A stretch of 64,000 nt of DNA, taken from positions 101,424 to 165,423 of the forward strand of contig CALRBT010000001.1 in the NCBI GenBank assembly GCA_943354475.1, in the 5' to 3' direction. The translations under genes and the position numbers were made by a program. The notes below the pieces were generated by a model that was not told where the DNA came from, searched no databases, and saw nothing but the letters and a program-made list of their open reading frames with translations. This document shows, one piece after another, positions 1 to 64,000 of the stretch. Source of the DNA: Parcubacteria group bacterium. GTDB lineage: Bacteria; Patescibacteriota; Minisyncoccia; Phycocordibacterales; CALRBT01. Positions within the stretch are counted from its first letter, which is position 1. Each line of letters starts with the position of its first letter.

Positions 1-1734
1 CTTCTTTTCCTTAATTTCCAAACTAAGTCGCGCTAGTAACTCATCAACTGAGGTCGCCCCTTGATTACCTGCTTCGCGGTGTTCGATGGTTACCGTATTT
101 GATTCAGCTTCTTTATCTCCTATGACGAGGAGGTAGGGGATTTTCTCCGTCTTGGCGTTGCGGATTTTCTTGCCCAGTGATTCATTGCTCTCATCGAGCT
201 CAACACGAATATCAAGTGAGTTAAGTTTATCCGCCACTATCTTCGCGTATTCCAAATGTTTTTCACTAATGGGTAATACCTTGACCTGAACAGGGGAAAG
301 CCAGAGTGGGAATGCGCCTGCGTAGTGTTCGATAAGAACGCCCATAAAACGTTCAAGAGATCCAGAGATTGCACGGTGGATAACCACAGGGCGTTCTTTC
401 TGACCGTTTTCATTGACGAAGGATAGGTCAAAACGTTCAGGCAGATTAAAATCGCATTGAATTGTTGCTAACTGCCATTCCCGACCGATTGCATCTTTAA
501 ACATGAAGTCTAACTTGGGTCCATAGAATGCCGCCTCTCCAGGTCCTTCAACAAGATTCAATTTATTTGCCTCGGCGGCGTCCCGCAATGCCCACTCTGC
601 TGTACCCCAAATGTCATCACTTCCAATAAATTTATCCTTGTCCTCTCCACGAGTGGAGAGTCTCACCCAATAACCGTCCATCATGTTCATCGTTGTATAG
701 AACTCCTTGATGATATTCACAATCGTTGAAACTTCAAAATTAATTTGATTGTCTCGACAAAACAAGTGACCATCATCTTGAGTAATGGCACGAACCCTGG
801 TGAGTCCACCAAGTTGACCAGATTTCTCATCTCTATAAACCGTGGCAGGTTCAAAATATCGCACAGGCATGTCACGATAGGAAAATTGATTGTCAGCAAA
901 GATTTGCATGTGGTGAGGGCAATTCATGGGCTTCATAATGAATTTTTCCTCCTTTCCTGAAACACGGAACAGCTCATCACCAAATTTTTCAGCATGCCCA
1001 GATGTTTCGTAAAGAGCTTCTTTAGCGATGTGAGGTGTCCATACTCGCCAGTACCCTTTATTTCTGTGTAGATCCCAAAGATAGTCTTCAATCGCCTTGC
1101 GGATAAGCATTCCCTTTGGTTGCATAAGCGGAAGCCCTGCCCCAATGAGATCTGATGTAGTGAATAGTTTTAATTCCTTCCCTATTTTTCGATGGTCACG
1201 CTTTTTTGCCTCTTCTTGTTGCAGAATGTACGCGTCGAGCTTTTCTTTTGATTCGAATGCAAGGCCGTAAATACGGGTAAGCATCTTATTCTTTTCTTCC
1301 CCTCGCCAGTAAGCACCCGCAATACGGTCAAGCTTGAAACAATCGCTTCGAATCTCCTTGGCAGATTCGACGTGTCCACCACGACAGAGATCTGAATAGC
1401 CTCCTGATTTGTAGAATGAAACCTTTGACCCGTCTTTAGTGAATTCATCAATGAGTTCGTGCTTGTACTCATTTCCAGGATACTCGGCCCTGGCTTCATC
1501 TGCAGTCAGTTCAGTCCGTTCGAAGCCGTCCCAACCCTTGAGGATTTCGCGCATTTTCTTCTCAATCTTCGGTAGATCGTTTTCTGAAATTGGCTTTGAA
1601 AATTCAAAATCAAAATAAAAGCCGTTATCGATTGCGGGTCCGATAGTACGCTTGGTGTCGGGGTAGATATCCATTACAGCAGCTGCAAGGAGATGGGCGA
1701 GAGAGTGTCGCAAGTATTCTAGTTGTTTTTCCAT
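1..1734 (-). CDS. thrS: Threonyl-tRNA synthetase, 3' end runs off the window. It starts in the N2 editing domain and has no TGS domain.
   Basis: The reverse-complement frame is open from the ATG at 1734 to position 1. It begins MEKQLEYLRHSLAHLLAAAV (the HxxxH editing motif) and continues through class II core motifs (HRKIGKEL). It is missing from the ORF track only because no stop codon lies inside the window. Confidence 0.85.
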   Translation of the reverse strand, partial: MEKQLEYLRHSLAHLLAAAVMDIYPDTKRTIGPAIDNGFYFDFEFSKPISENDLPKIEKKMREILKGWDGFERTELTADEARAEYPGNEYKHELIDEFTKDGSKVSFYKSGGYSDLCRGGHVESAKEIRSDCFKLDRIAGAYWRGEEKNKMLTRIYGLAFESKEKLDAYILQQEEAKKRDHRKIGKELKLFTTSDLIGAGLPLMQPKGMLIRKAIEDYLWDLHRNKGYWRVWTPHIAKEALYETSGHAEKFGDELFRVSGKEEKFIMKPMNCPHHMQIFADNQFSYRDMPVRYFEPATVYRDEKSGQLGGLTRVRAITQDDGHLFCRDNQINFEVSTIVNIIKEFYTTMNMMDGYWVRLSTRGEDKDKFIGSDDIWGTAEWALRDAAEANKLNLVEGPGEAAFYGPKLDFMFKDAIGREWQLATIQCDFNLPERFDLSFVNENGQKERPVVIHRAISGSLERFMGVLIEHYAGAFPLWLSPVQVKVLPISEKHLEYAKIVADKLNSLDIRVELDESNESLGKKIRNAKTEKIPYLLVIGDKEAESNTVTIEHREAGNQGATSVDELLARLSLEIKEKK

Positions 1735-1825
1735 AGGTTTCCATAATAACATTTCTCTCTCCGTTGCCCAGATATTGACAATTTATTTTAAGTGTGACAA
1801 TTTAAAAATAGAAGGAGAACATCCT

Positions 1826-2281
1826 ATGACACTCGCTCTAGCACCTTGTGTTTTGTTGAAAGAAAAACAAGATTATCGCTTGTTTTTCTCCACTATATTC
1901 CACCTTGAGTCTTCAAGAAGCGACATTATTACTTCACTTAATCGTTTTTTGACAAGTTGGTATCAAGTAGCTGGAATAAGTTTTCAGGGAGTTCCTTTTG
2001 TAGTTATGTTACCAGCAACAATTAGTCAAAATGTGAAATATCATTTTCTGAAAGAGTTACATTTGGCAACGGTCACGTTCCCAGAAATTACAGGACACTC
2101 TTTTAGAAATCGGCATTTGAGTATTTGGTATGATTGGAAAAATGACACATTCGTTATTCGACTCCCCAGTAGTGATGTCACAGAGAGGACCATTATAGGA
2201 GCAGAAATAGTATTTAAGCTCAACGAAGCACTTATACATCTCAAAGCCAATCCTGGTTCCTTACCCACCGCCCTCAAGTGA
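1826..2281 (+). CDS. Hypothetical protein of 151 aa. The ORF track starts at 1775, but the ATG at 1826 carries the ribosome-binding site.
   Basis: GAAGGAGAA lies 8 nt before the ATG at 1826. I recognise no domain. The stop codon sits inside a terminator hairpin. Confidence 0.45.
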   Translation: MTLALAPCVLLKEKQDYRLFFSTIFHLESSRSDIITSLNRFLTSWYQVAGISFQGVPFVVMLPATISQNVKYHFLKELHLATVTFPEITGHSFRNRHLSIWYDWKNDTFVIRLPSSDVTERTIIGAEIVFKLNEALIHLKANPGSLPTALK

Positions 2282-2293
2282 TTGAGGGCGGTG
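2266..2293. terminator. Perfect 12-bp inverted repeat (CACCGCCCTCAA/TTGAGGGCGGTG) between convergent genes
   Basis: The hairpin was read directly. It overlaps the stop of the 1826..2281 ORF and lies downstream of the pilin gene on the other strand. Confidence 0.6.
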
Positions 2294-2472
2294 AATTAGT
2301 TAATTCACATCTCTTAACTAAGAACTTAACTTGGATCGGCGCATGTTGTTTTACCTATTGTTGAATTAGTCCACCAATTTTGTGCTAGCCCATTATGATT
2401 GAATTCTCCAACCGCCCACATTCTAAAGTTCTGACTTGTCGATGGGTTTACTCCAGAGCACCAGTTGTCGTA

Positions 2473-2817
2473 TTAGTACTGCTGGCTTGCTGTCGGATCT
2501 TTGGGTAGGGAGGGAATCAACTTGTCAGTGACTAAAATCTCGAGACATCCACCTGCAAGAAAGCTTGTGGTATGAGCACAGTTACCATCTGTTCCTGAAG
2601 GATACCTACCTTTGGAGTTATAGAAGAGTTCAAGTGCCACATGGACTGCACGCATATCCCCGATACGTTTAGTATCTCGTGCTTTACCACGAGCTGAATT
2701 GAGGGAAGCAAGGATTACAGATGAAAGGAGGGCGACTATCGCAATAACCACGAGTAGTTCAATGAGGGTAAACCCACCTTTCTTTGTTTTGGTTGTTTGT
2801 TTGAAACTGATTTTCAT
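2473..2817 (-). CDS. Type IV pilin or pseudopilin with an N-terminal prepilin methylation motif
   Basis: MKISFKQTTKTKKGG|FTLIELLVVIAIVALL is a class III signal (G/FTLIE) followed by a hydrophobic helix. The start was moved to the ATG at 2817. Confidence 0.8.
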   Translation of the reverse strand: MKISFKQTTKTKKGGFTLIELLVVIAIVALLSSVILASLNSARGKARDTKRIGDMRAVHVALELFYNSKGRYPSGTDGNCAHTTSFLAGGCLEILVTDKLIPSLPKDPTASQQY

Positions 2818-2818
2818 A

Positions 2819-3106
2819 CTAGCGTGGAGCGCTGGTTGCTTTGATTGCCTTTTCGATTGCTTCACGTGACTTATTCTGGGTATCACTCGAAGAGTCTGAA
2901 AACAGTAAAAAGATTGATGTGCTGATAGCGAGCACTACAAAACCAGTGAGTACAAGGGTCGCAGACTTCTCGTCTCTGATGTATCCACCTGAATATTTAA
3001 TAGTCAGCTCAATAATTTTCGAGGGTGCAGGCTGAAAAGTCCTCGTAATTTGTACTGGTCTGGTGTCTTCAAAAACTACTCCAGATGATTGATTATTTTG
3101 ATCCAT
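2819..3106 (-). CDS. Hypothetical single-TM protein, translationally coupled to the pilin gene
   Basis: Its TAG stop lies 1 nt before the pilin ATG (TAG-T-ATG). One predicted TM segment (LVLTGFVVLAISTSIFLLF). Confidence 0.4.
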   Translation of the reverse strand: MDQNNQSSGVVFEDTRPVQITRTFQPAPSKIIELTIKYSGGYIRDEKSATLVLTGFVVLAISTSIFLLFSDSSSDTQNKSREAIEKAIKATSAPR

Positions 3107-3165
3107 ACCTTTTTGTAAATGGTAAAAAATACAGCGATTTTTCCAGAGAACACCTTTTTACTTAT

Positions 3166-6100
3166 TTATAATCCTCGTATGTTGTCAGCAATCATTGAGA
3201 GTGTTCCGTTGCGATCTGACATTTTACCTTTAACCGCAATACATTTATCGAGCTCGAGGAGGCTCTTAAATTCAAACCAGGTTTTTGGGAATACAACCAC
3301 TTCAATATTATCAGTAAAATCAGCGAGCCTCAGGAACGCCATTTTGTCTCCCTTTTTAGTAATGACTGGTTTGCAGTCTTCAATGATCCCCGCAATCATC
3401 CCGTCCTTTCCATTAGTCACCTCTTCCTTTGTTTTCTTTATACTAATCTGTGCTTTTTCTAGTTTTTCTCGTACACGATCAAGTGGATGACCTGAAACAT
3501 AGAGTCCGAGGAGTTCTTTCTCCCAACCAAGTTTTTCTGTAGAGGTTGCCGGAATTACTTCTTTTAGCGTAATTTCTGTGTCAATTGAACTACTTCCAAC
3601 AGCCCCAAAAAGTGAATCTTGATTGGCAGGCCCTTTTTCTAATTCTTTGTTGTATGCGAGCATTTCTTCAACATTGCCTAGTAATAAACCACGTTCACCA
3701 AACTCATCCATTGCACCACATTTAATGAGCGCCTCAAGAGATTTCTTGTTGAGATTTCGGTCACGAATACGATTAAGAAAATTAGTAATGCTGGTGAAGT
3801 GCCCCTTACTCTTACGTTCGTTGATAATTGCATCACCAATCCCTTCACCAAAATTTTTAATGGTATATAATCCAAATCTAATTTTTTTCTTTGCTGAATT
3901 TTCTTCATCACTAATCACGGTAAACCCACCAAAGCTTTCATTGATATCTGGTGGCAGTACTTCAATCCCCATACGTTCACACTCATGTACGATTTCAGCA
4001 ATCTTCTCAACATCTCCCGAATCAGCAGTGAGGACGGATGCCATATAAATAGCAGGGAAGTTGGCCTTCATATAGGCGGTTTGGTAGGCCACCTTACCGT
4101 AACTTGCAGCGTGTGCTTTGTTGAATCCATAGGCGGCAAAGGGCTCAATCAATTTCCACAATTGATTAGCCTTACGTTCACTGAGTCCATGAGCCTGTAG
4201 ACCTTCAAGAAGTTTTCCTTTCTGTGCCTCCATTTCTTCTGGAATTTTTTTACCCATTGCTTTACGAAGTTTGTCCGCTTCAAGCCAGGAATAGCCACCG
4301 AGTTTAATTGCGGTGAGCATGACGTCATCTTGGTAAGTAATCACTCCATAGGATTGAGAGAGAATGTCTTTAAGCCTTGGGTCGATATACTTGATTAACT
4401 CTGGATTGTGTTTACGAGCGATGTACTCAGGAATCATTTCGAGTGGTCCGGGACGATAGAGTGCTACCATCGCGTTGATGTCATGGATAGTTGTTGGTTT
4501 GAGTTCCTTGAGGTATTTGGTCATTCCTTCACCGTTTAGTTGGAAGAGCCCCATTGTCTCACCGTTAGCCAGAAGCCCGAATGTTTTCTTATCATCAACA
4601 GGAACGTTCTCAATATCAACGTCAATATTTTCAATCACTTTCACCAGCTTTACGGCTTCAGCCAGAATTGAGAGGTTTTTAATGCCGAGGAAATCGAACT
4701 TGAGAAGTCCTGCATTATTCTCGTCAATTGAGTACATATCATACTGAGTAATGATCTTGTTCTCACCTTTGGTATCGAACTGTAGTGGTGTGTAATCGGT
4801 AAGTGGCGTAGGGGAGATAACAACACCCGCTGCATGTACGGAGATGTGGCGGGCACAACCTTCAATTTTTTTGGCGAGATCGATAATTTCTTTAACATCT
4901 GCTTCACGTTCATAAATTTCTCGAAGTTCTTGCGTATCAGCGAGTGCCTGTTTGATGGTCATCGGGAAACCTTGGGATCCCATAGGGATTAGTTTGGCAA
5001 TCCGGTCACCGAGGCTGTAGGGATAGCCAAGCGCGCGAGTAACATCACGTACGGATCCACGCGCCATCATGGTACCGAATGTTCCAATCTGCGCCACTTT
5101 ATCTCTGCCATATTTTTCGCGGGCATACTCGATCATTTCATCTCGACGATTGTCGGCAAAGTCCATGTCGATGTCCGGTGCCGAAGGACGCTCTGGGTTT
5201 AGGAAACGTTCAAAGGGTAGTTTGTATTCAAGTGGGTTCACGTTGGTAATTCCAGCAAGGAAAGTAATCAGAGATCCAGCAACGGAGCCTCTAATTGAGG
5301 TGAGAATTTGGTTCTCGTGAGCAAAACGCAGAAGATCTCCTACTACCAGGAAGTAGGGGGAATAACCCTTGTCTTTAATGACTTTAAGTTCGTATTCAAT
5401 ACGTTCCGTCACTTCTTTGGTTTCCTCAATGTTGCGTCGCCTTATTCCTTCAAAGACGATATGTCGCAACTCGTCATCGTAAGAACGGCCACTTTCGACT
5501 TTAAGATCGGGGAAATTCCAAGTACCCAACTTGAGTTCCAGATTGCACATCTCTGCAATCTTTTGTGTGTTCTCGATTGCTTCAGGAATATCTTTGAAGT
5601 ATTCATCTGCTTGTTTGGTTGAGATAAAAGAAAAATCCTCAATGTTTTCACCCATGATACGGTCGCTTCCTTCCTGTTGGTTTTGAATAGCCACCATTGT
5701 CTCTCTAGCCTTTCGGTCTTCTTGTTTCAGATAGTAAACATCATGTGCCGCAACGAGGGGAATACCTGTTCGTCTTGAAAGGAGAATAATCTGATCATTC
5801 AGTTCCTTACTCCCTTCGATTTCTGGATGATGAGTGACTTCTAGAAAGGTGTTCTCTTTGCCAAATATTTTTTCAAACTCTTTGGCGACACTCTCAGCTT
5901 TATCATAGTCCTTCATCTTGAGTGAGAAGGTCGTTTCTCCACTGAAAGAGGGGATGATACAAATGAGTCCTTCATGGTGCTCTCCCATTAATTCTTTATC
6001 AATACGCGGTTTATAGTAGAAACCCTCAAGGTTTGAAAGCGTAACAAGTTTGAGCAAATTTTTGTAACCTATTTCGTCTTTAGCCAAGAGAACCAGCCGG

Positions 6101-6366
6101 TGACGACGATTATCAACGCCGGGTTGGCGGTCGGTACGAGCTCTGATTGCTTGATAAAAATCAACACCAATAATTGGTTTAATCCCTTTTGATTTGCATG
6201 CCTTGTAGAATTCAATTGCACCGTAGAGGTTGCCATTATCCGTTAGTGCCAAAGCGGACATACCCGCCTCCTTGGTCGCATCAACAAGTTCATCGATTTT
6301 AGGTAATGCAGTCAATAGAGAGTAGTGACTGTGGGTGTGGAGATGGAGAAAACGAGATTCAGACAT
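3166..6366 (-). CDS. dnaE: DNA polymerase III alpha subunit
   Basis: The PHP domain begins MSESRFLHLHTHSHYSLL and continues GIKPIIGVD, followed by palm, fingers and an OB fold. The start was moved to the MSESRF ATG at 6366. Confidence 0.9.
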   Translation of the reverse strand: MSESRFLHLHTHSHYSLLTALPKIDELVDATKEAGMSALALTDNGNLYGAIEFYKACKSKGIKPIIGVDFYQAIRARTDRQPGVDNRRHRLVLLAKDEIGYKNLLKLVTLSNLEGFYYKPRIDKELMGEHHEGLICIIPSFSGETTFSLKMKDYDKAESVAKEFEKIFGKENTFLEVTHHPEIEGSKELNDQIILLSRRTGIPLVAAHDVYYLKQEDRKARETMVAIQNQQEGSDRIMGENIEDFSFISTKQADEYFKDIPEAIENTQKIAEMCNLELKLGTWNFPDLKVESGRSYDDELRHIVFEGIRRRNIEETKEVTERIEYELKVIKDKGYSPYFLVVGDLLRFAHENQILTSIRGSVAGSLITFLAGITNVNPLEYKLPFERFLNPERPSAPDIDMDFADNRRDEMIEYAREKYGRDKVAQIGTFGTMMARGSVRDVTRALGYPYSLGDRIAKLIPMGSQGFPMTIKQALADTQELREIYEREADVKEIIDLAKKIEGCARHISVHAAGVVISPTPLTDYTPLQFDTKGENKIITQYDMYSIDENNAGLLKFDFLGIKNLSILAEAVKLVKVIENIDVDIENVPVDDKKTFGLLANGETMGLFQLNGEGMTKYLKELKPTTIHDINAMVALYRPGPLEMIPEYIARKHNPELIKYIDPRLKDILSQSYGVITYQDDVMLTAIKLGGYSWLEADKLRKAMGKKIPEEMEAQKGKLLEGLQAHGLSERKANQLWKLIEPFAAYGFNKAHAASYGKVAYQTAYMKANFPAIYMASVLTADSGDVEKIAEIVHECERMGIEVLPPDINESFGGFTVISDEENSAKKKIRFGLYTIKNFGEGIGDAIINERKSKGHFTSITNFLNRIRDRNLNKKSLEALIKCGAMDEFGERGLLLGNVEEMLAYNKELEKGPANQDSLFGAVGSSSIDTEITLKEVIPATSTEKLGWEKELLGLYVSGHPLDRVREKLEKAQISIKKTKEEVTNGKDGMIAGIIEDCKPVITKKGDKMAFLRLADFTDNIEVVVFPKTWFEFKSLLELDKCIAVKGKMSDRNGTLSMIADNIRGL

Positions 6367-6384
6367 AATGCTATTATACGTTGG

Positions 6385-6996
6385 ATGTTGGTAAGAGTAA
6401 AAAAAATACAAAAACTAAAGACGATTGGGATAGATGAAGCGGGACGGGGCCCGCTTGCGGGCCCCGTTGCAGTCGGTGTCGTGTGTTTTTTGAGCCCAAA
6501 TTGTCCGAGAATTTTTCGTGGTGTTAAGGAGTCAAAGCAGTTAAGTGCGAAGGCGAGAGAGAAATGGTTTGAGAAAATTAAGGAAGAAAAAGTCAAAGGA
6601 AATATTGATTTTGCTGTCTCGCTTCAGAGTGCGCTTTTGATTGATCAAAGAGGACTAACCTTTGTAATCCGAAAGGCGATTGATATATGTCTGAAGAGAT
6701 TGAATCAGAGTCCTGCTGAGGTCCGGGTATTGCTCGATGGGGGACTTAGGGCTCCACTTGAATATACCGAGCAACAAACGATTATTAAAGGGGATTGCAA
6801 AGAACAATCAATCGCACTGGCTTCAATTGTCGCTAAGGTTACTAGAGATAGGCTGATGATAGCATTAGCAAAAAAATATCCACAATATAGTTTTGAAATC
6901 CATAAAGGCTATGGAACAAAAAAGCATCGAGGTGCGATTAAAAAATTCGGCCCAATAGTTATCCACAGAAAAAGTTTTCTCAAAAATATTGTGTAA
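6385..6996 (+). CDS. rnhB: Ribonuclease HII
   Basis: IGIDEAGRGPLAGPV catalytic motif. The start was moved to the MLVRVKK ATG, 18 bp from the divergent dnaE start. Confidence 0.8.
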   Translation: MLVRVKKIQKLKTIGIDEAGRGPLAGPVAVGVVCFLSPNCPRIFRGVKESKQLSAKAREKWFEKIKEEKVKGNIDFAVSLQSALLIDQRGLTFVIRKAIDICLKRLNQSPAEVRVLLDGGLRAPLEYTEQQTIIKGDCKEQSIALASIVAKVTRDRLMIALAKKYPQYSFEIHKGYGTKKHRGAIKKFGPIVIHRKSFLKNIV

Positions 6997-7279
6997 TCTT
7001 GATACCAGTGGTATTATCCTCAGCTGTGATGAAAGGGGTGTGTAGTACATTCCTAAAAAATGGGGGAACTGGCTTTGGCTAAGGGTTTTGGAATGGAACC
7101 ATCAGAATTTGGTGGCCAAAATGGCTTTATTTGCGACGATGGTGTGGAAAAAAAAGAGCAACAAGCTCAAAGTCAACCTCCTTATCAGGTTACATGTTCA
7201 ACCTGTCTTGGAGGCGGACCACCCCACTATTTTGAGGAGAGTTGCGATCCTCGAAGATTGTAACTTGTGAGAGAGACTC

Positions 7280-7330
7280 GGCGCCGAGGGAAATCATTCC
7301 CCGGCGCCACCGTTATTTCCGGTTTTTTTG
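7280..7330 (+). terminator. Intrinsic terminator: GC hairpin GGCGCCGAGGG..CCCCGGCGCC followed by a T7 run
   Basis: The hairpin and the following GGTTTTTTTG were read directly. It ends an unannotated transcript located 7000-7280. Confidence 0.6.
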
Positions 7331-7357
7331 ATTCTTAATTCCTCATTCTTAATTCCT
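7331..7357. repeat. Tandem direct repeat ATTCTTAATTCCT x2 upstream of the rpmF promoter
   Basis: The exact 13-mer occurs at 7331-7343 and 7345-7357. Confidence 0.7.
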
Positions 7358-7366
7358 GTACTCCGT

Positions 7367-7395
7367 TTGCCTATTTTAAATAGTTTTGGTATAGT
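7367..7395 (+). promoter_or_regulatory. Sigma70-like promoter (TTGCCT, 17 nt, TATAGT) placing the transcription start at or next to the rpmF ATG
   Basis: The -10 ends 6 nt before the ATG at 7402, and there is no Shine-Dalgarno sequence. Confidence 0.5.
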
Positions 7396-7401
7396 CTCCA
7401 T

Positions 7402-7641
7402 ATGGTTATTCGAATGCGACACACACGAAGTCATACAGGCCTTAGGCGCTCACATCATGCGCTTAAGGCTACTGGTGTTTCCAAGTGTGAAAATTGCGGC
7501 TCTGCTCGCTTACCGCATCAGGCATGTCCTAAGTGTGGAAAATACAAAGGCCGTATTGCAATAGACATTGCGGCTAAAACCATCAAGGCACAGAAGAAGG
7601 CCAAAACAAAAGGAGAAGCCGCAAAGGAGAAAAGCAAGTAG
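7402..7641 (+). CDS. rpmF: 50S ribosomal protein L32 with a lysine-rich C-terminal tail
   Basis: RHTRSHTGLRRSHHALK plus a CxxC...CxxC zinc ribbon (CENCG...CPKCG). Confidence 0.85.
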   Translation: MVIRMRHTRSHTGLRRSHHALKATGVSKCENCGSARLPHQACPKCGKYKGRIAIDIAAKTIKAQKKAKTKGEAAKEKSK

Positions 7642-7703
7642 TTCCCATCCACGGATGCGAAAGACTTGTCTTGAAAATTCTCCAAGATAGATCTTTAATA
7701 TCC

Positions 7704-8648
7704 ATGGCCAATAGGCACCTTTCCAGATCAATAGTAATGCAAACGCTCTTTGAGTGGGACTTTGCAAATGTACTCGAAAAGAAACAAGACGAGCACATCG
7801 ATGAATCCCTGCTACGAAACGCCGAAGAATTCGCTCCGGGCGTTTCTGACGTTCCGTTTATGAAAATGCTGGTCAAAGGGATTCTGGAAAAACGGCAAAC
7901 CCTCGATGATATTATTGTTAAGGCTGCACCGGACTGGCCAATTGACCGCATCTCAGTTATCGATCGAAACATCCTCCGTATCGGACTCTTTGAATTAATT
8001 TTTGCCGACAAGAAAGAAGTGCCCGCTAAAGTTGCCATCAACGAAGCAATTGAACTTGCTAAATCATTTGGTGGAGAGAATAGCGGTAAGTTCGTCAACG
8101 GTGTCCTTGGTGCGGTGTACAAAGAAATGGGGGAGCCGGGTAAAGAAGAAGTTTCAAAGAATAAAAAGAAGAAGAATGGCAAACTAGCCGAAGTTCCTTA
8201 TGAGAAAATGCCCATCCAACGACTAGGTGGTGCTGTAGTCTACGCTAGGGAGGGAGATCAGGTCTATCTCGCACTCGTTCATGACATTTTTGGTCACTGG
8301 ACCCTCTCAAAAGGGAAAATTGGTGATAACCCAGAGATCGCAAACGAAACAGCCAGCGAAGGGACGATTCGAGAAATCAAAGAGGAGATTGGACTCGATA
8401 TTGTCATCAAGGAAGAGCTCTACCTTAATGAATACATTGCCAATGACCCAGAGAAGGGTAAGATTCGCAAACAGGTTCAATACTTTCTGGCTGAATCAAA
8501 GTTCGATGAGGTGAAACTGGAGAAGAGCGGTGGACTCGATGATGCGAGATGGTTCAAGCTCGCTGATATTCTCACCCTTAATTTTTATGACGATGTGCTT
8601 CCTATTGTTACCAAAGCTATTAACATCCTTTTAGTAAAACCAAGTTAG
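7704..8648 (+). CDS. nusB: NusB-family antitermination domain fused to a C-terminal Nudix hydrolase domain
   Basis: The N-terminal half matches NusB (RSIVMQTLFEWDF...AINEAIELAKSFGGENSGKFVNGVL). After a K-rich linker, the C-terminal half has a Nudix box (E-x7-REIKEEIGL). The track start at 7671 is TTG; the ATG is at 7704. Confidence 0.75.
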   Translation: MANRHLSRSIVMQTLFEWDFANVLEKKQDEHIDESLLRNAEEFAPGVSDVPFMKMLVKGILEKRQTLDDIIVKAAPDWPIDRISVIDRNILRIGLFELIFADKKEVPAKVAINEAIELAKSFGGENSGKFVNGVLGAVYKEMGEPGKEEVSKNKKKKNGKLAEVPYEKMPIQRLGGAVVYAREGDQVYLALVHDIFGHWTLSKGKIGDNPEIANETASEGTIREIKEEIGLDIVIKEELYLNEYIANDPEKGKIRKQVQYFLAESKFDEVKLEKSGGLDDARWFKLADILTLNFYDDVLPIVTKAINILLVKPS

Positions 8649-8709
8649 GATTTCTTTTGTTTGGTTTGAACCTAACACCTATAACCTATTCCCTAAAACC
8701 TACCCTGCC

Positions 8710-9402
8710 ATGAAAGACTTTTCCGAATTCGAAAACAAGATTGGTATCACTTTTAAAGACAAAGCACTCCTGCGAGTCGCTTTTACCCACCGTTCTTTCC
8801 TTAATGAAAATCGTGGCAGTGGCAATCAACACAACGAACGTCTCGAATTTTTAGGGGACGCTGTAGTTGAACTTGCGGTAACTGACTATCTGTATAAAAA
8901 ATTCCCCGATCGGGATGAGGGCGCATTGACTTCATTTCGCGCGGCACTGGTTAACGCAGTAACACTCTCAGATCTTGCAAGTAAACTTTCAATGAATGAT
9001 TATCTTTTGCTCTCCAAGGGTGAGAGTAAGGATGTTGGACGAGCAAGGCAATTTATTCTAGCCAACACGTTTGAGGCATTTGTTGGCGCACTTTTCCTTG
9101 ATCAAGGAATGGAAGCCTGCATTTCTTTTCTTGAAACGCACCTCTACCCACTCACCGACGGTATTGTCGAAGGGCGTCTATGGCAAGATGCCAAGAGCTA
9201 TTTCCAAGAACGTGCTCAAGATGAGGTATCTCTCACCCCATCTTATAGGCTGATTCGTGAAAACGGTCCTGATCATGACAAACAATTTACGATTGGCGTT
9301 TATATCGGCAGTGAGTTGGTTGCCGAAGGTGACGGTAAGTCAAAACAGGAGGCTGAACAGTCTGCTGCCCGTAAGGCCCTTGAGAAAAAAGGCTGGAGCT
9401 AG
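8710..9402 (+). CDS. rnc: Ribonuclease III
   Basis: ERLEFLGDAVVELAVTDYLY catalytic signature plus a C-terminal dsRBD. Confidence 0.9.
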   Translation: MKDFSEFENKIGITFKDKALLRVAFTHRSFLNENRGSGNQHNERLEFLGDAVVELAVTDYLYKKFPDRDEGALTSFRAALVNAVTLSDLASKLSMNDYLLLSKGESKDVGRARQFILANTFEAFVGALFLDQGMEACISFLETHLYPLTDGIVEGRLWQDAKSYFQERAQDEVSLTPSYRLIRENGPDHDKQFTIGVYIGSELVAEGDGKSKQEAEQSAARKALEKKGWS

Positions 9403-9638
9403 AATCTCCATATTTGGTAAATTTCTTTGTTGCTTCGTCGTTTGTTTCTTCCGCCGTACGATTAAGTACGTCTACAGAAACAAACTTCCTCGCGTCTCGA
9501 ACTTTACTCAAATCTGAAGATTCTATGAAAACAAATCTCCTCGCCCCTCTTTCAGCAGAAAGACCTCGTTGAGCACAATGACCTACTGGGTACTGGGTAG
9601 GACTGCATCCAAATCTAGAAGTTCAAAATAAAAGTAAT

Positions 9639-10043
9639 ATGATTCACATTAAATACAAACTCGATAAGTCTATTAATCACGGTATAGGTCTTTTCGCAGG
9701 TGAGGACATTCCAAAAGGAGTAGTTGTATATACTGCGAGTCCTTTACTTGACGTGAACTTAACACGAGAAGAGTTCAATTCCTTGAATGAAAAAGAAAAA
9801 GATGAGGTTCGCTGGTGGGGATTTTTTGATGAACAAAGTCAAAAGTGGCATGTTGATTTTGATGTTTCCCGTTTTATTAATCACAGAGCTGACTCAACGG
9901 TAACCCAAGACTCTAATCATACAGAGGCATATCTTGTTACTACACGTGATATTAAAACTGGAGAAGAACTTACCCAAAATTATCTTGAATTTGAAACTGA
10001 AGCAGATTTAATGAAGCGTGGAATAATGAATGTTTTGGGTTAG
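9639..10043 (+). CDS. Small SET-domain protein (putative lysine methyltransferase)
   Basis: HGIGLFAGEDIPKG, RFINHRAD and GEELTQNY correspond to SET motifs (GxG..., RFINHSC, ELxxDY). It ends 9 bp before the smc-like gene. Confidence 0.55.
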   Translation: MIHIKYKLDKSINHGIGLFAGEDIPKGVVVYTASPLLDVNLTREEFNSLNEKEKDEVRWWGFFDEQSQKWHVDFDVSRFINHRADSTVTQDSNHTEAYLVTTRDIKTGEELTQNYLEFETEADLMKRGIMNVLG

Positions 10044-10052
10044 AATGTAGAT

Positions 10053-12344
10053 ATGTATCTCAAGAGTCTTGAAATTTCCGGATTTAAATCCTTTGCTAAA
10101 AAATCAACCCTTGAATTTAACGCGCAAGTGACGGCTATTGTTGGACCCAACGGCTCGGGGAAATCAAACGTGGCGGAAGCATTCCGCTTTGTACTCGGTG
10201 AACAGTCACTAAAATCAATGCGTGGTAAACGCGGAGAGGATTTGATTTTCAATGGTTCTAATAACCAAACGAGGCTTAATCGTGCTGGCGTTAAGGTAAC
10301 CTTTGATAATACCAAGCGCGTTTTTCCCATTGAGTATGACGAGGTAGTTATCGAGCGCGTGGTTCATCGCGATTCACTCAACGAGTATCTTATCAATGGC
10401 TCCAAGGTTAGACTCAAAGACATTATCGAACTCCTCGCGCAGGCCCATATTGGAGCGTCAGGACATCATATTATTTCCCAAGGTGAGGCCGATAGGATTC
10501 TTAACGCGTCAAATAAAGAGCGTAAGGCGATGATTGAAGATGCGCTAGGGCTCAAGATTTATCAATACAAACGCGAAGAGAGTACACGTAAGCTCGAGAA
10601 GACTGAGGAGAATATTGCACAGGTGCAGTCTCTCCGCAAAGAAATCGCGCCACACCTAAAATTTCTCAAGCGTCAGGTTGAAAAAGTGGAGAAAGCCTTT
10701 GCGATGCGAGATGAACTTGTGAAGCTATATCAAGAATACTTCAAGCGAGAAGAATTGTATTTATCGAGAGAACACGAAAAATTAAACAGAGAACAAGAGG
10801 CACCGCAAACCGAACTTCATCAAATTGAGAACAAACTCACTCACTTAAAGCAGGAAATCGAGTCAGAATCTAAAGAAAATGATCGACCGCAAGAAATCGT
10901 AATACTGGAAGAAGCACTTAATCTGATTCGGACTAAGAAAGATGAGTTGGCACGGAATCTCGGGCGACTTGAAGGAGAAATAAGTAGTGAAGAACGCCAG
11001 AGAGATCGTGAGGAGCGAATTGCCAAGATTGAGACAGAGCGACTCATCAAAGTTGGTGAAGTCCGCAAGCTTTTAGATATCCTTAAATCCTCATTTAATG
11101 AAGCAGAAATGGAGGGTGGTTTGGATCGTCTGCGAATGATTATTTCCTCTATGAGCGCGGCGGTAGGGGATTTTGTCCGCACTCACATTGATCAAGTACA
11201 AGAGGGGAGCCATTCATTTGATAGGAGTGAACTCGATCGATTGATTTCCAGAAAATCAGAACTAGAGCTCGAGCTTGAAGTAGTTCGTTTGTCTGAAAAA
11301 GAAGCACAAACCAATTATCAAAAACTCAGAGCTCAGCTTGAAGAAAAGAAAGATTCACTACGGTCAGCAGAGAGAGAAATCTTTGAGCTCGTGGGTAAAC
11401 AAAGTGAGTTGCGTAGAATCCTTGCAGATCTCCGTAACCGTCAGGAACGTCTCCATCTTGAAAAGGAATCATTCGACCGTGAACTCAGGGAGTCTGTGGC
11501 GATAGCTGGGCACGAAGCTATTAGTTTCAACGGAATGGAGTTTGCCAGCCCATCAGGAGAAGCACTCTCTGATGACGAACTCGCCATCACTCCACGTACC
11601 GAGCAAGAAGGACGTTTCAAAACAATTGAGAAGATGAAAATTAGACTTGAAGATGCAGGAGCTTCTGGTGGTGAAGAGACACTCAAAGAATATCAAGATA
11701 TCACCGAGCGAGATCAGTTTTTAGAAAAAGAAATTGCAGACTTAGAGCAATCAGCAGTCTCACTAAAATCACTCATTAAAGATTTGACCTCACAACTTGA
11801 ACGAGATTTCAAAGAGGGGATGGATAAAATCAACACACAGTTCCATGAATTCTTTGCGCTGATGTTTGGTGGCGGACGCGCGGGACTAACACTTCTCCAA
11901 GAGAAGAAGCGAAAACGCGGCAGCACAGAGGATTTGGTACTAACCCAAGATCCAGAAGCCGACTTTGAAGAACCACAAGAGGAACTCGAATCAGGAATTG
12001 AGATTGATATTGCACTTCCACACAAGAAAACCAAGGGACTTGAGATGCTCTCTGGAGGGGAGCGAGCACTTACCTCAATTGCACTTCTCTTTGCAATTTC
12101 TCAAGTTAATCCACCACCGTTTATCATCCTCGATGAGACCGACGCAGCACTCGATGAAGCTAACTCGAAGAAATACGGTACTATGATTGAGAATCTCTCC
12201 AGGTACTCTCAGCTCATTGTAATCACTCACAATCGTGAGACAATGAGCACTGCAAGTATTATCTACGGCGTGACGATGGGAGGGGATGGAATTTCCAAAC
12301 TTCTCTCGATTCAATTTGAGGAAGCGGTAACCGTAGCAAAGTAG
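10053..12344 (+). CDS. smc: SMC-family chromosome-segregation ATPase, short form of 763 aa
   Basis: N-terminal Walker A (GPNGSGKSN), long coiled coil, C-terminal ABC signature LSGGERALTSIAL and Walker B ILDETDAALD. Confidence 0.8.
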   Translation: MYLKSLEISGFKSFAKKSTLEFNAQVTAIVGPNGSGKSNVAEAFRFVLGEQSLKSMRGKRGEDLIFNGSNNQTRLNRAGVKVTFDNTKRVFPIEYDEVVIERVVHRDSLNEYLINGSKVRLKDIIELLAQAHIGASGHHIISQGEADRILNASNKERKAMIEDALGLKIYQYKREESTRKLEKTEENIAQVQSLRKEIAPHLKFLKRQVEKVEKAFAMRDELVKLYQEYFKREELYLSREHEKLNREQEAPQTELHQIENKLTHLKQEIESESKENDRPQEIVILEEALNLIRTKKDELARNLGRLEGEISSEERQRDREERIAKIETERLIKVGEVRKLLDILKSSFNEAEMEGGLDRLRMIISSMSAAVGDFVRTHIDQVQEGSHSFDRSELDRLISRKSELELELEVVRLSEKEAQTNYQKLRAQLEEKKDSLRSAEREIFELVGKQSELRRILADLRNRQERLHLEKESFDRELRESVAIAGHEAISFNGMEFASPSGEALSDDELAITPRTEQEGRFKTIEKMKIRLEDAGASGGEETLKEYQDITERDQFLEKEIADLEQSAVSLKSLIKDLTSQLERDFKEGMDKINTQFHEFFALMFGGGRAGLTLLQEKKRKRGSTEDLVLTQDPEADFEEPQEELESGIEIDIALPHKKTKGLEMLSGGERALTSIALLFAISQVNPPPFIILDETDAALDEANSKKYGTMIENLSRYSQLIVITHNRETMSTASIIYGVTMGGDGISKLLSIQFEEAVTVAK

Positions 12345-12361
12345 ACTAAGTTAAATTTTAT

Positions 12362-13360
12362 ATGAAAAAAGCATTTATCACCGGTATTACCGGACAAGAC
12401 GGATCCTATTTGGCAGAGCTCCTTCTCTCGAAAGGATACGAAGTTCATGGCCTCATCCATAATCCATCAGAAACAAAAAATGTTGACTCGATTAAGGATA
12501 AGCTGACACTTCATCCGGGAGACATAACTGATGGAGAGTTACTATCAAAAATCATAATTGAAGGACAATTTGATGAAGTCTACAACCTTGCCGGAATGAC
12601 CAATGTACCCGATTCTTTCGCAGACCCAATCCTTGCTACAAAGATGACAGCACTACCCCCACTTTTTATTCTGGACGCAATTGTTAAGGGCAGTAAGCAC
12701 ACAAAACTTTTCCAAGCATCATCTTCTGAGATGTTTGGTAATGGTACCGAAAGTCCCCAACGAGAAACCTCAGGATTTCATCCGACAAATCCTTACGGTA
12801 TCGCTAAACTCTTTGCTCACCATATCTGTGAGGTATATCGTGGAAAATCCGTATTCGCAGCTTCTGGGATTCTCTATAACCACGAGTCGCCTCGTCGAGG
12901 AGAGAAGTTTGTAACAACAAAAATCGTTCGGACACTGGCAGAAATAAAAATGGGAAAAGCAGAAGTCCTTGAATTGGGAGATATCGATGCGATGCGAGAT
13001 TGGGGATTTGCCGGAGATTATGTCTTGGCCATGTGGGAGATGTTACAAGTAGAAAAGGCAGAAAGCTATATTATCGCATCAGGAGCGACACATTCGGCCC
13101 GAGATTTTGTGGATGCGTCAGCCAAGAGTTTGGGTATCGAATTAACCTGGAGCGGAAAAGGGGTAGATCAAAGAGGTGTGGATCAAAATGGAGTAGTTAG
13201 GGTCAAGGTTAATCCAGAATTTTTCAGACCATCAGAGCTTCATATCCGTCAGGGAGATATTACAAAGATTACAAATGAATTGGGATGGAAATCAAAGGTG
13301 CTCTTTGAGGAATTGGTCAAAATGATGACTGATGCAGAAATGTGTAAACTCCAGGGATAA
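12362..13360 (+). CDS. gmd: GDP-mannose 4,6-dehydratase
   Basis: ITGITGQDGSYLAELL, YGIAK (YxxxK) and ILYNHESPRRGEKFVT. Confidence 0.8.
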   Translation: MKKAFITGITGQDGSYLAELLLSKGYEVHGLIHNPSETKNVDSIKDKLTLHPGDITDGELLSKIIIEGQFDEVYNLAGMTNVPDSFADPILATKMTALPPLFILDAIVKGSKHTKLFQASSSEMFGNGTESPQRETSGFHPTNPYGIAKLFAHHICEVYRGKSVFAASGILYNHESPRRGEKFVTTKIVRTLAEIKMGKAEVLELGDIDAMRDWGFAGDYVLAMWEMLQVEKAESYIIASGATHSARDFVDASAKSLGIELTWSGKGVDQRGVDQNGVVRVKVNPEFFRPSELHIRQGDITKITNELGWKSKVLFEELVKMMTDAEMCKLQG

Positions 13361-13440
13361 TTTTTTCAGTAATCAAAAACAACAACCCCCCGCCCAAAAC
13401 AAGTAGGGCGGGGTGGTTTTTTACAAAAGATTACTCAGTA

Positions 13441-13986
13441 TTATCCCAGTCTAAAGATAGTGCGAAGCATGTCAATGAGGGCTGGGTGACAATTCCCCTC
13501 TTTCAAGCGGTTCTCGTCGAACCGCTGTAGTCCAAAATCTTGGACGTATTCAGAGCCGATGAGCCCAGAGGATATAGTCGCCCGATCTGCAGGGCTAATC
13601 GGATAAGCGAAGGTGACGACGAGGTTTTTGCCGACTCCGCCTTGAGCCGTCTCGCTCCAGGCATACAATGAAGACCCAATGAATAAGAGTTTTTTCGGAT
13701 CTATATCAAATCCTGTCTCTCGCTTCACACAGCGAGCCGCTGAGGCCTCGAGGGTCTCATCGTTAAAGAAAATTCGTCCGCCGATGACCCAAACCCTGGG
13801 GTGGGGTTTGATATTTCGCTTCGCCAAATACAGAGCCAAATCGCCAGGAAGAAAGAAGACTACATCGGTGCAGGGGATTGGCATTTTGTTGACAACTTCG
13901 CCGTAGGCGAGGTCGCCGATTCGCTGGTTCTCCGTCACGATTGGTCCTTGGGCTCCTGGCTCAAGGTAAGTCTTCGCGTGCATCAT
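13441..13986 (-). CDS. gmm: Nudix-family GDP-mannose mannosyl hydrolase-like protein (Gmm/NudD/WcaH-like)
   Basis: VIGGRIFFNDETLEASAARCVKRETGFDI aligns with the E. coli Gmm segment [26 protein letters not shown] as I recall it. It sits between two gmd genes. Confidence 0.6.
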   Translation of the reverse strand: MMHAKTYLEPGAQGPIVTENQRIGDLAYGEVVNKMPIPCTDVVFFLPGDLALYLAKRNIKPHPRVWVIGGRIFFNDETLEASAARCVKRETGFDIDPKKLLFIGSSLYAWSETAQGGVGKNLVVTFAYPISPADRATISSGLIGSEYVQDFGLQRFDENRLKEGNCHPALIDMLRTIFRLG

Positions 13987-14111
13987 CGAGTTCTACTCCC
14001 ACAAAGGTCTAAAGTTGTGTGCTAGCCAAAAACAATGTGTCATTTCAAAGGCAATCTGTCAATTACCAAGCAATCTTTATTTTTAGAAAATAACAAACAA
14101 AAATAGTCTGC

Positions 14112-15122
14112 TTACCGAGTCAGTATTTTTTGGTCAGCCTCGATCATCATCGCAATCATTTCTTTAAATGAGACTTGTGGAACCCAACCGAGCACTTCTT
14201 TCGCCTTACTTGCATCACCTCGTAAGTAATCTACTTCATTTGGACGATAAAAATATTTATTGATGCGAATGATAATCTTACCATCTTTAGTAATTCCTAT
14301 TTCATCCAACCCTTCTCCTTGCCAGGTTAAACCCAGGTCTAAAATTTCAGAAGCCATTTCCACCATCTCTCTAATCGTTCGCGACACTCCGGTAGCAATA
14401 ACAAAATCATCAGCCACCTCTTGTTGGAGCATTCGCCACATAGCATTAACATAATCTCCGGCAAAACCCCAGTCACGACGTGCTTCGAGATTCCCCAATT
14501 CAAAGCCTTCGATCATTCCTAATTTTATTTTAACTAAATTTTGTGTCACTTTGCGAGTTACAAAGTTTTCCCCTCGGCGAGGCGACTCGTGATTGAAGAG
14601 AATACCAGAGCAAATAAAGTGTCCTTTCTCTCGCAGTGCTTTGACAATATCGGTATGTGTCTTATGTTTTGACTCTCCATACGGAGAAACAGGTTCAAAG
14701 GGACTTGCTTCATTTTGTGGAGGCTGCGTTTTACCATACATCTCTGAAGTTGAAGCTTGGTAGAATTTAACCTTTGGGTTTTGTTTAAATGCCTCATCAG
14801 CGAGCATTTTAACTCCTTCAAAATTTATGGCCCAAGTTTCATCGGGGCAGTCAAACGAGATACGAACGTCAGATTGCCCTGCAAGGTTATATATTTCATC
14901 CGGCTTTGCAATTTCGAGAGCTCTAATAAGGGTTGCCTTGTCCCTCATATTTCCATAAATCAATTTGACCCTATCATTCTTGATAAGGTGGTTAATCCGA
15001 ATGAATGGATCAGTACTGGTTCGTCTGACCAACCCGTAGATTTCGTAATCTTTAGTTTCTAAAAGGTCTGCCAAATAGGATCCGTCTTGTCCGGTAATAC
15101 CCGTGATGAGTGCTCGCTTCAT
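14112..15122 (-). CDS. gmd: GDP-mannose 4,6-dehydratase, second diverged paralog
   Basis: ITGITGQDGSYLADLL, YGESK, ILFNHESPRRGENFVTRK and MLQQEVADDFVIATG. Confidence 0.8.
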   Translation of the reverse strand: MKRALITGITGQDGSYLADLLETKDYEIYGLVRRTSTDPFIRINHLIKNDRVKLIYGNMRDKATLIRALEIAKPDEIYNLAGQSDVRISFDCPDETWAINFEGVKMLADEAFKQNPKVKFYQASTSEMYGKTQPPQNEASPFEPVSPYGESKHKTHTDIVKALREKGHFICSGILFNHESPRRGENFVTRKVTQNLVKIKLGMIEGFELGNLEARRDWGFAGDYVNAMWRMLQQEVADDFVIATGVSRTIREMVEMASEILDLGLTWQGEGLDEIGITKDGKIIIRINKYFYRPNEVDYLRGDASKAKEVLGWVPQVSFKEMIAMMIEADQKILTR

Positions 15123-15278
15123 ATAGTGCTATAATAAGTTCAACATATTGTATGTTTCTCTGGATTAATTTGCAAACATGTAGACAAAGAATGTAAACTG
15201 CACAGTGAATTAGTATCTTCCGTCACGATTGATTATATATTTAAAAAACTTAAAACCAATTTTATGAAAGGTGAAGGG

Positions 15279-16265
15279 ATGAAGGACACGTCGAATCGTA
15301 AAAAGCAAGAGACCGTCAAGGAGAAAGACAAACCTCTCACTGAGAACCCACACGATATTCCAGAGCGACAAATTCCTCAAGAAACGCTTGAACAAGAAGC
15401 TGAGCGATTACTAGAAAATTTATTGAGTGATAAAGACAATGCTTTTCTTACTGAGCATGAAGAAAATAAAAAACGTTTGGATGAATTCTCCTCGGCGGTT
15501 CAAGCGCTTGCGTTTGCACTCAAAAAGATAGATGAACGTCATGAGCGAACCTCTCGCCTCACACTCGCTTCCCCTGAGGTGTTAGGAGTAGAGATAGTAA
15601 ATGTGAATCCTGTGGGTATAAGGAAGAACGTTGAAGAGATCTTAAAACATGCAATGGAAATTGGTAGGGGAGGTGACGCAATCGTTGTTGTTGATAAAAG
15701 TGAAGTTAGGAGTTTACCTCCAGAAATTTGTTACAAGTTTGCGATTACTGAGACCACCCCTCGTGGAAGAAACTCCACTTTCTCTGAAATTGCTCTCCAA
15801 GAAGCTTTTTACAAAGCTAATATGGAGGTTCCAGAAAGCAAAATTGGTGTACCTATTCCATTTTACGCACATGAGGTTGGAATACATAAAGTGATCGCAA
15901 TGGAGAAGCTCAATGCTAAAAGCGTAGATGATATTTTGCACAGTAAAGGGACGCTACCCCCATGGTTTGATGTCGACACGTTTTGTGATGAATTACACAC
16001 AGTGCTTGATCACTTTCATGCGAAGGGTCTATATCACCGGGACATGCATGAAGGTAATATTATGATTTCTCAACAAAAAGAAATTGGGGATGGAGATAAA
16101 ATCGGTTTTATTATTGATTTTGGCCTCTCTGTTCAAGACGATACAGGGATAGAACCATATAAAAAACAGGTTGCTGGGACAACCTTTACATATTCAGACG
16201 ATTATGGTATCATAAAAAGAGTACAAACTGCTCTTAAAACGTATCAAAAAACACATTTAGCATGA
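15279..16265 (+). CDS. Minimal protein-kinase-like-fold protein (RIO/Bud32/Kdo-kinase-like) with an acidic coiled N-terminal region
   Basis: Catalytic loop YHRDMHEGNIMI and IIDFGLS (DFG), with no activation-segment/APE region after the DFG. The start was moved to the ATG at 15279, preceded by AAAGGTGAAGGG. Confidence 0.5.
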   Translation: MKDTSNRKKQETVKEKDKPLTENPHDIPERQIPQETLEQEAERLLENLLSDKDNAFLTEHEENKKRLDEFSSAVQALAFALKKIDERHERTSRLTLASPEVLGVEIVNVNPVGIRKNVEEILKHAMEIGRGGDAIVVVDKSEVRSLPPEICYKFAITETTPRGRNSTFSEIALQEAFYKANMEVPESKIGVPIPFYAHEVGIHKVIAMEKLNAKSVDDILHSKGTLPPWFDVDTFCDELHTVLDHFHAKGLYHRDMHEGNIMISQQKEIGDGDKIGFIIDFGLSVQDDTGIEPYKKQVAGTTFTYSDDYGIIKRVQTALKTYQKTHLA

Positions 16266-16486
16266 AAGGTATGACAATGAAGATTACGCCTCAAATGGCT
16301 AGAATTATAAGAGCAACCGTAGAGAACCCTCTTGGTGAGGGTGAGATGCGGCGTCTTCCAGGTATGGGGGATCTGTTCGTTTCCCTCGTTGAGCCGGGTA
16401 AGCACAACGACTCAAAGCATAATCATCTATATGATGTTCGAGTTGATGGGGTTGCTTACCATATTTATGGGGGAGTTTCGCAGTGA
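16262..16486 (+). CDS. Small hypothetical protein overlapping the kinase stop (ATGA)
   Basis: The ORF begins ATGAAAGGTATGACAATGAAG, so the true start is likely an internal ATG after AAAGGT. No recognisable domain. Confidence 0.35.
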   Translation: MKGMTMKITPQMARIIRATVENPLGEGEMRRLPGMGDLFVSLVEPGKHNDSKHNHLYDVRVDGVAYHIYGGVSQ

Positions 16487-16573
16487 GGTTCGGTGACGGC
16501 GATAGGTGCCGGTGTATTGCTTTTTCGCGTACATCGGCCCTTTTCTATTTAAAAATAAATTCAGGATTTTTTA

Positions 16574-18640
16574 TTAAACTAAACTATAATCAAGAGTCTT
16601 TCGTTCCATGTCGGCAGCTACCACTTTAAATCGTACGGTATCCCCAAGTGAATACTTATTTTTAGTTCGCTCACCAATGAGACAGTAGTTTTTTTGATCG
16701 AGTTTGTAGTAGTCATCTTGAAGATCTCGTAGTTTGACCATTCCTTCACATTTAGTTTCTTTATCTTCAACATAGATACCCCATTCGGTAACGCCAGTAA
16801 TTGTGCCGTCAAACTCTTCGCCGAGGTGTTTAGTCATGTATTCAACCTGTTTGTACTTGATCGAATCACGTTCAGCCATAGTCGCGCGAATCTCATTCTC
16901 GGTTGAATCCCTAGAAATTTTCTCGAACTCAGCCATCTCGGCATCAGTAATAGTCTCGCCAGCTAAGTGTCGCATCAGAAGCCTATGGACCATCAGATCG
17001 GGGTAACGACGAATCGGTGAGGTGAAATTTGTATAGTAACCAAACCCTAGACCAAAGTGTCCGATATTCTTGGTCGAGTAAATCGCTTTGGCCATTGAAC
17101 GAAGGGTCGCGGTCTTAATCAAGCCTTCTTCTGCTTTCCCTTCAATCTGTCGTAAGAGTGCGTTGATATCTTTGGCGCGGACGTTCGTCCCTTTTTTGTA
17201 GGGGAGTGAGTATCCGAGGGCCTTAACAAAGATCGCTAGCTCTTCAATCTTCTCAGGATTTGGTACGTCGTGGATACGATAGACAAAGCCTTTTGCTTTT
17301 TTGGTTTTCTCGCTTAATTTCTCGATTGATTCAGCGACTTCTCGGTTAGCCAGGAGCATGAATTCCTCAACTAGTTTGTGTGCATCTTTACGTTCCTTAC
17401 GGTAGACACGGATTGGCACGCCCTCATTATCTAATTCAAATTTTACTTCATCGGTCTCAAATGAGATGGCGCCATTGTAATATTTCTGCCGCTCAAGGAT
17501 TTTGGCAATACTATTTAATGTCTTGAGCTCGGTAGAAAATTCAGTTCCGTGCCCTTCCAAAACCTCTTGCGCGCCTTCATACGTAAATCGCTTACTTGAA
17601 TGGATGATTGTCTTGCCGAACCATCGCTCCAATACCTTACCCTTGGAATCCATAATAAAGATGGCAGAGACAGCGAGTTTATCTTCATTGGGGCGAAGGC
17701 TACAGAGATTGTTTGAAAGAATTTCAGGAAGCATCGGAATAGTACGGTCGACGAGATAGACGGAGACACCACGTTTCTTGGCTTCAGTGTCGATGGCGGT
17801 CTTGGGTGTAACATAATAGGAGACGTCAGCGATATGCACGCCAATCTCAAAGCGATCATTGCCTAGATCCTTAAATGATATTGCATCGTCAAAGTCTTTA
17901 GCGTCGATTGGGTCAATGGTGAGCGTTACTACCCCTCGCATATCACGACGCTTAGCAATTTCTTCGGTAGGAATAGCCTGGTGTTCTTCGAAATATTCAG
18001 CTTCTTTGTTTACTTCAGTGGGGTACTCAATACGGAATCCTTTCTCAATCAAGATTGACTCCATCTCAGTGTTGTTCTTGCCCTTGATGCCGATGACTTT
18101 GATGATCTCACCTTGGGGATTTGTTTCGCCATCACTCCATCCTGTCATTTTGACCAACATTTTCATTCCAACCTTTGCACCATTTTCCTTTTCATTTTTA
18201 TCAAAATTTTCTTTTGAAATTGCAATATCCGTATACATTTTACGGTCATCGGGGAGAAGAAAATACTTCCCGCGTTCTTCTTCAAGTACTCCCACGAACT
18301 CCACTTTGGCACGCTGGATGATGCGAACCACTTCGCCTTGATTTCGTCCAGCGCGATTGAACGGCAAGAGTTTAACCTCCACCTCATCCCCGTGGAGAGC
18401 GGTGTGTAGGTACTGTGTATCAATTTCAATGTCCTCAGTAAACCGAGTATCGGCAATATAACCGGTACCCTTTCCTGAGACGCTAAGTGGTCCCGTAATC
18501 AGTACAGTAGAATCTATCTTTATTGTCTTGGTGGGGGCACGGTAGCCTCCAGTCCTCTCCTGTGGACGAGAAAAGCCCTTTTTTGGGCCGTTAGCACTCC
18601 CTGAGGTGTCTTTGGAACCCCCTTTACTATCTTGACGCAT
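16574..18640 (-). CDS. rnr: Ribonuclease R (RNB family) with an N-terminal K/R-rich extension
   Basis: Cold-shock/OB region, RNB motif DAKDFDDAISF...GVHIADVSYYV and a C-terminal S1 domain. Confidence 0.9.
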   Translation of the reverse strand: MRQDSKGGSKDTSGSANGPKKGFSRPQERTGGYRAPTKTIKIDSTVLITGPLSVSGKGTGYIADTRFTEDIEIDTQYLHTALHGDEVEVKLLPFNRAGRNQGEVVRIIQRAKVEFVGVLEEERGKYFLLPDDRKMYTDIAISKENFDKNEKENGAKVGMKMLVKMTGWSDGETNPQGEIIKVIGIKGKNNTEMESILIEKGFRIEYPTEVNKEAEYFEEHQAIPTEEIAKRRDMRGVVTLTIDPIDAKDFDDAISFKDLGNDRFEIGVHIADVSYYVTPKTAIDTEAKKRGVSVYLVDRTIPMLPEILSNNLCSLRPNEDKLAVSAIFIMDSKGKVLERWFGKTIIHSSKRFTYEGAQEVLEGHGTEFSTELKTLNSIAKILERQKYYNGAISFETDEVKFELDNEGVPIRVYRKERKDAHKLVEEFMLLANREVAESIEKLSEKTKKAKGFVYRIHDVPNPEKIEELAIFVKALGYSLPYKKGTNVRAKDINALLRQIEGKAEEGLIKTATLRSMAKAIYSTKNIGHFGLGFGYYTNFTSPIRRYPDLMVHRLLMRHLAGETITDAEMAEFEKISRDSTENEIRATMAERDSIKYKQVEYMTKHLGEEFDGTITGVTEWGIYVEDKETKCEGMVKLRDLQDDYYKLDQKNYCLIGERTKNKYSLGDTVRFKVVAADMERKTLDYSLV

Positions 18641-18709
18641 ATTAAGCAGTATTGTAGCAAATATCGGCTATTTCCGCTAATTTGATACTAAAGTGATATA
18701 ATTAATTGA

Positions 18710-18739
18710 CTTACATCTACTTTCCAGTTAGTATATTCC
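18710..18739 (+). promoter_or_regulatory. Sigma70-like promoter TTGACT, 17 nt, TAGTAT upstream of rpsP
   Basis: Read directly from the sequence. Confidence 0.5.
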
Positions 18740-18745
18740 TCACTT

Positions 18746-19150
18746 ATGTTAAAATTACGATTACAGCGAGTAGGCCGAAAGCACCACTTCTCTTTCCGAG
18801 TGGTTTTGACCGATTCTAAAAATTCAGCGGGAAGCGGGAAGTATCTCGAAGTTCTTGGTTCATACGACCCAAAGAGTAAGGCAAAGGCGTTCAAGAAAGA
18901 CGAAATCCTCGCTCGAATCGGCCAAGGGGCGCAACTTTCTGAAACACTCCACAACCTCCTTGTTAGTGAGAAAATTATTGATGGTAAAAAAGTAAACGCA
19001 CTTCCAAAGAAAACAGCACCCAAAAAAGAAGTAGAGAAAGAAGCACCAGCTCCTGTGGCAGAGAAAGTAGAAGAGAAAGTTGAAACTCCTACTGAAGTGG
19101 TAGATGAAGTAACTCCAGAAGTCGCTTCAACAGAAGAGGTAGTTGCCTAA
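18746..19150 (+). CDS. rpsP: 30S ribosomal protein S16 with a K/E/P-rich C-terminal extension
   Basis: MLKLRLQRVGRKHHFSFRVVLTDSKNSAGSGKYLEVLGSYDP. Confidence 0.9.
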   Translation: MLKLRLQRVGRKHHFSFRVVLTDSKNSAGSGKYLEVLGSYDPKSKAKAFKKDEILARIGQGAQLSETLHNLLVSEKIIDGKKVNALPKKTAPKKEVEKEAPAPVAEKVEEKVETPTEVVDEVTPEVASTEEVVA

Positions 19151-19281
19151 CGTACACTATTCACAGTTTGGTTTGACGTATTGATTGGACAGGATAGAAT
19201 TAGAGTGTCAGTGATTGTAAGATGAGGCACTTACTGGTGACTTGGATCGAAATATATTTATAAAAAGTTTGTTAAGTAAGA

Positions 19282-19638
19282 TTGAATGACTATATGGAAG
19301 CAGATGCAAAATTCTTAGACACAGTGATTAGAGCGTTAGTTGAACATCCAGATGATGTAAAAATTAATCGAACAGTGGACGAAATGGGAGTACTTATTAC
19401 TCTTGAAGTTCATCCGGATGATATGGGTAAGATTATCGGACGTCAGGGTAATACTGCTAAGGCGATTCGAACCCTCTTGCGCGTTGTTGGAATGAAGAAT
19501 AATGCCCGTGTTAATCTTAAGATTAACGAACCAGAAGGTGGTAAGAAGCCAGCCGGTGTTATGGGAAGCTATGAGCACAATAGTGGGCAGAGCAATACTC
19601 GCACTATCGACGAGGTGATGGAAGGACTCGATTTGTAG
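19282..19638 (+). CDS. KH-domain RNA-binding protein (YlqC/UPF0109-like)
   Basis: MGKIIGRQGNTAKAIRTLL, a KH GxxG motif, in the conserved rpsP-KH-trmD context. The track start is TTG; an ATG follows at 19294. Confidence 0.75.
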   Translation: MNDYMEADAKFLDTVIRALVEHPDDVKINRTVDEMGVLITLEVHPDDMGKIIGRQGNTAKAIRTLLRVVGMKNNARVNLKINEPEGGKKPAGVMGSYEHNSGQSNTRTIDEVMEGLDL

Positions 19639-19891
19639 AATTTTGTAAAATCACTCCATCTACGTTGTTGCGATGCGAGTTTGCTATTCACCGTACGTCA
19701 CAGTACGGCTCAGTCGCAAACTCTTTCGCGCCTAGTAGCTGAAGCAATTTTCCAAATTCTGGGAATTATATCGATAATCGACAAAAACAAAAAACTGTGG
19801 CAATATCAAAGCCACAGTTTTTTGTTTGGCAGTTTTCATTTTTTGGTCTATACCTCCCAAACCCTATACCCCAAAACCTATCACCTAGTCC

Positions 19892-20542
19892 ATGCATTTC
19901 CACATCGTCACATTATTTCCTGAAGCCTTTACTTCCTATCTCGATACTTCAATTGTCGGGCGTGCCTTGCGTGAGAAAAAAATCAAAGTTAGCTTTTATA
20001 ATCCAAGGGATTTTACCAAAGAAAAACATGCTCGTGTTGATAAGCGACCATATAGCGGAGGTCCTGGTATGGTCCTCCAAGCTGAGCCGGTACTTAAGGC
20101 TGTTAAGAAGGCTATTTCAAAATCAAATAAGAAAGTTAAACCAGTAATTTTCTTTCTCGAGGCGGATGGAAAACAATTTGATAATACGATTGCAAGTAAC
20201 CTTTCAAAGAAAGCCAAAGACATCATTATTATCTGTGGGCACTATGAAGGTATTGATGCACGGGTCCAGAAGATTTTGAAGGCTAAGCCCCTTTCTATTG
20301 GCCCATATATTCTAACGGGTGGGGAATTGCCAGCACTCATCATGATTGATGCAATTGCAAGGCAGGTTGAAGGAGTGCTCGGTAACTTCTCGTCCATTGA
20401 AGAAAAACGCACCGCAACCTCGGAAGTTTACACTCGTCCTGAAATTCTCGAATATGCTGGCAAGAAATATCGTGTACCAAAAGTGCTTCTCTCTGGGGAC
20501 CACAAAAAGATTGAAGCTTGGAAGCAATCAAAGAGGGGTTGA
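19892..20542 (+). CDS. trmD: tRNA (guanine37-N1)-methyltransferase
   Basis: MHFHIVTLFPEAF...RVDKRPYSGGPGMVL...GHYEGIDARV. Confidence 0.9.
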   Translation: MHFHIVTLFPEAFTSYLDTSIVGRALREKKIKVSFYNPRDFTKEKHARVDKRPYSGGPGMVLQAEPVLKAVKKAISKSNKKVKPVIFFLEADGKQFDNTIASNLSKKAKDIIIICGHYEGIDARVQKILKAKPLSIGPYILTGGELPALIMIDAIARQVEGVLGNFSSIEEKRTATSEVYTRPEILEYAGKKYRVPKVLLSGDHKKIEAWKQSKRG

Positions 20543-20634
20543 ATAAAGTTTAAGAAAGCGGGTTAACGTTTACAAACTTCTTTGGTAGTATTCAATATGG
20601 AGGCCCCATCAACACCTAGTGGAGGAAGAATACC

Positions 20635-20784
20635 ATGGCTACTCAACGGAGAAATCTCCAGAAACCATACTTTCTTGGATCTTCGGTATTCAACAGAAAA
20701 ACACAAAAAGAAAAGTTGCGTTCGAAAAAGAAGGGAAAGAAACAGTTCCACCGAAATGGTAGTCGCTTCGTGCGACCTGACTGA
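20635..20784 (+). CDS. Unannotated 49-aa highly basic protein (MATQRRNLQKPYFLGSSVFNRKTQKEKLRSKKKGKKQFHRNGSRFVRPD)
   Basis: Canonical Shine-Dalgarno GGAGGAAG lies 6 nt before the ATG. It is absent from the ORF track because it is under 60 aa. A 13-bp hairpin follows at about 20819-20846. Confidence 0.45.
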   Translation: MATQRRNLQKPYFLGSSVFNRKTQKEKLRSKKKGKKQFHRNGSRFVRPD

Positions 20785-20818
20785 AGTGGGCGGTAGTCCT
20801 GCCACAAGAAATGATTTA

Positions 20819-20846
20819 TCACCCCGCGAGCTGGCTCGCGGGGTGA
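20819..20846 (+). terminator. Strong hairpin TCACCCCGCGAGC/GCTCGCGGGGTGA
   Basis: 13-bp stem read directly, with a weak U tract after it. Confidence 0.45.
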
Positions 20847-20865
20847 GTACGGTTTAGGTGCACCC

Positions 20866-20895
20866 TTGACGCATTATGAGGGGGTGGGGTATACT
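20866..20895 (+). promoter_or_regulatory. Sigma70-like promoter TTGACG, 18 nt, TATACT for the rpoB leader
   Basis: Read directly from the sequence. Confidence 0.45.
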
Positions 20896-20992
20896 ATATC
20901 TAACCTTTTAGATTGAGTTTCGATTGTTAAAGAGGCTTTGGATGGTAATGTTTCTTGCTTTTAGTAAGAGATAAGTTTCTAAATACAGTAAT

Positions 20993-21037
20993 CAAAACAC
21001 CTTAAATAGTTAAAGGTAGTTTTGCTTTTTTGCGTTT
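20993..21037 (+). terminator. Attenuator-like intrinsic terminator inside the rpoB leader (CAAAACACCTT..AAGGTAGTTTTG plus CTTTTTTGCGTTT)
   Basis: Hairpin followed by a T run, read directly. A 10-codon ORF (MVMFLAFSKR, about 20940-20972) with an AAAGAGG ribosome-binding site lies between the promoter and the hairpin. Confidence 0.4.
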
Positions 21038-21187
21038 ATAAAATTCTACCGATTTCTCACCCTTCTCTTTTGAGAACAAAACCTGTGAGGATGAGGTGAC
21101 AGTGCGATTAACCATTATAGCCTGTAGCATACTCACAAAACGCTCTTTGTGAGCAGGTCTTAGCAACCCTCTAAACAATATTTTCTT

Positions 21188-24100
21188 ATGCCAATTGAGA
21201 AAAAGTATTTCGGCCGATACAAGAAACCTCTCGCCCCAGTTCCACAGTTGGCCTCTGCACAAATGCACTCATATGAGTGGCTAAAAACAGAAGGCCTCAA
21301 AGAAATTTTCAAAGAGTTCTCTCCAATTGAAGACTATTCAGGCAAGAAATTCCATTTGGAATTTACAAGTTTTGATCTCGCCGAACCAAAGTACGATGAG
21401 TTCTATGCTAAGGCAAACAAACTCTCATACGAGGCACCACTCCGCGTTCGTATTTCTCTCAAGAACAAGACAATCAATACCGAAAAAGAGCAGGAGCTCT
21501 TTATGGCTGATTTCCCAATAATGACCTCACACGGAACCTTCATCATCAATGGTGTTGAGCGTGTTGTCGTGCCACAGCTCGCAAGATCATTTGGAGTTTT
21601 CTTCAACTCACAGGAAATCAAAGGTAAGAAATATTTTGGCGCAAAAATTATCCCAGCTCGCGGAGCCTGGGTTGAGATTGAAGCTGATGCCGACAAAGTA
21701 CTTTATGTTCGAATTGACCGAAAACGAAAATTCTCAATCACCTCACTCCTTCGTGTACTTGGTGCACCAACTGATGCTGATATCCTTGCCCTTGCTGACG
21801 GTAATCCAGAACTCAAAGCACACCTCGAAGCATCACTTGCCAAAGACACCGCAAAGAACGTTGATGAATCATACATTGAGATTCATAAGAAACTTCGTGA
21901 TGGAGACTTGGCGACCGTTGAAAACGCAAAGGAATTCATCGATTCTATTTTTAGTAAAACTCGTTACGACCTCAACAAGGTTGGACGTTTTCGTTTCAAC
22001 AAGCGTTTTGGCAAATCTCTCGCTGAAAAGGATCTTGAGATTCGCACTGTCGATCTTTCTGATTTTACCATCATCATCAAACACATCGCTCACCTCAACT
22101 CAATTCCTGATGCAACCGAAGATGATATTGACCACCTAGGATCTCGTCGTGTTCGTTATGTTGGAGAAATGTTCCAGCAGAAAATTCGTGTTGGTATGTC
22201 ACGCATGAAGCGAAACATCCAAGATCGAATGTCTACTATTGATGCAGATGCGACACTTCCAGTGCAATTCATTAACCCACGACCACTTCAGGCACAGCTC
22301 AAAGAATTCTTTACCGCAAACCAACTTTCACAATTCATGCAACAGGAGAATGTGCTCACCGAAGTTGAACAGCTCCGTCTCCTTTCAGCACTTGGACAAG
22401 GAGGACTTACTCGTGAACGAGCCGGCTTTGAGGTTCGTGACGTTCACTCATCTCACTATGGACGCGTTTGTCCAATCCACACACCTGAAGGACCAAACAT
22501 TGGTCTTATTCTTCACTTGGCAACCTATGCTCGAATCAATGAATTTGGAATGATTGAAACGCCGTACGCAAAGGTGAAGAACGCTAAAGTTCAAGACGAT
22601 ATTGTTTACCTCAACGCCTCAGAAGAGGAAGGATATGTGATTGCCCACGCTGGAGCAAAGGTAGATAAAGATAATAATATTATTGAAGATCGAGTTGAAG
22701 CCAGACTTGAGGGTGAACCGGTGATGGCAAAGAAAGAGGATGTTAGCTATATCGACGTTGCAACTAACCAAGCATTCTCAATTGCCACTTCGATGATTCC
22801 ATTCCTTGAGAACGACGACGCTAACCGAGCACTCATGGGTTCAAACATGCAGAAGCAAGCAACCCCTTGTATTATTCCTGAGGCACCACTCGTGGCTACT
22901 GGTATTGAAGAGCGATTGGCAATGGATTCAGGCCGTCTCGTTCTTGCAAAAGAAGATGGTATTGTCACCTACGTCGATGCCCGAATGATTAAAGTAAAGA
23001 ATGCAAAGGATGATGAGAAAGTTTACAGTCTCATCAACTTCTCTCGAACAAACAACTTCACTATTTTCCATCAACGACCTTCAGTTGAATTAGGACAGAA
23101 AGTAAAGAAAGGTGAGTTACTCGCCGACACTTCTACTTCAGATTATGGACAGGCAGCTATCGGACAGAACGCACGCGTTGCCTTTATGTCATGGTCTGGA
23201 TCAAACTACGAAGACGCTATCATCCTCTCAGAGCGATTGGTTAAGAACAGTAAATTTACTTCAATTCATATCGAAGAATTTGTGGTTAATGTTCGTGATA
23301 CAAAGCTAGGACCTGAAATCACAACACACGATATTCCAAACGTTGGAGAGAATAAATTAAAGAACCTTGATGAGGACGGAATTATCCGTATCGGTGCTGA
23401 AGTTCGAACTGGAGACATATTGGTTGGTAAGATTACACCAAAGGGAGAGACACAACTAACTCCAGAAGAGAGACTTCTCCGCTCAATCTTTGGTGAGAAA
23501 GCACGTGACGTGAAAGATACCTCACTTCGAATGGAATCAGGAAAGCGTGGACGTATTATTGGCGTTAAAGTTTTCTCACGCGAGCGAGGCGACTCACTAG
23601 AGTCCGGTATTATCAAGAAAATTTATATTGAAGTTGCGCAGCTACGAAACATTTCAGTTGGAGATAAGCTTGCAGGACGACACGGTAACAAAGGAGTTAT
23701 CTCAAAGATTCTTCCTGAAGAGGATATGCCATACATGGCAGATGGAACACCAATTGACGTGATTCTTACACCCCTTGGTGTGCCTTCACGTATGAACCTT
23801 GGTCAAATTCTCGAGCTCCATTTGGGACTTGCTGCACATACACTTAACTATCAAGCGATTGTTCCATCATTTGCAGGAGCAACTGACGTTGAAATCAAAG
23901 AAGAACTAAAGAAAGCAGGATTTAATGAAAGTGGTAAGGTAAAACTTTACGACGGACGGACTGGCGAAGCCTTCGAGCAGGACATCGCGATGGGATACAT
24001 GTACATCTTAAAGCTTCATCACATGGTTGAAGACAAGATTCACATGCGATCAATTGGTCCATACTCACTCGTTACTCAGCAACCACTTGGAGGAAAGGCG

Positions 24101-24409
24101 CAAGAGGGAGGACAGCGATTTGGAGAAATGGAAGTCTGGGCGCTCCTCGGTTATGGTGCCGCTTACACGCTTCGAGAAATGCTCACCATCAAGTCAGACG
24201 ATATCGTAGGACGTTCTGCCGCCTTCGACTCAATCGTTAAAGGTAAGCATCTTGATCAGCCATATCTTCCAGCATCATTTAATGTGTTGCTCAATAACCT
24301 TCGTGGACTAGCGCTTGATGTTGAACTCAAGAAGGAGAGAAAAGGGGCAGCTGCGGACACTTATGTTCGTGAAGGAAAATCATTATCAGCTCAGGGTGCG
24401 AACGAATAA
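21188..24409 (+). CDS. rpoB: DNA-directed RNA polymerase beta subunit, compact at 1073 aa
   Basis: Conserved beta-subunit blocks throughout (GRHGNKGVISKILP, MGSNMQKQA and others). Confidence 0.95.
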   Translation: MPIEKKYFGRYKKPLAPVPQLASAQMHSYEWLKTEGLKEIFKEFSPIEDYSGKKFHLEFTSFDLAEPKYDEFYAKANKLSYEAPLRVRISLKNKTINTEKEQELFMADFPIMTSHGTFIINGVERVVVPQLARSFGVFFNSQEIKGKKYFGAKIIPARGAWVEIEADADKVLYVRIDRKRKFSITSLLRVLGAPTDADILALADGNPELKAHLEASLAKDTAKNVDESYIEIHKKLRDGDLATVENAKEFIDSIFSKTRYDLNKVGRFRFNKRFGKSLAEKDLEIRTVDLSDFTIIIKHIAHLNSIPDATEDDIDHLGSRRVRYVGEMFQQKIRVGMSRMKRNIQDRMSTIDADATLPVQFINPRPLQAQLKEFFTANQLSQFMQQENVLTEVEQLRLLSALGQGGLTRERAGFEVRDVHSSHYGRVCPIHTPEGPNIGLILHLATYARINEFGMIETPYAKVKNAKVQDDIVYLNASEEEGYVIAHAGAKVDKDNNIIEDRVEARLEGEPVMAKKEDVSYIDVATNQAFSIATSMIPFLENDDANRALMGSNMQKQATPCIIPEAPLVATGIEERLAMDSGRLVLAKEDGIVTYVDARMIKVKNAKDDEKVYSLINFSRTNNFTIFHQRPSVELGQKVKKGELLADTSTSDYGQAAIGQNARVAFMSWSGSNYEDAIILSERLVKNSKFTSIHIEEFVVNVRDTKLGPEITTHDIPNVGENKLKNLDEDGIIRIGAEVRTGDILVGKITPKGETQLTPEERLLRSIFGEKARDVKDTSLRMESGKRGRIIGVKVFSRERGDSLESGIIKKIYIEVAQLRNISVGDKLAGRHGNKGVISKILPEEDMPYMADGTPIDVILTPLGVPSRMNLGQILELHLGLAAHTLNYQAIVPSFAGATDVEIKEELKKAGFNESGKVKLYDGRTGEAFEQDIAMGYMYILKLHHMVEDKIHMRSIGPYSLVTQQPLGGKAQEGGQRFGEMEVWALLGYGAAYTLREMLTIKSDDIVGRSAAFDSIVKGKHLDQPYLPASFNVLLNNLRGLALDVELKKERKGAAADTYVREGKSLSAQGANE

Positions 24410-24422
24410 CTAAACAATAAAT

Positions 24423-27400
24423 ATGTCAACAAAATTTGAAAACAATGTTGAAGATAAGGGTAAGGTATTCGGCGCACCGACTTCATCTGGAATGAATCGC
24501 AAACCGGATGTTCCTGACTTTGATATCATCTCAATCAAACTTGCTTCTCCTGATCGTATTAAGGAGTGGTCATTTGGTGAAGTTACAAAACCTGAAACTA
24601 TTAACTACCGAACACAGCGATCTGAAAAGAGCGGACTCTTTGATGAAAAGATATTTGGACCTGAGAAGGACTATGAGTGTTACTGTGGAAAGTATCGGGG
24701 TATTCGCTACAAAGGAATTGTTTGTGAGAAATGTGGTGTTGAAATAACTCGTTCAATTGTTAGACGAGAGCGAATGGGTCACATCGAACTTGCTGTTCCT
24801 GTTTCCCACATCTGGTTCCTTCGAAGTATTCCTTCACGAATCGGAATGGTTCTTGGAATTCAAACGAGCGAACTTGAAAAAGTTATTTACTTTGGTGGAT
24901 ACATCATCACTATGGTTAACGAAGCAGAGCGCGCTCGAATTCTTCGAGATATCGATTCTGAATACAAATCAAAAGTTAAGTCTCTAGTTGACGATAAATC
25001 AAAAGAGAAAATGAAAGAGCTCTTGGTAGCCGCCAAGAAAGACGTAGAAGGTATTGTGGAAGGTCGCGTGCTTGATGAAGCGGATTACCACAAGTACACC
25101 ATCAAATACAGCACACTCTTTGAGGCAGGAATCGGCGCCGAAGCTATTTATAATATTTGTCGAAGCCTTGATCTCAAGAAGCTTGTTGAGATTATGGAAA
25201 CCGCACTTGAAAAAGCGGGGGCTATTGAACGTGAGAAACTTCAAAAAAGACTCTCACTCATTCGTTCAATGATTCGTTCAAACGTTCGTCCTGAATGGAT
25301 GTTCCTCGTACACATCCCTGTAATTCCACCAGCACTTCGTCCAATGGTAGCTCTCGAAGGAGGACGTCACGCGACATCCGACATCAACGATCTCTATAGA
25401 CGCGTCATCAACCGAAACAATCGTTTGAAGAAATTGAAAGAGATCAACGCACCAGAAGTCATTCTTCGAAACGAGAAGCGAATTCTTCAGGAGGCAGTCG
25501 ACTCACTTATCGACAACTCAATTCGTCACGGTAATGCGCTCGGTGCGATGAGTCAGGCACAGCGACGTCCACTAAAGTCACTCTCAGATAACCTCAAATC
25601 AAAGCAAGGACTCTTCCGTCAGAATCTCCTTGGTAAACGTGTTGACTACTCAGGACGATCAGTGATCGTCGTAGGACCAACACTCTCTCTTGATCAATGT
25701 GGTTTGCCAAAGCATATGGCACTCGAGCTCTTCAAACCGTTTGTGATTTCAAAGTTGCTCGAACGAGAGCTTGCCTTCAACATCCGTGGAGCAGGGCGTT
25801 TAATTGACGACGCCATTCCAGAAGTATGGGCAATCCTCGAAGAGATCATTAAAGATAAGTACGTACTCCTTAACCGTGCGCCAACCCTTCACCGCTTGGG
25901 TATTCAGGCATTCCGCCCAGTCTTGATTGAAGGAAACGCAATCCAAGTGCACCCACTCGTTTGTTCTGCTTTCAACGCAGACTTCGATGGTGACCAGATG
26001 GCCGTCCACCTACCTCTCGGCGAAGAAGCACAGATGGAGGCTCGTGAGATTATGGCCGCCAACAAGAACCTCTTGAAGCCTGGAAACGGCGAAATGGTGT
26101 TCTCAGCAAAGATGCTCGACATCGTCCTTGGTTGTTATTGGATGACTAAAGTAATCGCAGGAGAGAAGGGAGAAGGGATGATTTTCCCATCTCCAAACAA
26201 TGCTATTACTGCCTACGACTACGGAGCAGTGAGCTTTAGAGCTAAGGTCAAGGTGCTCGGTACTGATAGTCCTAAATACGCAGAGTTTGATGGTGCGGTA
26301 TTTGAGACAACCGTTGGACGACTCCTCTTTAACAGTGTGCTTCCAAAGGACTACCCATATATCAACAAAGAGATTGATCGTAAGGTGCTCGCATCACTCG
26401 TTGATGACGTGTTGGAGCGATATGGTCCAGCCAAAGTACCAGATATTCTCGATAAGATTAAGACCTTTGGATTCAAGTACGCGACACACTCAGGAATTAC
26501 CTGGGGACTTGATGATATTCGTATTCCAGAAGGAAAGCATGCCATCATTAAAGAAGGACGACGACAGTCAGAAGAGGCAATGCAACAGTTCAACGACGGA
26601 TTCCTTTCTGAAGAAGAGCGTTACCGAAAAAATATTGAGATTTGGCACGGTGCCAAGAATGAAATCGAAAAGTTGATTCCAGATTCTCTTGAGAAAGATG
26701 GTTCTGTCTTCGATATGATCAACTCAGGAGCCAGAGGATCTCTCGCACAGATTACTCAGATGGCCGGAATGAAGGGCCTCATTGTTTCGCCAAAGGGTGA
26801 GACAATCGAGTTCCCAATTCTTACTTCAACCAAAGAAGGTCTCACACCAATTGAGTACTTTATTACAACTCACGGATCACGAAAGAACCTATCGGACACT
26901 GCACTTAACACATCAAAAGCAGGATACCTCACTCGTCGTCTCTTCGTAGTGGCGCAGGATGTTATCGTTATTGAAGATGATTGTGGTACCAAAGAGGGAA
27001 TTAAGATGACCAAAGCTTCAGCTTCAGGAATTGAAGTGTCCCTCGCTCGAAACATCCGCGGCCGAGTACTTGCCGAAGAGGTTCAAGATGGTGGCAAGAC
27101 ACTCTTCAAGAAAGGACACCTCCTTACCAAGTACGAGGCAGAGCAGATTGAGAAAGCTGGAATTACTGAAGTTCTTGTTCGTTCACCACTTACCTGTAAG
27201 AGTCCAAAGGGTCTCTGTCAGCAGTGTTACGGAGTTGACCTTGGAAACAATGAATTAATCAACCTTGGTGAAGCAGTCGGTACGGTAGCTGCACAGGCTA
27301 TCGGAGAGCCAGGAACACAGCTAACCATGCGTACGTTCCACTCCGGAGGTGTGGCATCAGTTGGTGGAGACATCACCTCAGGTCTCCCTCGCGTGGAAGA

Positions 27401-28184
27401 AATCTTTGAACGACATATGCCAAAGAACCCAGCAATTGTCGCAACTGTTACTGGTGTTGTTGTTGAAATCAAAGATGAAGGGAAAGAAAAGATTATTGTT
27501 GTTCTTCCAAACGCAGGAGAAAAAGCAAAAAACAAACTAAAGAAGAAAGATACTGGAGAAACGGTTGAATACACCGTAAACTTCCGCCGAATGATTTTGG
27601 TTAAATCAGGTCAAGAAATCAAGCGAGGAGACTTCCTTACTGACGGATCTGCGGATATTAATGATGTATTTGCCTACGGTGGAAAAGAGAAAGCTGAGCA
27701 ATACATCATTAGTGAAATCACCAAGATTTATGAACTTCAAGGAGCTTCAATTTCACGAAAGCACTTGGAGGTAATTGTTCGCCAAATGTTCTCACGTCGC
27801 AAGGTTAAAGATGCAGGTGATACCGATTTCTCAAAGGGAGATGTGGTTGAACACGCAATGCTTATCGCTGAGAACAAGCGAGTGAAGGCCCTCGGTAAGG
27901 ATGAAGCAAAAGCAGATGATATGGTTATGGGTGTCTCTGAAGTCTCGCTTACAAGGAAGAGCTTTATGGCAGCGGCATCGTTCCAGAACACCACCAAGGT
28001 GCTCATTAACTCAGCAATCCGCGGAGTAGTTGATAACCTAGTTGGTCTCAAGGAAAACGTAATCATCGGTCGCCTCATTCCTGCAGGAACTGGCTTTGTT
28101 GGTTCACCAAAATTCAAGGCAATCGCTGCAATGAAAAACGCTAGACCTGTTGAAGTGGAGCCTGTTATTGAAGATCAAGTGTAA
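24423..28184 (+). CDS. rpoC: DNA-directed RNA polymerase beta-prime subunit
   Basis: Zn-binding CxxC..CxxC near the N-terminus, the NADFDGD catalytic motif and C-terminal conserved blocks. Confidence 0.95.
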   Translation: MSTKFENNVEDKGKVFGAPTSSGMNRKPDVPDFDIISIKLASPDRIKEWSFGEVTKPETINYRTQRSEKSGLFDEKIFGPEKDYECYCGKYRGIRYKGIVCEKCGVEITRSIVRRERMGHIELAVPVSHIWFLRSIPSRIGMVLGIQTSELEKVIYFGGYIITMVNEAERARILRDIDSEYKSKVKSLVDDKSKEKMKELLVAAKKDVEGIVEGRVLDEADYHKYTIKYSTLFEAGIGAEAIYNICRSLDLKKLVEIMETALEKAGAIEREKLQKRLSLIRSMIRSNVRPEWMFLVHIPVIPPALRPMVALEGGRHATSDINDLYRRVINRNNRLKKLKEINAPEVILRNEKRILQEAVDSLIDNSIRHGNALGAMSQAQRRPLKSLSDNLKSKQGLFRQNLLGKRVDYSGRSVIVVGPTLSLDQCGLPKHMALELFKPFVISKLLERELAFNIRGAGRLIDDAIPEVWAILEEIIKDKYVLLNRAPTLHRLGIQAFRPVLIEGNAIQVHPLVCSAFNADFDGDQMAVHLPLGEEAQMEAREIMAANKNLLKPGNGEMVFSAKMLDIVLGCYWMTKVIAGEKGEGMIFPSPNNAITAYDYGAVSFRAKVKVLGTDSPKYAEFDGAVFETTVGRLLFNSVLPKDYPYINKEIDRKVLASLVDDVLERYGPAKVPDILDKIKTFGFKYATHSGITWGLDDIRIPEGKHAIIKEGRRQSEEAMQQFNDGFLSEEERYRKNIEIWHGAKNEIEKLIPDSLEKDGSVFDMINSGARGSLAQITQMAGMKGLIVSPKGETIEFPILTSTKEGLTPIEYFITTHGSRKNLSDTALNTSKAGYLTRRLFVVAQDVIVIEDDCGTKEGIKMTKASASGIEVSLARNIRGRVLAEEVQDGGKTLFKKGHLLTKYEAEQIEKAGITEVLVRSPLTCKSPKGLCQQCYGVDLGNNELINLGEAVGTVAAQAIGEPGTQLTMRTFHSGGVASVGGDITSGLPRVEEIFERHMPKNPAIVATVTGVVVEIKDEGKEKIIVVLPNAGEKAKNKLKKKDTGETVEYTVNFRRMILVKSGQEIKRGDFLTDGSADINDVFAYGGKEKAEQYIISEITKIYELQGASISRKHLEVIVRQMFSRRKVKDAGDTDFSKGDVVEHAMLIAENKRVKALGKDEAKADDMVMGVSEVSLTRKSFMAAASFQNTTKVLINSAIRGVVDNLVGLKENVIIGRLIPAGTGFVGSPKFKAIAAMKNARPVEVEPVIEDQV

Positions 28185-28218
28185 TCCAGTATCTAGTAAT
28201 AGAATCTAAAAATATTTC

Positions 28219-28827
28219 GTGAAAAAAAAGCTAATCATCCCCATACTTCTTATTGTGGTTGGGAGTGTCGGTTACTTTGCCTTCTATAAACTATTGCAAA
28301 AACCTGAATCAATAGTTCAAACCACTCTACCAGAAGGGTACCAAACTTATACAAACGCTGACCTTGGTGTAACAGTTAGTGTTCCAAAAGACTGGGTAAT
28401 TACCGCTATCGACGAAACTGGTAATGGTTCAACAACAAAGGTAACTATATCCTCGCCTGACCTGGAAACCAAACATACCACTGTAGGAGGTGGGGAAATC
28501 ATACGTAAAGGAGGAGAGTTTGGGTTTTCATCTGAACCCGTTACAGATGAGGAGCAAGAACGAATTACACTTCCTCAAGCGAAAACTCCATCAGGAGATA
28601 ACTTTGTTTCAAGAGAAGCGATTACAGTTGATGGTCAAACTGTCTTCCTTGATACATACCTAGGGGACTTTGAAGACCTGTCAGCGAAAGACCAAAGAAA
28701 ACTGAGTTCGGCAGCATTCTTCTATAATGGAAAATTATACAGTTTTTCATTTACCTATGGTCCAAGTTTAATTAACCACGACGAAATACTTAAAAACTTT
28801 ATCGAAGGATTCAAGATAAGTCGTTAG
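28219..28827 (+). CDS. Hypothetical membrane-anchored (N-terminal TM) protein
   Basis: N-terminal hydrophobic helix. No recognisable catalytic motif. Confidence 0.5.
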   Translation: MKKKLIIPILLIVVGSVGYFAFYKLLQKPESIVQTTLPEGYQTYTNADLGVTVSVPKDWVITAIDETGNGSTTKVTISSPDLETKHTTVGGGEIIRKGGEFGFSSEPVTDEEQERITLPQAKTPSGDNFVSREAITVDGQTVFLDTYLGDFEDLSAKDQRKLSSAAFFYNGKLYSFSFTYGPSLINHDEILKNFIEGFKISR

Positions 28828-28839
28828 AGTAGTCGATTT

Positions 28840-28883
28840 AACCAACAAAAGCCTCGGCAGAAATGCCGAGGCTTTTGTTGGTT
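28840..28883 (+). terminator. Perfect 20-bp stem hairpin AACCAACAAAAGCCTCGGCA-GAAA-TGCCGAGGCTTTTGTTGGTT
   Basis: Read directly from the sequence. Confidence 0.65.
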
Positions 28884-29358
28884 AAAATCAGTTGCTAAAC
28901 TACATTCAGTATTACCGCAACAGTCTTCGTGTAAATCAAGAAAGCCCCGGCAAGAATGCGCGAGGCTTTCTGTCGGGGCGACGGTGGTTATGGTCGACTT
29001 TACGTCTTGGCTATTACCACCGTTGTTGTGTATACGGGGGTCAGCCCTTCATTACTTGCTATCGGTGCAAGAAGTACTATTGTACTAGTGGTAACAATCC
29101 TGTAGCCATCGTGCTTTGCCAGTTCGAGTTCGATGGACCGCTCGTGGTGCACTAACCCTTCTGTTGACACTATTAAAATCTTGTCAAACATCGCAGTAAA
29201 CCTTCTTTCTTTTGTGGTGGCTTGATAATAGTGTACAGTATAAATTAGAATATGTCAAACAGATTTTGCTGTGTGCTATAATGATCTTAATTCATTAACA
29301 CTGTCTCTAGTTTTAAACCCCACCCCCTAAAACCTATCACCTATAACCTTGCTCTCCT

Positions 29359-31182
29359 ATGTCCAGCCCCGTTGAACAAATTAAAGAACGTCTCAATATC
29401 ATCGATGTTATCGGCTCGTATATTAAGGTTGAAAAATCCGGAATCAACTTCAAGGCTAAATGCCCGTTCCACAATGAGAAGACAGCCTCGTTCTACATCT
29501 CACCGGAGCGCCGAAGCTTCTATTGTTTTGGCTGTAACGCCAAGGGCGACATCTTCAGCTTTGTTGAACAGTTTGAGGGGCTAGATTTTATGGGGGCGCT
29601 CAAAGTGCTCGCTGTACGCGCTGGAGTTGAGCTGACCGGTTTTCGTCGTGAACGCTCGGATGGGAAGGATAAAGAAAGTAAAGAAAAACTTTTTGAACTA
29701 CTTGACGCTGCAACACATTATTTCCAGCAGAATCTTGTATCTAATCCAGCCGCACTTGCGTACCTAAAGAAGAGGGGGATTACCATCGAAACAATGAAAT
29801 CATTCCAGCTTGGTTTTGCGCCGGAGGCCTGGCGAAATCTCCATGAGCATTTGGCCAAAGCGGGCTTTAGTGACGTGGACATGGAAAAGGTCGGACTTAT
29901 TAAAAAGGCAGCTGCCAAAAACGCATCAGGTATCTCAATCTATGATCGTTTTCGTAGTCGCATCATTTTTCCACTTGCTGATCAATCAGGTCGCATAGCA
30001 GGATTTTCAGGAAGAATTTTTAGTGCCGAAGGAAAAGTAGCTGATGATGTTGCCAAGTACTTAAATTCTCCAGAGACTGAAATTTTCCTAAAATCCAAAC
30101 TCCTCTTTGGTTTCGATAAAGCTAAGCTTGAGATTCGTCGTAAGGATTTTACTATTGTGGTTGAGGGACAAATTGATCTGGTTATGTCGCACCAAGTCGG
30201 GTTTGCCAACACCGTGGCACTCTCAGGAACCGCACTTTCTCTCGATCACCTCCAGATGCTCAAACGGTTCTCAGACAGATTAATTTTTGCTTTTGACGCG
30301 GATAGTGCCGGGTTCCGCGCCTCTACTCGCTCCGCACGTGAGGCGCTCGCCCTCGGTATGGAAGTGCGGGTGGCACTCTTGCCTGCAGGTAAGGATCCGG
30401 CTGATATGATTCTTGAAGACCTCTCAAATGAGAAAGAGGGGAAAGAAAAGTTATGGCCTGAGGTTCTCTCTAAGTCAGTCCACATTATTGATTTCTACTT
30501 AAACCATCTCTTTAACGAAAAACTGGATGATGCACAGCTCCGCAAACGAATCGAGAAAGAGGTACTACCTTACATTCTTTCAATAGGAAGCAAGATAGAA
30601 CAAGCTCATTTTATCAAACGTATTGCCAAAGCACTCGGTGTTGATGAAGAACCTGTTTGGCAGGAATTAGCCAAACTTGAAGCGAGCGAGAAGCAGGCGG
30701 TTCGAAGTGTAGAACAATCGCCCGTACCCACAGCACTTACACTAACCAACGACAAACGCTCTGAGTCGCGCGACCGAATTCTCCGTAAACTCATCGCGTT
30801 GTACTTTCTCGAACAAGAGAATCAACATGCTGGAAAAGAGCACGCCTTTGAAATCGAGGTATTTGAAAAACGCATTAGCGACATTCGTGGAGTAGATTTT
30901 CTTAAAGCTGTGGTTGAAAACTATGAATCAGAACGCTCGGAGCTGGTGCTCGAAGCGGAGGTTACTTACGATGATCCCACCGCCCTTGTAAAAAATCTTG
31001 ATGAATTGCTCTTAAACTTTGAAGAAGAATTCCTCAAAGAGACACTCACTCGGACGGTTATTGCCTTGCGTCAGGCTGAGGCCAAGGATCATCGTGATGA
31101 AGTGCTCGAACTTCTCAAAGAGTCCCAGGAAATCTCAAAAAAGCTAAACACGCTGGCTCGGCTGAAACTCTCGGGAAACTAG
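29359..31182 (+). CDS. dnaG: DNA primase
   Basis: Zinc ribbon CPFHNEKTASF...YCFGC and TOPRIM motifs (VVEGQIDL...FDADSAG). Confidence 0.9.
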   Translation: MSSPVEQIKERLNIIDVIGSYIKVEKSGINFKAKCPFHNEKTASFYISPERRSFYCFGCNAKGDIFSFVEQFEGLDFMGALKVLAVRAGVELTGFRRERSDGKDKESKEKLFELLDAATHYFQQNLVSNPAALAYLKKRGITIETMKSFQLGFAPEAWRNLHEHLAKAGFSDVDMEKVGLIKKAAAKNASGISIYDRFRSRIIFPLADQSGRIAGFSGRIFSAEGKVADDVAKYLNSPETEIFLKSKLLFGFDKAKLEIRRKDFTIVVEGQIDLVMSHQVGFANTVALSGTALSLDHLQMLKRFSDRLIFAFDADSAGFRASTRSAREALALGMEVRVALLPAGKDPADMILEDLSNEKEGKEKLWPEVLSKSVHIIDFYLNHLFNEKLDDAQLRKRIEKEVLPYILSIGSKIEQAHFIKRIAKALGVDEEPVWQELAKLEASEKQAVRSVEQSPVPTALTLTNDKRSESRDRILRKLIALYFLEQENQHAGKEHAFEIEVFEKRISDIRGVDFLKAVVENYESERSELVLEAEVTYDDPTALVKNLDELLLNFEEEFLKETLTRTVIALRQAEAKDHRDEVLELLKESQEISKKLNTLARLKLSGN

Positions 31183-31381
31183 TACCGTTACAAGTTACTA
31201 TGTACTGCAGACCATTGCGAAACACACCCCTTTTATATGACAGAAATTAACTTGTAACGGTACTAGCTCTCACTGCGAAAGTGTGGTACAATCCTCACAC
31301 ATCTGAGGCTACCGTGGGAGTCTCAATTTTCAGTATTTATCTCTCGTTTATCCTCAATTTATATAATCCTTTTTACTATAT

Positions 31382-32689
31382 ATGCCAAAAAAGAAGAAAG
31401 TTTCAAAAAAGAAAGTGGTCAAAGCAAAGCCTGCCAAAAAGGTAGTAAAGACCAAGGTTAAGGCTGTAAAAGCTAAGGTTAAGAATTTTGCCAAACTAAA
31501 ACTTGAACGTCAGAAGAAAGTAAAAGCAAAGACTGTAAAAAAGGTTGGGGGCAAGGCGCTTGCCAAGAAGGCGGTAAAGAAGAAGCCTGTCAAAGTAGAG
31601 AAAACAAAAAGTTCAAAGAAAGAAAACGAATTTAATAACAAAGTAGAAAGGCTTGTCCTCAAAGGTAAGGAGCGAGGCTTTGTCACCTACGATCAGATTC
31701 TCAAGGAATTCCCAGCTATTGAGGATGACATTCTTGGACTTGAATTTTTGTACGAAAAGTTTTCAGCATCTGGAATTGACGTCCTCGAAGGTGGAGGAAT
31801 GCTCGGTGCCAATGATGATGAATTGCCTAAGAAATACGGTTACGGAAAGAGTGATTCTTCATACGACTCGATTCAAATGTACCTAAAAGAAATTGGTCAG
31901 TACCCACTGCTTAAGGCGTTTGAAGAGAAAGACTTTGCTAAACGAATTATGGAAGGGGACATTGAAGCCAAGAATCTTCTGGCACGCGCTAACCTGCGTT
32001 TGGTGGTATCAATTGCCAAGAAATACGTTGGTCGCTCACCTGACCTCACGCTTCTTGATCTCATTCAAGAAGGAAACCTCGGACTCTTCAAGGCGGTAGA
32101 TAAGTTTGATTGGACTAAAGGATATAAATTCTCAACGTATGCCACGTGGTGGATTCGCCAAGCCATTACCCGTGCGCTTGCCGATCAGAGCCGAACCATC
32201 CGCATTCCGGTGCACATGGTGGAGACAATTGCCAAGTACAAGCAAGTAGTAAGGCGATTGTCACAGGATCTAGGACGTGACCCATTGCCCGATGAGATTG
32301 CAACCGAAATGGGTGTTGAAGTAGACAAGATTTACACTATTGAACAGATCAATCAAGACACAGTCTCGCTTGAATCTCCGGTAGGGGATGATGGAGATGA
32401 CAGGTCAACACTCGGTGACTTTATTGCAGATGATAAGATTTTAGCTCCCGATCACGAGTCTTCTCGCAGGATCCTTTCAGATCAGGTTAAAGATATTTTA
32501 AATGACCTCTCGCTTAAAGAGCGCAAGATTCTGGAGATGCGACATGGATTAGTTGATGGTATTACGCACACACTTGAAGAGGTTGGAAAAGAATTTGGTG
32601 TCACTCGTGAACGCATCAGACAGATTGAAGCAAAAGCTCACCAAAAGATACGAGAACATGAGAAGGTGAATCGACTCCGAAACTACTAA
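31382..32689 (+). CDS. rpoD: RNA polymerase sigma-70 factor with a histone-H1-like lysine-rich N-terminal extension of about 80 aa
   Basis: Region 1.2 ([17 protein letters not shown]), region 2 ([14 protein letters not shown]), region 3 and region 4 are all present. The N-terminus is [31 protein letters not shown]... Confidence 0.9.
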
Positions 32690-32728
32690 GGGTTTCCAAA
32701 CTTGGAAAATCCGGATGTTAAAGCATCA

Positions 32729-32756
32729 GACCCCCACAAGCAAGCTTGCGGGGGTC
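32729..32756 (+). terminator. Hairpin GACCCCCACAAGC/GCTTGCGGGGGTC after rpoD
   Basis: Read directly. One mismatch in a 13-bp stem. Confidence 0.55.
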
Positions 32757-32825
32757 TCGGCTTAATAGCGAACACCGCAGGGGAGGGGTTTATTCCTCCA
32801 CACCGCGGTGTGTTTCGTCGCGCGG

Positions 32826-33146
32826 TTACTTTCCGTGCGACAAGTGGTAGAGCATCTTGATGATGCCACAAGTGGTCCGTAGAAGGAAGAAGGCGATTAG
32901 GAAATGGGACACAAGTCCCATGTTTCCAAGCGTCACCTCCACCTGAGCCCCCGTATCTGGGGGCAACAAGTCGCATCCCCACTCGATCGATCTTGTCATC
33001 CCCCGTTTGATTTCTTTCAGTGTTTGGGGGTGGTAGGCGAGGAGGTAGGCGAACCCCCCCAGAACGACTGCGGTTGTCCACGCTTGGAAAAAGCGCGCCC
33101 TGATCCACATCCATCCAAAATAACCAAACTTTCTCGCGAATTCCAT
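32826..33146 (-). CDS. Small two-TM membrane protein in a GC-rich islet
   Basis: The start was chosen at the ATG preceded by AGGAGAA (MEFARKFGYFGWMWI...). Local GC is visibly higher than in the flanks. Confidence 0.4.
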   Translation of the reverse strand: MEFARKFGYFGWMWIRARFFQAWTTAVVLGGFAYLLAYHPQTLKEIKRGMTRSIEWGCDLLPPDTGAQVEVTLGNMGLVSHFLIAFFLLRTTCGIIKMLYHLSHGK

Positions 33147-33317
33147 CGGAGTTCTCCTGAATTGGTTTGACCACGTCCCATGACGCAATCTATTACTGAA
33201 TTAAGTATACCATACTTAATAAAATTTGTCAAGTATCACAAACACCTTCAAATTTTGTTCACAATGGTCAAAAATCTAGCCTAGAGATTAGGAAATAAAG
33301 GAGAGTGAGTATATAAT

Positions 33318-33467
33318 ATGCTCATGGCAAAACGACTCGCAGTAAATACAAAGAATAAAACATCTCGTTCTAAGAAAACAAAGAAGCGACTTGCGACTAA
33401 GAAAGCAATGCTTTTGGCGAAACCAAAGAACAAGAGCACCAACCCTAACCGAAGACGAAGTGCATAA
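33318..33467 (+). CDS. Unannotated 49-aa very basic peptide (MLMAKRLAVNTKNKTSRSKKTKKRLATKKAMLLAKPKNKSTNPNRRRSA)
   Basis: AAAGGAGAG lies upstream, though the spacing is long at about 12 nt. Two hairpins follow at 33583-33652. Confidence 0.3.
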   Translation: MLMAKRLAVNTKNKTSRSKKTKKRLATKKAMLLAKPKNKSTNPNRRRSA

Positions 33468-33582
33468 GTTTGAGGTGATATAGGGTTTGGTTTGATAAAA
33501 GAAAAGTGCCCATCACTAAGATGGTATTTTTCGTTGATGGATACGGATCGAAAGATTATGGTTTACGATTTTTTACATACTT

Positions 33583-33652
33583 CAACCGCAAGGTTTAGCC
33601 TTGCGGTTGTTTAGTTAAAGTAGAAACGCTCGGCCTTGCGGCCGAGCGTTTT
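33583..33652. terminator. Two tandem hairpins (CAACCGCAAGG..CCTTGCGGTTG and AAACGCTCGGCC..GGCCGAGCGTTT plus a T run) forming a bidirectional terminator
   Basis: Read directly from the sequence. Confidence 0.6.
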
Positions 33653-33662
33653 AATTTAGGCG

Positions 33663-34238
33663 TTAGCCTCTCTGATACTCCTCCCATACTGGGGTGAAAT
33701 TTTCACGGAAGACACCCATCTGAATCGTGTCGTGATAACCACCATCTTTCCACATGTGCCGTAGTCGGCGCCCTTCTTCAAAGAACCCACATTTTTTGTA
33801 AGAGGCGATAGCACGTGGATTGAAGTCGTGAACATCAAGTTCGATCTTATGGAGATTCATTTGCATCAGGGCATATTCCAGGAGCAATAATAACGCTTCA
33901 CTCCCGTGACCTTTACCCCAATATTCTTTCTCGCCAATTGCAATACCAAAGGTGGCAACTCTACTAACCCAATCAATTCGATGAAGTCCAATATTACCAA
34001 TTGGAATTCCTTCCTTGGTTACGATAATGAATACTTGGTTACTGAGCTTATCCTTTGCTAAACGATCAATCCAGTCAACCTCGTTTTGCTCAAGTTGCGG
34101 AAAACCAATTCCGAGGTACTTAGTCACCTCAGTATCGTTGAACCATTTGAATAGATGAGGAACATCCGATTTCATTGGAATTCCCAAGTCAGTATTCTTT
34201 TTGCCAATACGAAAGATTGGGCGGGTACTATTTTCCAC
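33663..34238 (-). CDS. GNAT-family N-acetyltransferase (RimJ/RimL-like)
   Basis: GNAT acetyl-CoA motif region (HRIDWVSRVATFGIAIGEKEYWGKGHGSEAL). Confidence 0.75.
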   Translation of the reverse strand: MENSTRPIFRIGKKNTDLGIPMKSDVPHLFKWFNDTEVTKYLGIGFPQLEQNEVDWIDRLAKDKLSNQVFIIVTKEGIPIGNIGLHRIDWVSRVATFGIAIGEKEYWGKGHGSEALLLLLEYALMQMNLHKIELDVHDFNPRAIASYKKCGFFEEGRRLRHMWKDGGYHDTIQMGVFRENFTPVWEEYQRG

Positions 34239-34297
34239 GGTCGTATCCTTACTTGTTGTTAAAGAGCGCTAAAACCTGAGGTTTCAGGCTGAAAGCA

Positions 34298-34330
34298 AAA
34301 CATCTCGGCTTGCATTCAGCCGAGATGTTT
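34298..34330. terminator. 13-bp perfect hairpin AAACATCTCGGCT/AGCCGAGATGTTT
   Basis: Read directly from the sequence. Confidence 0.5.
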
Positions 34331-34540
34331 CAAGTGTGTAAAATAAAAGGGGATTTATATATTAACTTAAATTACTCTCAGCTAAAGACAAATGTGCTGT
34401 TGCGGTGCCGGAAATGGCAAAAACAACCCACATATCCTTTGGGCAAGCGTGATTATTAAGTTGATACATATTTCGTCTCATAATCTACTTATATCATCTA
34501 ACAAAATTTTGTCAACAGAGATGATTTTTAAAAACAAAAT

Positions 34541-34586
34541 CGCCCCTAATATAGAGTCTCTACGGGACGACTCTGCATTAGGGGCG
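34541..34586. terminator. Long compound hairpin CGCCCCTAAT..AGAGTC..GACTCT..ATTAGGGGCG downstream of the 34593..35228 gene
   Basis: Read directly from the sequence. Confidence 0.5.
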
Positions 34587-34592
34587 GACTGC

Positions 34593-35228
34593 TTATCTTC
34601 TGATTAAAGATCTTAACCAAGTAATTACTACGGCGAACGTATGCCAAAAGAAATTTCTTCTTAATGACTCATCAGTTCTTGAAGTGTCATCTACAATAGC
34701 TTTCTGTTCTTCAGGACCCTCTATAATTGTTACGGTTGGCAAGACAACTTCGGTACTTTCAGTCATCCACCGTCCAAAGATTTCAGTAACTAAAGATTCG
34801 ATGGCGACAAACAAAAATCTTTTTTCCTCTTTGGTTTTCTCGAGTGGCGTTTTGTAACGTATTCCTTTGATACGCACCGTTAGGTCTGCTGTTTCCAACT
34901 CTCGGAGCGTCTCTTGGACTGACATATCTGTTGTGTAGATAAAGAACCTTCCCATCCATGGATGATCTTCGCCAGTTGGACCTGAGAGTTTGCATTCAGA
35001 GACCAGAATAGAAACTTGGTGAAAAACTTGAGCAAAAGAACTTGTATCTTCCAGGCTTGGAATAGTTCGCAAATCCAGTGGAGAATAATAACCACCCGCA
35101 ACTTCTGGATTGTTATTTCCCGTTAGAGTTAGAACTACTCTTTGAGTTATTTCTTCAAAGGCAATCGTTGCACGTATGTTTCCGTTGAGCTCCAGGCTAA
35201 TTAAGGGATCCTTAAAGGAAAAGGGCAT
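34593..35228 (-). CDS. Hypothetical protein of 211 aa
   Basis: Long ORF with coding-like composition. No recognised motif. Confidence 0.45.
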   Translation of the reverse strand: MPFSFKDPLISLELNGNIRATIAFEEITQRVVLTLTGNNNPEVAGGYYSPLDLRTIPSLEDTSSFAQVFHQVSILVSECKLSGPTGEDHPWMGRFFIYTTDMSVQETLRELETADLTVRIKGIRYKTPLEKTKEEKRFLFVAIESLVTEIFGRWMTESTEVVLPTVTIIEGPEEQKAIVDDTSRTDESLRRNFFWHTFAVVITWLRSLIRR

Positions 35229-35378
35229 CAGGGTTCTCCAAGGTGGTGAATCATCTTTCCTTTTATAGTATGCATTTTGGTAACTCCAAGGTCAACGTTA
35301 AAAGTTTAGCAAAGCTAGTTGGGTATAATAAAGACGAAGCTACCTATTGATGTTATCGCAAGGTAGCTCTCTCTTCGT

Positions 35379-35687
35379 TTATTCGACTTTCAGAATTAGA
35401 GATGGCAACAAGAACCCTTCAAGTCCAGTGATCCTTATGCGACCGTCAGGAGTAATTTCCATGACCATCCCTCGTACGTTTCCTTTGACAGTAACATTTG
35501 AGCCAAGCCTAACTCCAAGCTTTTCAATTTCGGCAAGTCTGTCCTCGGCACCTTTTGGTGCCGGCAATCTCAGGGAGTTAGATATTCCCTTTAAACTTCT
35601 TTCATCCACTGATCCTATGACTCTCGCCAATGAGGTGTTGCTAACTAAAATTCTCACGCTACGCTGTGGCAGCCTATGATTTCTCAC
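35379..35687 (-). CDS. Small hypothetical protein, possibly with a FeoA/SH3-like C-terminal domain
   Basis: The GTG start at 35687 is preceded by AAGGAG with an 8-nt spacer. The similarity to FeoA is weak. Confidence 0.35.
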   Translation of the reverse strand: MRNHRLPQRSVRILVSNTSLARVIGSVDERSLKGISNSLRLPAPKGAEDRLAEIEKLGVRLGSNVTVKGNVRGMVMEITPDGRIRITGLEGFLLPSLILKVE

Positions 35688-35786
35688 TTGACGTTCTCCT
35701 TGTTCAACGCTTGAGAGAGGATACCATAGTAAGTAGGTTGGAGTAAATGGTGCCAAGGGAGAGAATTCTTTTATGTAAATTCGTAA

Positions 35787-35812
35787 GCGCCCGGGGAAAT
35801 TCTCCCGGGCGC
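35787..35812. terminator. GC hairpin GCGCCCGGG/CCCGGGCGC
   Basis: Read directly. Lies downstream of the lipoprotein gene. Confidence 0.45.
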
Positions 35813-35836
35813 CTTGTTTGCTTCTCCTCGCGTTGT

Positions 35837-36325
35837 TTAGTTTTTCTTGGTTAGGACCGCATTTCGTGTCCACACTTCATCTCCTGATCCATCTGGGCCG
35901 TAGCGATAGGTTGGCCCATCACCGACTTCAATGGTGGTCCCATCGGGACACAAAAGAGATGTACGATCCTTGATAGATGAAGAGACAGGTTCGCAGTCGC
36001 TTTTGCCCAAGGCAGTAAGCGCCAGGTTCATCAAGTGAGCGAGGGCACCCCCCCTCTTCTCCGTGGTGTAGATCGCGAAGTCTGGCCTCACCGTCACTGC
36101 GGTTATTCCCTCGCCACGAAAGACACGCCTTTCGGTGCTCAGTAGGACTTGGTCGCAATCCATAATCTTGCCGAATTCCTCAGACATTAGGGTCGCTTCG
36201 TTGTAGCAGGCCTTCGGTAGCCAATCTGGCACAATCCTCGGTTGAGGTGCTTGCCCGCAATTAGTCAGGGCTGCCAGAAGCACAATAAGCGCCGCGGGCA
36301 GCATCTTCTTGCAGAAACTGATCAA
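35837..36325 (-). CDS. Putative lipoprotein with 6 Cys in the mature part, in a GC-rich islet
   Basis: Signal peptide with lipobox LTNC|G (MLPAALIVLLAALTNCG). Composition is GC-rich relative to the flanks. Confidence 0.5.
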   Translation of the reverse strand: MISFCKKMLPAALIVLLAALTNCGQAPQPRIVPDWLPKACYNEATLMSEEFGKIMDCDQVLLSTERRVFRGEGITAVTVRPDFAIYTTEKRGGALAHLMNLALTALGKSDCEPVSSSIKDRTSLLCPDGTTIEVGDGPTYRYGPDGSGDEVWTRNAVLTKKN

Positions 36326-36433
36326 GGTCTTGATTCCTCTATTTAGTTCCGTTTTATATAATATAACAATATGTAGACTATGTCAATATTTAGTAGAGTA
36401 ATTTCTCTTACCCACCTCTCTTCAAAGTAGCCC

Positions 36434-39400
36434 GTGGTATACTTGCCACAAATGCCCACATTAACCACATTTGATAAGCTCTATAAAAACCTCAACGTAA
36501 AGCAAAAGGAGGCAGTAGACGCTATTGAGGGACCAGTTATGGTTATAGCCGGTCCTGGTACTGGCAAAACTTCAATACTCACGATTCGTATCGCTAATAT
36601 CTTAAAGCTAACTGATACACAACCAGATAATATTCTTGCACTCACCTTTACTGAATCTGGAGTTTATTCAATGCGTAAAAAGTTGGTAGGACTCATTGGT
36701 TCACGGGCCTATAAAGTGGCGATCCATACGTTCCACGGATTTGCCAATGAAGTGATAAAAAAGTACCCAGAACATTTTCCAAGAATTATTGGTGCGGAAC
36801 ATATTACGGACATTGATCAGATTAGAATTCTTGAAGAAATCATTGAAAAAACTGATTTTAAAATCCTCAAGCCGTTTGGTGATATTTTCTACTATCTTCA
36901 ACCTTCACTAAACAGTATTCGGACACTCAAGCGTGAGAATATTGCACCTGTTGAGTTTGAAAAACGAATCTTGGAACAGGAAAAGCAGTTTCGTGAAATT
37001 GATGACCTCTATCACGAAAAAGGGGCGCATAAAGGTAAAATGAAAGGGAAGTATGTAACCATGCTCGAGCATATCGAGAAGAATAAGGAGCTCCTGGATA
37101 TTTACCAGCAGTACGAAAAACAGCTTGAGAAGGGAAAACAGTATGATTATGAAGACATGATTATGGAGACAGTACGCGTACTTGAGAGTAATAACTCGCT
37201 CCTCCTCTCTCTCCAAGAGCAGTATCACTACATTCTTGCCGATGAGCACCAAGACACAAATTTTGGACAAAACAAAATTTTAGAATTACTCGCTAATTTT
37301 CATCAGAGTCCAAACCTTTTTATTGTTGGTGATGAGAAGCAAGCAATTTTCCGTTTCCAAGGCGCGTCGCTTGAGAATTTTCTTTACTTTAAAAAGCTGT
37401 ATCCGCAGGCGCTCCTTATTAATCTTGAGCATAATTATCGTTCAACACAGCCGATATTAGATGGTGCACATAGTTTGATACTCAACAACCGCGTTGATGA
37501 TGAAAGATTGCGTACCAGATTGCTCTCATCTGGTAAGCAAGTAGAAAATAAGAAAATAAAATTATATAGTTTTGAAAACGAAAATGAAGAAATTGCTTTT
37601 TTGGTTTCAGACATTGCGCAGCGAATTGAATCTGGGGTTAAGCCAGAAGAAATAGCTGTAATTTATCGTGACAATCGTGATGCGCTACCGATTGCTCAGG
37701 CACTTGAGAAAACAAATATTTCATTTGTCATTGAATCTGATCAAGACCTCTTAAATAATCCTGACATTCGCAAGTTCATTGCAATTCTGAAGGTAATCAA
37801 TCGTCTCGGTGATGACGCACTACTTACTGAACTTCTCCATATTGATTTCTTTGAGCTCGAGCCGCTCTCGGTGTATAGGCTTCTTCATAGTGCGAGTTCA
37901 TCTCGAAAAGCCCTCTCAAGTGTGATGTCATCACGTGCGGATATGAGCAAGGCAGGAATCGATGAGGTTGATACAGTCAAACTTTCAAACCTTTCAGGAT
38001 TGCTTTCCAGTTGGAGTAAGGCGGGACACAATAAGAATTTGATTGATATTTTGGAGATTGTTGTTCGGGAGTCAGGATTTCTCTCCTACATCCTTAAATC
38101 AGAAGGTGCGGCGTTGGCGCTTGAAGCGCTTGAAGCATTTTTTAACCAAGCACGGAACCTGATTGAATCACATCCATATTACAGGTTACGAGATTTCATT
38201 GAGTACCTTGAAGTACTTGAACGTTACAAATTGCTTTTGAAAGTTCGTAACAACAAAAGTGATCTTCAGGAGGTACGGCTAATGACAGCACATCGATCCA
38301 AGGGACTTGAATTTGAGGTGGTTTATGTGACCAGTTGCACTGATGGACACTGGGGGAATAAGAAAACACGCAATCACTTTCACTTGCCGATTACTCAGAA
38401 ACTTGCCGAGGAAGGTCAAGGTGAAAATGACGATGAGCGCAGATTATTCTATGTAGCACTTACTCGTGCCAAGCACGAAGTACTTCTGACATACGCCAGG
38501 GAAGCGAAAGGTAAGCATCAATTACCGAGCCAGTTTACGGAAGAGATTGATCGCCAGTTTTTGGAGGAAATTACACCAGAGCGGACACTTATTTCTCTCG
38601 ATGCTCGGGCGTTGGTTTACAAAGAGAAGCAGAATTATGGACCGTCCCTTAGAGATAAGGAATTTCTAAATGGTATTTTTCTTGACCAAGGTCTTTCAGT
38701 TTCGGCACTTAATAATTATCTTCGTTGTCCGTGGGAATATTTCTTCAATAATTTAGTACGCGTACCAAAATCCCCCGGGAAATTCCAGCGATATGGAACA
38801 GCAATCCATAATGCGCTGAAGAAATTTCTCGATCTCTACAAGGAAACAGGAGAAGCTAAAAAGAAAGTACTTCTTGAGTATTTTGAAGAGGAGCTTAACC
38901 GAGGTTATTTTGTAGAGAGTGAGTTTAAAGATTTGTTGGAAAAAGGAAAAATATCTCTTGGTGGTTATTTTGACCAGCATCATAAAAGCCTAAGTCCTGC
39001 TATTTGGAATGAATACACAATCTCCGGAATACTTATCCCGCTTGGAGTTGAGTCTGAAAATGGGGAAGAAAGGCAGATACTCTTGAAAGGAATACTAGAT
39101 CGGATTGAAGCAGTGAATGGTCAGCTAGATGGTAGAGAAGTCATTGTCTATGATTATAAGACTGGAAAACCGAAGAGTCGCAATGAACTTGAAGGAAAGA
39201 CCAAGAATGCAACGGGGGATTACAAACGGCAGGTAACGTTTTATAAACTACTCCTTGATCGTGAACCAGTTAATCCTAAACGTGGCACATTTCAATTTAA
39301 TTCAGCGATTATCGATTTTATTGAACCAGACGATCGAGGAAAATATCATCGTGAGCAATTCTTTATTAGTGATCAAGAAGTGAACGAATTGGTTGAGTTA

Positions 39401-39538
39401 ATACAGAAAACAAGTCTTGAGATTCTTAACTTAGATTTTTGGAACAAGCGATGTGAGGACAAGAAGTGTGAGTACTGTAGACTGAGGGAAATGGTGGAAG
39501 AGGGGAATAGGAATGAAGAAATAGGAGTCAAAATATAA
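36434..39538 (+). CDS. UvrD/PcrA-like superfamily 1 helicase fused to a C-terminal PD-(D/E)xK nuclease with a Cas4/AddB-type Cys cluster
   Basis: Walker A AGPGTGKT and helicase motifs in the N-terminal 650 aa. The C-terminal nuclease core is VIVYDYKTGK...YKRQVTFYKLL, with Cys residues in RCPWEYF and CEDKKCEYC. Confidence 0.8.
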   Translation: MVYLPQMPTLTTFDKLYKNLNVKQKEAVDAIEGPVMVIAGPGTGKTSILTIRIANILKLTDTQPDNILALTFTESGVYSMRKKLVGLIGSRAYKVAIHTFHGFANEVIKKYPEHFPRIIGAEHITDIDQIRILEEIIEKTDFKILKPFGDIFYYLQPSLNSIRTLKRENIAPVEFEKRILEQEKQFREIDDLYHEKGAHKGKMKGKYVTMLEHIEKNKELLDIYQQYEKQLEKGKQYDYEDMIMETVRVLESNNSLLLSLQEQYHYILADEHQDTNFGQNKILELLANFHQSPNLFIVGDEKQAIFRFQGASLENFLYFKKLYPQALLINLEHNYRSTQPILDGAHSLILNNRVDDERLRTRLLSSGKQVENKKIKLYSFENENEEIAFLVSDIAQRIESGVKPEEIAVIYRDNRDALPIAQALEKTNISFVIESDQDLLNNPDIRKFIAILKVINRLGDDALLTELLHIDFFELEPLSVYRLLHSASSSRKALSSVMSSRADMSKAGIDEVDTVKLSNLSGLLSSWSKAGHNKNLIDILEIVVRESGFLSYILKSEGAALALEALEAFFNQARNLIESHPYYRLRDFIEYLEVLERYKLLLKVRNNKSDLQEVRLMTAHRSKGLEFEVVYVTSCTDGHWGNKKTRNHFHLPITQKLAEEGQGENDDERRLFYVALTRAKHEVLLTYAREAKGKHQLPSQFTEEIDRQFLEEITPERTLISLDARALVYKEKQNYGPSLRDKEFLNGIFLDQGLSVSALNNYLRCPWEYFFNNLVRVPKSPGKFQRYGTAIHNALKKFLDLYKETGEAKKKVLLEYFEEELNRGYFVESEFKDLLEKGKISLGGYFDQHHKSLSPAIWNEYTISGILIPLGVESENGEERQILLKGILDRIEAVNGQLDGREVIVYDYKTGKPKSRNELEGKTKNATGDYKRQVTFYKLLLDREPVNPKRGTFQFNSAIIDFIEPDDRGKYHREQFFISDQEVNELVELIQKTSLEILNLDFWNKRCEDKKCEYCRLREMVEEGNRNEEIGVKI

Positions 39539-39543
39539 CCAAG

Positions 39544-39582
39544 CAACAAACAAGCGCGGCCGTAGGCCGCGCTTGTTTGTTG
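39544..39582. terminator. Perfect 18-bp palindromic hairpin CAACAAACAAGCGCGGCC/GGCCGCGCTTGTTTGTTG between convergent genes
   Basis: Read directly from the sequence. Confidence 0.65.
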
Positions 39583-39602
39583 CTCTATATATTAGGAACC
39601 AC

Positions 39603-40346
39603 TTAATTCTGTGCTGAGGTTGTTAGGATAGTATTAATCAATCCCTTAATGGCGGAATAAGATTCAGCTCCCTCGATTGGAATTATGTCGTTACCTGTTG
39701 AAATGAGGAAGGTGTTGGGGGTACCGATTGTCCCAGCCTTGAGTCCACTTTGATAATCTGCTTCAACTTTATCTGCATGTTTTCCAGAATCTAAGCAGGA
39801 TTGAAATTCACTCTTCTCTAAACCAATTTTTACTGCAACCGTTCCAAGCTGGCTAGCGTCTAGGTTGTTATTTGATGGGGTAATGTCATAAACACTATCT
39901 ATGAAATCCCAGAAGGCGGTATTACCACCAAGCTCTGCCGCACATTCTGCAGCCTCAGCCTCTTTACGTGCTTTTGAGTGGAGCGTGTCGAGTGGGAAGT
40001 GACGATAAACCCAGGCTACAGTGCCGTCTTTGGCATAGTCTTCCATAACCTTCTTCATTGTCTTGTGGAACACTTTACAGTATGGACACTCCAAATCTGA
40101 GTATTCAATCAACACTATCTTTGCTTGAGGATTACCAAGCAAGTGATCCTCTTTTGTAACTGGATCAACTGGTGTTTTGAGATTTTGTCCATCTAAAACA
40201 GTTGCGGTATTATCACGATTGGGAGTAGTTACATGGCTTCTATTGACGAAGTAGTAGGAGCCGGCAATTAAGGCGCCTGCTAAAAGAATCGCAGTTGGAA
40301 CGTTCAGACCTTTTGATACTTTTTTTTCAGGTTCGTTTTCGTACAT
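39603..40346 (-). CDS. Membrane-anchored DsbA-like thiol:disulfide oxidoreductase
   Basis: N-terminal TM segment and a thioredoxin-fold CPYC active site. Confidence 0.75.
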   Translation of the reverse strand: MYENEPEKKVSKGLNVPTAILLAGALIAGSYYFVNRSHVTTPNRDNTATVLDGQNLKTPVDPVTKEDHLLGNPQAKIVLIEYSDLECPYCKVFHKTMKKVMEDYAKDGTVAWVYRHFPLDTLHSKARKEAEAAECAAELGGNTAFWDFIDSVYDITPSNNNLDASQLGTVAVKIGLEKSEFQSCLDSGKHADKVEADYQSGLKAGTIGTPNTFLISTGNDIIPIEGAESYSAIKGLINTILTTSAQN

Positions 40347-40472
40347 AGGTGAATGCGATTAAGACGTGTTGATTGAGAGTAGATTTCCTACAGTCTACCA
40401 TGTGCTGGGTATGGCTGGCAAAATGAGCAATTGAGGGCTATAATTTAAAAAATAACCAAAAAATTCAAAATA

Positions 40473-40949
40473 ATGAAAAACTTGATTGGCAAAAAAGCTA
40501 TAGATTTTAAGCTTCAGGATGAAGTGAATAAGGTACATACGCTCAAGGATTACTTGGGAAAAGTGGTCCTTCTTTATTTTTATCCAAAGGATATGACTCC
40601 TGGTTGCACGATTGAAGCTGAGGGCTTTCGCGACCACATCTCAGATTTTAAGAAGCTTGGGGTTGTTGTGTTGGGGATGAGTCCTGATTCTGTAGAATCT
40701 CATAAAAAATTCTGTGAGAAACATAAGCTCAACTTCACCCTCCTTGCTGACGTCGACCACAAGATTGCCGAAAAGTATGAAGTTTGGGTTGAAAAGAGTA
40801 TGTATGGCAAGAAATATATGGGTATCGAGCGAGATTCTTTTCTTATTGATAAGAAGGGGATTGTCGTCAAACAGTATCAAAAAGTGAAGCCTGAAGAACA
40901 TCCTGATGAGATTATTGCTGATATTAAGATTCTTAAACTAAATAAATAG
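40473..40949 (+). CDS. bcp: Peroxiredoxin Bcp/PrxQ
   Basis: YFYPKDMTPGCT peroxidatic cysteine motif. Confidence 0.85.
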   Translation: MKNLIGKKAIDFKLQDEVNKVHTLKDYLGKVVLLYFYPKDMTPGCTIEAEGFRDHISDFKKLGVVVLGMSPDSVESHKKFCEKHKLNFTLLADVDHKIAEKYEVWVEKSMYGKKYMGIERDSFLIDKKGIVVKQYQKVKPEEHPDEIIADIKILKLNK

Positions 40950-40951
40950 AA

Positions 40952-41677
40952 ATGCTTTATTTCATTGCACTTGCCGCGTTTACAGCAACTTTTTTGGGCG
41001 GATTGTTTGCATTACGGTTTAAAGATAAGCTCCATCTCATTTTGGGATTTAGTGCAGGGGCTGTTATTGCAGTCGCATTCTTTGACTTGCTACCTGAAGC
41101 ACTCGAGCTTGCAGGTGAGTCCTACGATAGTGGTTTTGTGATTAAAATTGTTGCCATAGGCTTTGTTGTTTATCTACTCCTTGATAGGTTGGTGTTTGCA
41201 CACAACCACAGTCATGATGAAGAAAGTGAAGTAGGTCATGCACATCGAGGATGGCTTGGTGCAGGTTCCCTTTCAATTCATAGTTTTCTTGATGGTGTTG
41301 CAATCGGTCTTGCTTTCCAGGTATCGAGTGCTGTCGGACTCGTGGTGACCACCGCTGTTTTGGTACATGATTTCTCTGACGGAATCAATACTGTCAATAT
41401 GATACTACGCTCAAAGGGCAACAGGCGTGAAGCATTTACATGGCTCTCTCTTGATGCTCTGGCACCAGTTCTTGGAATCTTTGCAGCCCAATTCTTCACA
41501 CTCGAAGAGTCAACACTTGGGCTAATCCTCGCACTCTTTGCTGGATTTTTCCTCTACATCGGCGCATCCGACTTGCTTCCTGAGAGTCACCACAACCACC
41601 CAACGTATTGGACAACCTTTATGACAGTTCTGGGTATGGGGGTACTGTACCTGGCGATACAAGCGGTGGGGCATTAA
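40952..41677 (+). CDS. zupT: ZIP-family zinc transporter
   Basis: HNHSHDEE...H, HSFLDGVAIG and VHDFSDG motifs with 8 predicted TM helices. Translationally coupled to bcp. Confidence 0.8.
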   Translation: MLYFIALAAFTATFLGGLFALRFKDKLHLILGFSAGAVIAVAFFDLLPEALELAGESYDSGFVIKIVAIGFVVYLLLDRLVFAHNHSHDEESEVGHAHRGWLGAGSLSIHSFLDGVAIGLAFQVSSAVGLVVTTAVLVHDFSDGINTVNMILRSKGNRREAFTWLSLDALAPVLGIFAAQFFTLEESTLGLILALFAGFFLYIGASDLLPESHHNHPTYWTTFMTVLGMGVLYLAIQAVGH

Positions 41678-41726
41678 GATTGGGTGGTATGTTTAAGAGA
41701 GAAGAGCAAGGCGGGTTTAAACGTTG

Positions 41727-41756
41727 ATTCGGCGCGACCCATAGGTCGCGCCGAAT
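41727..41756. terminator. Hairpin ATTCGGCGCGACC/GGTCGCGCCGAAT
   Basis: Read directly from the sequence. Confidence 0.55.
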
Positions 41757-41766
41757 TTCAAATATT

Positions 41767-42327
41767 CTATGGTTTCCAGTGGAGCCGATCAAGTTGCTTC
41801 AAAGATCTATTAATCTTTTTCATCTGATCTACTGCTCCAACCTCATCGGCGAAGCTCATCGCCTGCGACAGATAATCTTGAGCCTTCCTATAATTTTTGG
41901 TTTTGATAGCGATTTCACCCAGATGCCTGAGAATCGAGGAGAGCTGTTTTCTACCGTAATCACCCTCGGCTATAATCTCACCCTTCAGTCCATAGGCTAG
42001 CCTACAACGGTAATTAACCTCAGCGTTGGGGGTCGGCAAATAAAGCGCGATTTCAGCTAAACGCACATGGGCAAGGGCAATCTGGTGGGCCACTGGTGGC
42101 GAAACTGCCAGAGTCGCACTGAGAGCTTTTATTGCCCAAATGCGCATTTTCTGAGGATTCAGTCTTGCGTAAGGGGTGAACCTCAAAAGAAAAGCAATTC
42201 CCATATCCATCTGGGTGTGAGAAAGTGGTCGCTCGAGCATGAGCCCAAGAGCGTACTTCAGTCCAAGAAGACGACCGTGTATTTTGGCAAAAACTCCTCC
42301 TTGCCAAGTACTTCCAAAAATGTTCAT
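41767..42327 (-). CDS. Hypothetical protein of 186 aa, GC-rich relative to the flanks
   Basis: Long ORF with no recognised motif. Confidence 0.4.
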   Translation of the reverse strand: MNIFGSTWQGGVFAKIHGRLLGLKYALGLMLERPLSHTQMDMGIAFLLRFTPYARLNPQKMRIWAIKALSATLAVSPPVAHQIALAHVRLAEIALYLPTPNAEVNYRCRLAYGLKGEIIAEGDYGRKQLSSILRHLGEIAIKTKNYRKAQDYLSQAMSFADEVGAVDQMKKINRSLKQLDRLHWKP

Positions 42328-42441
42328 TCCATTACTCCCTCAGAAGTGTGATTTTCTAGAGAGACCATAACACGATAAATACAAAAAATCTACTAACAAC
42401 ATAATCTTTGTCTGTAGGTGAAGATTATGTTGGTCTATTAT

Positions 42442-43017
42442 TTAAAACGGCAGGGTAAAGGTCATGCCACTCGCTTCGAGATTTTCCCATTCTGACGGGT
42501 CGAGTTTGATGGTCTGCATAACACCACCATCTTTGAATTTGAGCTCTTTGTTTTTTAGGGCGTAGTCGTACACTTCTTTGGTGATTTTGACGTCATCGAG
42601 GCAATATTTGCGAATCTTGTCGATCTCACCCTGACGCCACCAGGTTATTGCCTGGAGGCCATTGGCTGATTTGGCGGTGCCAAGCGTTCCTTCGGCGATA
42701 GTGTTGAGAGAAAGACGTCTGCCGAAGGAGTCTTTGATTTCTTTGAGAATATCCAGACTTTTAATTTTGGTGAGATCTCCTGGGTAGTATTTATTGAGGA
42801 TTGGGATATCAAAATGATCACTGTTGTATCCGATGAGCATATCGCAATTCTCGAGAATTGGCCAAAGTGCAGGCAACTCTTCTTCAAGATAACTTGAATA
42901 GGTGTCGGTGCTGTAATCATAAATACAAACAATGGACAAGTCCAAAAGAGATGGGTCGTTCTTTCCCACCTCTTGGAACATGTTCTTTGTTTCTATATCA
43001 AATACTATTTTTTTCAT
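42442..43017 (-). CDS. Stand-alone DEDDy 3'-5' exonuclease related to the family-B polymerase exonuclease domain
   Basis: Exo I VFDIET, Exo II IGYNSDHFDIPIL and Exo III YCLDDVKITKEVY. Confidence 0.65.
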   Translation of the reverse strand: MKKIVFDIETKNMFQEVGKNDPSLLDLSIVCIYDYSTDTYSSYLEEELPALWPILENCDMLIGYNSDHFDIPILNKYYPGDLTKIKSLDILKEIKDSFGRRLSLNTIAEGTLGTAKSANGLQAITWWRQGEIDKIRKYCLDDVKITKEVYDYALKNKELKFKDGGVMQTIKLDPSEWENLEASGMTFTLPF

Positions 43018-43146
43018 GCTAATGGACGTGCATAATTGGTAAATTTCGTTGTTGAAATCGTCGGTTTAGTCTTCATCATACGTCCATGTATGGTTCAGCC
43101 AAAACCTCAATTTCGCCTAGAACTTTGCTCAATTCTGCACGTCCTA

Positions 43147-44382
43147 TCATATTGTTAAATGTTTTACGAAGCTCGCGATTTCTTCAGCTTTCAGCTTTGT
43201 CTCAGTGGTTGTTTTTAATTCCTTAATCTTATATTCTCCAGAGCTGATTTCTTCTTCGCCAACGACGAGCGCAAAAGGGATTTTATCTTTGTCAGCTTTC
43301 TTAAATCCATCAGCTACTTTCTTTCCCGAGTAGTCAACCACAACAGCTAGTCCTGCTTTACGTAAAGTCATAGCCAATGAAGAGGTATGTTCAAAACAAT
43401 TTTTATTGAAGGGGATAATGCAGAGATCAGTTGTTGATGTATAGGTAGGTAGAAGGTCGTAGCTTTCAAGTACCTCGCGAATCATTACGTCACCAAAACC
43501 AAAGCCGACAGCAGGAACCTTCTCTCCTCCAAAAATGGTAAGCAAATCATCATAGCGTCCACCACCAAGAATTGCTCTTCGGTTCTCTGGATTGGTGTCA
43601 AAGACTTCAAAGACAATACCTGTGTAATAATCAAAACCTCGAACAATACTTGAATCAAAGATGACGTTAGTAATTCCTGATTTTTTGAGCATTTCAATAA
43701 CCTCCAAGACTTCTCCGGAAGCTTCAGTCTTTAAACTAAATGTTTCTCCGGCAATTTCCTTGAGTTTCTGGTTGAACTCATCTACCTCCATTTTGTTCTT
43801 CTTGTCGATTAAGAGACGTAATTCTTTTTTCTTGCTTTCATCGAGACCTAGCTCCTTAGCTTCTTCATCGAGGAGTTTACGGCTATTAATCTTAATTTCA
43901 AATTGATTTTCTTTTAGTCCAAATTTTCTTAGGATATTGTAGGCAACAGAAATAACATCAGCATCAGCTTCAATACCCTCAAGTCCGAAGAGATCAACAT
44001 TTAACTGCCAGTGTTCTCGCAGGCGTCCTTTTTGAGGACGTTCATATCTAAACAGGTTGGGGATTGAATACCAGCGGAGGGGAAATGAAAGCTCACGTTT
44101 TTTGGCCGCAACCATGCGGGCAACTGTTGGTGTCATTTCTGGTCGAAGGGTGACTTCACGCTCTCCTCGGTCAGTAAAGGTGTAGGTTTGCTCGTTTACG
44201 ATTTCATCTCCTGATTTTGCACGGTAGAGCTCAGCTGGTTCGAGGATAGAAGCCCCGTATTCAACATAGCCAAAACTCTCCGAAACCTCACGGAGAACTT
44301 TGAATATGTAGTTTTGCACCGCTTGATCCTCTGGATAGAAGTCACGGACACCTTTATAAGATTCAGTGGTAAGTTTGGTCAT
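43147..44382 (-). CDS. hisS: Histidyl-tRNA synthetase
   Basis: Class II motifs and ILGGGRYDDL. Confidence 0.9.
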   Translation of the reverse strand: MTKLTTESYKGVRDFYPEDQAVQNYIFKVLREVSESFGYVEYGASILEPAELYRAKSGDEIVNEQTYTFTDRGEREVTLRPEMTPTVARMVAAKKRELSFPLRWYSIPNLFRYERPQKGRLREHWQLNVDLFGLEGIEADADVISVAYNILRKFGLKENQFEIKINSRKLLDEEAKELGLDESKKKELRLLIDKKNKMEVDEFNQKLKEIAGETFSLKTEASGEVLEVIEMLKKSGITNVIFDSSIVRGFDYYTGIVFEVFDTNPENRRAILGGGRYDDLLTIFGGEKVPAVGFGFGDVMIREVLESYDLLPTYTSTTDLCIIPFNKNCFEHTSSLAMTLRKAGLAVVVDYSGKKVADGFKKADKDKIPFALVVGEEEISSGEYKIKELKTTTETKLKAEEIASFVKHLTI

Positions 44383-44434
44383 AAGTCATCAAATAGTACC
44401 AAAAACTTGTTATTTGGTATAGTGTTTGGATACT

Positions 44435-45238
44435 ATGCATAAGGGAAAGATTGTTACTATATATAAAGAAGAAGGGGAGACACCTCTTAAGGCACTCGAG
44501 CGATTTCGTGCCGAGAATCCAGAGTACAGGACGAGCTCCCTTATACCCACAGGGCATAAGTGTTCCCTTACCTATATCGGGAGACTCGATCCAATGGCTG
44601 AAGGACTACTCTTGATATTGATTGACGGAACAACAGAACAGCGAGAAGGGTGTCTTAATTTGGATAAAAGATACAGGGTGGAAGTCCTCTTTGGCGCCAA
44701 GAGTGATACGGGAGACATACTAGGACTCCTTGATGGTCAGGTTGAGGCGAGAGTTGTTGACGAAGGAGAGTTACGCGAACAGTTACAATTACAAGTTGGT
44801 ACCTTTACCAAACCATACCCACCTTACTCTTCAAAGCCAGTAAATGGTAACCCTCTATTTATCTGGGCCAGAGAGGGGAGACTGAGTGAAGTCAAAATTC
44901 CAACTCACATAGTGAAGATACATTCAATCGAATTAATTGCGTTCAAGAAGATGAGCGGTGAAGTATTATTGGAGGAAATCAAGACACGAGTCAGTAAGGT
45001 TGCTGGTGATTTCAGACAAGAAGAAATAAAAAAAGGATGGACTCAAAAACTTTCAAATCTTCAAGAATCAAAATTTATCTTAGCAGAGATTATTGTTTCT
45101 TGCGGTAGTGGTGCCTATATGCGAATGCTAGCTGAAGATATTGGTAAGGGGCTCGGTGTTTCTTCTTTGGCGTATCGTATCAAACGAGAATCAGTAGGGG
45201 ATTTTAGATTGGGTTCTGGGGAATCTCAACGTGGTTAA
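44435..45238 (+). CDS. truB: tRNA pseudouridine synthase, TruB family
   Basis: Catalytic-Asp motif IGRLDPMAEGLLLIL, then DKRYRVEVLFG. The track start at 44426 is TTG; the ATG follows 3 codons later. Confidence 0.7.
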   Translation: MHKGKIVTIYKEEGETPLKALERFRAENPEYRTSSLIPTGHKCSLTYIGRLDPMAEGLLLILIDGTTEQREGCLNLDKRYRVEVLFGAKSDTGDILGLLDGQVEARVVDEGELREQLQLQVGTFTKPYPPYSSKPVNGNPLFIWAREGRLSEVKIPTHIVKIHSIELIAFKKMSGEVLLEEIKTRVSKVAGDFRQEEIKKGWTQKLSNLQESKFILAEIIVSCGSGAYMRMLAEDIGKGLGVSSLAYRIKRESVGDFRLGSGESQRG

Positions 45239-45719
45239 ATAATAGGTTTTGTTTTTTGGACCAGGTGAGGATATAGGGATATTCTGATGGATTAATATCA
45301 TCTGGAATAGTATAGGTTACGGTACCTGTCGTTGCTTTTACTGGACCAAGACTTTCATAGTTTGAAGCAGTGAGGTCTTTACTGAGGTAAACGTAAAGTT
45401 CACTATCTCCTTTGAAATTTAGATTTTCGTATTGAATACTGCTTCCGCCACGAGCAGGAAGGAGGCGAAGAAAGCCTGATGCAGGATGACCTACTGTTCC
45501 GGTAACTGGAAATTTTATATCTCCAATTTCAACAACAACTTCTTCATCAGGAGTAACTTGAGGGGTCTTGGAAACATTAGTGCTGGTAGTGGTTGCAGTT
45601 TCTTGAGCTTTGCTCCTCTCTTTATATTCTCTGTAAAGTGGGTAAAAACTATAGTAAGCCAATCCTAAAATAATAAGAAGGAGGATGACGATAATAATAT
45701 TTTTCGAGTTTCGACGCAT
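45204..45719 (-). CDS. Membrane-anchored DM13-domain-like protein
   Basis: The start was moved to the MRRNSKN ATG just after a terminator. N-terminal TM segment. The C-terminal PVTGTVGHPASGFLRLLP...GDSELYVYLSKD resembles the DM13 pattern. Confidence 0.45.
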   Translation of the reverse strand: MRRNSKNIIIVILLLIILGLAYYSFYPLYREYKERSKAQETATTTSTNVSKTPQVTPDEEVVVEIGDIKFPVTGTVGHPASGFLRLLPARGGSSIQYENLNFKGDSELYVYLSKDLTASNYESLGPVKATTGTVTYTIPDDINPSEYPYILTWSKKQNLLFNHVEIPQNPI

Positions 45720-45739
45720 GTATAAAAGGGTACCGCAAA

Positions 45740-45778
45740 CAAACACACCCTGCAAGCAAAGCTTGCAGGGTGTGTTTG
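45740..45778. terminator. 18-bp perfect hairpin CAAACACACCCTGCAAGC/GCTTGCAGGGTGTGTTTG downstream of the RRM gene
   Basis: Read directly from the sequence. Confidence 0.6.
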
Positions 45779-45792
45779 TGGATTCGAAGAGA

Positions 45793-46083
45793 TTAGAAAT
45801 CTCTTCGAGGACCTCGTTCCTCTCTTGGTCGTGGAGGTTGTGCCTCGTTGACAGTAAGACGACGTCCTTCAAAATCTTTACCGTTAAACATCTCGATTGC
45901 TCGTTCCGCTTCTTCAAGGGTGACCATCTCAACGAAGCCATATCCTTTTGAACGACCGTTCAAACGATCTGTAATAATAGTAGCTGACTCAACGTTACCT
46001 GCTTGTGAAAAGTAGGCCTTGAGTGTATCTTCAGTACTTTCCCAAGGAATTCCTCCTACGAAAAGTTTTTTTAGCTTAACCAT
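45793..46083 (-). CDS. RRM-type (RNP-1/RNP-2) RNA-binding protein
   Basis: RNP-2 KLFVGGI and RNP-1 KGYGFVEM, followed by an RGG-like tail. Confidence 0.8.
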   Translation of the reverse strand: MVKLKKLFVGGIPWESTEDTLKAYFSQAGNVESATIITDRLNGRSKGYGFVEMVTLEEAERAIEMFNGKDFEGRRLTVNEAQPPRPREERGPRRDF

Positions 46084-46116
46084 TTTGATTCGTAACTAAC
46101 TTAATAAAAACAATAA

Positions 46117-46200
46117 CGACCTCTCGTCTGATTCGTAAAGCTCTGAACCAACAAGGGTTCAGATTAACTCTAGATGTTACCCTTTTGAAAGGAGAGGTCG
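46117..46200 (-). promoter_or_regulatory. Structured element in the RRM gene 5' region: 9-bp long-range stem (CGACCTCTC/GAGAGGTCG) enclosing an 8-bp hairpin (TCTGAACC/GGTTCAGA)
   Basis: Read directly. It may also terminate the upstream 46269..46748 gene. Confidence 0.35.
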
Positions 46201-46268
46201 ACAGAGACAACCTACTTAAGAAAAGTATAGCACAAAGTTAGAGAATAGCAAGAGGGTGGAGATTGTCG

Positions 46269-46748
46269 CTAAATAACCTCACTAGCAACGGAATCTTTCT
46301 TTGGAGTTTTTCTTGGTGTAGATTTTTTCTGAAGTAGTTCGGTGATTTCGCGAATATCTTTTTCAATGAGATGTAATCTTCCAAATATCTTTGTAAGTTC
46401 GGTTTCTTCTTGGGCAATATCTTTTTCTGTTTTTTCGGCAATTCGCTTCTCATGTTTTAAACCAGAAAGCAGTATCTCATCTCCAATAAAGAATGAAACA
46501 AAGGTGCCTGTAATGAGTAGAACAAAAACACTAATTATAAAAGAAATGAGTGGATAATGAAGAAGTGGAAGTATGTCGATAATGAGCCAAACACCTCGCC
46601 AAAACATAACAATGGCAATGCCGGCGATAAGTGCATAGAGAAGTGGTCTTTGACTGAGGGCGTGCCGCACCCTATCTTCAAGTCGGTCAAAATACTTGAT
46701 TGCAGTACCGTAACTTTTCGTGAGATTTTTTTCAACTTCAGGAGGCAT
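46269..46748 (-). CDS. Hypothetical membrane protein with a C-terminal coiled/charged region
   Basis: 2-3 hydrophobic helices. No recognised motif. Confidence 0.45.
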   Translation of the reverse strand: MPPEVEKNLTKSYGTAIKYFDRLEDRVRHALSQRPLLYALIAGIAIVMFWRGVWLIIDILPLLHYPLISFIISVFVLLITGTFVSFFIGDEILLSGLKHEKRIAEKTEKDIAQEETELTKIFGRLHLIEKDIREITELLQKKSTPRKTPKKDSVASEVI

Positions 46749-46817
46749 AAATTAATGAGCTTACTTGCAGATAAATTTTAACAGATTTGAGATTAATTTC
46801 CAGGATAATTAATCTTC

Positions 46818-47258
46818 TTATGCAACGATACTGGTGCAGTGCGAACAACGTTTTGCTTTGGCTGGAATTTCTGAAAGACAGAATGGGCAAGGAATTGAAT
46901 CAACTTCTTTTGGTGCCTCTTCACGCTTGAGACGATTGATTTGCTTGATAAGGATGAAGATAACTAACGCTACGATGAGGAACTCAACAAGTGCGTTTAT
47001 AAAAATCCCGTAGTTAATCGTGGCAACTCCCGCCACCTTTGCTTGTGCGAGGGTATCAAACTGTCGATCTGAGAGATTTATGTACAGATTTGAGAAGTCG
47101 ACATTCCCCAATAACAATCCAATCGGAGGAAGGATAATATCGTTAACTAGCGAGGTAACAATCTTGCTAAAACCAGCTCCAACAGTTAAACCAACTGCAA
47201 GATCGATAACACTACCACGTGCCAAAAATGTTCTGAATTCCTTAATGGTCGATTTCAT
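46818..47258 (-). CDS. mscL: Large-conductance mechanosensitive channel with a C-terminal CxxC...CxxC zinc-ribbon extension
   Basis: [28 protein letters not shown]...ILPPIG matches the MscL N-terminal and TM1 signature. The C-terminus is [18 protein letters not shown]. Confidence 0.8.
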
Positions 47259-47328
47259 ATTTGAATAGAATCAATTTTCAACATCAAGTATGGGGTTTTT
47301 TTAGAATCTATGCAAGAGAGGTTTTAAT

Positions 47329-49452
47329 TTAGAATCCAAAAATACTACCTAATCCAAGATAGAAGTTTCCCAAGAAATCTCTCATCGAAAGACCAAGTTT
47401 TGCCAAGAATCCTTTTGGTTTAAGAGTGGTTGGTTTTGAGTCTGCATTACTTGTTGTTGTCGCTTTGGTAATAGTAGTTGTTAGTGTTTGGTTTGTTTGT
47501 GGTCTAACTACCTTTTTAATAACTTGAACTGGAGTGGTTGTCGATACAAGAGTTATTTGGTCAGTTGAAGTCCTTTCGATGAACGCGTTAATTTCCGTGA
47601 GTGCTGGCGGGGTTGTAGTTGCAACCTGCTCTGTACTTGTTGCAGTTGTTGTGGAGGTTGTTGTGCGAATTATTAATGCGTCAGATGATCCGCCACTAGA
47701 GGTAACTAGTATCGGTTTAGAGAAGTTTTTTAGAACCCCATTCCATGACAATCCCATCCCTGTTGGTATCGAATAAGCAGTTGCCCACACTCTACTATCA
47801 TTATCAGTGCTCGTTGATTCAATCCCCCCATCACTTTCCTGTAGGCTCGCAAGATAGTCGTGCGGGTTTTTATTATTCATCATCCAGCCATTGTCGATAT
47901 CTTCTTGAGGGTTGAGTGCAGAGAGTGCCGTTACTGCCCAGCTAGTCGCGGGGCTATTGCCGAAACCACCATCATTTTGTTGTCTTGTTCTAAGATAACT
48001 TTTCCCATGGTTGATAGCGTCACTGACATTTGGCAGATCACTGACAAGACTGAGTGCTTGAATCGTCGCAGAGGTAAGGTCGACACTGTCCCAAGAACCG
48101 TTACTCTCTTGCTTTGAAAGAATAAACGCAACATCGGTTTTGATTATTTGATCGGTTGAAGTATAACCAGCGTGTAGAAGTGGTATAAGTGCAAAGACAT
48201 CATCATTAAAGAGTATTGGATCACCAAACTGTGTGCCATCAAAGGAGTCTATAATCTTGCTAATATAGTTGAAGTTAGTTCCGTTGTATGGATTAACACC
48301 AAGTGCTTGAAGTGCCATAGCCCTCCTTTCGTAATCAGTCAGGAGAGCATTCTCTGTTGGTCTGTTGGTTGTGATATAGTCTTTAAGGTTTTCCTTTGCG
48401 GAGTTGCTACCATTATATGACCCAAAGGCGATCGCAACCCAGTCACTATAGAGATCAGCGCCATAGGATCCATTGGCGTGTTGTTTGCTGACAAGAAAGT
48501 TGATTGCATTTACTACGTTAATTTTATTGTGTGTCACGCCTCCGCCTCCGCCACCACCGCCAGTGTTATTATCTGGTGTAGTTGTTGCAGTAGTCGTAGC
48601 TTCTCGTAGAAACGGAGAGAGAATAATTGATTCACTTGAGACCGACCCTGCTTTGTGTACGAAGAGCGAGTAGGGAGTAGTAGTGCTCGGACTAAAGTCA
48701 AAGAGACCTGTAGTACTCGTTGCGACATCTGTACCGTTTATATTAAGGACACTGTCGGTTGCTGTGGCTAGTGTCCAAAGATTACTATCAAAGTAAAAAG
48801 CATTAAGTGTCGTGGTCGCACCGACCTCAGGGGTCATTGTTGAAGAAGTAAGTGTCAGTGGGGAGGTGTTATAGGTAATAACAAGAGTTTCATTTGGGGT
48901 GAGCGTGTGGCCATCAAGTCCTGTTGCACCTGGATTGATAGTACCAGGGGCACTATTAAACCATAGCCAGAATTTATTATTTATAAAATCAGAGATATAT
49001 TCATTGATTCCATCGATGCTGACCCCAAATGAGTACCAGGTTTTAGCCAGTGTCCAACCCATTTCTTTTGCTACTTGCTCGATTGCACAGAATCCGTTGA
49101 TAGTCGTTGTGGTTCCGGTTTCTGAATTTTGGCAAGCATGAACCATAACATCTTGGTTGTACAATTCAGCGTCATTTGCTTGAACTTTAAGCCGAATAGT
49201 TGTTGTTGGTTCTGTGGTTGTAGATGTTACTAATATTTCTGGAGTTGATGTAGACCCTTCAGTTTCAAGAATTTGATCAGTACTCGTTGATGTGGAAATA
49301 GGAGTATGGTCCTCAATAATTATATCGGTCGTTGTTGCAACTGGATCCGTCGTGGTAGCTTCATCTGCCTGTGAAAGGTTTGGAAACAGAATGAGTAAGG
49401 ATACTGTGATAGAAAGAAGGAGCCAAAGAGTGGTAGTTGTTTTTAATTTCAT
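47329..49452 (-). CDS. Secreted 707-aa Thr/Gly-rich protein with four alpha/alpha-toroid (prenyltransferase/squalene-oxidase-like) repeats
   Basis: Signal peptide MKLKTTTTLWLLLSITVSLLILF. The four repeats are FLVSKQHANGSYG, FILSKQESNGSWD, YLRTRQQNDGGFG and YLASLQESDGGIE. Also a Gly8 run and Thr-rich linkers. Confidence 0.65.
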   Translation of the reverse strand: MKLKTTTTLWLLLSITVSLLILFPNLSQADEATTTDPVATTTDIIIEDHTPISTSTSTDQILETEGSTSTPEILVTSTTTEPTTTIRLKVQANDAELYNQDVMVHACQNSETGTTTTINGFCAIEQVAKEMGWTLAKTWYSFGVSIDGINEYISDFINNKFWLWFNSAPGTINPGATGLDGHTLTPNETLVITYNTSPLTLTSSTMTPEVGATTTLNAFYFDSNLWTLATATDSVLNINGTDVATSTTGLFDFSPSTTTPYSLFVHKAGSVSSESIILSPFLREATTTATTTPDNNTGGGGGGGGVTHNKINVVNAINFLVSKQHANGSYGADLYSDWVAIAFGSYNGSNSAKENLKDYITTNRPTENALLTDYERRAMALQALGVNPYNGTNFNYISKIIDSFDGTQFGDPILFNDDVFALIPLLHAGYTSTDQIIKTDVAFILSKQESNGSWDSVDLTSATIQALSLVSDLPNVSDAINHGKSYLRTRQQNDGGFGNSPATSWAVTALSALNPQEDIDNGWMMNNKNPHDYLASLQESDGGIESTSTDNDSRVWATAYSIPTGMGLSWNGVLKNFSKPILVTSSGGSSDALIIRTTTSTTTATSTEQVATTTPPALTEINAFIERTSTDQITLVSTTTPVQVIKKVVRPQTNQTLTTTITKATTTSNADSKPTTLKPKGFLAKLGLSMRDFLGNFYLGLGSIFGF

Positions 49453-49470
49453 AATTTATGATATTAGTTT

Positions 49471-50031
49471 TTAATTTTCACTTTCGTATTTCCACTCAAC
49501 AACATCTCCATTTTTTAGAATGTAGTTTGATATGCCAACAATCGCTCGTTTGTTATTTACGGAGTAGATCCAGTAGAACCCCGCTTTGTCTCCACCTCTT
49601 ATTCCACCGATAGAATCAATTAAAAAACCAAGCACGGGGTATGACTTGGTGGTAAATAATAATCCTCTTTCTTTTTTTGCAACCTCTAAGAGTTTGTAGA
49701 CAGATGATTCTTCAGGAATTGTAATACTCTCTGTGAAATCAGGAAGCTTGAGAATTACTGTTATTTGTTTTTGTTCAGGTAATACGGGTACGTTTTCTTT
49801 GGTAGCTGTACCCGCGACTTCTATTTGGGGTGTCTTTGAAATTGGAGCATCTTCAGGATGCTGGATTAGAGTTCTTATTGAAGTAGTTGCAATCTTCGAT
49901 ACAGTATTAGTCTGTGAAAGATTTTCTGTTGATAAAACAATCTGTGGTTTTTGGTGAATTAAAATTGCAAAGAGAATACCCCCTATAAATGTAACCACAC
50001 CCACTAAAATTAATTTATGTTTTTGCTGCAT
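49471..50031 (-). CDS. Membrane-anchored DUF4430-like protein (transcobalamin beta-domain-like)
   Basis: N-terminal TM segment. The C-terminal GFLIDSIGGIRGGDKAGFYWIYSVNNKRAIVGISNYILKNGDVVEWKY matches the DUF4430 pattern. Confidence 0.55.
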   Translation of the reverse strand: MQQKHKLILVGVVTFIGGILFAILIHQKPQIVLSTENLSQTNTVSKIATTSIRTLIQHPEDAPISKTPQIEVAGTATKENVPVLPEQKQITVILKLPDFTESITIPEESSVYKLLEVAKKERGLLFTTKSYPVLGFLIDSIGGIRGGDKAGFYWIYSVNNKRAIVGISNYILKNGDVVEWKYESEN

Positions 50032-50056
50032 ACGGCAAGTTTTTTAATGATAAATT

Positions 50057-50311
50057 AAAAAAACCGCTTCAATTCTGAGCGGGAATACTTGCATATCGGG
50101 GCAAATTATTTGCGGATACATGATATGGGTTTTCTGCTCGGAAAAGAAACGTTATCTTCAGACCGGACTCGTTTTGATTCAAGAGAGAATCAAGCATTAC
50201 CGTTGCGGCACAGTAGGGGAATCAAACCCCATTTCCAGTCCAAATAGTTTAAAATCACAAGGGTATTAAACATATCAAGACCTGACTCCACGAAAGAGTT
50301 CAAAAGACAAC
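50057..50311 (-). promoter_or_regulatory. Candidate cobalamin (B12) riboswitch with promoter and terminator, in the 5' UTR of the DUF4430/toroid-repeat operon
   Basis: The minus strand reads UGGAAAUGGGGUUUGAUUCCCCUACUGUGCCGCAACGGUAAUGC, matching the conserved GGGAA..GGUG..AAUCC..GCUG.CCCGCAACUGUAA core. A degenerate B12 box AGUCCGGUCUG follows. A promoter TTGCAC-16-TATAAT precedes it and a hairpin CCGCUC..GAAGCGG plus U7 follows it. Confidence 0.55.
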
Positions 50312-50416
50312 AGGTGCATTATATCTACCATGTTAGGGAGTGCAACCATTAATCCTATTGACTCGTAATAAGAATAAGGGTAAAAAATATGCATTAGGGT
50401 ATAATTAAACATCTCT

Positions 50417-51388
50417 ATGAAATCATATCGACTATTTCTAATAATTGTTCTTATTCTGTTCTGTGTCGTCCTTGTAGGGGTCGGTAACTTTTATGCATTT
50501 CGTCACGTTGTCGGCCTTACCAATCAGCAAAGTGCTTCATTTGATCAAAAAATTCTCCTGCTGCAAAAAGATATTGCTACCCTCGGCGATGAACTACAAA
50601 AAGTTTCAGGTGAGAGTAAGAGCACGGTAGTTTCTTTGAGTGAGGTCGAGCGAAGACAAAACGTTCGAGTAAAGTCCCAAGACGAGTTGGTCACGGATGC
50701 AGTATCAAAGGTGGTACCTTCGGTAGTTTCAATTGTTGTTTCCAAAGATGTTCCACAACTCGAGATTACGTATCAAAATCCATTTGGTAATGACCCTTTT
50801 TTCAAAGACTTTGGATTCCAGGTGCCTGTCTATCAACAAAAAGGAACAAAGCATCAAAAGGTGGGGGCAGGTAGCGGATTTATTGTTTCATCAAAAGGAT
50901 ACATTGTTACCAATAAACATGTCGTGACAGACCAAGCTGCAGACTACACCGTTTTGCTTTCAAATGGAAAACAATTACCTGCGAAGGTGGTTTATCGAGA
51001 TTCAGCCGATGATGTTGCGGTTATTAAAATAGAAGGTTCTTATTCATCAGTTCAATTTGGTAATTCAGAACTATTGAAACCTGGACAGAGTGTTGTTGCT
51101 ATCGGTAATGCTCTCGGTGAGTTTAACAATTCAGTGTCGGTTGGAATCATCTCAGGACTCAACCGCACGATTCAAGCGGGGGGTAATAGTGGAGGAGCAC
51201 CGATACAACTCACTGGTGTTATCCAAACCGATGCTGCCATCAATCCAGGAAACTCTGGCGGTCCATTAATTGATTTAACAGGAAAGGTTATTGGGGTGAA
51301 CGTAGCGACCGTTCTGGGATCAAGTAATATTAGTTTTTCAATTCCAACAAATAAAATTAAAGCGATTTTGGATAAGGTGGTTAAGTAG
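50417..51388 (+). CDS. Trypsin-like serine protease of the HtrA/DegP (S1C) family, without a PDZ domain
   Basis: His, Asp and Ser catalytic regions (GYIVTNKHVV, DVAVIKI, GNSGGPL) and an N-terminal TM segment. Confidence 0.8.
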   Translation: MKSYRLFLIIVLILFCVVLVGVGNFYAFRHVVGLTNQQSASFDQKILLLQKDIATLGDELQKVSGESKSTVVSLSEVERRQNVRVKSQDELVTDAVSKVVPSVVSIVVSKDVPQLEITYQNPFGNDPFFKDFGFQVPVYQQKGTKHQKVGAGSGFIVSSKGYIVTNKHVVTDQAADYTVLLSNGKQLPAKVVYRDSADDVAVIKIEGSYSSVQFGNSELLKPGQSVVAIGNALGEFNNSVSVGIISGLNRTIQAGGNSGGAPIQLTGVIQTDAAINPGNSGGPLIDLTGKVIGVNVATVLGSSNISFSIPTNKIKAILDKVVK

Positions 51389-51389
51389 C

Positions 51390-52040
51390 TCAGAGCTTCT
51401 TTGACTTTGACCACTCGACATTTCCATCGATCACTTTGCGTTCAAATTCGGTGGCGTTGCGCAGACCCTTGGCCATTTTTTCAGTAATAAGTGGAATGTG
51501 TTTAATATCGTCAATGTCTTCGGCGATGTAATGGAGATCTTCTTCACTCGTCACCCACTCCAAATCCTTATCGAGTTTTTTGTACCGCAGAAGATTAAAA
51601 GGGACTGAGAAGCTCCGTAGGCTCTTGATACCTTTTTTGTGCGCATTGGTGTATTCGTGGAAGTATGAGAGAGCCAACTCTCTTTGTGTTCGATACACTG
51701 GATCGCGGTAACGCAGTACCGCATGGTTGGTCTTACTGATAGCGCCCCAATATCCATCTTTCTTGAAGAGGGCGACAACATGATCCTCGTCGTTATGAGT
51801 TTTGAAATCCATTAGTAACGGCACTCCTCCGTTGACCCAAAGGGCGCAGGCGGCAATGAGTGCGGCTTCCATACAGTGGACCTTTTTTTCTCGAAGCGCT
51901 CTGGATACTGACATATACGTCTCACCAGTTTCTTCAAAATTAATAGGTAATTTATCTAAGTAATCTTGGATTTTAACAGGGGTATTTAGTTTGCGCAGAA
52001 GGGAATAGTCGCCTTTAGATAATCCAAATCTAGTGTGCAT
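51390..52040 (-). CDS. Hypothetical protein, possibly a papain-like or transglutaminase-like Cys-His fold
   Basis: A HCMEAALIAACAL ... DHVVALFKKDGYWG arrangement. Weak evidence. Confidence 0.35.
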   Translation of the reverse strand: MHTRFGLSKGDYSLLRKLNTPVKIQDYLDKLPINFEETGETYMSVSRALREKKVHCMEAALIAACALWVNGGVPLLMDFKTHNDEDHVVALFKKDGYWGAISKTNHAVLRYRDPVYRTQRELALSYFHEYTNAHKKGIKSLRSFSVPFNLLRYKKLDKDLEWVTSEEDLHYIAEDIDDIKHIPLITEKMAKGLRNATEFERKVIDGNVEWSKSKKL

Positions 52041-52045
52041 AGTGT

Positions 52046-52399
52046 TTAGATAAAGATGTGTCGAGCATAGATAATCGCACCCACCGCCACTGAAGTGATT
52101 GCACTAACGAGGACGAAGGCGCCCATAGTATCTTTTATCTTACCAATCATTTGATCGTGATGAGGTTCTACTTTATTACAAAGATCTTCGATTGCTGTAT
52201 TGGCGATTTCAGCGGCGAGAACAAACCCAACTAGAAAAATCAAAATTGCTACTTCAAGATACGAAAAATCAATATAAAAAAAAGAGCAAAAAACAAGGAT
52301 TGCTACCAAGGAGTCAATCTTAAAGTTAAATTCCTCACGCCAAACCGTGACCAAACCATTTCCTGCGTTTCGAAATGAAAATATAAGTTTCTTAAACAT
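52046..52399 (-). CDS. dgkA: Diacylglycerol kinase / undecaprenol kinase family protein
   Basis: AAEIANTAIEDLCNKV...GKIKDTMGAFVLVSAI resembles the DgkA pattern. The start was moved to the MFKKLIF ATG. Confidence 0.65.
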   Translation of the reverse strand: MFKKLIFSFRNAGNGLVTVWREEFNFKIDSLVAILVFCSFFYIDFSYLEVAILIFLVGFVLAAEIANTAIEDLCNKVEPHHDQMIGKIKDTMGAFVLVSAITSVAVGAIIYARHIFI

Positions 52400-52459
52400 T
52401 GTTGCTATTTTACCATAAAAGCCCTCTTCTTGATCCAGCAAGCTTAGTTTTCTGTCCAG

Positions 52460-52930
52460 GTGTTGTATACTAGTGGTATGGAAATACAAACAGTAAGTTC
52501 GCTTGAGGAACTGCGCAAAGGACGCAGACCAATTCGTAATATTAACATTGAACACCGAGAGCATCTAACCCGTCTTGAACGCTTTGCGGCATGGATTACA
52601 GGACATGTCGGTACGATGGGGTTTTTCCTCATCATTTTTTTATGGACCACCCTCTGGCTTTCGTGGAATGTGTTTACTCCAGAGCAGTACCATTTTGATC
52701 CATACCCAGCGTTTGTCTTTTGGCTCTTTATTTCAAATATGATTCAAATATTTCTTATGCCTTTGATTATGATTGGGCAGAATCTTCAGGGGAGGCATGC
52801 AGAGGCTCGCGCTGAATCAGATTATGAAGTTAATATGAAATCTGCTGAAGAAATTGAAACGATACTGGCACATCTTGAGGCACAGCGGGATACATTGAAT
52901 GCAATAAAAAAACAATTAGAAGGAAAATAG
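52460..52930 (+). CDS. DUF1003-family membrane protein
   Basis: FDPYPAFVFWLFISNMIQIFLMPLIMIGQNLQ core. The start may be the ATG at 52478. Confidence 0.55.
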   Translation: MLYTSGMEIQTVSSLEELRKGRRPIRNINIEHREHLTRLERFAAWITGHVGTMGFFLIIFLWTTLWLSWNVFTPEQYHFDPYPAFVFWLFISNMIQIFLMPLIMIGQNLQGRHAEARAESDYEVNMKSAEEIETILAHLEAQRDTLNAIKKQLEGK

Positions 52931-52941
52931 CCTTTCGTAGC

Positions 52942-53532
52942 TTATTTGAGTTTTAAGGTATCAGTGTTTACTGCTCCCGTACGAAGCACTTTTATAGTAC
53001 CTTCTTCACTTAGAGAAATAAGTGTTGAAGGTTTTCCGGTTAGGGTTTCGTTTCCAAGGTAGTAATCTACACGATCACCAAAGTACGAACGTGCGTTTGT
53101 GATTGTGAGAGCGGGTGGTTTGCCCTCCGGGTTAGCGCTCGGTGCAAGGAGGGGTCCTGTTTGTTTTAGAAAATTTAAAAGAAACTCACTCTTTGGTATG
53201 CGAAAGGCCAAGGAACACTTTCCCCGATGGAGATATTGAAAGGCCTCGTCGTTGCAAGGAAGAATGACACTTACTGGATTTGGCCAGAGCTTTGAAAGTA
53301 CCGTTTTTGTTTCCTCACGTAGGGTGATTCCAAAGAGCTCTATATCCTTTATTGCCCTAATCAAGATTATGCAGGGTTTATCAAATGAGCGATTTTTGAT
53401 TGCGTAAAGACGACCTTCTGCTTCTTTGTTCAGCGCAGAGCAAACCATCCCGTACACGGTGTCGGTTGGAATCACTGCAATTCCGCCATTACGGAGTATA
53501 TTGATACAAGTGTCGATTTCAGATTCATTCAT
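52942..53532 (-). CDS. tsaC: L-threonylcarbamoyladenylate synthase (YrdC/TsaC family)
   Basis: GGIAVIPTDTVYGMVCSALN...IKNRSFDKPCIILI. The start was moved to the MNESEID ATG. Confidence 0.75.
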   Translation of the reverse strand: MNESEIDTCINILRNGGIAVIPTDTVYGMVCSALNKEAEGRLYAIKNRSFDKPCIILIRAIKDIELFGITLREETKTVLSKLWPNPVSVILPCNDEAFQYLHRGKCSLAFRIPKSEFLLNFLKQTGPLLAPSANPEGKPPALTITNARSYFGDRVDYYLGNETLTGKPSTLISLSEEGTIKVLRTGAVNTDTLKLK

Positions 53533-53625
53533 GTTTTGACACGATACGCTAAAAACAAAAGAAATCAACAACGACAGCATGGTATAGTTAGATATAATTT
53601 TCTTCAATCAGGGGGAAAACGATAT

Positions 53626-55992
53626 ATGGATTCAACTTTCAACTTACTGACGCGTAAATACAAAGAAGTTAGCCTTCTTGTTTTTCGTAACGTTTTTGTG
53701 TTGATTAATGTCATTGTTTTTTTTGTGGTTGGATTACTGATATATGTTGGTAACACCAAGGAAGGAATGTTCCTCGGAATTATTGTAATACTCAATGTTA
53801 TTATCGGGATTTTTCAGGATCTTAGGGCGTGGCTTGTACTTGAAAGATTAAATTTACTCACGGCGCTTTCTGTAACGCGCATCGGAGATGATGGTTTGGA
53901 AAGCGATGTGTTACCTGAAGAAATAGTCAAAGGCGATAAAATAAAATTAAAATCAGGAGACCAAATTCCTCGAGATGGAATACTCCTCTCGTCTCTGGGA
54001 CTTGAGATAAACAATGCTTTGATCACAGGTGAATCAACTTCTTTCTTAATGAAAGGGGGCAACCAAATATTGGCCGGCAGTATCATTACTGCTGGATCCG
54101 CTGTCATGGAGGCAAGTGCTGCTTATGGTGATAGTCGAATCGCCCAGATGACTGTCAAAATCAAAAAATATTCAAAAAATGATAGTCCAATTCAAGGTTC
54201 AATCAACACAATCGTCACGTATTCAGGGTATGTTTTGATTGCCGTTATTCTTTTTGTTATCGCACGTGGTGCTCTTCAGCAAGAATCATCAATAACCATT
54301 ATTCAGCAAGTCGGGGCACTTGCCAGCACGTTGGTTCCACAGGGTTTGGTGATTGCAACAACACTACTTTTTGCTTACGGAGCAACACATCTCTTCAATC
54401 GCCACGTGCTCTTACAAGAAATGAATGCTGTCGAAAAGCTCGGGCACATTAAGAATTTGTGTATGGATAAAACAGGGACATTAACCGAGAATATGCCAAC
54501 GGTTGAGGCGATGCTTATTCCACCGGAAGGGAACAAAGAACAGGCGGAACGTCTCGCTTCACTTTATGTCGACTTGATAGGAGATTCGTCACAGACAATT
54601 GAAGCAATCAAAAAGTTCACCCCAAAAACACTTACGAGTAAAACACCAAAGGAAACACTCCTATTTTCATCATGGCGAGGTTTTGGTGGATTACTTCTCG
54701 AAGAAGGGGAGAGAGGGGCGCTGTTTCTTGGCGCACCAGAGATTTTTGCCCAACAAATAGTTTCAGAGAAAGAGAAGGTGTGGCTTCAGTCAGTAGTTAC
54801 GGAACAAACTGCTAAAGGTCGACGGGTTATCTCATTGATGCAATCAAATCAGCAGGAATCAGCAATTCAATTGGTGGGAAGTAAACTTTCGGTTGTTGCA
54901 GTCTTTGTCTTGGAAAATAACTTACGTGAAGGAATACCAGAGGCAATTGCTTATTTTCAAAACAGGGGGGTTCGTATCCGTGTCATTTCAGGAGATAATC
55001 TCGAGACGGTTCGGTCCGTGGTTCGGTCGGCAGGCATTCTAAAACCAGAACTTGCAATCAGTGGCGATGAATTACAGTTACTCAATAGCGATGAATTTAA
55101 TGAGAAGGTAAAATTGTACACAATTTTTGCGCGCATTAAGCCAGAACAAAAAGAGAGGATTATTGACGCTTTGAAAAAAGATGGATTCACCGCGATGGTA
55201 GGTGATGGAGCAAACGATGCGCTTGCTATAAAAACAGCAGACCTTGGTATTGCAATGTTTGATGGTGCAAAAGCAACTAGGCAACTAGCGGGCGTAGTAC
55301 TTACACATAATAGTTTTGTTGAGCTCCCCGGTGGAGTAAAACTCGCTGACAGTATCATTGAAAATATTGAAATTTATGCCAGCCTCTTTTTCAATCAAAC
55401 ATTCCTTGGTTTTTTCTTTTTTGTTCTCCTGAGTATTCTTGGATACAGTTTTCCATTTACTCCACTCAACATCACCTTCATTAACTACTTTACGGTAGGT
55501 ATTCCAAGCCTCCTTATTTTTTACTGGACAATTCGTCCAAGAGAAGAGACGTCTCCGATTAATAAACAGTCTTTTATCAAGCGGGTCCTGCCATTTCCGT
55601 TGATTTCTGCTATTCCACAATCTATTGGTGCAGTTGCTATTGTTATGTTCAGTGTTATGTATTTGAAAGAGTATAATAATTTAAATTCTATTTCAGCACT
55701 GGTCTTTATTAGCTTTGGTTATCTGTTTTTCATGTTTGCTCCAAGTTTTTATGCCAAATCTCTTCCAAAGAATCGACTGCTACAATTATTGTTATTGGCC
55801 GGAGCTGAGGCGGTCATCTTGCTCATCGCGCTCAATATTTCTTTTGTAAACGAATTTTTTAACATTTCTGCACCGGCGCTTATCTTCTTGGCATTTCTTT
55901 TACCACTGATACTCGTTTATTCTTTATTGCAGTATGGAATTTTGCGAAGAATGGCTCCGATGGTTTCAGGAACTACGGTGAAAGTGACCTAA
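53626..55992 (+). CDS. P-type cation-transporting ATPase
   Basis: TGES (ALITGESTSF), phosphorylation site CMDKTGTLTEN and hinge VGDGANDALAIKTADLGIAM. The start was set at the MDSTFNL ATG, preceded by TATAAT at about 53593. Confidence 0.85.
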   Translation: MDSTFNLLTRKYKEVSLLVFRNVFVLINVIVFFVVGLLIYVGNTKEGMFLGIIVILNVIIGIFQDLRAWLVLERLNLLTALSVTRIGDDGLESDVLPEEIVKGDKIKLKSGDQIPRDGILLSSLGLEINNALITGESTSFLMKGGNQILAGSIITAGSAVMEASAAYGDSRIAQMTVKIKKYSKNDSPIQGSINTIVTYSGYVLIAVILFVIARGALQQESSITIIQQVGALASTLVPQGLVIATTLLFAYGATHLFNRHVLLQEMNAVEKLGHIKNLCMDKTGTLTENMPTVEAMLIPPEGNKEQAERLASLYVDLIGDSSQTIEAIKKFTPKTLTSKTPKETLLFSSWRGFGGLLLEEGERGALFLGAPEIFAQQIVSEKEKVWLQSVVTEQTAKGRRVISLMQSNQQESAIQLVGSKLSVVAVFVLENNLREGIPEAIAYFQNRGVRIRVISGDNLETVRSVVRSAGILKPELAISGDELQLLNSDEFNEKVKLYTIFARIKPEQKERIIDALKKDGFTAMVGDGANDALAIKTADLGIAMFDGAKATRQLAGVVLTHNSFVELPGGVKLADSIIENIEIYASLFFNQTFLGFFFFVLLSILGYSFPFTPLNITFINYFTVGIPSLLIFYWTIRPREETSPINKQSFIKRVLPFPLISAIPQSIGAVAIVMFSVMYLKEYNNLNSISALVFISFGYLFFMFAPSFYAKSLPKNRLLQLLLLAGAEAVILLIALNISFVNEFFNISAPALIFLAFLLPLILVYSLLQYGILRRMAPMVSGTTVKVT

Positions 55993-56074
55993 TTTGCAAA
56001 GAAATTAATTATCCCTGTTTACGTACTGTAATAATTTTTGGTATACTTTTTCGTGCTAGAAATAAATTAATACT

Positions 56075-56590
56075 ATGAAAACAGAAACAATCAAGAAAGG
56101 AGGAAAGTATGAGCCTGGAAATTTTACATTGAAGGCAAAACGATCGAGTGCAGGATTAGGGCTCTATACGATGGACCCAATTAAAAAAGGGGATTGTGTC
56201 ATCGAGTACGTAGGACCAGTAGTACCTAAAGAAGAATGGGACACTATTAATAGCCTTTACCTTTTTGAGGTAACCAAGAAGAAAACTATCAACGGTGCTG
56301 TTCGGAGTAACACCGCTCGTTATATCAATCACTCTTGCAAGCCAAATTGTGAAATTGATATTCGTAAGGAGAGGGTATTTATTATGGCGAAACGTAATAT
56401 CAAAGCTGGAGAAGAACTAAGTTATGATTATGACCGAGAATATTTTGATGAATATATCAAACCAAAGGGTTGTAAGTGTGGGGCAGAAAAGCATCTCTAT
56501 AACACTCCTAAAAAAGTCACTCCAGCAAAAAAGAAAGTAACAAAAACAACAAAGGGGAAAAAGCCCAAAACCAAAAAGGGTGCAAGATAA
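56075..56590 (+). CDS. SET-domain lysine methyltransferase with a histone-H1-like KKxK-rich C-terminal tail
   Basis: GLGLYTMDPIKKGDCVIEYVG, NHSCKPNC and EELSYDY SET motifs, a post-SET CKCGAEKH, then TPKKVTPAKKKVTKTTKGKKPKTKKGAR. Confidence 0.75.
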   Translation: MKTETIKKGGKYEPGNFTLKAKRSSAGLGLYTMDPIKKGDCVIEYVGPVVPKEEWDTINSLYLFEVTKKKTINGAVRSNTARYINHSCKPNCEIDIRKERVFIMAKRNIKAGEELSYDYDREYFDEYIKPKGCKCGAEKHLYNTPKKVTPAKKKVTKTTKGKKPKTKKGAR

Positions 56591-56596
56591 AAAATA

Positions 56597-56617
56597 CCCC
56601 CGTCACGTGGACGGGGG
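56597..56617 (+). terminator. Hairpin CCCCCGTC/GACGGGGG after the SET gene
   Basis: Read directly from the sequence. Confidence 0.5.
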
Positions 56618-56790
56618 GGAAGTTTGCGCCAATAAGGCTTTTATAGGGGGAAACAAGTTAATAATATATAGTCTTTCAAAATATTGCAACATGGAGTGTG
56701 GGGAGTAATCAACAGTACTCTCTAGACTTTGTAAGTTGGCGTTGTTATACTTCATGTGGGGCAATTTACTAAAGTTTCTTAATATATTTT

Positions 56791-57015
56791 ATGTATATGA
56801 AGTATCTTCATATGGTGACGTTTCTCCTTTTGGTTGTTGGGGGATTGAACTGGCTCCTCTTTGCCCTAACGGGTAAGGATATCGGTTCTTTTATTGGAGG
56901 TATGGATTCAATGCTAGCTCGGGCGATTTATCTTTTGGTAGGTCTTTCAGCTATCTTTGAAATCATTACTCATAAGAAAAATTGTAGGCAGTGTTCAGAT
57001 CCTACAGTGATGTAG
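56791..57015 (+). CDS. DUF378-family small membrane protein
   Basis: VVGGLNWLLFALTG signature. Confidence 0.55.
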   Translation: MYMKYLHMVTFLLLVVGGLNWLLFALTGKDIGSFIGGMDSMLARAIYLLVGLSAIFEIITHKKNCRQCSDPTVM

Positions 57016-57023
57016 TTTTACTT

Positions 57024-57070
57024 CCACACACAGAAAACGCCCGGCGACGCCGGGCGTTTTCTGTGTGTGG
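57024..57070. terminator. 23-bp perfect palindrome CCACACACAGAAAACGCCCGGCG/CGCCGGGCGTTTTCTGTGTGTGG forming a bidirectional terminator
   Basis: Read directly. It is the longest perfect inverted repeat I found in the window. Confidence 0.65.
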
Positions 57071-57127
57071 AAGGTTAAAAGCGTCACACTCCTTCATGGG
57101 GATGTGACGCTTCTCACTTCGTTTTCT

Positions 57128-57382
57128 TCAGTATCTTGGGTGCCTCGCGACCCAAGTTGCTTGGCACCCTTCGCAACAGAAGTAATAGGTCTTGCCACCC
57201 CTACTGCTGGTGCGACTTGCAGTGTTTACACTTCCTCTCTTGCACTCATCGCACTTTGCGCCACCTTGTGAAAGTGGGGCATTGGGCCTTTCTTCGATCA
57301 TCCATGATCCATAGGTTCGATTGCAGATACCACAGCCATCATCCTCAATGGCACCGTGGTAGCAGATAGGAATTTGACCCAT
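57128..57382 (-). CDS. Small Cys-rich metal-binding protein with a TRASH/YHS-like motif
   Basis: CDECK-x17-YYFCCEGC, plus an N-terminal CYHG...CGIC half-site. Confidence 0.45.
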   Translation of the reverse strand: MGQIPICYHGAIEDDGCGICNRTYGSWMIEERPNAPLSQGGAKCDECKRGSVNTASRTSSRGGKTYYFCCEGCQATWVARHPRY

Positions 57383-57709
57383 ACTCTTTCTCCTGATTGG
57401 TTACTCTGAAGAGAACAGTAAGATATTTTAAAGTGGTATGTCAACCCCTAAACTTTATAAGACGAATAATGTTGGTAGATTCTTTACTTTGGAGTAGAGT
57501 GGATATATTGAGATGCCTGATGCATCTCAAAAATTATTGGAGTGCGTTGTTTGAATACCTTGCTGTCTTGCCCCGAGGGTGAAAACACGCGTTGTGTATA
57601 GTGTGGTCGGAGGACCACTCCTATTCCAAAAAAACAGCCATGGTGTTTTGTGCCCAATACCTCGTCTGCTCTGCAACGAGGTTGGACACACAACCTGTTT
57701 TATTTTATG

Positions 57710-58996
57710 GAGCGCATTAAACATTTTGGACGAACAACTTTTTCTTCACTTAAGATCAGGAACTACAGACTTTATTTTATCGGACAGATTGTCTCCCTTT
57801 CTGGTACTTGGATGCAAACAGTGGCCCTTGGTTGGTTGGTGCTTGAGTTAACGCACTCTGGTACTGCGCTCGGTATTGTGGTGGCCCTTCAATTTATTCC
57901 AATACTTATTCTTGGTCCGTGGGGCGGCTTAGTTGCTGACCGCTACAACAAACGCACGATACTCTATATAACCCAAACTGCCTTTGGTCTGCTTACCTTG
58001 GGTGTAAGCATTCTAATTTTTAGTGGTTTTGTCACTATCACCGTGCTGTATCTATTCGCCCTTCTTTTTGGCATAGTTCGTCTCTTTGACAACCCAGCAC
58101 GTCAAACATTTGTCTCGCAATTGGTTGATACTAGTAATCTCAAGAACGCGGTTAGTCTAAATGCAACGGTAAATAATTTAGCTCGTGCAGTTGGCCCATC
58201 CATCGCAGGAATCTTGATAGCAGGGATTGGAATCTCATTTTGTTTTCTTTTTAACGCACTAACCTATGTTGTTACCATAATAACACTGTGGTATATGCAA
58301 GGTGATGAACTCCACGAGATGGTGCCAAAAAAGAAAGGAAAAGGGGAGTTGCGTGAAGGATTTCACTACGTGATGGCAACCCCAGTTATTCGCGATACGC
58401 TTATTATGATGGCCTTCATTGGGACATTTGTTTTTGAATTCCAGGTCAGTCTTCCTATTTTTGCACAACAAGTTTTTCATGGCGACGCCAAGAGTTACGC
58501 CTTACTATTAGCTACTATGGGAGCAGGATCGGTGCTCGGTGGTCTTTTTGCTGCGGGTCGTCATAAAGTAGCCCCTCATCACCTCATTTTCTTTATGGCA
58601 GCCTTTGGTATTAGTCTCCTTGGAGTTTCAGTAATGCCAACCCTTTCACTTGCAGCTTTTGGAATGTTTGTTGTTGGATTCTTTTCTATTAATGTTACAT
58701 CTCTTGGTAACACAATACTCCAGCTTGAGAGTAAACCTGAAATGCGTGGAAGGGTGATGGCGCTTTGGGGAATGGCAATGCTCGGCTCAACTCCAATCGG
58801 GGGTCCAATCATTGGATTCATTGGAGAGTTTGCAGGTGGTAGGTGGGGAGTGGCCACTGGTGGGATTGTTGCCATTCTAACTGCGTTAGGGGCTGCCATT
58901 GCTTTACTGAGAAAGAGTAGGGAAGAGCAGGTAATTCCTCATAGTGTCGAGTATCGAAGTGATGAAGCATCTATCAAAAGTATAAAAATTCCATAA
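57710..58996 (+). CDS. MFS transporter with 12 predicted TM helices
   Basis: GPWGGLVADRYNKR MFS loop 2-3 motif. The start was moved to MERIKHF. A hairpin CCTCGT..ACGAGG lies in the leader. Confidence 0.75.
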   Translation, partial: ERIKHFGRTTFSSLKIRNYRLYFIGQIVSLSGTWMQTVALGWLVLELTHSGTALGIVVALQFIPILILGPWGGLVADRYNKRTILYITQTAFGLLTLGVSILIFSGFVTITVLYLFALLFGIVRLFDNPARQTFVSQLVDTSNLKNAVSLNATVNNLARAVGPSIAGILIAGIGISFCFLFNALTYVVTIITLWYMQGDELHEMVPKKKGKGELREGFHYVMATPVIRDTLIMMAFIGTFVFEFQVSLPIFAQQVFHGDAKSYALLLATMGAGSVLGGLFAAGRHKVAPHHLIFFMAAFGISLLGVSVMPTLSLAAFGMFVVGFFSINVTSLGNTILQLESKPEMRGRVMALWGMAMLGSTPIGGPIIGFIGEFAGGRWGVATGGIVAILTALGAAIALLRKSREEQVIPHSVEYRSDEASIKSIKIP

Positions 58997-59083
58997 CAAT
59001 AAAACGTGTTTTATGTCTATTGCTCGTAGCAAAGTAAGCTAATCATTTAAATATCGCACTCCAACAAACTAATGACCTAGGAG

Positions 59084-59485
59084 TTATTTACCTGCCACTT
59101 TAAAATTCACATACAGATTCATCAGATAGTTCCACATACCGACAATGCCGGCAACCATAACTCTGGAAATCAAATATTGTATCTGAAATATTTCAACGAG
59201 TGCATACATTGTTACCATTGCAAAACTGATACCAATTAGCGCAATAGCCATAAAGCCAAAATAACTTACTCGTGCAGATGTTAAGGTACCTTTGAATACA
59301 AAGTGACGGCTGAAAAAATAATTTATAGAAATAGCAACAGCGAAGGCGACCCCTGTGGCAACAATGTAATTCCAAAGGAAAATATCGGTAAAAATATAAA
59401 GAAGAAGTAGGTCGAGTGTAAAGGTCGAGATACCAACACCACTGTATTTTAAAAAACGTTTGAAATTAGGTTTCTCGCTCATCAT
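59084..59485 (-). CDS. GtrA-family membrane protein
   Basis: FLKYSGVGISTFTLDLLLLYIF...YFFSRHFVFK. The start was moved to MMSEKP. Confidence 0.65.
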   Translation of the reverse strand: MMSEKPNFKRFLKYSGVGISTFTLDLLLLYIFTDIFLWNYIVATGVAFAVAISINYFFSRHFVFKGTLTSARVSYFGFMAIALIGISFAMVTMYALVEIFQIQYLISRVMVAGIVGMWNYLMNLYVNFKVAGK

Positions 59486-59527
59486 GCGTCTATTATAACA
59501 AAAACTAGTAATCGATATTAAATGTGA

Positions 59528-59554
59528 AATCCCCCCAGCTTCGCTGGGGGGATT
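59528..59554. terminator. Hairpin AATCCCCCCAGC-TTC-GCTGGGGGGATT
   Basis: Read directly. Lies downstream of tRNA-Asn on the minus strand. Confidence 0.5.
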
Positions 59555-59845
59555 ACTAAGCACGACTATGACAGAAAACATCAAGAGTACAGGGACCAGA
59601 TACAAACTTTGGAAATTGAACTTTCTGAACACTCAAAAGCAGATTACGAATACCAAACCACCGTTGCCACAGTCATTTCTGTAGCACGCAGATCAAAAGC
59701 TATTTTTGAAAATAGTTCTGATGTTGCAGGAAAACGAGCATTTTTGAATACTCTACTTCAGAACCCTACTGTAAACGGAAAAAAGCTATATTTTACAATA
59801 GCTTCTCCCTACAATCTGGTACTAGAATTGGCTAATCACCCTAAC

Positions 59846-59920
59846 TGGCTCCGCGGGTAGGATTCGAACCTACGACCAATTCGTTAACAGCGAACTGCTC
59901 TACCACTGAGCTACCGCGGA
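59846..59920 (-). tRNA. tRNA-Asn (anticodon GTT), CCA encoded
   Basis: The minus strand reads UCCGCGG-UA-GCUCAGUGGUAGAGC-A-GUUCG-CUGUUAA-CGAAU-UGGUC-GUAGG-UUCGAAU-CCUAC-CCGCGGA-G-CCA. The cloverleaf folds as written. Confidence 0.85.
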
Positions 59921-60018
59921 ATATGTATCTCCTTGAAACACAAAAAGATAGTACCAAAAAAGCGTCTTGCTGTAAATTGCTCCAAAAAGGTACAATGAGG
60001 GTATAAATTTACAATAGT

Positions 60019-60318
60019 ATGATTAAACTCTATGTTAAAACAGGTTGTCGATATTGTGAGGCGGTTCTGAGAAAGCTCCATCTGGAAAATGTTGAATTCT
60101 CAGAACTCAACATCGCTGATAAGGTGAACGCTGAGGATGTCTTACGGCTCGGCGGTAAATTCCAAGTCCCATTTCTGGTTGATGAGGAGCGGGGGATTTC
60201 AATTTACGAATCAGCGATGATTATCGATTATCTCGATCAGAATTATTCTAAGTCGGCGAAAAATAAAACTAACTTAGAGCTTCTGCATATTGACCCAAAG
60301 ACATCGACAGAATTCTAA
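60019..60318 (+). CDS. grx: Glutaredoxin
   Basis: YVKTGCRYCEAV active site and the GGKFQVPFLV thioredoxin-fold motif. Confidence 0.8.
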   Translation: MIKLYVKTGCRYCEAVLRKLHLENVEFSELNIADKVNAEDVLRLGGKFQVPFLVDEERGISIYESAMIIDYLDQNYSKSAKNKTNLELLHIDPKTSTEF

Positions 60319-60333
60319 TTTTAAAAACAAGAA

Positions 60334-60564
60334 ATGCTTTTTTCTGCTAAAATAATACCAGAGGCAAAAAGAAACTTGGTTACCGCTCTTTCACCAACCC
60401 GTCTTAAGGTTGAGGTCAAAGAAGAAGCAAGGGGGAATCTTGCCAATATACAGGCGATAGCTTTGCTTGCAGATCACTTTAATCTCCCAAAAGGAAAGGT
60501 GAAAATAATTCGAGGTCACCATAAGCCACAAAAGATAGTTTCAATAAATAAGGAGGAAAAATAG
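60334..60564 (+). CDS. DUF167/YggU-family protein
   Basis: ARGNLANIQAIALLADHFNLPKGKVKIIRG matches the family pattern. Confidence 0.6.
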   Translation: MLFSAKIIPEAKRNLVTALSPTRLKVEVKEEARGNLANIQAIALLADHFNLPKGKVKIIRGHHKPQKIVSINKEEK

Positions 60565-60609
60565 AGTAATCAAAAATTTTACTAGAAAGGAGTAATCAAT
60601 TCTAACTAT

Positions 60610-60987
60610 ATGAGAAGTACAACAAAAGTCACAGGAATGGAGTTAACACCTGCTATTTCTGATTACCTTGATAAAAAAATCACCAGTTTAGACAAGTTAA
60701 TTGATAAAGAGGATACAAGTGCTCTGGCAAAGGTTGAAATTGGAAAGACGAGCAATCATCACAACCAAGGGGAGGTGTTTCGCGCTGAGATTACCTTACA
60801 TATTGCAGGAGCTGACTTCAGAGTTGAATCCGAAAAAGATAATCTTTATGCGGCAATTGATGCAGTACGTGATCAAATGCATCAAGAACTCCAGAGTTAT
60901 AAACGCAAGAAAGTAAGTCTCGTTAGGCGAGGTGGCGCAAAAATAAAGTCGGTACTCAAAGGCCTTACTAATAGGGGAAAGGAATAA
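60610..60987 (+). CDS. hpf: Ribosome hibernation promoting factor
   Basis: VTGMELTPAISDYLDKKI...EITLHIAGADFRVESEKDNLYAAIDAVRDQM. Confidence 0.8.
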   Translation: MRSTTKVTGMELTPAISDYLDKKITSLDKLIDKEDTSALAKVEIGKTSNHHNQGEVFRAEITLHIAGADFRVESEKDNLYAAIDAVRDQMHQELQSYKRKKVSLVRRGGAKIKSVLKGLTNRGKE

Positions 60988-60997
60988 TAAAATACTT

Positions 60998-61621
60998 ATG
61001 AGGGAAAAAACTAAAGGTGAGATTTTTCGGTTACTCTCATACGCATTGCTGATAGGAGCTTTCACTGTTGCGTTTATCTATCTTCTCGTTTATGGTCAAC
61101 GAAATGCTGAACAATTGGAGTTCGCTAGATCCAAACAAGAATACCTACTTGATCAGTCGGTTCTTCTTAAAACTAGTGAGGGGAATATCCACGTTAATTT
61201 GGATGCCAGCAGTGCTCCAATCTCCGTGTATAGTTTCGTGACTCTTTCAAAGAGTGGTTTTTATAATGATTCAATATTCAGTAATGCCATAACTGACTAT
61301 TACATTGTGGGAGGTAAGCGGACAGCAAACTCCGCGACTAGTAGTGCATCCGTCTCTCGTCATTTAGCAGAAACATATAAAGAAACAGATTCAGAGAGAT
61401 CCCCAACACAAGGAGATGTACTCCTCATCAATACAGGCCCTGATAAAAAAGAATATCGATTTCTCATTGTTACTACAGACAACTTGCCACTCCTTGAGAA
61501 GTTTAAGGGAAGGTTTCCGATTGTAGGCAAGGTAATTTCGGGAATGGAGGTAATAGATCGAATTGAACGGCTATATAAACAAAAGAAAGAGGTAATGCTC
61601 AAAGAGACCAGGGTGTTATAG
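60998..61621 (+). CDS. Cyclophilin-type peptidyl-prolyl cis-trans isomerase with an N-terminal membrane anchor
   Basis: VLLKTSEGNIHVNLDASSAPISVYSFVTLSKSGFYND...GKVISGMEVIDRI. Confidence 0.8.
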   Translation: MREKTKGEIFRLLSYALLIGAFTVAFIYLLVYGQRNAEQLEFARSKQEYLLDQSVLLKTSEGNIHVNLDASSAPISVYSFVTLSKSGFYNDSIFSNAITDYYIVGGKRTANSATSSASVSRHLAETYKETDSERSPTQGDVLLINTGPDKKEYRFLIVTTDNLPLLEKFKGRFPIVGKVISGMEVIDRIERLYKQKKEVMLKETRVL

Positions 61622-61626
61622 AGGCG

Positions 61627-62481
61627 CTATAGAATACTTTTTTGAAAAACAGAGTAATCAGTTTCTTTCTTACCTTCGGGAATGACACGTTTGATGGTGA
61701 ACTTACCTTCGACTAATGATGCGTCCTTGATGATGATGCGAACATTTTTATCTCCCACTTTGACGAAAAAATAGCTTCCAGGCCAACCAAAGTAAGCTCT
61801 GAATTTGCGATCATTTAAGATTGGGTCTCCATTGGGATCGAGTAGTCCATCTTCTTTTTCAATTTTGGTGGAATGCGTAGCCAGGGTGTCATCTTGAGGG
61901 GTTACTACTATTTCACCTGCAATATATCTCCTGATAACATCGGGGAGCATTTGAGATGCTCTTTGATTTAACTCATCACGAAGCGCAGGAGCGGCAATGT
62001 CAGCTGGAATTGAGAGTTTATCCATGGCAAGGATTGGCCCCGTATCAAGTTTGTATTGCATCTTTTGAATACAAACTCCTGTTTCGTTATCACCACCAAG
62101 GATTGCAGATTCAACTGGCGTAGCCCCTCGATATTTTGGCAGGAGAGAATAGTGAACATTAATCGTTCCAAACTTTGGTGTGTCAATGAGTTTTTCTGGA
62201 AGGATTTTACCGTAAGCAACCACCACAAAGAGGTCAAAGTTTTTTTCCGCCAAGTCTTGGATAAATGCATCATCCAGTTTTTCTGGTTGAAGGTAGGGGA
62301 TATTGTGTTCAATGGCCCACAGTTTAGTAGGAGTTGGGGTTAGTATCAGTTTGCGACCTTGTGGTTTATCGGGTGTAGTAACGATGAGCGACGGTAATAG
62401 GTTATTTTCCTTAAGAGTATTTAAGAGTACCAGGGTGAGTGCTGGGGTTCCGAAGAACGCAAAATTAATTTTCTGATTCAT
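61627..62481 (-). CDS. fmt: Methionyl-tRNA formyltransferase
   Basis: FFGTP...TTPDKPQGR...FVVVAYGKILP...INVHYSLLPKYRGATPV. Confidence 0.9.
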   Translation of the reverse strand: MNQKINFAFFGTPALTLVLLNTLKENNLLPSLIVTTPDKPQGRKLILTPTPTKLWAIEHNIPYLQPEKLDDAFIQDLAEKNFDLFVVVAYGKILPEKLIDTPKFGTINVHYSLLPKYRGATPVESAILGGDNETGVCIQKMQYKLDTGPILAMDKLSIPADIAAPALRDELNQRASQMLPDVIRRYIAGEIVVTPQDDTLATHSTKIEKEDGLLDPNGDPILNDRKFRAYFGWPGSYFFVKVGDKNVRIIIKDASLVEGKFTIKRVIPEGKKETDYSVFQKSIL

Positions 62482-62485
62482 TTGA

Positions 62486-63064
62486 TTATTTTTTTAACGC
62501 GCGTTTCTCCTTACGTTTTCTTTTTTCTTCAATCGGATCAATCACTTCAAGATCGGTTGCAGTATCGACAAAGAGTGCGCCGTTTAGATGGTCAATTTCG
62601 TGTTGGAAGATTTGTGCCAGGAGCCCCTTACCGCTTAGGGTGAATTTCTTTCCCTCTCTGTCGTAGGCGGTGATGGTCGCTTTCTTTGAGCGTTTTACTT
62701 TGCCGTAGAGCCAACGAACCGAGAGACAGCCTTCGGGCATATTCTCACGCTCTTTGGATGATTTGATGAGTTTGGGGTTGATGCAGATAATGTCTTTGGA
62801 GGTGTCGGTATAGCTATCCATATCTTCAGGATCAAGATAGACTTTGCCAGAAATGACCACAATGCAGAGTGATTCTCCAATCTGGGGAGCGGCGAGTGCT
62901 ACACCGTCTGACTGCGCCACCAAGACTTTTTGCATCTTCTCAATTATTTTTGTAATACGAGGGGATTGTATTTCTTCAATTGGCACCTCGACCGCTTTGG
63001 CACGCAAAACAGGGTCCTCTTTTTGGACGATTCCTTCAATTGATTTGTCATTGACGGTAGGCAT
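62486..63064 (-). CDS. def: Peptide deformylase
   Basis: GVALAAPQIG, EGCLS and HEIDHLNG motifs. Confidence 0.9.
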   Translation of the reverse strand: MPTVNDKSIEGIVQKEDPVLRAKAVEVPIEEIQSPRITKIIEKMQKVLVAQSDGVALAAPQIGESLCIVVISGKVYLDPEDMDSYTDTSKDIICINPKLIKSSKERENMPEGCLSVRWLYGKVKRSKKATITAYDREGKKFTLSGKGLLAQIFQHEIDHLNGALFVDTATDLEVIDPIEEKRKRKEKRALKK

Positions 63065-63291
63065 GTTTTTAGTTACTTAGTCTCTATTGTATAGCATTTT
63101 TTGGAATAATTAACAGTAGGTGGTGTGTTGGGTTTGTCAGAGATGTTTGCTCACAAGGTATCAGCTTGTGTGAATTTAAAACATTTGATACAGTGTGATC
63201 ATATGAGAAATTATACAAATATGCACCGTAGCCGAATGACTCCTAACCGAAGGCGTGTATAATTTTGCTTTTTCTATTAAATCAATTAAGT

Positions 63292-63323
63292 AAAACATCC
63301 GCCTTTGCAAAGGCGGATGTTTT
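63292..63323. terminator. 15-bp perfect palindromic hairpin AAAACATCCGCCTTT/AAAGGCGGATGTTTT
   Basis: Read directly from the sequence. Confidence 0.55.
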
Positions 63324-63493
63324 CGTTTAGCAGTTTATGAACACAATCATTTTATTAAAACTTAATAATCGACTTATGCACCGTCATATGCGACCGAATT
63401 TTCGGTGGTCGCTTTGCGTTGCTTGATAGTTCACTGCTTTCAAGGATACAAAGGGGTCACTGAAACCCCACTGTTCTTTGAAAGGAGAAAACT

Positions 63494-64000
63494 CATGCCT
63501 TGTGAGCTTCGTATACGAGACGACCTATCTGTTAATGATATTGTTGACCTTGCAAAGCGGTATCATGTTAAAGCAACACCCCATGTTGGTAATTGGACAC
63601 CTACTCGGCTTGCACTGCCACTACTTGGTGTTTCCATTTCCTGTGTGGATCAAACCATAGGGGTTAGGGACATCAATACTCATCCGCAACTATTCATTCA
63701 AAATGGTGAAGTGTATGAGCTTTGTGATAATCCCGAACAACTCACCACTCACGCTGTGGTAAATCGGGCACATAATGGAGTACATCAAATCGGTACATCA
63801 TTATCCACGGTTCACGTTGGGGTGTTACGGTTGTTGTATCCTTCGGCAAGCATCATTACCCACACTGAAGAGTTGCTCGAACAACAAGACATCGTCCTAA
63901 CCCTCCTTGAGGAAGTCACTAATTTTTCTCGTTCAGCAACTTGGTGGCGAAAAGTTGATGCTGGAGGGATTGTGACTCAACATCGTAAGAAAGAGCTACC
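63494..64000 (+). CDS. Hypothetical protein, 3' end runs off the window
   Basis: AAAGGAGAAAACTC-ATG ribosome-binding site. Open to the window end. GC content is raised. Confidence 0.45.

Follow-up and report, generated by a model that had tools for sequence, protein, structure and literature searches.

The two minus-strand genes at 49471..50031 and 47329..49452 probably form a cobalamin-repressed operon whose products capture vitamin B12, or corrinoids akin to it, on the surface of a Patescibacteria-type cell. All features described here lie on the minus strand of the window, by which we mean the whole stretch of 64,000 nucleotides that was analysed. The operon stands under a cobalamin-type riboswitch with a promoter of its own and a terminator platform, and the evidence supports the presence, in its two surface proteins, of the two folds of transcobalamin, namely a DUF4430/SLBB beta-grasp and an alpha/alpha toroid. 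In these respects, and in the exact limits of both reading frames (186 and 707 aa), the first-pass annotation of this DNA was right. Its expectation of a small-genome host is likewise supported; the organism is of Patescibacteria type, as 80 of 80 related loci belong to CPR MAGs. The system is real and widely conserved, and its kind was already predicted in 2007.

A divergent cobalamin-clan leader and its expression platform

The leader (50057-50312) genuinely belongs to the cobalamin-riboswitch clan. It falls into a divergent RF01482/RF01689-type subfamily in which two additional hairpins separate P1 from the core. The aptamer (50150..50312), supported by a covariance model from relatives and by covariation, begins with the 5' strand of P1 (50312-50303, paired with 50159-50150), continues through the inserted hairpins A (50299-50285) and B (50281-50238) to a core with P4/P5 (50237-50197), and then to a variable P6 hairpin (50193-50174) and an AGUCCGG "B12 box" read from the sequence (50169-50163). 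The P6-like hairpin and the AGUCCGG segment had both been claimed beforehand and are present, and the RNA core then quoted, GGAAAUGGGGUUUGAUUCCCCUACUGUGCCGCAACGGUAA, is located at 50236-50197. The conserved elements of the core, which are GGAA, the P4 hairpin, CUGUGCCGCAACGGUAA and AGUCCG with its CGG/CCG pairing, occupy 50237-50163; the core is identical or nearly identical in 46 instances, and in relatives it aligns to the RF01482 and RF01689 consensus.

The first-pass annotation had proposed a search with RF00174, the lack of a match above threshold to count against a riboswitch, and there is no such match: none of the cobalamin-clan Rfam models (RF00174, RF01482, RF01689; clan CL00101) reaches its gathering score in the 64-kb window, the best permissive match being RF01689 with 22.0 bits against a cutoff of 36.5 (E 0.014, 50177-50255). 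We nevertheless accept the leader as real, because a covariance model built from relatives only (R1, prepared without the window's element and without that of the closest relative, L002) has it as its sole match in the 64 kb (74.1 bits, E 7e-16), and because such an element lies upstream of the orthologous operon, on the gene strand, in 64 of 81 related Patescibacteria loci. The RNA is a cobalamin-clan element, though not one of the RF00174 class. At the exact orthologous position the gathering score of RF01482 or RF01689 is reached in 12 of the 39 loci scanned, with no member of the insert-bearing subfamily among them.

Covariation points in the same direction. P1 shows covariation from locus to locus (own-versus-cross helix test, p = 8e-12, the window's own score being 19 against a cross maximum of 18-20), P4 shows compensatory pairs across loci, and the P6 region is a hairpin of unrelated sequence in almost all instances. 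The two inserted hairpins occur in 15 of 15 members of the insert subfamily and also covary; one inserted hairpin (within 50299-50238) is followed by a second, GAGUC(A/C)GG-like motif.

A leader that scores below every Rfam gathering threshold, and whose standard architecture is disrupted by two extra hairpins, might alternatively be a degenerate relic, or a structured 5' UTR that responds to no ligand and merely resembles a cobalamin aptamer. We regard this as very improbable: at a protein identity of 60%, the window and L002 still have almost the same core, B12-box segment and platform, and their variable helices change in a compensatory manner, the insert-bearing subfamily is conserved across many CPR lineages, and a conserved terminator/antiterminator is present.

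A promoter of its own and a terminator-type platform had also been claimed for the leader. The predicted promoter (50318..50345) consists of a -35 box TTGCAC (50345-50340), a 16-nt spacer and a -10 box TATAAT (50323-50318), all read from the sequence; the -10 box and a -35 box TTGC(A/G)C are conserved in L002, and other relatives have TTGAC-N17-TAnAnT at the same position. A consensus promoter scan did not list it, the -35 box agreeing at only 3 of 6 positions. Downstream of P1 lies a P13-like hairpin UUUUC-CGAGCA-GAAAA (50130..50145; consensus in relatives (U/A)UCC-CGAGCA-GGA(A/G)), of which CCCGAGCAGG is invariant in alignment A3 while the stem flanks covary, and one strand of which is complementary to the 5' arm of an intrinsic terminator. 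This terminator, CCGCU-(9-nt loop)-AGCGG followed by U7 (50057..50082), was read from the sequence and is conserved in L002; it escaped the terminator scan, whose loop limit was 8 nt. An alternative antiterminator can be drawn from the terminator region (50057-50082) together with 50130-50150. Folded alone, the platform prefers the antiterminator (-21.5 kcal/mol) to P13 plus terminator (-14.3 kcal/mol), calculated energetics that fit an OFF switch.

From this terminator/antiterminator alternative, and from the B12-related character of the regulated and neighbouring genes, we infer that the candidate riboswitch binds cobalamin and changes expression in response. Transcription would start about 7 nt past the TATAAT box (50323-50318), and the leader would fold into the divergent cobalamin-clan aptamer. 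At low cobalamin the strand around the CCGAGCAG hairpin (50130-50150) would pair with the 5' arm of the terminator and permit readthrough into both genes; with cobalamin bound, the aptamer and the P13-like hairpin would be stabilised, the CCGCU/AGCGG-U7 terminator (50082-50057) would form, and transcription would stop.

Domain content of the two surface proteins

Gene 1 (49471..50031) encodes a 186-aa membrane-anchored DUF4430/SLBB protein, as the first-pass annotation had it. An N-terminal hydrophobic (TM) helix at residues 7-25 is followed by a linker of about 60 aa and by a DUF4430 domain at residues ~103-186 (49725-49474), which matches Pfam PF14478 over residues 109-183 (E 5.9e-14, 52.7 bits against a cutoff of 23.8).

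Gene 2 (47329..49452) encodes a 707-aa surface protein consisting of a signal peptide (residues 1-29), a diverged DUF4430/SLBB beta-grasp (residues 80-195, 49215-48868), an Ig-like domain (residues 196-285, 48867-48598), an alpha/alpha toroid (residues 305-580, 48540-47713) and a C-terminal hydrophobic tail (residues 682-705, 47409-47338), with Thr-rich disordered stalks or linkers. That it is secreted and has four toroid repeats was correctly recognized; the repeats, of the form Q-x-x-(D/N)-G-(G/S)-(W/F/Y/I), are QHANGSY, QESNGSW, QQNDGGF and QESDGGI. In Pfam it matches PF13243 SQHop_cyclase_C, scoring 28.3 bits where the cutoff is 26.1. The Cobalamin_bind match that had been anticipated is absent: gene 2 itself matches neither PF01122 nor PF14478 in Pfam at E up to 1. 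Among nine homologues tested, four exceed the 25-bit cutoff of PF01122 (P0004 with 29.1 bits, P0047 with 31.0, P0053 with 27.0 and P0064 with 26.8) and two fall just below it.

It had been proposed that the two halves of a transcobalamin-like module are encoded separately, the beta-domain by gene 1 and the toroid by gene 2. The division is not a clean one, since gene 2 appears to carry both transcobalamin-like halves in one chain, in the order beta-Ig-alpha, with gene 1 as an additional beta-domain paralogue beside gene 2's own domain. Homologues of gene 2 match PF14478 at the position aligned to the window's N-terminal domain, and the family combines the toroid with one to three DUF4430 domains at the N-terminus. 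As modelled by AF2, the N-terminal domain (E83-92, E95-105, H120-131, E135-140, E143-149, E162-168, E171-174, E189-194) runs strand-strand-helix-beta hairpin-three strands, the transcobalamin-like SLBB signature; a beta-hairpin inserted after the helix defines that clade (PMC1796856). For the model as a whole the pTM is 0.48, and the relative orientation of its domains is unreliable.

One may still suppose a strict split, in which the B12-binding unit is a heterodimer made in trans, gene 1 supplying the beta-domain and gene 2 the toroid, and gene 2's N-terminal domain has degenerated or has some different function, for instance in docking or as a second site. The small gene lies beside the large one in 66 of 73 loci, a frequency suggestive of obligate partners; gene 2's N-terminal domain is far more diverged, matching a DUF4430 profile of the small proteins at E 0.005 where gene 1 scores 7.8e-33; and Lactobacillus sakei has the two halves as separate proteins. 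We nonetheless consider a strict split rather unlikely. The domain is a confidently folded, conserved beta-grasp (pLDDT >90, with W162 invariant and C107/C122 near-invariant among homologues), at family level it is homologous to the small DUF4430 proteins (hhalign, 97.4%, E 1.4e-11), the large protein of relatives can have as many as three such domains, and the small gene is missing from four loci. Binding of B12 in cis, within gene 2, and in trans are not mutually exclusive.

By sequence the toroid is closest to the QW repeats of squalene-hopene cyclase, and homologues of gene 2 are named "terpene cyclase/mutase family protein" by NCBI. It could be argued that gene 2 encodes a terpene-cyclase/prenyltransferase superfamily enzyme acting on a surface lipid or glycan, given that squalene-hopene cyclase and drimenyl-diphosphate synthase are what it matches best in both sequence and structure, and that its NDD motif (N416-D417-D418) and D458 are invariant, D458 being weakly aligned with D376 of the cyclase. 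The catalytic DxDD is, however, not kept (D374-V-D376-D377 of the cyclase aligns to S-V-D-L-T of gene 2), the NCBIfam scores are far below their cutoffs (TIGR01787, 30.8 against 322.7 bits; TIGR01507, 20.2 against 431), and gene 2 has a single toroid of about 275 aa while the 631-aa cyclase has additional toroid sequence. An extracytoplasmic protein with a signal peptide and stalks is also remote from isoprenoid-diphosphate substrates, and an enzyme would leave the DUF4430 fusion and the B12 riboswitch context unexplained. We therefore judge an enzymatic role extremely improbable; the genes annotated as terpene cyclases/mutases in these CPR genomes are probably vitamin binders and not enzymes of lipid biosynthesis.

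Operon conservation, neighbours and a possible route of uptake

The gene pair recurs in related genomes, a synteny comparison that the first-pass annotation had suggested: the order riboswitch, small gene, large gene is found in 53 loci. A DUF6580 gene adjoins the operon in 32 of 81 loci, and encodes a polytopic membrane protein, about 180 aa long, whose only PDB match, a weak one (E 0.013), is to 6FNP_A, a 182-residue membrane-protein chain of the ECF-CbrT B12 transporter, presumably CbrT itself to judge from its length. EcfA and EcfT do not recur next to DUF6580 in the related loci. Directly upstream of the operon, about 11 related loci have an adenosylcobalamin-dependent ribonucleotide reductase of the RTPR type. 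In the 64-kb window there is no DUF6580 gene, no such reductase and no other gene for a B12-dependent enzyme, nor is BtuB, BtuCDF, an ECF module or any ABC importer encoded anywhere in it, in agreement with the earlier observation that no transporter is adjacent.

Might the proteins capture another tetrapyrrole or cofactor (heme, cobinamide or another corrinoid precursor) in place of complete cobalamin? Genes under a riboswitch normally serve the ligand that is sensed. A cobalamin-clan riboswitch precedes the operon in 64 loci, and the operon is linked to an AdoCbl-dependent reductase and to a CbrT-like membrane protein, which makes another ligand improbable.

What the analysis shows directly is the clan membership and conservation of the RNA, the domains of both proteins, the conservation of the operon and its B12-related neighbours. 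On the preferred reading, capture of B12, we infer ligand binding by both proteins and a hand-over between them along the following lines. Both products would be exported. The gene 1 protein would be held in the membrane by its N-terminal helix and display one transcobalamin-beta-like (SLBB/DUF4430) domain on a short linker; the gene 2 protein would be anchored by its C-terminal hydrophobic tail, its long Thr-rich stalks displaying the beta-like domain, the Ig-like spacer and the toroid. If transcobalamin is a guide, toroid and beta-grasp domain would enclose the corrinoid between them, and it would then be handed inward to a transporter in the membrane, probably via the gene 1 protein, which sits close to the membrane. 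A candidate is the CbrT-like DUF6580 protein encoded beside the operon in many relatives, which in the present genome would lie outside the window.

CPR/Patescibacteria have tiny genomes and take cofactors from other cells, and their acquisition of B12 is not documented in the literature searched. The locus and its roughly 80 relatives offer a coherent, testable answer to the question of B12 supply in CPR, namely B12-repressed surface capture. About two thirds of these riboswitches are missed by standard Rfam annotation, so that B12 regulons are under-called in CPR genomes. We add a tentative and broader speculation, for which we would claim somewhat less than even chances: that CPR, unable to make B12, share a dedicated and undescribed acquisition apparatus. 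It would comprise a "bacterial transcobalamin" of beta-Ig-toroid build carried on stalks, a beta-domain protein near the membrane as relay for the vitamin, and a CbrT-like DUF6580 protein acting as a solitary transporter with no ECF module. Their common control would lie with a riboswitch subclass, mostly missed by current Rfam models, in which two hairpins are inserted and a B12-box-like motif is duplicated. If this were true, the locus would represent a tractable model both for the prokaryotic ancestor of the animal B12 carriers and for the stripping of cofactors from hosts by episymbionts.

Relation to known systems

With RF01482 (AdoCbl) and RF01689 (AdoCbl-II) the window's leader shares the core of GGAA(G/A), P4 hairpin and CUGUGCCGCAACGGUAA, the AGUCCG segment whose CCG pairs with CGG of ACGGUAA, and the enclosing outer helix; B12-related genes are likewise controlled, and related loci pass the Rfam cutoffs at the same position. 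The window's copy differs in its two extra hairpins (50299-50238), in the second GAGUC(A/C)GG-like motif, and in a conserved CGAGCA-loop hairpin that doubles as antiterminator strand.

The pairing of the two genes had been presented as not a textbook arrangement, and yet it is not new in kind, with precedents in two bodies of work. Burroughs, Balaji, Iyer and Aravind (2007, Biol Direct 2:4, PMC1796856) reported bacterial proteins in which SLBB and toroid are fused, either of them coming first and Ig-like domains often being present; these are secreted or surface proteins encoded in operons with a second paralogous SLBB gene in organisms without B12 synthesis, and the authors predicted B12 scavenging; the prediction of B12 binding for bacterial toroid/beta-grasp proteins, two-gene versions included, thus dates from that year. 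Those systems belong to Firmicutes and archaea and usually lie beside CbiO/CbiQ-type (ECF) genes, and riboswitches are not mentioned. The window shares with them the surface beta-grasp and toroid, the Ig-like domain and the second paralogous SLBB gene; it differs in its Patescibacteria host, in riboswitch control and in having no ECF module, and the recurrent neighbour among its relatives is a solitary DUF6580 protein. No bacterial member of the family shown biochemically to bind B12 is known to us or was found in the literature searched, and the locus joins an already known, still unvalidated kind of system.

In the L. sakei ECF operon lsa1836-1840, the beta-like Lsa1839 and the alpha-like Lsa1840 are encoded by separate adjacent genes and both exported, and its authors proposed heme as the ligand (bioRxiv 10.1101/864751). 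The likeness lies in beta-like and toroid modules in two adjacent genes with exported products; that operon is, however, complete with its ECF transporter, whereas the window has no ECF genes, is under a cobalamin riboswitch, and has a toroid protein with a beta-like domain of its own.

The animal carriers transcobalamin, intrinsic factor and haptocorrin (PDB 2BB5/2BB6, 2PMV, 4KKI/4KKJ) are soluble and of the order alpha-beta, as compared to the beta-Ig-alpha order of the membrane-tethered, stalk-borne gene 2 protein, and the window has in addition a separate beta-domain protein and a toroid without a PF01122 match. On the side of transport, the polytopic DUF6580 neighbour of about 180 aa in the relatives resembles, through weak similarity, ECF-CbrT (PDB 6FNP; Santos et al. 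2018, PMC5997447) and the solitary S-component-like B12 transporters.

A divergent cobalamin riboswitch and its expression platform

The leader upstream of gene 1 is 385 nt long (minus strand), and the core sequence that the first-pass annotation had read in it is present at 50236-50197 (-), followed by a variable hairpin (50193-50174, minus strand) and an AGUCCGG segment (50169-50163, minus strand). At gathering thresholds, no Rfam cobalamin model matched anywhere in the window, the sole match at that level being a tRNA gene at 59849-59920 (-) (74.5 bits); the cobalamin riboswitch claim therefore formally fails the RF00174 search that the annotation itself had named as its refutation. The best permissive match of the leader is to RF01689 (AdoCbl-II), at 22 bits versus a cutoff of 36.5 (E 0.014). 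As the leader lies below the Rfam cutoffs, the matter was settled instead by comparative data.

A single-sequence scan of species genomes found no relatives of gene 2, so an alignment-based scan was needed, and this gathered 80 loci, all from Patescibacteria/CPR MAGs. In the closest relative, L002, the gene order is that of the window, gene 2 is 60% identical and the leader 76% identical. No change is seen in the core or in a 39-nt 3' segment of this leader, and the hairpin between them has a different sequence that still pairs. The motif CTGTGCCGCAACNGTAA lies upstream of the toroid gene, on the gene strand, in 45 of the 80 scanned loci, and the small P4 hairpin carries compensatory changes across the loci that bear it. 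An Rfam gathering score is passed at exactly the orthologous position in 12 of 39 loci scanned, with top scores in related loci of 63.5 bits for RF01482 and 44.6 bits for RF01689. A covariance model trained on 16 relatives, with the window and L002 excluded (model R1), has a single match across all 64 kb of the window (50126-50249(-), 74.1 bits, E about 7e-16) and detects the element in 64 of 81 related loci, on the gene strand every time. On this sequence evidence, the leader RNA does belong to the cobalamin-riboswitch clan, as a divergent member of RF01482/RF01689 type; its assignment to the RF00174 class is not upheld.

The outer helix P1 (UGUUGUCUUU/GAAGAUAACG in the window's element) was found almost everywhere among the elements, in unrelated sequences, and pairing between the 5' and 3' strands of one element is better than between strands taken from different elements (Mann-Whitney p = 8e-12). 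The P6 region, too, nearly always folds into a hairpin whose sequence is arbitrary. Since MAFFT alignments left the variable helices out of register, RNAalifold detected no more than P4, P5 and the 3' hairpin, and per-sequence helix searches, the own-versus-cross control and per-sequence folds took its place. Two additional hairpins lie between the P1 5' strand and the core in the window, L002 and 13 other loci, and the folds give exactly two stem-loops, differing in sequence, in 15/15 of these insert-bearing elements. Among the loci scanned, no member of this subfamily reaches any Rfam cutoff; the window's element scores low with Rfam because those models place the outer helix directly next to the core, where the inserts intervene.

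We note that the junction after the first extra hairpin in this subfamily reads GAGUCAGG, GAGUCC or GGGUCC (in the window GAGUCAGG, 50281-50288, minus strand). The "B12 box" further downstream, GAGUCCGG (50163-50170, minus strand), is almost the same, and hence each insert-bearing aptamer has the motif twice; the duplication is also seen in the leaders of L013, L018, L020, L044 and L081. A role as decoy or as alternative pairing partner is conceivable for the second copy.

A perfect TATAAT box at 50323-50318 (-), with TTGCAC 16 nt upstream, is kept in L002. The terminator-type platform that had been claimed can be read in the sequence as a stem plus U7 at 50082-50057 (-). On the 3' side of the aptamer is a hairpin (50145-50130 (-)) whose CGAGCA loop is invariant and whose stem flanks covary among relatives; its complementarity to the terminator's 5' arm allows an antiterminator to form instead. 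With the platform folded alone, this antiterminator (-21.5 kcal/mol) is favoured over hairpin plus terminator (-14.3 kcal/mol), so the default state would be read-through. We infer that stabilisation of the aptamer and hairpin by ligand would permit termination, i.e., the OFF logic usual for such riboswitches.

Architecture of the two surface proteins

Both reading frames are exactly as first annotated, gene 1 at 49471..50031 (-) (186 aa) and gene 2 at 47329..49452 (-) (707 aa), separated by 18 nt. Gene 1 does encode a membrane-anchored DUF4430 protein, with an N-terminal hydrophobic helix and a C-terminal PF14478 domain (E 5.9e-14); a word-indexed homologue search with it returned only 2 matches and thus no deep alignment for its structure. 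Gene 2, also as proposed, is secreted and toroid-bearing, with a signal peptide (…NLSQA|DE) and four Q-x-x-(D/N)-G-(G/S)-aromatic repeats. The PF14478 match expected of gene 1 was accordingly recovered; of the Cobalamin_bind/prenyltransferase-like matches expected of gene 2, PF01122 (eukaryotic cobalamin-binding protein) was absent, gene 2 itself matching PF13243 just above its cutoff; PF01122 matches in its homologues fall on the toroid and exceed the Pfam cutoff in 4 of 9. A homologue search with gene 2 returned 263 relatives, almost all CPR, many of which carry PF14478 and PF01122 besides PF13243, and a rescan placed one to three copies of DUF4430 N-terminal to the toroid.

A profile of the loci's small DUF4430 proteins matches the N-terminal part of 73 large proteins and, weakly, that of the window's gene 2 (E 0.005), and the N-terminal domain family of the large proteins, compared profile to profile with the small-protein domain, gave 97.4% probability (E 1.4e-11). 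The AlphaFold model of gene 2, built with a 32-sequence alignment, has three confident domains (pLDDT above 90), a beta-grasp domain (residues 80-195), an Ig-like all-beta domain (residues 196-285) and an alpha/alpha toroid (residues 305-580), as well as disordered stalks and a C-terminal helix; a single-sequence model of residues 78-285 reached a pLDDT of 30. A hydrophobic tail ends every gene 2 relative, and the cysteine pair C107/C122 is near-invariant, as would suit a protein outside the cytoplasm. Gene 2 thus combines a beta-like and an alpha-like part in one chain and is not a bare alpha-half, gene 1 is an extra paralogous beta-domain protein, and the clean two-gene split of the halves that was first envisaged is lost, as gene 2 holds both a DUF4430-like N-terminal domain and the toroid.

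Gene 2 is Thr-rich in long stretches. An eight-glycine run lies between the Ig-like domain and the toroid (residues 297-304), and the very Thr-rich disordered segments (residues 24-78 and 584-680) may be O-glycosylated stalks.

By sequence profile, the closest solved proteins to the toroid are squalene-hopene cyclases (E 1e-10, via QW-type repeats), and the only cobalamin-carrier match is that of the intrinsic-factor beta-domain to the N-terminal domain of gene 2 (E 0.2). Fold and sequence of the toroid are compatible with a transcobalamin-like alpha-domain without proving one, and the B12 assignment of the proteins rests mainly on context. A thioester (alpha-2-macroglobulin/TED) reading of gene 2 was rejected, its TED matches being weak and its only cysteines C107 and C122, with no CxEQ motif.

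The operon neighbourhood in relatives and in the window

Synteny of the pair was found: among the 73 loci in which a large gene was called, 53 (the window's locus counted) have the riboswitch followed by the small DUF4430 gene and then the large gene. Within these 73, the riboswitch went undetected in 11, several of them owing to contig ends or more genes upstream, and the small gene is missing in 4. The neighbour seen most often is DUF6580 (PF20221), a ~180-aa polytopic membrane protein encoded next to the operon, in the same direction, in 32 of 81 loci. Its only solved-structure match is the 182-residue membrane-protein chain of 6FNP (E 0.013), the ECF-CbrT vitamin-B12 transporter, and we infer that this chain is CbrT; against a PF07155-like neighbour cluster, hhalign gave 21%. 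These profile comparisons weakly suggest that DUF6580 is related to ECF S-components, which we regard as a lead and not a finding; no EcfA/EcfT-like genes recur near the operon in related loci. Immediately upstream, ~11 loci have an AdoCbl-dependent ribonucleoside-triphosphate reductase (TIGR02505, E 2e-84), and in several of these loci reductase, DUF6580, small gene and large gene are tightly packed. L057, L058, L059 and L070 (and L056) have an RTPR-type reductase, DUF6580, small and large gene packed on one strand and no riboswitch within the 3-kb flank; it may lie upstream of the reductase, beyond that flank.

The 64-kb window itself contains no DUF6580, no ABC, ECF or TonB system and no B12 enzyme, which bears out the absence of an adjacent transporter noted at first pass, and its ORFs gave no match to DUF6580 and ECF-S-like profiles at E up to 10. 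A 159-aa membrane protein downstream of the operon (46269-46748), considered as the missing DUF6580-type transporter, is unrelated (hhalign 0.2%), and MscL, directly downstream, was set aside as a part of the system, being common only to L002 and not a recurrent neighbour.

Several further genes were observed. A conserved cytoplasmic protein of ~215 aa (…KTNHAVLRYR…SYFHEY…), with no Pfam or NCBIfam match, is encoded a few kb or less from the operon in 8 loci, the window's (51390-52040 (-)) among them; it is also found at L002:3643-4281, immediately upstream of the riboswitch, and in L042, L043, L064, L068, L077 and L082. A lipoprotein-like ORF of ~125 aa (…LSGCGQ…) with a C-terminal DUF4430-like motif (…WNLYIGNE…ISWRYEP) is directly downstream of the large gene in L008 (5553-5921) and four other loci, and a further small SLBB gene is downstream in six loci, so that the beta-domain proteins number at least three in some relatives. 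In ~5 loci (including L055:2233-3358), the large gene is followed by genes for a thioredoxin-like protein (…WCPHCQ…) and for a membrane protein of DsbB/VKOR type (…CELCW…); such neighbours fit a disulfide need of exported proteins, since C107/C122 is near-invariant in the gene 2 N-terminal domain. The window has a DsbA-like gene at 39603-40346 (-). The window also encodes two SET-domain proteins (9639-10043 (+) and 56075-56590 (+)) and an RRM_1 RNA-binding protein (45793-46083 (-)), domain types that are more familiar in proteins of eukaryotes. Many "binchicken" or TPA MAG records with the CPR-type operon (including L006, L011, L015, L016, L021, L026 and L028) are titled "uncultured Gammaproteobacteria bacterium" or "Candidatus Saccharibacteria", which look like placeholder or incorrect taxonomy.

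A proposed corrinoid-capture operon and its known counterparts

Overall, we consider it probable that the locus is a riboswitch-controlled surface corrinoid-capture operon. At low B12, transcription would read through into genes 1 and 2, and both proteins would be exported and tethered, that of gene 1 near the membrane via its N-terminal helix and that of gene 2 on long stalks via its C-terminal tail. A corrinoid might then be captured between toroid and beta-grasp domain and handed inward, via the gene 1 protein, to a membrane transporter encoded outside the window, while high B12 would lead to termination.

Literature searches found nothing on DUF6580 or on a cobalamin riboswitch in Patescibacteria. 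As far as the searchable literature shows, what is new is the Patescibacterial distribution of this operon type, its link to a riboswitch of a subclass that Rfam mostly misses, and its DUF6580 and RTPR neighbourhood. In 2007, Burroughs et al. (PMC1796856) described bacterial proteins that join SLBB and toroid in both possible orders, fusions with Ig domains and operons encoding a second SLBB paralogue, and predicted B12 scavenging; a Lactobacillus sakei operon is a precedent for separate alpha-like and beta-like genes (bioRxiv 10.1101/864751). The window's locus therefore belongs to an already known kind of predicted B12-scavenging system. It resembles the systems of Burroughs et al. in the combination of SLBB and toroid, Ig fusion and paralogous SLBB gene; it differs from the L. 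sakei operon, in which the alpha-like and beta-like parts are separate genes, in that gene 2 has both halves, and its beta-then-alpha order is the opposite of that in animal transcobalamin.

Follow-up and report, generated by a model that had tools for sequence, protein, structure and literature searches.

A compact bacterial SET-domain protein with a lysine-rich disordered tail, from a family in which basic flanks recur

A complete gene encoding a SET-domain protein with a polycationic, apparently disordered C-terminal tail was identified at positions 56075..56590 (plus strand, ATG start, stop codon included; 171 aa) in a 64,000-nucleotide stretch of a Parcubacteria group genome (hereafter, the window). 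The protein belongs to one large and very conserved bacterial SET family in which polycationic disordered flanks have arisen again and again, on either side of the core, and this recurrence is the new observation reported here. We put at roughly even odds (about 0.5) the reading that the protein actively methylates lysines while its tail holds it electrostatically on DNA or RNA. The open reading frame list and the sequence reproduced the gene of the original prediction exactly, and all of the motifs quoted there were found (GLGLY, residues 27-31; NHSCKPNC, 85-92; ELSYDY, 114-119; CKCGAEKH, 133-140), as was the quoted C-terminal tail, TPKKVTPAKKKVTKTTKGKKPKTKKGAR. NCBI, ENA, and Logan assemblies contain an identical protein. 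An origin from a small-genome bacterium of the Patescibacteria (candidate phyla radiation, CPR) agreed with the RpoD relatives, all of which were Paceibacteria-type, and with the presence of a CPR-C4 homolog.

The catalytic core (residues 1-132; 56075..56470, plus strand) begins with a basic N-flank, KKGGKYEPGNFTLKAKRS, followed by GLGLY, EYVG, YLFEV, NHSC, and ELSYDY. Residues 27-119 matched positions 1-104 of the 105 in the Pfam SET profile (PF00856) with an E-value of 2.4e-22 and 79.8 bits against a cut-off of 22.4. The nearest solved relatives by sequence were KMT2D, KMT2C, KMT2A, ASH1L, and NSD (E 1e-18 to 1e-13), and HMMER alignment to KMT2D, KMT2C, and KMT2A placed GLGLY, EY.G, NHSC, ELxYDY, and CxCGA in line. 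Among 65 homologs, 22 columns were invariant, including every SAM-binding and catalytic motif (G27, G29, E44, Y45, G47, Y62, L63, F64, N85, H86, E113, E114, Y117, and Y119); GxG (G27/G29), N85/H86, E113/E114, and Y117/Y119 aligned with the same motifs in KMT2D and KMT2C. The AlphaFold2 (AF2) model had a mean pLDDT of 85, mostly 89-98 across residues 11-120, and its top Foldseek matches in the PDB were MLL1, MLL3, G9a, and GLP (E 3.5e-10 to 1e-8, probability 1.0, TM 0.55-0.62). Loss of the SAM-binding residues, named beforehand as a result that would undo the prediction, was not observed; these and the catalytic residues are invariant across the family. Pfam, HMMER, the invariant residues, AF2, and Foldseek agree in indicating a complete SET and post-SET lysine methyltransferase that is apparently active.

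The post-SET motif C133-x-C135-x4-H140 (CKCGAEKH; 56471..56494, plus strand) forms, together with C88, a putative zinc site. C133 and C135 were invariant, and C88 was kept in at least 90% of family members. Most members have CxCxxC at this place, and the subclade of the query has CxCGAxKH, in register with the CxCx4C of MLL-type post-SET domains. By sequence, the zinc cluster is present as C88, C133, and C135, with H140 at the fourth ligand position (CxCx4H); H140 presumably stands opposite the third post-SET cysteine of MLL1. These features would make the protein a SAM-dependent protein-lysine methyltransferase whose SET domain is compact and trithorax/MLL-like and whose post-SET zinc motif has His in place of the third Cys. 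With a tyrosine at the Phe/Tyr switch (Y117 in ELSYDY), the predicted product is mono- or dimethylated rather than trimethylated lysine.

Among known systems, trithorax/MLL-type SET and post-SET enzymes (KMT2A-D and SET1; ASH1L, NSD, and G9a) were closest both by sequence (E 1.6e-18, about 31-34% identity) and by structure, sharing GxG, EYxG, NHSC, ELxYDY, the post-SET CxCGAxK[C/H], and the Phe/Tyr-switch tyrosine also found in MLL1. Unlike these enzymes, the query is a stand-alone protein of 171 aa without WIN, PHD, AWS, pre-SET, or partner-binding regions, its third post-SET ligand is His and not Cys, and it continues into a polycationic tail where MLL-type proteins end at the post-SET motif. 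Its host also differs from theirs in having no histones. Membership in the Rubisco LSMT group, another result named as damaging to the prediction, was rejected by a single compact SET match without a Rubis-subs-bind match in Pfam and by nearest relatives of MLL, ASH1L, and NSD type; the Rubisco LSMT architecture is absent. The PBCV-1 Chlorella virus protein vSET, a minimal SET-only protein of about 120 aa, is near the query core in size; it is viral, acts as a dimer on host H3K27, and lacks a post-SET zinc motif and a basic tail.

The tail (residues 142-171; 56498..56587, plus strand; YNTPKKVTPAKKKVTKTTKGKKPKTKKGAR) comprises 30 residues with 12 Lys, 1 Arg, and no Asp or Glu, giving a net charge of +13 (composition K12 T6 P3 V2 A2 G2 R1), and contains two S/TPKK-type motifs, TPKK at residue 144 and TPAKK at residue 149. 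AF2 gave it no secondary structure (pLDDT 60-71). Its last 25 aa have a net charge of +12, the highest C-terminal value for the 50 window proteins of 100 aa or longer (the runner-up reaches +7), and of 758 proteins encoded beside homologous loci only 0.5% attain +10 or more. The tail had been described as H1/Hc1-type, and this holds for its composition, which is acid-free, lysine-rich, and disordered like the H1 C-terminal domain; the homology does not hold, as no Linker_histone or Hc1 model was matched (Pfam, E <= 1), with hits only to SET and, weakly, to PRDM2_PR. The H1 likeness of the tail is therefore compositional only.

Such an intrinsically disordered polycation would most likely bind polyanions non-specifically, with nucleic acid as the probable partner. 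DNA, i.e., the nucleoid, would be the first choice and RNA is also possible; composition cannot separate the two. The basic character of the SET core (net +7, pI 9.1) argues against regarding the protein simply as an acidic enzyme held by a basic anchor. The tail would concentrate the enzyme beside endogenous, lysine-rich substrates bound to nucleic acid, for which the lysine-rich RpoD leader, HU- or SWIB-type nucleoid proteins, and ribosomal proteins are candidates. Similar acid-free, K/A/P/T-rich disordered terminal extensions occur in mycobacteria, where C-terminal lysine-rich PAKKA repeats of Ku are described as modulating DNA binding (PMC3553676) and the C-terminal disordered region of MDP1/HupB organises the genome (PMC5974015). 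Those tails sit on a DNA-binding domain, whereas that of the query sits on a protein-modifying enzyme.

The tailed architecture is not special to this organism. The SET family is large and bacterial, with proteins of 130-230 aa found mostly in Patescibacteria/Paceibacteria and also in free-living Alphaproteobacteria, Acidobacteria, and Binatia; free-living hosts include Methyloceanibacter, Hyphomonadaceae, and Blastocatellia, with 50-68% identity across phyla. Basic flanks occur in about 30-40% of this multi-phylum family. A net charge of at least +6 was found in the flanks of 57 of 180 members (31 N-terminal and 28 C-terminal, both in only 2) and of at least +8 in 39 of 97 diverse representatives of 50%-identity clusters. 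The flank was essentially absent (net <= +1) in 23 of the 180, so the family can function without a tether, and the rarity of flanks at both ends suggests that one is enough. Tails were present in CPR, Hyphomonadaceae/Terricaulis, Bradyrhizobium, Rhodopseudomonas, and Binatia, and flanks ranged from a few to about 100 residues, the Rhodopseudomonas tails being AKP-rich and 80-100 aa long. A second SET paralog in the window (9639-10043) and its relatives, among the 120 matches listed, nearly all measure 129-135 aa and lack a tail; the flank is therefore specific to the family of the 56075..56590 gene.

On a neighbor-joining (NJ) tree of 286 cores, each flank state required about 30 or more changes by a rough NJ/Fitch estimate, and the basic flank was gained or lost many times. 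These changes are also what would be expected if the tail were functionless low-complexity drift, a tolerated lysine run arising by slippage in A-rich DNA. In keeping with drift, the coding DNA of the tail consists of runs of AAA and AAG, and the tail sequence is not conserved even where cores are 80-86% identical. The five closest relatives (P0002, P0004, P0005, P0006, and L033) nevertheless keep a lysine-rich composition in tails of differing sequence and length, which speaks for a selected polycation. Moreover, in a comparison of 78 family members drawn from species-representative genomes, 28% carried a net charge of +8 or more over their final 25 aa, compared with 2.6% of the 758 neighbouring proteins of the same loci, i.e., basic C-termini were about 11-fold commoner in the SET family (odds ratio 14.5, Fisher p 1e-13). 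The complete lack of acidic residues in the window's tail, the placement of flanks at one end or the other with both in only 2 of 57, and the occurrence of basic flanks of K/R/A composition in high-GC Alphaproteobacteria as well as in AT-rich CPR also speak against drift, which we consider very doubtful. The recurrence of basic tails across the family suggests that the enzyme acts on nucleic-acid-bound proteins.

The tail could alternatively be the enzyme's own substrate or pseudosubstrate, folding back into the lysine channel and becoming automethylated, and thereby regulating activity or making a methyl-lysine signal. The post-SET motif contributes to the substrate groove of SET enzymes, and the tail, which is 40% lysine, begins two residues past that motif with pLDDT values above the very low ones typical of a fully free tail. 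Chlamydial NUE is an example of a SET protein that automethylates (PMC3980110). The nearly equal use of the two ends and the wide range of flank lengths are nevertheless better explained by a generic polycation, and we regard automethylation as unlikely; it would in any case be compatible with a tethered enzyme rather than exclusive of one.

A role outside the cell was also weighed, in which the protein would be a nucleomodulin secreted into a eukaryotic host like NUE, LegAS4/RomA, BtSET, or BaSET, and its lysine-rich tail would direct it to the nucleus or nucleolus or mimic a histone. The bacterial SET proteins characterised by experiment are indeed mostly effectors that target host histones (PMC3980110, PMC10117894), the tail looks like a classical basic nuclear localisation signal, and the LegAS4 model was the sole NCBIfam match. 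Yet this match to the LegAS4/AnkI equivalog (NF043024) was rejected at 32.7 bits against a cut-off of 550, with only the SET portion covered, and the Pfam scan of the protein detected no domain other than the SET region and no ankyrin or host-targeting module. In addition, the protein lacks a hydrophobic N-terminal signal, the family is abundant in free-living bacteria that are not host-associated, its core is conserved far beyond the level usual for effectors, and CPR bacteria are believed to have mainly prokaryotic hosts (PMC9108980). A host-directed role is thus highly improbable.

The other strongly basic termini in the window belong to bona fide nucleic-acid binders, namely RpoD, ribosomal protein L32, and the ribosome hibernation factor (HPF). 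The N-terminal extension of RpoD proved as lysine-rich as had been claimed, with 36 Lys in the first 85 aa and a net charge of +33, and a lysine-rich leader was present in all 120 closest RpoD homologs. The tail of L32 (rpmF) is likewise lysine-rich, though moderately (9 Lys in the last 25 aa, net +6). The lysine-rich tail ascribed to rpsP is weak, since the S16 extension mixes K, E, P, V, and A and is acidic at its end, and of the two small basic proteins that had been mentioned, one could be matched to a putative 49-aa ORF (33318..33467) without a family match and the second was not found.

The lysine-rich termini of L32 and HPF are consistent with a tail that binds rRNA, so that the enzyme would methylate ribosomal proteins or translation factors and not nucleoid proteins. 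Yeast Rkm1-4, which are eukaryotic SET enzymes, methylate ribosomal proteins, and the extreme conservation of the core across phyla is what a universally conserved substrate would lead one to expect. Furthermore, nine loci, including the window, have a def-fmt-HPF block no more than 6 kb from the SET gene. This proximity can be explained by inherited Paceibacteria synteny, however, no ribosomal gene adjoined the SET gene in any locus examined, and bacterial H1-like AKKA/PAKK tails are best documented on DNA-binding proteins (Ku). We therefore hold a ribosomal tether to be a tentative and rather unlikely alternative to the broader reading of an enzyme tethered to nucleic acid.

A promoter-like site (TTTACG-18-TATACT with TG; 56018..56047, plus strand), found by consensus scan only, lies 27 nt 5' of the SET start codon inside the 82-nt gap after a P-type ATPase gene; it is weak because four such sites were seen in comparison with 3.2 expected in shuffles. 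A terminator scan placed a GC-rich hairpin (8 bp, 7 G-C pairs; 56597..56617, no strand assigned) 7 nt past the stop codon. Its T-run and terminator score are on the minus strand and an A-run precedes it on the plus strand; it is probably a transcript end. The contexts of homologs and the clustering of all ORFs in 86 loci revealed no universal SET neighbour, and the genes for the P-type ATPase and Sua5 that neighbour SET here recurred only with the closest relative. No gene context within the window linked the SET gene to a nucleoid protein, and no conserved operon joining the two was found among the homolog loci compared.

A homolog of CPR-C4, a vasohibin-like cysteine protease, is encoded 4 kb upstream of the SET gene (51390..52040, minus strand; E 7.8e-57 to PDB 7OB6 and 7PJO), with the catalytic H54/C55/H86 conserved. 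CPR-C4 was the commonest immediate SET neighbour in CPR genomes (7 of 63 loci), adjoined the SET gene in L023, L026, L032, L035, L036, L045, L048, and L102, and lay no more than 6 kb away in 12 loci, some of them divergent and some co-directional. In the reverse test, a SET gene was within 4 kb in only 1 of 80 CPR-C4-centred metagenomic loci; the pair was accordingly treated as a lineage-limited linkage rather than a defined system. The study that described CPR-C4 found no informative gene context and inferred a negatively charged substrate (PMC9108980). SWIB genes occurred within 6 kb of the SET gene in six SET-centred loci and directly upstream in L013; L102 contains one too, and this window has none. 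The SET/SWIB linkage is lineage-limited and a weak lead. The second SET paralog lies 9 nt upstream of an SMC-like gene, an adjacency that at first suggested a tie to the nucleoid but was rejected as a conserved feature because it was absent in all four relatives checked.

Two reports describe prokaryotic SET enzymes that modify native DNA-binding proteins. Chlamydophila pneumoniae cpnSET is reported to bind and methylate the endogenous H1-like protein Hc1, and Methanosarcina mazei Go1-SET to methylate the native DNA-associated protein MC1-alpha in vitro (Murata 2007 and Manzur & Zhou 2005, respectively, both as summarised in PMC3980110). The chlamydial parallel is a functional analogy drawn in the original prediction and not an established kinship. 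The lysine-rich H1-like module of the cpnSET and Hc1/Hc2 system is a separate protein, whereas that of the query is fused to the enzyme. Chlamydial SET proteins are also type III secreted (NUE) and are not known to carry the post-SET cysteines, and no Hc1 homolog was found in the window. Go1-SET, a small stand-alone prokaryotic SET protein like the query, offers the strongest precedent for a "chromatin" function within the cell's own nucleoid; it differs in being archaeal, in having no reported basic tail, and in acting on a substrate family, MC1, that is absent from bacteria.

SET-domain genes were recognised in bacteria about two decades ago, and almost all functional work has treated them as effectors on host histones. 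In the open-access literature, we found nothing linking SET domains with Patescibacteria, nothing on the fused-tail architecture, and nothing relevant on SET proteins of Bradyrhizobium or Rhodopseudomonas; a co-mention of SET domain and "candidate phyla radiation" was apparently unrelated. The recurrent flank, and the retention of the family even in minimal CPR genomes, suggest that the enzyme works inside its own cell at the surface of nucleic acids. Cultured, genetically tractable bacteria such as Bradyrhizobium, Rhodopseudomonas, and Methyloceanibacter carry tailed orthologs, which makes this role open to direct testing. In a more specific form that extends the original prediction, a nucleoid-tethered SET enzyme would methylate lysine-rich disordered regions of DNA-bound proteins as a "chromatin-like" writer in Paceibacteria and some free-living Alphaproteobacteria, a reading that we consider distinctly unlikely at present. 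Its candidate targets would be the clade-wide polybasic RpoD leader, which replaces the acidic region 1.1, and SWIB-type nucleoid proteins, and its possible partners, sometimes encoded alongside, would be the eukaryote-like, tail-modifying CPR-C4 protease and SWIB. If true, it would mean that transcription or nucleoid compaction is regulated by lysine methylation in bacteria that have no histones.

A gene encoding a SET-domain protein of 171 aa was identified at 56075..56590 on the forward strand, with an ATG start in both the ORF list and the sequence. A consensus scan placed a promoter-like site on the same strand, within the 82 nt that separate the gene from a preceding P-type ATPase gene, and a GC-rich hairpin was found 7 nt after the stop codon by scan and in the sequence. 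The original prediction of a complete SET core was borne out, as GLGLY, NHSCKPNC, ELSYDY, and CKCGAEKH were all found in the product, which scored 79.8 bits against the Pfam SET model (cut-off 22.4). The nearest solved sequences were the SET domains of KMT2D, KMT2C, and KMT2A, followed by ASH1L, SET1, and NSD1-3 (E 1.6e-18 downward), and the motifs GxG, EYxG, YxF, NHSC, ELxYDY, and CxCGA were aligned between these and the query. An AlphaFold2 model built on a 65-sequence alignment had a mean pLDDT of 85 (residues 11-120 mostly 89-98), and Foldseek grouped it with the SET domains of MLL1, MLL3, G9a, and GLP at probability 1.0. Loss of SAM-binding residues, named in advance as evidence against the prediction, was not observed, because the 22 columns invariant in the 65 homologs include G27, G29, Y45, N85, H86, Y117, Y119, C133, and C135. 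Tyr117 presumably occupies the Phe/Tyr switch within ELxYDY, so that mono- or di-methylation would be expected, and we take His140 to correspond to the third Cys in the CxCx4C post-SET motif of the MLL type. The rubisco-LSMT architecture was absent from the protein in Pfam and NCBIfam scans. A LegAS4-type effector was also rejected, the sole NCBIfam match being to the SET domain of the LegAS4 model (32.7 bits, cut-off 550). Relatives are labeled in databases as "SET domain-containing protein(-lysine N-methyltransferase)". All features that could be tested here place the protein in the SET-domain lysine methyltransferase family.

The predicted lysine-rich tail, TPKKVTPAKKKVTKTTKGKKPKTKKGAR, was found at the C-terminus. 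In residues 142-171, Lys occurs 12 times and Arg once, acidic residues are absent (net charge +13), and S/TPKK-type motifs are located at residues 144 and 149. No other C-terminus among the 50 window proteins of 100 aa or more is as basic (+12 in the final 25 residues, against +7 for the runner-up), and a net charge of +10 was attained by only 0.5% of 758 proteins encoded beside homologs elsewhere. The tail had no secondary structure in the AlphaFold2 model (pLDDT 60-71). The protein is not a homolog of H1 or Hc1, neither of which was matched in the Pfam scan (E <= 1).

A word-indexed search returned 2,745 relatives, the best 120 of which were 127-264 aa long and 54-86% identical, the identical record aside; the named ones among these 120 were Paceibacterota, Parcubacteria, or Patescibacteria. 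When 1.84 billion cluster representatives were searched without a profile, 9,523 SET proteins were obtained at E <= 1e-3, and 33 clusters remained at E <= 1e-30. To judge from its sequences, the organism is itself a Paceibacteria-type member of the candidate phyla radiation (CPR), since the best 120 relatives of its RpoD all belong to that group and CPR-C4, a signature protease of CPR, has a homolog encoded in the window. When each GTDB species was represented by a single genome and scanned, the SET family extended beyond CPR, with members at 48-65% identity in Methyloceanibacter (including the isolate M. marginalis), Bradyrhizobium (including one complete genome), Rhodopseudomonas, Hyphomonadaceae/Terricaulis, Xanthobacteraceae, Blastocatellia, Pyrinomonadaceae, Binatia, and a Spirochaetota MAG. 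That the enzyme is a secreted nucleomodulin with its tail serving as a nuclear localization signal is very improbable, given that the hosts of the family are free-living, a signal is absent from the protein, and the core is strongly conserved. Additionally, one homolog (P0003, 264 aa) is a tandem double-SET fusion, and a Parcubacteria locus (L011) carries adjacent SET genes of different subfamilies (4533..4958 and 5001..5423); these arrangements hint at a dimeric or paired function.

The main new result is that the tail of the query is one case of a family-wide trait. In its immediate subclade, the post-SET motif is CxCGAxKHLY and the tails are K-rich throughout, variable in sequence and in length (2 to 31 residues), as in the homologs P0002, P0004, P0005, and P0006 and the loci L033 (Doudnabacteria), L017, L034, and L049. 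Tails of Hyphomonadaceae, Terricaulis, and Binatia are K/A/R-rich (e.g., ...AAAKKATAKSAARKRAGSKVKKKTTAKK...), and those of Bradyrhizobium and Rhodopseudomonas reach 80-100 residues, the latter (...AKPKGAAPKAGKAKASKAGAAKATTKAK...) looking strikingly H1-like. In many CPR members, the basic stretch is N-terminal instead (e.g., MTKKTKTKKTVKKGKKVS...). A net charge of at least +8 over the last 25 aa was found in 28% of 78 species-genome members versus 2.6% of the 758 neighboring proteins (odds ratio 14.5, Fisher p 1e-13), the sequences in these flank statistics being phylogenetically non-independent. A flank of at least +6 occurred in 57 of 180 members (31 N-terminal, 28 C-terminal, 2 both) and was practically absent (net <= +1) in 23, and 39 of 97 diverse 50%-cluster representatives had a flank of at least +8. 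On a neighbor-joining tree of 286 cores, the minimum numbers of state changes were 30 for a C-tail and 32 for an N-leader of at least +6, counts that are rough because a domain this short yields a noisy tree. The pattern persists in unrelated phyla and at GC contents of 0.30-0.71. Such a recurrent, acid-free appendage, at one end and rarely both, is as expected of a selected generic polycation and is unlike a specific folded or docking element; functionless low-complexity drift is an improbable account of the tail.

A second, distantly related SET gene was identified at 9639..10043 on the forward strand (134 aa, Pfam SET 1.6e-13). Its product is 24% identical to the first, has a net charge of -9, and lacks the post-SET cysteines and a basic tail. 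This product is part of a separate, strongly conserved CPR family (656 matches), in which nearly all of the 120 listed relatives are tail-less and 129-135 aa long; therefore, the basic flank belongs to the first family and not to SET proteins or the proteome generally. An RNase III gene precedes this second SET gene, and an SMC-like gene (10053..12344) starts 9 nt downstream, an adjacency absent in all four relatives checked.

We put at about 0.5 the probability that the first SET protein is a lysine methyltransferase that is active and is tethered by its disordered polycationic tail to DNA, or to nucleic acid in general, a reading in which we infer enzymatic activity, binding, and substrates alike. 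Held on nucleic acid by its tail, the enzyme would be locally enriched around basic substrates that are themselves bound to nucleic acid. As precedents, DNA binding by mycobacterial Ku is tuned by K-rich PAKKA tails (PMC3553676), and native DNA-binding proteins are methylated by prokaryotic SET enzymes, Hc1 by cpnSET and MC1-alpha by Go1-SET (PMC3980110). The tail might also be an auto-substrate or pseudosubstrate, which is compatible with tethering and seems rather unlikely.

Elsewhere in the window, strongly basic termini occur only on nucleic-acid binders, namely RpoD, L32, and a ribosome hibernation factor; a tether to ribosomes or RNA is a possible, if doubtful, role for the SET tail. The K-rich N-terminal extension predicted for RpoD was confirmed, with 36 Lys in residues 1-85 (31382..31636, forward strand). 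A polybasic leader was present in all 120 closest homologs, from Paceibacteria (median 62 aa, 23 Lys, net +22), and is therefore a clade-wide trait; in most bacteria, acidic region 1.1 lies at this site. As for the other tails claimed, that of L32 (rpmF) is K-rich to a moderate degree, and "K-rich" overstates the S16 (rpsP) extension because it is a K/E/P/V/A mix with an acidic end. Only one candidate was found in the window for the two small basic proteins proposed: a 49-aa, K/R-rich ORF (MLMAKRLAVNTKNKTSRSKKTKKRLATKK...) in a low-GC spacer at 33318..33467 (forward strand), without a Pfam match, may be one of them. Directly after rpoD, a non-coding stretch of about 500 nt (32700..33200; GC 53-56%, window 42%) was much more stably folded than its shuffled controls, whichever strand was taken (z -5.8 and -5.95), and matched no Rfam family, either at the gathering score or at E < 0.1, making it a candidate unannotated structured RNA. 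We also found NusB (7671..8648, forward strand; Pfam 3e-35) with a C-terminal NUDIX hydrolase domain (1e-8) and a K-rich linker (KNKKKKNGK), an unusual architecture for NusB.

Comparison of homolog loci revealed no family-wide conserved operon around the SET gene. The CPR-C4 homolog in the window (51390..52040, reverse strand, 216 aa) matched CPR-C4 (PDB 7OB6, 7PJO) at E 7.8e-57. CPR-C4 is a vasohibin-like cysteine protease of solved structure for which its discoverers saw no informative gene context, and a neighboring SET gene is not given in their paper (PMC9108980). In at least eight CPR loci (L023, L026, L032, L035, L036, L045, L048, and L102), a CPR-C4 homolog adjoins the SET gene in divergent or co-directional orientation, and in 12 loci one lies within 6 kb. 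This linkage is lineage-limited, because a SET gene was within 4 kb in only 1 of 80 CPR-C4-centered metagenomic loci. In six SET-centered CPR loci (L009, L010, L013, L023, L026, and L080), a gene for a small and highly conserved SWIB-domain protein of 82-85 aa lies no more than 6 kb from SET, and another falls inside the L102 locus. The SWIB gene of L013 (3226..3480) is immediately upstream of SET (3505..3936), and the two form an apparent operon. No SWIB gene was found in the window. SWIB and SET are both chromatin-associated domains in eukaryotes, and the SWIB protein could be a partner or substrate of the SET enzyme. Both linkages are lineage-limited leads and not evidence of a defined system.

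In itself, the gene is ordinary in databases. The open-access literature yielded no paper joining SET domains with Patescibacteria or describing such tails, and both the recurring fusion of a polycationic flank to members of a bacterial SET family and the prevalence of this family in CPR genomes appear to be undescribed so far. The family-level flank pattern offers a concrete and testable approach to the endogenous role of bacterial SET enzymes, a question of long standing, and tail-bearing orthologs exist in cultured bacteria that are open to experiment.
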